Below are positions 1 through 35,826 of a DNA stretch of 35,826 bases, piece after piece (within the stretch, counting starts at the first letter, position 1; each line of letters starts with the position of its first letter). Made by a program: the position numbers and the translations under genes. Below the pieces are notes generated by a model. That model was not told the DNA's origin. It saw nothing but the letters and a program-made list of their open reading frames with translations, and did no database searches. The DNA comes from an uncultured Clostridium sp. (lineage in GTDB: Bacteria; Bacillota; Clostridia; TANB77; CAG-508). The stretch covers positions 1 to 35,826 of the forward strand of contig CAOJZE010000002.1 of assembly GCA_948466095.1 (NCBI GenBank), given 5' to 3'.

Positions 1-27055: not shown

Positions 27056-27086
27056 AAATGTAAATAAAAATAATAGAGGTGTGAAC

Positions 27087-27818
27087 ATGAATAAAGTAGC
27101 TATCGTAACAGGAGCATCTAGAGGAATCGGAAGAGAAATAGCCAAACAATTAGCCAAAAACAAAATACAAGTCATAGCCAATTACAACCAATCAGAAAAA
27201 GAAGCCATTCAATTAAAAGAAGAGCTAGAAAAAGAAAACATAGGAATAGATATCATGAAAGCAGACATAGCCAAAAAAGAAGAAGCCGCAAAACTAGTAC
27301 AATCTGTTTTAGAAAAATATCACAAAATAGACATTTTAATTAATAATGCAGGAATTAGTGAATATAAACTATTTACCGATGAAACAGAAGAAGACTGGAA
27401 CAGAGTCATCAATACCAATCTATATTCTGCTTTTATCATGTGCCAAGAAGTAATACCAAACATGATACATCATAAAGAAGGATGTATTATTAACATATCA
27501 TCTATATGGGGGATGGTAGGAGCCTCTTTAGAGGTATTATATTCTATTTCCAAAGCAGGGATGAATGGAATGACAAAAAGTCTAGCAAAAGAACTAGGAC
27601 CATCTAACATTAGAGTCAATGCTATTGCGCCAGGCACAATCCATACAGACATGGATTTGAATCTTAGTGAACAAGAATTAAAACAAATAGAAGAGGAAAT
27701 ACCACTTGGCAGGATGGGAGTTCCTAAAGATATAGCAAAATGTGTAAATTGGCTAATAGAGGACAACTATACAACGGGTCAAATTATTTCAGTTAATGGC
27801 GGATGGGTTATTACATAA
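27087..27818 (+). CDS. fabG: Short-chain dehydrogenase/reductase, 3-oxoacyl-ACP reductase (FabG)-like
   Basis: TGASRGIGREIA (TGxxxGIG), NNAGI, and the S...YSISKAG (YxxxK) catalytic motif. The ATG at 27087 follows AGAGGTG; the track's GTG at 27081 is unlikely. Confidence 0.8.
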   Translation: MNKVAIVTGASRGIGREIAKQLAKNKIQVIANYNQSEKEAIQLKEELEKENIGIDIMKADIAKKEEAAKLVQSVLEKYHKIDILINNAGISEYKLFTDETEEDWNRVINTNLYSAFIMCQEVIPNMIHHKEGCIINISSIWGMVGASLEVLYSISKAGMNGMTKSLAKELGPSNIRVNAIAPGTIHTDMDLNLSEQELKQIEEEIPLGRMGVPKDIAKCVNWLIEDNYTTGQIISVNGGWVIT

Positions 27819-27820
27819 AA

Positions 27821-27846
27821 AAAACGACGTAGAGTCGTTTTTTTAT
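27821..27846. terminator. Bidirectional rho-independent terminator between convergent genes
   Basis: AAAACGAC-gtagag-GTCGTTTT, flanked by A and T runs. Confidence 0.7.
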
Positions 27847-27852
27847 TTCTAT

Positions 27853-28326
27853 TTAATTTTCAGTATTTCTAATTTTTCTTTTATAATTTCCAGAAATTAT
27901 TTTTGGAAGATAAGTGATAATTTTATAAACAGCTAAGCGAACTTTCTTACTCCACAAATAAGACCTTCTTAATTTTTTAACAGAAGTCAAAGCTACTGTT
28001 TCATCTTCTAAAACTAAAAGTTCATTTTGAACCTTTTCTAATGGAAAAACGTAATTTTGACCATCATTATTATCCCAACAATTTTCTCCATTTTTAAAGC
28101 AGAAATTAAAAGTATCGCCTTCTCCTAATTCTATTTCTGCTTGAAATCCTAAATCTGTTTTTTCCATTTTTATATCGTTTACATTATCCCAATTCAAGCC
28201 GAAACCATAATGAATAGAAACTTCTTCAGAAGCTTCTTGGAAAAGTTTTCCGATATAAGATATTTTTACGGTACTATTTTCAACTAATTTATCTGTATTG
28301 AAAAATATGTTCTTGGTTAATTCCAT
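27853..28326 (-). CDS. Carbohydrate-binding-module-like protein (CBM53/starch-binding-like)
   Basis: VSIHYGFGLNWDNVNDIKMEKTDLGFQAEIELGEGDTFNFCFKNGENCWDNNDGQNYVF resembles CBM53-type modules. Confidence 0.5.
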   Translation of the reverse strand: MELTKNIFFNTDKLVENSTVKISYIGKLFQEASEEVSIHYGFGLNWDNVNDIKMEKTDLGFQAEIELGEGDTFNFCFKNGENCWDNNDGQNYVFPLEKVQNELLVLEDETVALTSVKKLRRSYLWSKKVRLAVYKIITYLPKIISGNYKRKIRNTEN

Positions 28327-28556
28327 CCCATTTTCTCTCCTTATTTATCTTTTGCTATCAACATTATAATATTAAATTTTACAATGTTCAAGTATTTTTG
28401 CAAAAAATCTAAAAAAAAACCAAAAATTTTGTCAAAAGGGAATAAAAAAAGATTAAAATCATAATATGAAATAGATCAATTTGCCAAAAGATAGTTGTCA
28501 AAAAATATACTTTATGATAATATTTAATTAGAACGATAAAAAGGGGAAATATTATT

Positions 28557-30494
28557 ATGGAAGGATTAATAAAAGAAAATTCGGAGGAAAAAAAGATGAA
28601 AAAACAAGAAGAAAAAACAGTTAGTAAAGAAGAATTAAAAACGGAACAAGACGTCAAACAAAGAGAAAAAGAAGACAAGAAGAAAAGTAAGAAATTCCAA
28701 AAAATGAAAAAAAAATCAAAAGAAACAGAAAAAGTTTTTAAAGATATGACAGTAGGCGAATATAAAAGAAGAAAATTATTAATTCCAGTAGTTACCACCA
28801 TTACTATAATAGTTGCCATTATTTTTTCAACTGTTTTTGCCTTTGCTAATTTTAAGAAGGAAAAAATTATAAGTGGTGTTTCTATTTCAGGGGTAGATGT
28901 TTCAGGATTATCACAAGAAGAAGCAAAAGCCAAGATAAGTGAACTGTATCAAGAAAATAAAGAAAAAGAAATTGCCATTCAATATGAAGATTATGAAACG
29001 ACACTAAATCCAACTCTAATGGAGGTAAACTACGATATTGAAAAAGCAGTAGAAGAAGCCTATTTAATTGGAAAAGAAGATAATATTTTTGTAAGCAATT
29101 ATAAAATTTTATTTACATTAATCGGGAAGAAAAATATAGATGTAAAAATGACATTAAATGAAGATGTTGCCAAGCAAAGCATAGAGGACATTGGGGTTAA
29201 TTTGCCAGGAACTATCATAGAATCTAGTCATGCTGTTGAAGAAGATGAACTAATTATAACCAAAGGAAAAGCAGGAATTGTAATCGACGCACAAGATTTG
29301 CTAAAACAAGTAAAAGACAAATTAAATGATAGAAATAGTAAGGAAGATTACATTAAGATACCAGTTAAGCAAAAAGACCCAGAACCGATTGATATTGATA
29401 AAATTCATGACGAAGTATATAAAGAGGTAAAAGATGCTTATTATACAAAAGACCCATTTACGATTTATCCAGAAGTAGAAGGAATAGACTTTGATGTAGA
29501 AGCGGCAAAAGAGTTATTAAAAGAAGAAAAAGAAGAATATGTCATTAAACTTACCATAACAAAACCAAAAGTAACCATTGACCAAATCGGTTCAGAAGCA
29601 TTTCCAGACCAGCTAGCAACTTTCACAACGAGATACGATGTAAGTGATAGAGATAGAACAACAAATTTGGAAATTGCTTGCCAAAAGATAAACGGAAAAG
29701 TAGTATTGGTAGGAGATACATTTTCTTATAATCAAACACTAGGACCAAGAACCATAGCGGCTGGTTATAAAAACGGAAAGATATATGAGGGAGGAGAAAT
29801 TGTTGACGGAATTGGAGGAGGTATTTGCCAAATATCATCTACTTTATACAATACGGTTTTAATGTCTAATTTAGAGATTGTAGAAAGAAGAAATCATCAA
29901 TTTGTTACTTCATATCTACCAGCAGGAAGAGATGCAACCGTTGTATATGGAGCAATCGATTTCAAATTTAAAAACACAAGAAAATTCCCTGTCAGAATTT
30001 CAGCTAGTGCTAAAAACGGAATTGCAACAGTATCCATGTTTGGTTTTAAAGAAGAAAATGAATATACCTTTAGTTTTAACACAAAAACAATTGCATCCAT
30101 TCCATTTACCACTAAATACGAAGAAGATGCTACACTAGAAGCGGGAACAGAAAAAATAAAGAAAAAGGGTGTTAATGGTTTAAAAACAGAAACGTATATC
30201 ACTAAGATGTTAAATGGAAAAGTAGTATCTAGTACATTGCTTTCAAAAGATACCTACGATGCTATGAACAGAGTTATCATAAAATCGACGAAGAAAGAAG
30301 CTCCTCAAACAGAGCAACCTACAACACCGAATCCAAATCCTAATACTACCAATAATCAGCCTAATGGGACAACAGTAAAGCCATCTGTATCACCTGATAA
30401 AAAAACGCCACAAAACAACTCTGTAGAAAAACCAAATTCGAATACGAATCAGAATAAAGAAAATAACAAACCAAAAGAAAACGTAAAGAATTAA
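28557..30494 (+). CDS. VanW-family protein with an N-terminal TM anchor, a G5-like domain and a P/N/T-rich tail
   Basis: The VanW core motif GGGICQISSTLYN..., then EAGTEKIKKKGVNGLKTETY (G5-like), with a K/E-rich N-terminus and a TM segment. Confidence 0.75.
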   Translation: MEGLIKENSEEKKMKKQEEKTVSKEELKTEQDVKQREKEDKKKSKKFQKMKKKSKETEKVFKDMTVGEYKRRKLLIPVVTTITIIVAIIFSTVFAFANFKKEKIISGVSISGVDVSGLSQEEAKAKISELYQENKEKEIAIQYEDYETTLNPTLMEVNYDIEKAVEEAYLIGKEDNIFVSNYKILFTLIGKKNIDVKMTLNEDVAKQSIEDIGVNLPGTIIESSHAVEEDELIITKGKAGIVIDAQDLLKQVKDKLNDRNSKEDYIKIPVKQKDPEPIDIDKIHDEVYKEVKDAYYTKDPFTIYPEVEGIDFDVEAAKELLKEEKEEYVIKLTITKPKVTIDQIGSEAFPDQLATFTTRYDVSDRDRTTNLEIACQKINGKVVLVGDTFSYNQTLGPRTIAAGYKNGKIYEGGEIVDGIGGGICQISSTLYNTVLMSNLEIVERRNHQFVTSYLPAGRDATVVYGAIDFKFKNTRKFPVRISASAKNGIATVSMFGFKEENEYTFSFNTKTIASIPFTTKYEEDATLEAGTEKIKKKGVNGLKTETYITKMLNGKVVSSTLLSKDTYDAMNRVIIKSTKKEAPQTEQPTTPNPNPNTTNNQPNGTTVKPSVSPDKKTPQNNSVEKPNSNTNQNKENNKPKENVKN

Positions 30495-30501
30495 AACAAT
30501 A

Positions 30502-30557
30502 AAAACCTTTAGAAAAAGTTACTGTATTCAAATAGTAATGAAATTCTAAAGGTTTTT
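30502..30557 (+). terminator. Terminator hairpin after the VanW-family gene
   Basis: AAAACCTTTAGAA ... TTCTAAAGGTTTT, followed by T. Confidence 0.55.
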
Positions 30558-30572
30558 AAAGTGAAAAATGTC

Positions 30573-30601
30573 TTGACAAGAAAGAGAAAAGATAATATAA
30601 T
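30573..30601 (+). promoter_or_regulatory. Consensus sigma-A promoter TTGACA-17-TATAAT for tRNA-Lys
   Basis: TTGACA at 30573-30578, TATAAT at 30596-30601, about 25 nt upstream of the tRNA. Confidence 0.7.
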
Positions 30602-30625
30602 TAGAAAAGTTTGAAATACATATAA

Positions 30626-30701
30626 GGGCCATTAGCTCAGTTGGTAGAGCAGCAGACTCTTAATCTGACGGTCGGAGGTTCGAATCCTCTATGGCTCACC
30701 A
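30626..30701 (+). tRNA. tRNA-Lys (anticodon CTT), CCA encoded
   Basis: Cloverleaf: acceptor GGGCCAT/ATGGCTC, D arm GCTC/GAGC, anticodon loop CTCTTAA, variable CGGTC, T arm GGAGG-TTCGAAT-CCTCT, discriminator A, then CCA. Confidence 0.9.
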
Positions 30702-30702
30702 A

Positions 30703-30737
30703 AAAACCTATATAAAGTTAAATTTATATAGGTTTTT
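30703..30737. terminator. Bidirectional terminator (end of the tRNA, and end of the minus-strand RiPP-like operon)
   Basis: AAAACCTATATAAA-gtta-AATTTATATAGGTTTTT. Confidence 0.7.
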
Positions 30738-30741
30738 ATCA

Positions 30742-31878
30742 TTACTTTATTCCTAATTTTTGATAAATATCCTTAATATTCTGTATTTCTTGTTTATCAG
30801 CTTCTTGAATCAACTTTATAGTAGTAAATCTTGTTTTTAAAGAGTTTTCTTTTGAAAAAACATCTTTACCAATTCTAGTTATCCACATAGCAGGCAACAA
30901 AAGTGGAACCTTTTTTAAAACAGGGAACTTTTCTTGCATAATTTCCATATTAGGAAATAATAATTGAAGCAAAAACTTAAATTTTCCATCATTTTCTCCA
31001 ATCGAATAATTGACTCTATTCATAAGATTGCTACCCTTTAGGATAAAAGACTCTATCTCATCAAAATCATCCATTTTGTCTGTTCCAAACCATTTATAAG
31101 CTATATTTTTAATATTTTGGGCAAAATCTTGTATGCCAAAATCCCTAAATATTTTATCCAACAAATCATAATTTAAAGTATCCTTATAAGTTTCAAGATA
31201 TAAATACACATCTAAAATATCTTTGGCTTTAATTCCAGTAAATTTAAAATGTGTTAACAAATGAAGAATACAAAATACATAAGCATGATTGGTATCTAAT
31301 TGATAAATATTTTCATAATTCTGATATTTGACACATAAAGGCCAAATATCATTAAAATACTCATATCCTATCACATCTTTTTTTAAAATCAGTTTCCTAT
31401 GTAATTCTACAATAATAAAAGGGTCTTTGGTAAAAATCAAATGTTTTTCGTAGTTATAATATTTTTGATACCCCATACTTTTCATGATTTTTGATGCCTT
31501 TTTAAAATCGTCATGCTCAACTAAAATATCAATATCACACATTTGTCTCATATAATTTTGAGGATAAATATCTTTTATGACAGCCCCTTTTACGATTAAT
31601 GTTTTGATATGATTTTCCTCAAATGCATTTAATATTTTTTCGATTTCAATCGTTTGATTCGTATCTTTTACAATTTGAGCACTATAATCTTGTGCTATTT
31701 GATTTCGTATGGCTTCGGATTTACTATTTTTTTGAGCCCAGTTTTCTAAAAAATTACTAAGTTGATTCACTTTTGCTAATTGGTATAGCTTTTTTTCTTC
31801 TATATCATAATCTAGGGTACAATCTTTTTCTAATAAAAAACATTTTACAATTTCTAATAAACTTTTAGCTTCCTTCAT
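30742..31878 (-). CDS. Nucleotidyltransferase-family protein (NTP_transf_5 / PF14907-like)
   Basis: 378 aa. MCDIDILVEHDDF is an NTase acidic motif. It overlaps the stop of the ABC gene by 14 nt. Confidence 0.6.
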   Translation of the reverse strand: MKEAKSLLEIVKCFLLEKDCTLDYDIEEKKLYQLAKVNQLSNFLENWAQKNSKSEAIRNQIAQDYSAQIVKDTNQTIEIEKILNAFEENHIKTLIVKGAVIKDIYPQNYMRQMCDIDILVEHDDFKKASKIMKSMGYQKYYNYEKHLIFTKDPFIIVELHRKLILKKDVIGYEYFNDIWPLCVKYQNYENIYQLDTNHAYVFCILHLLTHFKFTGIKAKDILDVYLYLETYKDTLNYDLLDKIFRDFGIQDFAQNIKNIAYKWFGTDKMDDFDEIESFILKGSNLMNRVNYSIGENDGKFKFLLQLLFPNMEIMQEKFPVLKKVPLLLPAMWITRIGKDVFSKENSLKTRFTTIKLIQEADKQEIQNIKDIYQKLGIK

Positions 31879-33544
31879 TTGTTTTATCCTTTTCTCTTAT
31901 ATTTTTATCTTCTACGATATACTCTTTATCACAAAGTTTGGACACGCTGTTTCGATGGGTAACAATAATACAAGTGATATCTTTCATATTTTTTATATTT
32001 TGAATGACAGCTTCCTCCGTTTTGCTGTCTAAGCTAGAGGTAATCTCATCTAAAATTAGAATAGGAGCTTTACTAGCAATAGCTCTTGCAATCGCAATTC
32101 TTTGTAGTTGTCCTTCTGACAGTCCTCTACCTCTTTCCCCAATTTTTGTATCTAATCCATGCTCTAACTGGTCAATAAAAGATTTACAACAGCTTATCTC
32201 TAGTGCCTTATCTAAATCATCATTAGAAATATTTGGATTAACAAAAGTTATATTTTCTCGAATGCTACCACTTAAAATTAATTTCCCTTGTGGTACATAA
32301 GAAAACATATTTCTGGTATCTACATGAATGGGTTGTTTGTTACCATCTTTTAATTTAAAATAAATATGTCCAGTATCATTTTTGATAATTCCTAAAATTA
32401 ATTTTAATAAAGTACTTTTTCCAATTCCAGATTCTCCATAGATAACAATGTTTTCGCCTTTTGTTACTGTTAAATTAATTTGTTTGAAAATTTTCTTATT
32501 TTTATAAGTGAAATCAACATTTTCTACGACAATGCTATCTAAATTATCATATAATTGATTACTATCTATTTCATCTACGATAACGTCTTTTTCAATATTT
32601 TCTAGTTCTATGATTCTTTCTGCGGAACCTATCATATTAAATATATTTTGAACACATCGAGAAAGACTGATAATGGGAACTTGGATTTGTGTTACTAATT
32701 GAACAATTGAGGTAAGTCCCCCTACGGTAATGTTTTTCTTAAATAAATGGTAAGCACTCCATACTAACGCATAAATGTAGACGATTTGAAAAATTGTGTT
32801 TAGTCCGGTATGGGATGCAATGGATAAGCTTCTTTGTTTCATTTGAATATCATATTTTTTATGTTGTAATTCGTCACATTTTTTTAAAATAGGGTTTTCC
32901 GCCTGAAAGATTTTAATGACAAGAATATTTTCGAATACCTCCTTAAAAAATAAACGAACATTACCATTTGCTTCTTGTACTTTTTTATGAATGTTTTTTA
33001 AGTATGGTTTCAATAAATTAATGACAACAAATAAAAAAATACCACCTAGTAATAAAATTCCCACAAATTGCTGGCTAATCTGAAATAACAAGATAATGGC
33101 ACAAATAAGACTGGTAATCATAGATAATATACTAGGAATTAAGGAGACTAACGTATCGATGATAATGTCAACGTCTGAAACAATACGAGTCATTAAGTCT
33201 CCACTATGAAATTTGGTTATTTTTTCGTAATTTCGTTTTAAGATAGTTTCCAATATGTTTTGCTTGAAATTCATTTCTAATTTGGCTCTTGTAACAGCAT
33301 CAATAGAAGCTAGTATGGCTCTTAAGGTAATGGCTAAGATGGCTACCAAAATTAATTGCATGATATAGGCTTTTAATTTTGTACTAGTACCATTTGTTGC
33401 GGCATCAATTAGATTTTTAGAGATTAATATGGAATATATGCTTAAAAACGAGTATATGATATTGATTATGTTTAATAATATAAAGTTTAGAAGATTTGAT
33501 TTTGTTTTATTAAAAATCCATTTTATGGTTTTGGTATCTTTCAA
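31865..33544 (-). CDS. ABC exporter, fused permease and ATPase (no C39 peptidase domain)
   Basis: Six-TM N-terminal half. Walker A GESGIGKST, signature LSEGQLQR, Walker B ILILDE. Confidence 0.85.
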   Translation of the reverse strand: MKDTKTIKWIFNKTKSNLLNFILLNIINIIYSFLSIYSILISKNLIDAATNGTSTKLKAYIMQLILVAILAITLRAILASIDAVTRAKLEMNFKQNILETILKRNYEKITKFHSGDLMTRIVSDVDIIIDTLVSLIPSILSMITSLICAIILLFQISQQFVGILLLGGIFLFVVINLLKPYLKNIHKKVQEANGNVRLFFKEVFENILVIKIFQAENPILKKCDELQHKKYDIQMKQRSLSIASHTGLNTIFQIVYIYALVWSAYHLFKKNITVGGLTSIVQLVTQIQVPIISLSRCVQNIFNMIGSAERIIELENIEKDVIVDEIDSNQLYDNLDSIVVENVDFTYKNKKIFKQINLTVTKGENIVIYGESGIGKSTLLKLILGIIKNDTGHIYFKLKDGNKQPIHVDTRNMFSYVPQGKLILSGSIRENITFVNPNISNDDLDKALEISCCKSFIDQLEHGLDTKIGERGRGLSEGQLQRIAIARAIASKAPILILDEITSSLDSKTEEAVIQNIKNMKDITCIIVTHRNSVSKLCDKEYIVEDKNIREKDKTNEGS

Positions 33545-33579
33545 TTTTCTAATCCTTTCATTTACATTATCATTTGTTG

Positions 33580-33846
33580 CTATTCTTCAATCAGATTAAA
33601 AGATTTTAATTTATTGATAAATTTCTCTACATCTCCTTTAATCGTATTGATGTCAGTATTATATTTTTTTGATAACTTGTCTGTAATTTCTTCTATAGTT
33701 GTATTTTCTTGTAAGAGGTCCCATACAAATTTGGAAGAATCCGTTAATTGTATCATTCCTTGAAATTCGTTTACTAATTTACCTGTAGGAACAGCAACAA
33801 TGGTGTCTGCAATTTCTCTGGTTACAAATCCTTCTTTAATTTTCAT
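33580..33846 (-). CDS. PqqD-family protein (RiPP recognition element)
   Basis: 88 aa. FVTREIADTIVAVP...LTDSSKFVWDLLQENTTIEEITDKLSKKYN...DVEKFINKLKSFNLIE is the typical PqqD/RRE pattern. It overlaps the kinase gene's stop by 11 nt. Confidence 0.75.
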   Translation of the reverse strand: MKIKEGFVTREIADTIVAVPTGKLVNEFQGMIQLTDSSKFVWDLLQENTTIEEITDKLSKKYNTDINTIKGDVEKFINKLKSFNLIEE

Positions 33847-34555
33847 TGGTATCGACTCCTCTCATGATATTATAGGATAATTTTACTGCTTCTTCGCTTA
33901 TATTACAGCATAATTTATAAATAGGAATTTCTTTTAATATAATATCTATAATATCCAATAATTTCAACATTTGTTCTTTTGTTAGTCTTTTTACTGTTTG
34001 TTCAAAAAATAAAGGAACTGCTTCTTTTGGCTCTATTTTTTTGATAGAGTTTTTTGTTGCTTGCTCAATAAAACAAATTCCTTTTATTTTTGCTCTGGTG
34101 TTTTTACTGATATCATGTTTTCCTGAAAAAGGTGTGCCATAAGCATAAATACCATCTTCCATAATTCTAATAGCAGGTTTATCATCATTCAATATGTATG
34201 GATTTTTTTCACTTAGATATTTTAACCATAAGGATGTATGGGTAGATTTTCCAGTTCCGCAATTGGCAGAAAATAGATAGGCTTCATCATCGATTACAAC
34301 TGCTGATGCATGTAGAAGACATCCGCTGTAATTTAGTAAACCTTTATAAAAAGTAGTTCCCATGATCATGTATTCTGCAAGGTCATCTGATAGTAGTTCA
34401 TCAAATTTTTGCTCTTTCTGGATTGCTTCGTCTCTAACGGTAATTCTAAAGTCTCTTTCTGTATTTTCGTCATAGATATATTTTTGGGATCTTTTTTTTG
34501 TTGTATCAAATTTAGCATTGAATTCTACGATTAGGTCTGCTATTTTATATTTCAT
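33836..34555 (-). CDS. HPr-kinase-related P-loop kinase
   Basis: 239 aa. LHASAVVIDDEAYLFSANCGTGKSTHTSLW resembles the HprK C-terminal domain P-loop, as in lasso-peptide kinases and the HprK-related kinase A/B families. Confidence 0.65.
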   Translation of the reverse strand: MKYKIADLIVEFNAKFDTTKKRSQKYIYDENTERDFRITVRDEAIQKEQKFDELLSDDLAEYMIMGTTFYKGLLNYSGCLLHASAVVIDDEAYLFSANCGTGKSTHTSLWLKYLSEKNPYILNDDKPAIRIMEDGIYAYGTPFSGKHDISKNTRAKIKGICFIEQATKNSIKKIEPKEAVPLFFEQTVKRLTKEQMLKLLDIIDIILKEIPIYKLCCNISEEAVKLSYNIMRGVDTNEN

Positions 34556-34654
34556 ATTTACCTCTTTTGAATTTTTTATTTTATTTCTTATTTATTTTAC
34601 TATATAATGCTTCTGTTTGTCTATCTTTTCTTTGATTTTTACTATTTATTTTAT

Positions 34655-34685
34655 AGAAAAATGAGACAGAGCTTTACTCTATCTC
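34655..34685 (-). terminator. Leaky terminator/attenuator hairpin between the precursor ORF and the modification genes
   Basis: Minus strand: GAGATAGAG-taaag-CTCTGTCTC (one mismatch), followed by ATTTTTCT. Confidence 0.5.
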
Positions 34686-34708
34686 AAGTGATTTGTAAAA
34701 TTATCAAT

Positions 34709-34819
34709 TTAGTCTAAATCGCCACTTCCATAATTGTCTTCACGGCTTGGTGTTGATTTTGCATTAGATGCTATCATTGGTAGAATTACTGAATCTAAGC
34801 CATCATAATTTGTTCCCAT
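34709..34819 (-). CDS. Candidate RiPP precursor peptide, 36 aa: MGTNYDGLDSVILPMIASNAKSTPSREDNYGSGDLD
   Basis: Not in the ORF track because it is too short. The ATG is 8 nt after AGGAGG. It is the first gene behind a perfect promoter and lies directly upstream of the kinase/PqqD/ABC/NTase genes. Confidence 0.65.
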   Translation of the reverse strand: MGTNYDGLDSVILPMIASNAKSTPSREDNYGSGDLD

Positions 34820-34856
34820 TTATATTACCTCCTAATTTTACTAATCCTATATTTAT

Positions 34857-34885
34857 ATTATAACAAAAGCAACTCATTTTGTCAA
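34857..34885 (-). promoter_or_regulatory. Perfect sigma-A promoter TTGACA-17-TGtTATAAT driving the RiPP-like operon
   Basis: Minus strand: TTGACA (34885-34880), a 17-nt spacer ending in TGT, TATAAT (34862-34857). Confidence 0.7.
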
Positions 34886-34892
34886 CTGATTT

Positions 34893-34907
34893 ATGTAAAA
34901 TTTACAT
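34893..34907. promoter_or_regulatory. Palindromic operator-like site ATGTAAA-A-TTTACAT just upstream of the -35 box
   Basis: Perfect 7-bp arms, 7 bp from the -35 hexamer. Confidence 0.4.
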
Positions 34908-34961
34908 TTTTTCCTTTGGCTTCAAGCGTTTTGAGGTTATGTACAAGAAATGTAAAACCCA

Positions 34962-34985
34962 AAAAGCAGGAAAGACCTGCTTTTA
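34962..34985. terminator. Terminator hairpin after the upstream surface-protein gene
   Basis: AAAGCAGG-aaagac-CCTGCTTTT. Confidence 0.6.
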
Positions 34986-35047
34986 GGTTTATATATGAAA
35001 TGAATTAACTCTGTCGCCTACACAGTAAGTGTAGGAGTGGTGGTCTG

Positions 35048-35826: not shown

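Follow-up and report, generated by a model that had tools for sequence, protein, structure and literature searches.

The closest described systems are the clusters for Linear Polyphosphorylated Peptides (LPPs), a class first described in 2026 from Paenibacillus alginolyticus and other Bacillota with the genes lppA-K-B-S-D-N (Popov et al., Nat Commun 2026, PMC13381572). The expressed cluster yields a linear peptide whose core Ser3 is polyphosphorylated by the HprK-like kinase LppK. Leader cleavage by a SipW-like peptidase, LppS, depends on the RiPP recognition element (RRE), LppB being needed for processing, and unphosphorylated precursor is cleaved poorly. The cluster also encodes LppD and LppN, the latter with no detectable activity. 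The LPP family was defined with LppS as the seed, and LPP and lasso clusters often occur together in one genome (PMC13381572). Among the accessory genes typical of Firmicutes lasso clusters are likewise those for a kinase, a PqqD protein and a PF14907 nucleotidyltransferase (PMC7533575, PMC8498205). Linear precursors are the substrates of paeninodin-type kinases, and PsmN attaches hexoses to the phosphate (PMC8498205).

The window examined here is a 35,826-nt stretch of contig CAOJZE010000002.1 from an uncultured Clostridium sp. Positions 30742-34907 hold an ORF of 36 aa followed by a terminator hairpin and four tightly packed genes, each where a preliminary description had placed it or a few bases off. 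This is a genuine operon of five genes for a small, presumably exported peptide, read on the minus strand in the order precursor, HprK-like kinase, PqqD/RRE, MsbA-like ABC exporter, PF14907 nucleotidyltransferase, so that the self-contained RiPP-type transcription unit of that description holds with all five parts present. We read it as an LPP-like RiPP operon related to the lppAKBSDN clusters that lacks a dedicated leader peptidase, and give this reading a probability of about 0.65. The operon peptide is probably phosphorylated, by analogy with LPPs, and a linear, phosphorylated, exported peptide, as had been proposed, remains the best explanation of the product given the LPP precedent. The accompanying statement that such a product class was not biochemically characterised has been overtaken by the work on lppA-K-B-S-D-N.

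The precursor gene (34709-34819, minus strand) is an open frame of 36 codons, MGTNYDGLDSVILPMIASNAKSTPSREDNYGSGDLD, which gene callers also call, led by an AGGAGG RBS (34833-34828, minus). An RBS-led ORF of 36-60 aa occupies this position in every clade locus whose sequence covers it, its N-terminal half conserved and its C-terminal half hypervariable with in-frame indels. Judged by its strong RBS, constant N-terminus and hypervariable C-terminus, the small ORF behaves as a RiPP precursor. Constant N-termini and variable C-termini are likewise a property of LPP precursors, although those of the present clade are shorter.

Transcription of the precursor gene is served by a sigma-70-type promoter, TTGACA-17-(TG)TATAAT (34857-34885, minus), which matches the consensus at 12/12 positions, carries the TG extension and is conserved in relatives. 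Comparison of relatives also brings out a box, TTTTACATAAAT, directly 5' of the -35 hexamer (34889-34900, minus). It is invariant in the window and in loci L001, L002, L004 and L013, is found in L089 as well, and may represent an UP element or one half-site of an operator. The gap between the precursor and the enzyme genes contains an intrinsic terminator or attenuator hairpin with an 11-bp stem and a T-run (34657-34686, minus; dG -14.9 kcal/mol, z = -4.7, with 0/200 shuffles equally stable). Of 21 clade members, 20 have a hairpin plus T-run between small ORF and kinase, and the stem sequences differ. A second, weaker promoter-like site, TAGACA-18-TAAAAT (34594-34623, minus; 10/12 match), lies 5' of the kinase gene, and the block ATAGACAAA...TATATAGTAAAATAA at this site is conserved in 5 loci. 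Because four relatives keep the promoter, the RBS, the N-terminal half of the small ORF, the hairpin stem and the second promoter-like site while the other intergenic DNA has diverged, these regulatory elements are beyond chance. At the 3' end the operon is closed by an AT-rich bidirectional terminator (30703-30737; 15-bp palindrome with A- and T-run flanks, dG -14, z = -4.1). With just 2 G-C pairs it escaped a consensus scan. A convergent tRNA-Lys(CTT) gene (30626-30701, plus strand) uses the terminator too.

The kinase (33836-34555, minus; 239 aa, LppK-like) had no match in the Pfam scan, and its family matches are a precomputed one to PF27840 (ScmC) and weak NCBIfam ones (ScmC E = 3.5e-6, HprK_rel_A E = 0.025, both far under cut-off). 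We call it HprK-like on fold and motifs. The best 18 Foldseek PDB matches of its AF2 model (pLDDT 82) are all HprK/P (E = 2e-4), with low TM-scores of 0.23-0.46. The P-loop GTGKST and the ILNDDKP motif are invariant in 14 homologues and mirror the GVGKSE...LIADD of genuine HprK in neighbouring loci. Overlapping the kinase gene by 11 nt is the gene for a discrete PqqD-type RRE of 88 aa, LppB/B1-like (33580-33846, minus; PF05402 E = 6e-15). The top PDB matches of its clade profile are lasso and LPP discrete RREs only, namely TbiB1 (1.9e-6), LppB (9x8z, 2.6e-5), PbaB1 (9x90, 2.6e-5) and TfuB1 (0.023). The exporter (31865-33544, minus; 559 aa) is an MsbA-like, LppD-like half-size ABC protein with one membrane and one nucleotide-binding domain (PF00664 3e-22, PF00005 2e-27). 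The domain scan finds no C39 peptidase domain in it, and its alignment to peptidase-containing bacteriocin exporters begins past their peptidase domain. A 14-nt overlap joins it to the gene for the 378-aa nucleotidyltransferase-family protein, LppN/PsmN-like (30742-31878, minus), which matches 246 of the 249 PF14907 profile positions (E = 4.9e-45). The HMM checks thus bear out the preliminary PqqD and nucleotidyltransferase assignments, and leave the kinase below every curated family cut-off used.

Gene for gene and in the same order, the window corresponds to the LPP clusters in its precursor, HprK-like kinase, discrete PqqD-type RRE, MsbA-like exporter and PF14907 NTP-transferase, and a macrolactam cyclase is absent from both. 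LppK, LppS and LppN were likened by their published description, and LppB by the profile match to PDB 9x8z. What is missing is LppS itself, the leader-cleaving seed of the LPP family, absent from the window and from 22 related loci of the same architecture, which come from gut Clostridia MAGs and form one kinase clade (49-92% kinase identity). The window leader also lacks YxxPxVLxHQxIxFETxxS and Px9Fx[T/A]. The clade hosts are uncultured gut Clostridia, whereas LPP hosts are Bacilli, and the constant neighbour is a secreted protein in place of the capsular-polysaccharide locus that adjoins LPP clusters. The locus differs from the published LPPs in having no LppS, no YxxP leader motif in the precursor and this constant upstream neighbour; the missing LPP-defining peptidase and the tight linkage to the secreted-protein gene are both points beyond the preliminary description. 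Kinase homologues 42-50% identical to that of the window sit in K-B-S-D or N-K-B-S-D clusters (L066, L047, L076) that encode an archaeal-type SpI (TIGR02228, 1.3e-5) together with precursors whose leader has YxxPx[LF]. These appear to bridge the window clade to the canonical LPP architecture.

Other kinase-PqqD systems are further away. ScmC (SynChlorMet, TIGR04249 / PF27840) and HPr-rel-A (TIGR04352/04353) share with the window the broad HprK-related superfamily and the pairing of the kinase with a PqqD protein. However, the window kinase scores 26.6 bits against the ScmC equivalog cut-off of 125 and 13.7 bits against the TIGR04352 cut-off of 200, the PqqD protein scores 14.8 bits against the ScmD (TIGR04248) cut-off of 100 and has no TIGR04353 match at E <= 0.1, and radical-SAM/SPASM partners are absent from the window. 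The earlier equation with the HPr-rel-A trio is accordingly not supported.

For the mechanism we reason from LPP, paeninodin and pseudomycoidin, from which the chemistry, the modification site, the order of steps and export are inferred. The strong constitutive-type promoter would give high-level transcription of the precursor gene, the conserved terminator would halt most transcripts after it, and read-through, possibly with the weaker internal promoter, would supply the four enzyme genes at a lower level. The stand-alone PqqD/RRE would bind the conserved N-terminal segment, (Y)D-x-L...hydrophobic-x-P-M/F, and present the peptide to the kinase; this binding is putative since the window precursor has neither the LPP motif Px9Fx[T/A] nor the lasso/LPP motif [Y/W]xxP. 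The kinase would then phosphorylate, possibly repeatedly, Ser or Thr in the S/T-rich stretch just past this segment, the best guess being Ser18 in IAS. The PF14907 enzyme may then attach a hexose or nucleotide to the phosphate, as PsmN is inferred to do in pseudomycoidin, and the MsbA-like ABC homodimer would export the linear product, with the leader either kept or cut off by an unlinked protease.

The same parts, i.e., an HprK-like kinase, a B1/PqqD RRE, a PF14907 nucleotidyltransferase and an ABC exporter, occur in paeninodin and pseudomycoidin (padeAKCB1B2D; psmKN), where the kinase phosphorylates a linear precursor. Given that these are typical lasso accessory genes and that lasso and LPP clusters often share a genome, the operon could supply the accessory functions of a paeninodin-type pathway that is split, with cyclase and B2 protease encoded elsewhere in the genome, which we consider very improbable. 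As the preliminary description had noted, the transcription unit has no lasso cyclase (C) or B2 transglutaminase-like protease; we find neither of these, nor any other peptidase, in the window, and neither of the two within +/-10 kb in the 22 related loci. No Asn-synthase-like or transglutaminase-like gene appears among the scanned window ORFs or the neighbour families that recur across 80 loci. The peptide has no W/YxxP leader and no suitable lasso core, because the one Thr(-2)/small-residue junction that it offers, T23-P24|S25, would yield 12 residues lacking Asp or Glu at positions 7-9. It ends in Asp, not Ser, and the last residue of the other clade precursors is F, I, P, V, L, Y, M, T or G. 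The five-gene unit is, moreover, bounded by promoter and terminators and conserved thus in 22 loci.

A more serious contender, though still unlikely, concerns the secreted multi-domain protein whose gene lies upstream (3' part at 35048-35826, minus, open to the window end). The protein contains a (PSSSSSPA)n linker, encoded by 6.3 copies of a 24-nt repeat that are 100% identical, and a C-terminal domain (CTD) of ~135 aa (about 35051-35470, minus; CTD HMM E = 6e-43) that matches no Pfam family and is modelled by AF2 as an all-beta sandwich (pLDDT 89.9). The gene is a conserved operon neighbour and the domain is undescribed. In 16/16 clade loci whose sequence extends upstream, the next gene on that side encodes a CTD-bearing secreted protein in the same orientation, and such a protein is also nearby in the SpI-containing loci L023, L024, L027, L053 and L066. 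In the reverse direction, we inspected the loci of 9 CTD homologues taken from an unbiased search across 1.84e9 representatives; an LPP-like precursor gene follows in 6/9, and the cassette comes next wherever the contig extends far enough. The two could then form one module, with the exported phospho(glyco)peptide as ligand, anchor or partner of the CTD, or with the kinase and nucleotidyltransferase acting on the CTD protein or a wall polymer instead of the small peptide. The CTD is rare (18 matches) and always at the extreme C-terminus, and weaker relatives are located in phage tail modules, a setting in which C-terminal domains commonly serve to bind receptors on the cell surface. The CTD-bearing proteins have a signal peptide, and Pfam/NCBIfam scans of tested representatives returned no sortase-signal, SLH or other wall-anchor family. 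Against this, the CTD has a generic Ig/ApaG-like sandwich fold without a match that points to a specific function, RREs are known for binding short leader peptides and not folded proteins, and adjacency kept within one bacterial lineage may be inherited synteny. In the window the two genes are also divided by a separate promoter and a bidirectional terminator-like hairpin in the gap between them (34962-34984; 9-bp stem, seen on both strands).

The LPP-like reading without a leader peptidase also has to be set against decay, in which a canonical LPP cluster has lost its peptidase and makes no mature product. The absence of an SpI-like peptidase would fit, as would an ABC gene called shorter (442 aa) in a 97%-identical relative and split by an opposite-strand ORF in L014-L016. 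We hold this to be highly doubtful: all five window ORFs are intact, the S-less architecture persists in the 22 loci across their range of kinase identity with promoter, RBS and terminator conserved, and the kinase alignment of 14 sequences retains 70 invariant columns, which indicates long purifying selection in the absence of the peptidase.

Read from the minus strand, the operon opens with a promoter that scores 12/12 matches (TTGACA-17-TATAAT with a TG extension, 34885-34857) and, after an AGGAGG ribosome-binding site, a 36-codon ORF (34819-34709) encoding MGTNYDGLDSVILPMIASNAKSTPSREDNYGSGDLD. A hairpin with an 11-bp stem and a T-run follows (34686-34662, dG -14.9 kcal/mol, z = -4.7), and then a second promoter-like block, TAGACA-18-TAAAAT (34623-34594), that is kept in relatives. 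The four larger genes encode a kinase-like protein of 239 aa (34555-33836), a PqqD protein of 88 aa (33846-33580), an ABC exporter of 559 aa (33544-31865), and a PF14907 protein of 378 aa (31878-30742), the nucleotidyltransferase (NTase), with overlaps of 11 nt between kinase and PqqD and 14 nt between exporter and NTase. An AT-rich palindrome of 15 bp with A-run and T-run flanks (30703-30737, dG -14, z = -4.1) closes the unit, as a bidirectional terminator also used by the convergent tRNA-Lys(CTT) gene. Every element named in the preliminary description is present in the sequence, and HMM searches bear out its PqqD (PF05402, 6e-15) and NTase (PF14907, 4.9e-45) assignments.

The operon is real and its earlier interpretation is largely correct, in a class that is already published. 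A linear, phosphorylated, exported peptide had been proposed, of a kind not biochemically characterised; by the precedent of the Linear Polyphosphorylated Peptide (LPP) clusters the proposal appears right in kind, and the second part of it is out of date (PMC13381572). LPP clusters were defined by Popov et al. (Nat Commun 2026, PMC13381572) from SipW-like signal peptidases beside RREs in Bacilli, and comprise a precursor LppA, an HprK-like kinase LppK, an RRE LppB, an SpI-like peptidase LppS, an MsbA-like exporter LppD, and an NTP-transferase LppN. One such cluster, expressed in B. subtilis, gives a linear peptide with one to four phosphates on core Ser3, dependent on LppK; the leader is cut after Thr-1 by LppS, LppB is needed for the cleavage, and deletion of LppN changes nothing (PMC13381572). 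The leaders have YxxPxVLxHQxIxFETxxS in common, and the clusters are often found in capsular-polysaccharide loci and beside paeninodin-type lasso clusters (PMC13381572). It had been shown before that the kinases of paeninodin pathways act on the linear precursor, and that in pseudomycoidin the phosphate receives hexoses from PsmN (PMC8498205).

The window operon shares with LPP clusters a kinase that is HprK-like by fold and motifs; a discrete PqqD-type RRE, which does not imply placement in the LppB clade; and a core that includes an MsbA-like exporter and a PF14907 NTP-transferase. It differs in that LppS, the RRE-dependent leader peptidase and seed of the family, is absent from the window and from the whole loci of its clade, and in a precursor leader with neither Px9Fx[T/A] nor [Y/W]xxP. 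The setting differs too: LPP clusters were defined in Bacilli and often lie in capsule loci, whereas the window's clade belongs to uncultured gut Clostridia and lies beside the gene of a secreted protein with a distinctive C-terminal domain (CTD). The operon is not categorically new; its novelty is that of an LPP-like operon that lacks the signature peptidase, has another leader, occurs in uncultured gut Clostridia, and is coupled to a secreted protein whose CTD is undescribed.

Relatives were collected by a scan for kinase homologues, taking one genome per species, which gave 80 loci; nearly all belong to MAGs of Clostridia living in gut, rumen or caecum, and a few to Acholeplasma and Thomasclavelia. 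The kinases were clustered by identity and the neighbouring genes mapped with profile HMMs. The window's clade has 22 loci at 49-92% kinase identity; loci L001-L018 are at 57-92%, and L043 and L050 stand at 49% because their kinase ORFs are truncated, their best tblastn segments reaching 65-66% identity. Gene order in the clade is fixed as small ORF, kinase, PqqD, ABC, NTase. Writing K for kinase, B for PqqD/RRE, S for an SpI-like peptidase, D for exporter, and N for NTase, the other kinase groups are arranged K-B-S, K-B-S-D, K-D-B-S, N-K-B-S-D, K-S or K-B. The recurrent neighbouring genes c13 (DHFR), c5 (acyl-ACP thioesterase), and c6/c11/c12 (YchF, metallopeptidase, genuine HprK) were rejected as members of the system because they are housekeeping genes kept by synteny within subgroups.

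Two side branches may be recorded here. Eleven loci (L019-L022, L026, L032, L045, L046, L055, L065, L069) have the kinase and the SpI-like peptidase only, with no PqqD, exporter or obvious small ORF, and sit between housekeeping genes for YchF GTPase, a zinc metallopeptidase, and genuine HprK; this subgroup represents the system reduced to two genes. In 11 clade loci, which lie among L007-L018, L043 and L050 and do not include the window, the gene just downstream of the NTase and co-oriented with it encodes an acyl-ACP thioesterase (PF01643/PF20791). It could be plain synteny, or could add a tailoring step such as lipidation in that sub-branch.

Wherever a clade locus extends far enough upstream of the kinase, an ORF of 36-60 codons preceded by a ribosome-binding site lies directly before that gene, and independent gene callers also predict the precursor ORF; on these sequence grounds, the 36-aa small ORF is a real precursor-type gene. 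The N-terminus is loosely conserved as (Y)D-x-L and then hydrophobic-x-P-M/F, with a Ser or Thr 1-3 residues after the P-M/F segment in most clade precursors, and the C-terminus is hypervariable, acidic, and Gly/Ser-rich, with in-frame indels. The LPP leader motif is absent from the 36-aa peptide, and a scan of all 80 loci for its short form, Px9Fx[T/A], returned spurious ORFs and no plausible one. Reading the peptide directly also finds neither the lasso leader, [Y/W]xxPx[L/V/I] with Thr at -2, nor the core of a lasso peptide, which has G/A/S/C as its first residue and D/E at 7-9. The groups containing S have equivalent small ORFs with a lasso-like leader, such as MKKYVSPELNVELF and MKQYKAPDFEVALFEVEDVI. 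The variable core of several clade precursors carries an R-G-D or R-E-D tripeptide: SGRGD in L005, L083 and L082, PRGDG in L006, and SREDN in the window precursor (34709-34819). RGD is the classic integrin-binding motif; its occurrence in precursors of gut bacteria may be coincidence.

Around this gene, the promoter, a TTTTACATAAAT box, the ribosome-binding site, the hairpin stem, and the second promoter-like block are kept in relatives despite large spacer indels. The box adjoins the -35 hexamer and is invariant among the relatives compared; it may serve as an UP element or as half of a regulator site. In the window the box is part of a near-palindrome, ATGTAAA-T-TTTACAT (34889-34910, minus strand), of which only the promoter-proximal half is kept in relatives. 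The spacer between precursor and kinase contains a hairpin and T-run in 20/21 clade members, with at least 4 different stem sequences, which points to selection on the hairpin structure itself. A precursor followed by a terminator is the usual RiPP layout, giving much precursor and little enzyme. Rfam finds no riboswitch or leader RNA in the spacer, its sole match being the tRNA-Lys gene.

The lasso cyclase and B2 protease had been reported missing, and this holds: Pfam finds no Asn-synthase-like cyclase and no transglutaminase-like protease in 35 ORFs of the window (ORFs of 90 aa or more not inside a longer ORF, other than 6275-6559 and 19436-19762, plus the operon's short ORFs), and no cyclase or B2 family recurs within 8 kb on either side of the kinase in the 80 loci. 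With cyclase, B2, leader and core all lacking, the operon departs from a paeninodin-type lasso cluster. A pathway split from a distal cyclase and B2 protease would account for the absence, and is very unlikely given the features of the peptide and a five-gene unit that is bounded and conserved. The operon contains no other protease domain, and a hidden one was rejected both in the ABC exporter, which has no C39 domain and no extra domain, and in the NTase, which has no extra domain and no Cys in its C-terminal extension. The S protein of the other groups has about 153 aa, with motifs GxSMxP, HR and GDN, and matches signal peptidase I of the archaeal type (TIGR02228, 1.3e-5), and SipW weakly. 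An HMM built from 32 of these SpI-like neighbours has matches in 38 other loci; it has none in L001-L018, L043 and L050, and none in the window, translated in six frames over its full length.

The kinase is harder to place by sequence. It has no match in the Pfam copy searched, and in NCBIfam scores 26.6 bits (3.5e-6) to ScmC against a cut-off of 125, and 13.7 bits (0.025) to HprK_rel_A (TIGR04352) against a cut-off of 200; its relatives carry a precomputed PF27840 (ScmC) label in the protein database. An AlphaFold2 model from 14 homologues has pLDDT 82, and in a PDB fold search its top 18 matches are HprK/P, with E from 2e-4 and probability mostly 0.94-1.0, at TM-scores of only 0.23-0.46. PEP carboxykinases, of the same fold class as HprK/P, come next. 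GTGKST and ILNDDKP are invariant in the homologues and parallel the GVGKSE...LIADD of the genuine HprK in neighbouring loci. The kinase profile had no match among PDB sequences, and the link to HprK/P comes from the fold search. We accept the protein as a predicted HprK-like P-loop kinase; the earlier call stands by fold and motifs, and fails by Pfam and by the NCBIfam cut-offs. The earlier equation with the HPr-rel-A system does not survive, as TIGR04352 is below cut-off and TIGR04353 is not among matches at E <= 0.1. The SynChlorMet cassette fits no better, with ScmD at 14.8 bits against a cut-off of 100, ScmC also below, and no gene in the operon like the radical-SAM ScmE/F. Membership of the kinase in either was rejected, the scores being far under the equivalog cut-offs. 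The clade RRE profile aligns in the PDB with TbiB1 (1.9e-6), LppB (9x8z, 2.6e-5), PbaB1 (2.6e-5), and TfuB1 (0.023); because PbaB1 equals LppB and TbiB1 is better, the RRE is of lasso/LPP type and not assignable to the LppB branch.

Upstream of the precursor, a longer gene extends past the window edge, and the ORF at 35048-35536 is its end. Its product ends in the CTD, a domain of about 135 aa with no Pfam match. A CTD HMM hits the extreme C-terminus of the gene directly upstream of the precursor in 16/16 clade loci with upstream sequence, and five loci that contain S (L023, L024, L027, L053 twice, and L066) also have the CTD close to the kinase. The carriers have 250-1270 aa, signal peptides, Big_3 or InlB B-repeats, and Pro/Thr/Ser linkers; Pfam and NCBIfam scans of the representatives tested found no wall-anchor family. 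In the window, a perfect 24-nt tandem repeat (35676-35826, 6.3 copies, 100% identity) encodes a (PSSSSSPA)n linker and runs off the window end; copies this uniform suggest that the array expanded recently or is a contingency locus.

A word-index homologue search gave 2 matches for the CTD alignment and none for the window CTD protein, since the CTD evolves fast and is beyond the reach of the index. With phmmer, the window CTD has only 18 hits among 1.84 billion representatives, all C-terminal. The genomic surroundings of 9 of the 18 were examined as a reverse test: 2 lie in full loci running CTD, small ORF, kinase, PqqD, ABC, NTase, 3 have the conserved promoter or precursor downstream and then the contig end, 1 has a 51-aa ORF with a YxxPxM leader downstream, 1 is on a contig too short to judge, and the two weakest of the 9 are in phage tail modules. 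The clade HMM search and this look-up together make the association of CTD and cassette tight in both directions. The CTD model, from an alignment of the window and database proteins, is an all-beta sandwich (pLDDT 89.9) with unspecific fold matches to ApaG, TRAP-beta, and Ig/FnIII-like domains (E from 1e-4). Weak relatives (E 1e-5 to 9e-4) at L086 6001-7362, L087 2700-4061 and L091 6001-6681 are C-terminal domains in phage tail/lysis modules, neighbored by Gp10_C, XhlA, and a 1242-aa protein, which hints that the CTD fold is used for cell-surface recognition.

Anatomy, homology and conservation are observed here, and the chemistry that follows is by analogy with LPP, paeninodin and pseudomycoidin. 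The reading we prefer, at a probability of roughly 0.65 for all steps from transcription to export, is LPP-like. The precursor gene would be transcribed at a high level, with attenuation at the hairpin after it; the HprK-like kinase, guided by the RRE, would (poly)phosphorylate a Ser/Thr just after the P-M/F segment; the PF14907 enzyme would decorate the phosphate; and an ABC homodimer would export the peptide, with its leader either kept or removed by an unlinked protease. A decaying remnant of an LPP cluster would also have no peptidase, and is just as improbable as the split lasso pathway, since the genes are intact and the regulatory elements kept across 49-92% kinase identity.

A less remote, still doubtful alternative is suggested by the two-way CTD association: the operon would form a functional unit with the CTD protein, in which either the peptide acts as ligand or anchor, or the real substrate is the protein or the wall. 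The CTD gene of the window is set apart from the operon by a terminator and by the precursor promoter. Similarly tentative is the proposal that CTD protein, precursor and K-B-D-N make up one cell-surface system, with an exported phospho(glyco)peptide as the CTD's cognate ligand or anchor. If that were true, LPP-type RiPPs would gain a role in gut Clostridia, either in displaying surface proteins or in assembling matrix, and the phage-tail relatives of the CTD would target the same surface epitope.

Under the preferred LPP-like reading, the peptidase-less clade and the CTD link bear on how LPP leaders are handled and what the peptides are for. Across 49-92% kinase identity the K-B-D-N core is kept although the peptidase is missing and the leader is another one, so leader removal is dispensable or outsourced, and RRE specificity has moved off YxxP, the key determinant according to the LPP paper (PMC13381572). 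The CTD association is a testable lead to a cell-surface function and parallels the capsule-locus association in Bacilli. As the clade lives in gut Clostridia that are abundant and uncultured, its product may play a part in colonisation or in interactions with phages.

Elsewhere in the window, positions 1-22200 hold a conjugative-element-like block on the minus strand, with a TraG/T4SS coupling protein split between two ORFs that overlap (2771-3346 and 3315-3926; this may be a frameshift or a pseudogene), a 754-aa SpaA-repeat protein (6621-8885), a thioester-domain (TED) protein (8914-9771), a sortase (10658-11239), a 1048-aa adhesin with 8 MucBP repeats (11309-14455), a TrbC/T4SS pilin-like gene (20786-21139), and an HTH_36 protein (21463-22164). 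A 524-aa SH3_3-domain protein (23289-24863) lies under a rise in G+C to 0.35-0.38 at 23000-25000, against about 0.27 elsewhere, at the border between the conjugative block and the chromosomal genes. The tRNA-Lys(CTT) region (30573-30701, plus strand) has its own 12/12 promoter, TTGACA-17-TATAAT (30573-30601). In L081, a locus with a 97%-identical kinase, a phage-type integrase and D5-primase element follows the NTase where the window has VanW/SDR genes, suggesting that the tRNA is an integration hot spot.

Follow-up and report, generated by a model that had tools for sequence, protein, structure and literature searches.

The analyzed window is a 35,826-nucleotide stretch of DNA from an uncultured Clostridium sp. 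(GenBank assembly GCA_948466095.1, contig CAOJZE010000002.1). Near one end, a small open reading frame (ORF) on the minus strand is followed on its 3' side by four genes on the same strand, which encode a kinase, a PqqD-type protein, an ABC exporter and an NTP_transf_5 protein (Table 1). The translation of the small ORF, MGTNYDGLDSVILPMIASNAKSTPSREDNYGSGDLD, agrees exactly with the peptide given in an earlier sequence-only reading of this DNA. The AGGAGG element was described there as well placed before the ATG, as its spacing bears out. The promoter, whose -10 hexamer ends 37 nt from the ATG, was not mentioned. A bidirectional terminator ends the gene upstream, and the small ORF is thus equipped with a promoter, a ribosome-binding site and a terminator of its own. 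No match to the peptide was obtained in Pfam or NCBIfam. Gene callers already annotate the ORF, and 22 public metagenomic contigs carry the identical called peptide.

Table 1. Positions of the features discussed in the text (window coordinates)
Feature	Position	Strand	Basis
Probable precursor peptide gene (lppA-like), 36 aa	34709..34819	-	ORF translation; alignment of relatives
Shine-Dalgarno AGGAGG	34828..34833	-	read from sequence; 8 nt ahead of the small-ORF ATG
Sigma-70 promoter of the small gene, TTGACA-17-(TG)TATAAT	34857..34885	-	consensus score 12/12; extended -10 TG
Bidirectional terminator-like hairpin	34962..34984	both	lies between the upstream gene, which it closes, and the small-gene promoter
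Intrinsic terminator, 10-11-bp hairpin (34686..34662) and T-run	34657..34686	-	folding, shuffles, conservation
Weaker promoter-like site, TAGACA-18-TAAAAT	34594..34623	-	score 10/12; putative function
HprK-fold P-loop kinase (LppK/ScmC-like), 239 aa	33836..34555	-	fold match, motifs
Discrete PqqD-type RiPP recognition element (LppB-like), 88 aa	33580..33846	-	PF05402, 6e-15
MsbA-like ABC exporter (LppD-like), 559 aa	31865..33544	-	ABC_membrane and ABC_tran
NTP_transf_5 nucleotidyltransferase-fold protein (LppN/PsmN-like), 378 aa	30742..31878	-	PF14907, 4.9e-45

The proteins encoded by the cluster

The sequence-only reading had recognized an HprK-like/PqqD pair next to the small ORF. Both assignments hold, with HprK/P structures as the top fold matches of the 239-residue protein and PF05402 in its neighbor. 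The AlphaFold model of the kinase has a pLDDT of 86. Its best fold matches in the PDB are to HprK/P (E ~1e-5, probability 1.00), with modest TM-scores of 0.37-0.47. A sequence search of the PDB with the kinase returned nothing meaningful. The Walker A motif GTGKST is followed downstream by an NDD motif, invariant in the alignment. The kinase shares with HprK/P its catalytic-domain fold, P-loop and downstream acidic motif. However, the identity is 12-15% and the N-terminal domain of HprK/P is absent. Their contexts also differ, HprK/P belonging to the ptsH/ccpA regulon and the window kinase to a putative peptide-modification operon. Its best NCBIfam match is ScmC (TIGR04249, 3.5e-6), at 26.6 bits against a family cut-off of 125. 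A weak similarity to HprK-related kinase A is likewise below the curated NCBIfam cut-offs. The precomputed Pfam domain of the kinase is PF27840, and the local Pfam library gave no hit.

Sequence matches of the PqqD-type protein in the PDB include the lasso peptide B1 protein TbiB1 (5v1u, 2e-4), which is the best, and LppB (9x8z, 0.01). The protein is 47% identical to a Dehalobacter recognition element, WP_015045167, which is part of the dataset of Popov et al. Only 35 nt separate its gene from that of the exporter. The exporter contains ABC_membrane (residues 24-290) and ABC_tran (residues 354-503) domains; no N-terminal (C39) peptidase domain was found in the Pfam and NCBIfam scan.

The cluster is bordered by a tRNA-Lys gene and a convergent VanW/G5 gene on one side and by a terminator on the other. 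The tRNA-Lys(CTT) gene at the distal cluster end (30626-30701, plus strand) is preceded by a perfect TTGACA-17-TATAAT promoter of its own (30573-30601). The upstream neighbor of the small ORF (35048..35826, minus strand) is truncated by the window end. It includes 6.3 copies of a perfect 24-nt tandem repeat (35676-35826), which code for a (PSSSSSPA)n linker; a conserved C-terminal domain follows the linker. The homologue in the related locus L014 is a 500-residue secreted protein with a Sec signal peptide, a weak Big_3 match and a Pro/Thr-rich linker. Homologues of this gene, with 22-66% identity, are located 5' of the small ORF in 11 of the 18 related loci described below. Farther away, most ORFs of at least 90 residues in the first 27 kb (1-27000) are on the minus strand, and many of those scanned had no family match. 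They include an internalin-J-like repeat protein of 1048 residues (11309-14455), an SH3-domain protein (23289-24863), an HTH_36 protein (21463-22164) and a 754-residue protein (6621-8885) with a below-cut-off match to SpaH/EbpB-type LPXTG pilins, all on the minus strand.

Conservation in related gut Clostridia

A kinase-based scan with one genome per species identified 80 loci, all in genome bins of gut-associated Clostridia. Several of the relatives' bins are from mouse samples. The kinases of the closest 18 loci (L011-L028; 19 counting the window) are 57-93% identical to that of the window. The order small ORF, kinase, PqqD, ABC exporter, NTP_transf_5 is kept in all 18, and in each a small ORF preceded by a Shine-Dalgarno sequence is located directly 5' of the kinase gene. 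The sequence-only reading had made its proposal depend on such conservation of the small ORF beside homologous clusters, and the proposal is thus supported. Nearly all related loci keep AGGAGG or GGAGG ahead of the small ORF. A perfect TTGACA-17-TATAAT promoter is found 34-47 nt 5' of its ATG in 19 of 19 loci, which suggests high expression of the small gene. The flanks of the relatives, about 7 kb, contain no extra conserved gene. A phmmer search with a single peptide against 1.8 billion representatives recovered two true relatives only, P0121 and P0123.

Judged by substitution rates, the small peptide is under purifying selection in closely related pairs, with dN/dS of 0.34 between the window and L014 and 0.15 between L011 and L023. 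Peptide pairs with different core types have dN/dS near 1 or above.

Probable leader and core of the peptide

Alignment of the window subgroup revealed that M1, L8, P14 and M15 are invariant, in an N-terminus of the form xYDxLDxxIxPM. Next come a stretch rich in Ser and Thr and an acidic, hypervariable tail. From this pattern, we infer a leader of about residues 1-15, a Ser/Thr-rich junction of residues 16-25 and a variable core, REDNYGSGDLD, of residues 26-36. The leader-like N-terminus and the Ser/Thr-bearing C-terminal part noted in the sequence-only reading are consistent with the conserved N-terminus and hypervariable C-terminus across the loci. Such a combination of a constant leader and exchangeable cores is typical of RiPP precursors.

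The REDNYGSGDLD tail is present in the window, L014, P0121 and P0123 behind differing leaders and junctions. A different tail is present in L011, where the kinase is 93% identical to that of the window. The first residues of the variable tail are RED in the window (34709-34744, minus strand) and RGD in L015 and L016. Kinase identity does not predict which tail a peptide has, suggesting that cores are exchanged by recombination. No invariant serine that would mark a phosphorylation site was found across the clade alignment. Seven of eight close relatives keep S25, and the C-terminal variable part of L015 contains neither Ser nor Thr.

The terminator hairpin and transcription of the operon

A hairpin with a 9-bp stem and a T-run, 24 nt after the stop codon, had been described in the sequence-only reading. 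The hairpin and T-run are indeed present; the stem has 10-11 pairs, including one G-U, and starts 22 nt past the stop codon. It closes a loop of 3-5 nt and is followed by TTTTTCT. Its folding energy is -15.7 kcal/mol (z = -2.5 versus shuffles), and an equally good terminator-like hairpin arose in 0 of 200 dinucleotide shuffles of the 153-nt intergenic region. A terminator hairpin is located between the small ORF and the kinase gene in 17 of the 19 loci (16 of 18 without the window), and at most 1.5% of shuffles match these 17 hairpins. Its distance from the stop codon is 1-95 nt in the relatives. Stem sequences vary between loci, and six of the ten consensus pairs show compensatory double changes among 16 aligned hairpins. 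The hallmarks of an intrinsic terminator, a G+C-containing stem-loop, a U-run directly after it and a conserved position, are all found.

The most plausible role of the hairpin is that of a leaky terminator, which would uncouple precursor and enzyme expression. An Rfam scan of the whole window identified the tRNA-Lys only, with no known riboswitch or leader RNA at the hairpin, and no alternative antiterminator pairing was found in the fold. Hence the element formerly called an attenuator hairpin is kept as a terminator, and regulated attenuation is not. The spacer between the terminator and the kinase gene is longer in the window's subgroup than in L017-L028. In L017-L028, the kinase start codon comes just 19-43 nt after the hairpin, too close to accommodate another promoter, and transcription of the enzyme genes there must come from read-through. 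Seven of the eight loci of the window's subgroup (the window, L011, L012, L013, L015, L016 and L023) contain a TAGACA-17/18-TAAAAT element 26-99 nt, mostly 36-38 nt, past the hairpin. It is absent from the L017-L028 subgroup. Because of this weaker promoter-like site, read-through is not the sole possible source of enzyme mRNA in the window's subgroup. The RiPP-operon arrangement proposed in the sequence-only reading, with an excess of precursor over enzyme mRNA, is supported at the sequence level by the hairpin in 17 of 19 loci, its compensatory changes and the read-through required in L017-L028.

Comparison with LPP clusters and other known systems

Linear polyphosphorylated peptide (LPP) clusters, with the gene order lppA-K-B-S-D-N, were described by Popov et al. 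(Nat Commun 2026, PMC13381572) in Bacillota, among them Paenibacillus alginolyticus. They encode a precursor, an HprK-like kinase, a discrete recognition protein, a SipW-like signal peptidase, an MsbA-like pump and an NTP transferase. LppK adds several phosphates onto core Ser3, LppS cuts the leader, and the product remains linear (PMC13381572). In the only LPP reconstitution, carried out in a heterologous host, LppN showed no activity (PMC13381572).

The window cluster resembles LPP clusters in its order, with the precursor gene first and adjoined by that of an HprK-like kinase, followed by a discrete PqqD-type recognition element, an MsbA-like exporter and an NTP transferase. Neither contains a macrolactam cyclase, and both have precursors with a conserved N-terminus and a variable C-terminus. 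Unlike LPP clusters, the window cluster does not encode a SipW-like leader peptidase, although one may be encoded outside the window. Searches (tblastn) with LppS (WP_029196374) and two other S proteins gave no hit in the window or L001-L028, except for chance matches of one query with E above 1. The leaders also differ. The LPP leader is YxxPxVLxHQxIxFETxxS, whereas the window leader, MGTNYDGLDSVILPMIAS, follows xYDxLDxxIxPM, with YDGL in place of YxxP and no FET. The window precursor has 36 residues compared to about 72 in the characterized LPP case, and hosts of the window type are uncultured gut Clostridia. Since two defining features, the S peptidase and the leader motif, are absent, the window cluster is not a strict LPP member and is described as working like an LPP cluster, by analogy with the characterized system. 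The search of Popov et al. was seeded on the peptidase gene LppS, which defined the LPP family (PMC13381572), so clusters of the window type could not have been found by it.

The more distant kinase relatives, with 43-52% identity, are located in A-K-(D)-B-S clusters and are of the true S type. An adjacent ORF of 150-180 residues with a GxSMxP motif is found in 46 of these 62 loci, and the four sampled match archaeal-type signal peptidase I (TIGR02228). The three S-protein tblastn queries hit 21-46 of the 62 loci; the characterized LppS matches ORFs in 21 of them, with E down to 1e-11. A recognizable nearby precursor with a YxxPxL leader, for example MKLYNKPELNVEKFDVEDVITxS, is present in 17 of the 62. 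The S and NTP_transf_5 genes are almost mutually exclusive in the gut loci: L011-L028 have N without S, and the S-type loci among L030-L090 have no N, except L055. Bare kinase-PqqD-signal-peptidase triads are found in many gut Clostridia (L041, L043, L044, L047, L049, L066, L070, L073 and L089, around 7000-8400), with no adjacent YxxP precursor and no exporter. The gene directly before them may, judging by its C-terminal sequence, encode a methylenetetrahydrofolate reductase-like protein. The published LPP clusters of Bacilli contain both S and N (PMC13381572).

Lasso peptide clusters of the paeninodin and pseudomycoidin type (PadeK, PsmK, PsmN) share with the window an HprK-like kinase, a B1/PqqD protein, an ABC exporter and an NTP_transf_5 protein. 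Their chemistry consists of serine polyphosphorylation and the attachment of hexose to the phosphate. In pseudomycoidin, the kinase polyphosphorylates a serine, and PsmN is needed to add one to two hexoses onto the phosphate (PMC6993621). However, cyclase C and the B2 peptidase of these clusters are absent from the window, and the residue phosphorylated in the lasso peptides is a C-terminal Ser, whereas the window peptide ends in Asp. The SynChlorMet cassette also has an HprK-related and PqqD-like pair, ScmC and ScmD (TIGR04248), the latter a weak match of the window PqqD protein. Both scores are far below the cut-offs and no radical SAM/SPASM gene (ScmE/ScmF) is present in the cluster, and this assignment was rejected.

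Alternative explanations

Attenuators have a similar layout, with a short ORF and then a terminator ahead of an operon, and in L017-L028 the operon has no promoter of its own. The small ORF would then encode a cis-acting regulatory leader peptide whose translation controls the hairpin through ribosome-mediated attenuation, and it would not be an enzyme substrate. However, with the stop-to-hairpin distances given above, a terminating ribosome would not consistently overlap the hairpin, and the fold offers no antiterminator. The peptide is under selection at the amino-acid level with a leader/core pattern. In addition, the PqqD protein and the peptide kinase need a peptide substrate, and no other candidate is present. 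We consider a regulatory leader peptide very improbable. The probability that the ORF arose by chance in AT-rich intergenic DNA is close to negligible. It has only 36 codons and no family match, but the ORF, its Shine-Dalgarno sequence, the perfect promoter and the terminator are conserved where the kinase is only 57-93% identical. Together with the purifying selection in close pairs, this conservation contradicts a chance ORF, which was rejected.

The peptide could instead be exported unmodified, as a signal or bacteriocin, with the kinase, the PqqD protein and the NTP_transf_5 protein acting elsewhere, for example on the Ser-rich secreted protein encoded upstream. The (PSSSSSPA)n linker of that protein and the homologues in 11 of 18 clade loci favor another substrate, as does the location of the Bacilli LPP clusters among surface-polymer genes (PMC13381572). 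This is nevertheless improbable, as the L014 homologue of the upstream protein carries a Sec signal peptide and a terminator stands between the upstream gene and the cluster. Every locus of the clade has the small ORF, which is not true of the upstream gene, and the characterized HprK-like kinases that depend on a recognition protein all act on an adjacent small precursor. We assign a still smaller probability, only a few chances in a hundred, to a lasso peptide precursor with its cyclase and B2 peptidase encoded outside the window. The kinase, B1-like PqqD, exporter and NTP_transf_5 genes are those found as accessory genes in paeninodin- and pseudomycoidin-type clusters, and the best PDB match of the PqqD protein is a lasso B1 protein. 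But no asparagine-synthetase-like cyclase or transglutaminase-like B2 peptidase was found among the window ORFs scanned with Pfam and NCBIfam, on which ground the lasso assignment was rejected. The borders of the cluster and the flanks of the relatives leave no sign of further genes belonging to it, and the window leader has neither the YxxP motif nor the penultimate Thr.

Proposed mechanism

The small ORF is very probably a real gene whose peptide is modified, most likely by Ser phosphorylation, and exported via its four neighbors. Ser phosphorylation of the window peptide is supported by the chemistry of homologous systems (PMC13381572; PMC6993621). We think it likely that the small ORF is precursor gene A of a five-gene RiPP operon, A-K-B-D-N, which acts as follows. 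Each chemical step and the choice of serine are modeled on homologous systems, and the starting points are the observed anatomy, conservation and family assignments.

The consensus promoter and strong ribosome-binding site would yield an abundant short precursor mRNA, most transcripts stopping at the intrinsic terminator. Read-through, together with the weaker downstream promoter in the window subgroup, would provide lower expression of the four enzyme and export genes. The PqqD-type protein is assumed to bind the xYDxLDxxIxPM leader and to present the peptide to the HprK-fold kinase. Because the window leader has no YxxP, its recognition may differ from that in published structures. The kinase would then phosphorylate a serine, possibly several times; the likeliest site is in the junction (S18, S22 or S25). 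Another group, a hexose in the case of pseudomycoidin, is probably attached to the phosphate by the NTP_transf_5 protein. Its role is uncertain, given that LppN was inactive in the sole LPP reconstitution. Finally, the MsbA-like pump would export the linear product. No leader peptidase is encoded in the cluster, and the leader would be either kept or removed by an enzyme encoded elsewhere.

Discussion

Our analysis suggests that the cluster is a gut-Clostridia variant of the LPP family described in 2026, without its leader-cutting enzyme. The general principle is already known. The window shows a compact five-gene relative that has no such peptidase and whose leader is different.

A further-reaching proposal, which we regard as rather unlikely, is that the window clade represents a separate class of leader-peptidase-independent phospho(glyco)peptides in gut Clostridia. 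The NTP_transf_5 enzyme, present in the window clade and absent from the S-type gut clusters except L055, would install the class-defining modification. Acidic cores of 11-17 residues, several starting with RGD or RED, would be swapped between lineages, and the peptides would be exported with or without the leader to act on the host or on neighboring bacteria.

Mining seeded on the peptidase under-counts clusters of the window kind. The 36-residue precursor with its 10-residue Ser/Thr junction is a small, tractable system for studying the product of the kinase and the nucleotidyltransferase, and it could show how a recognition element reads a leader that has no YxxP.
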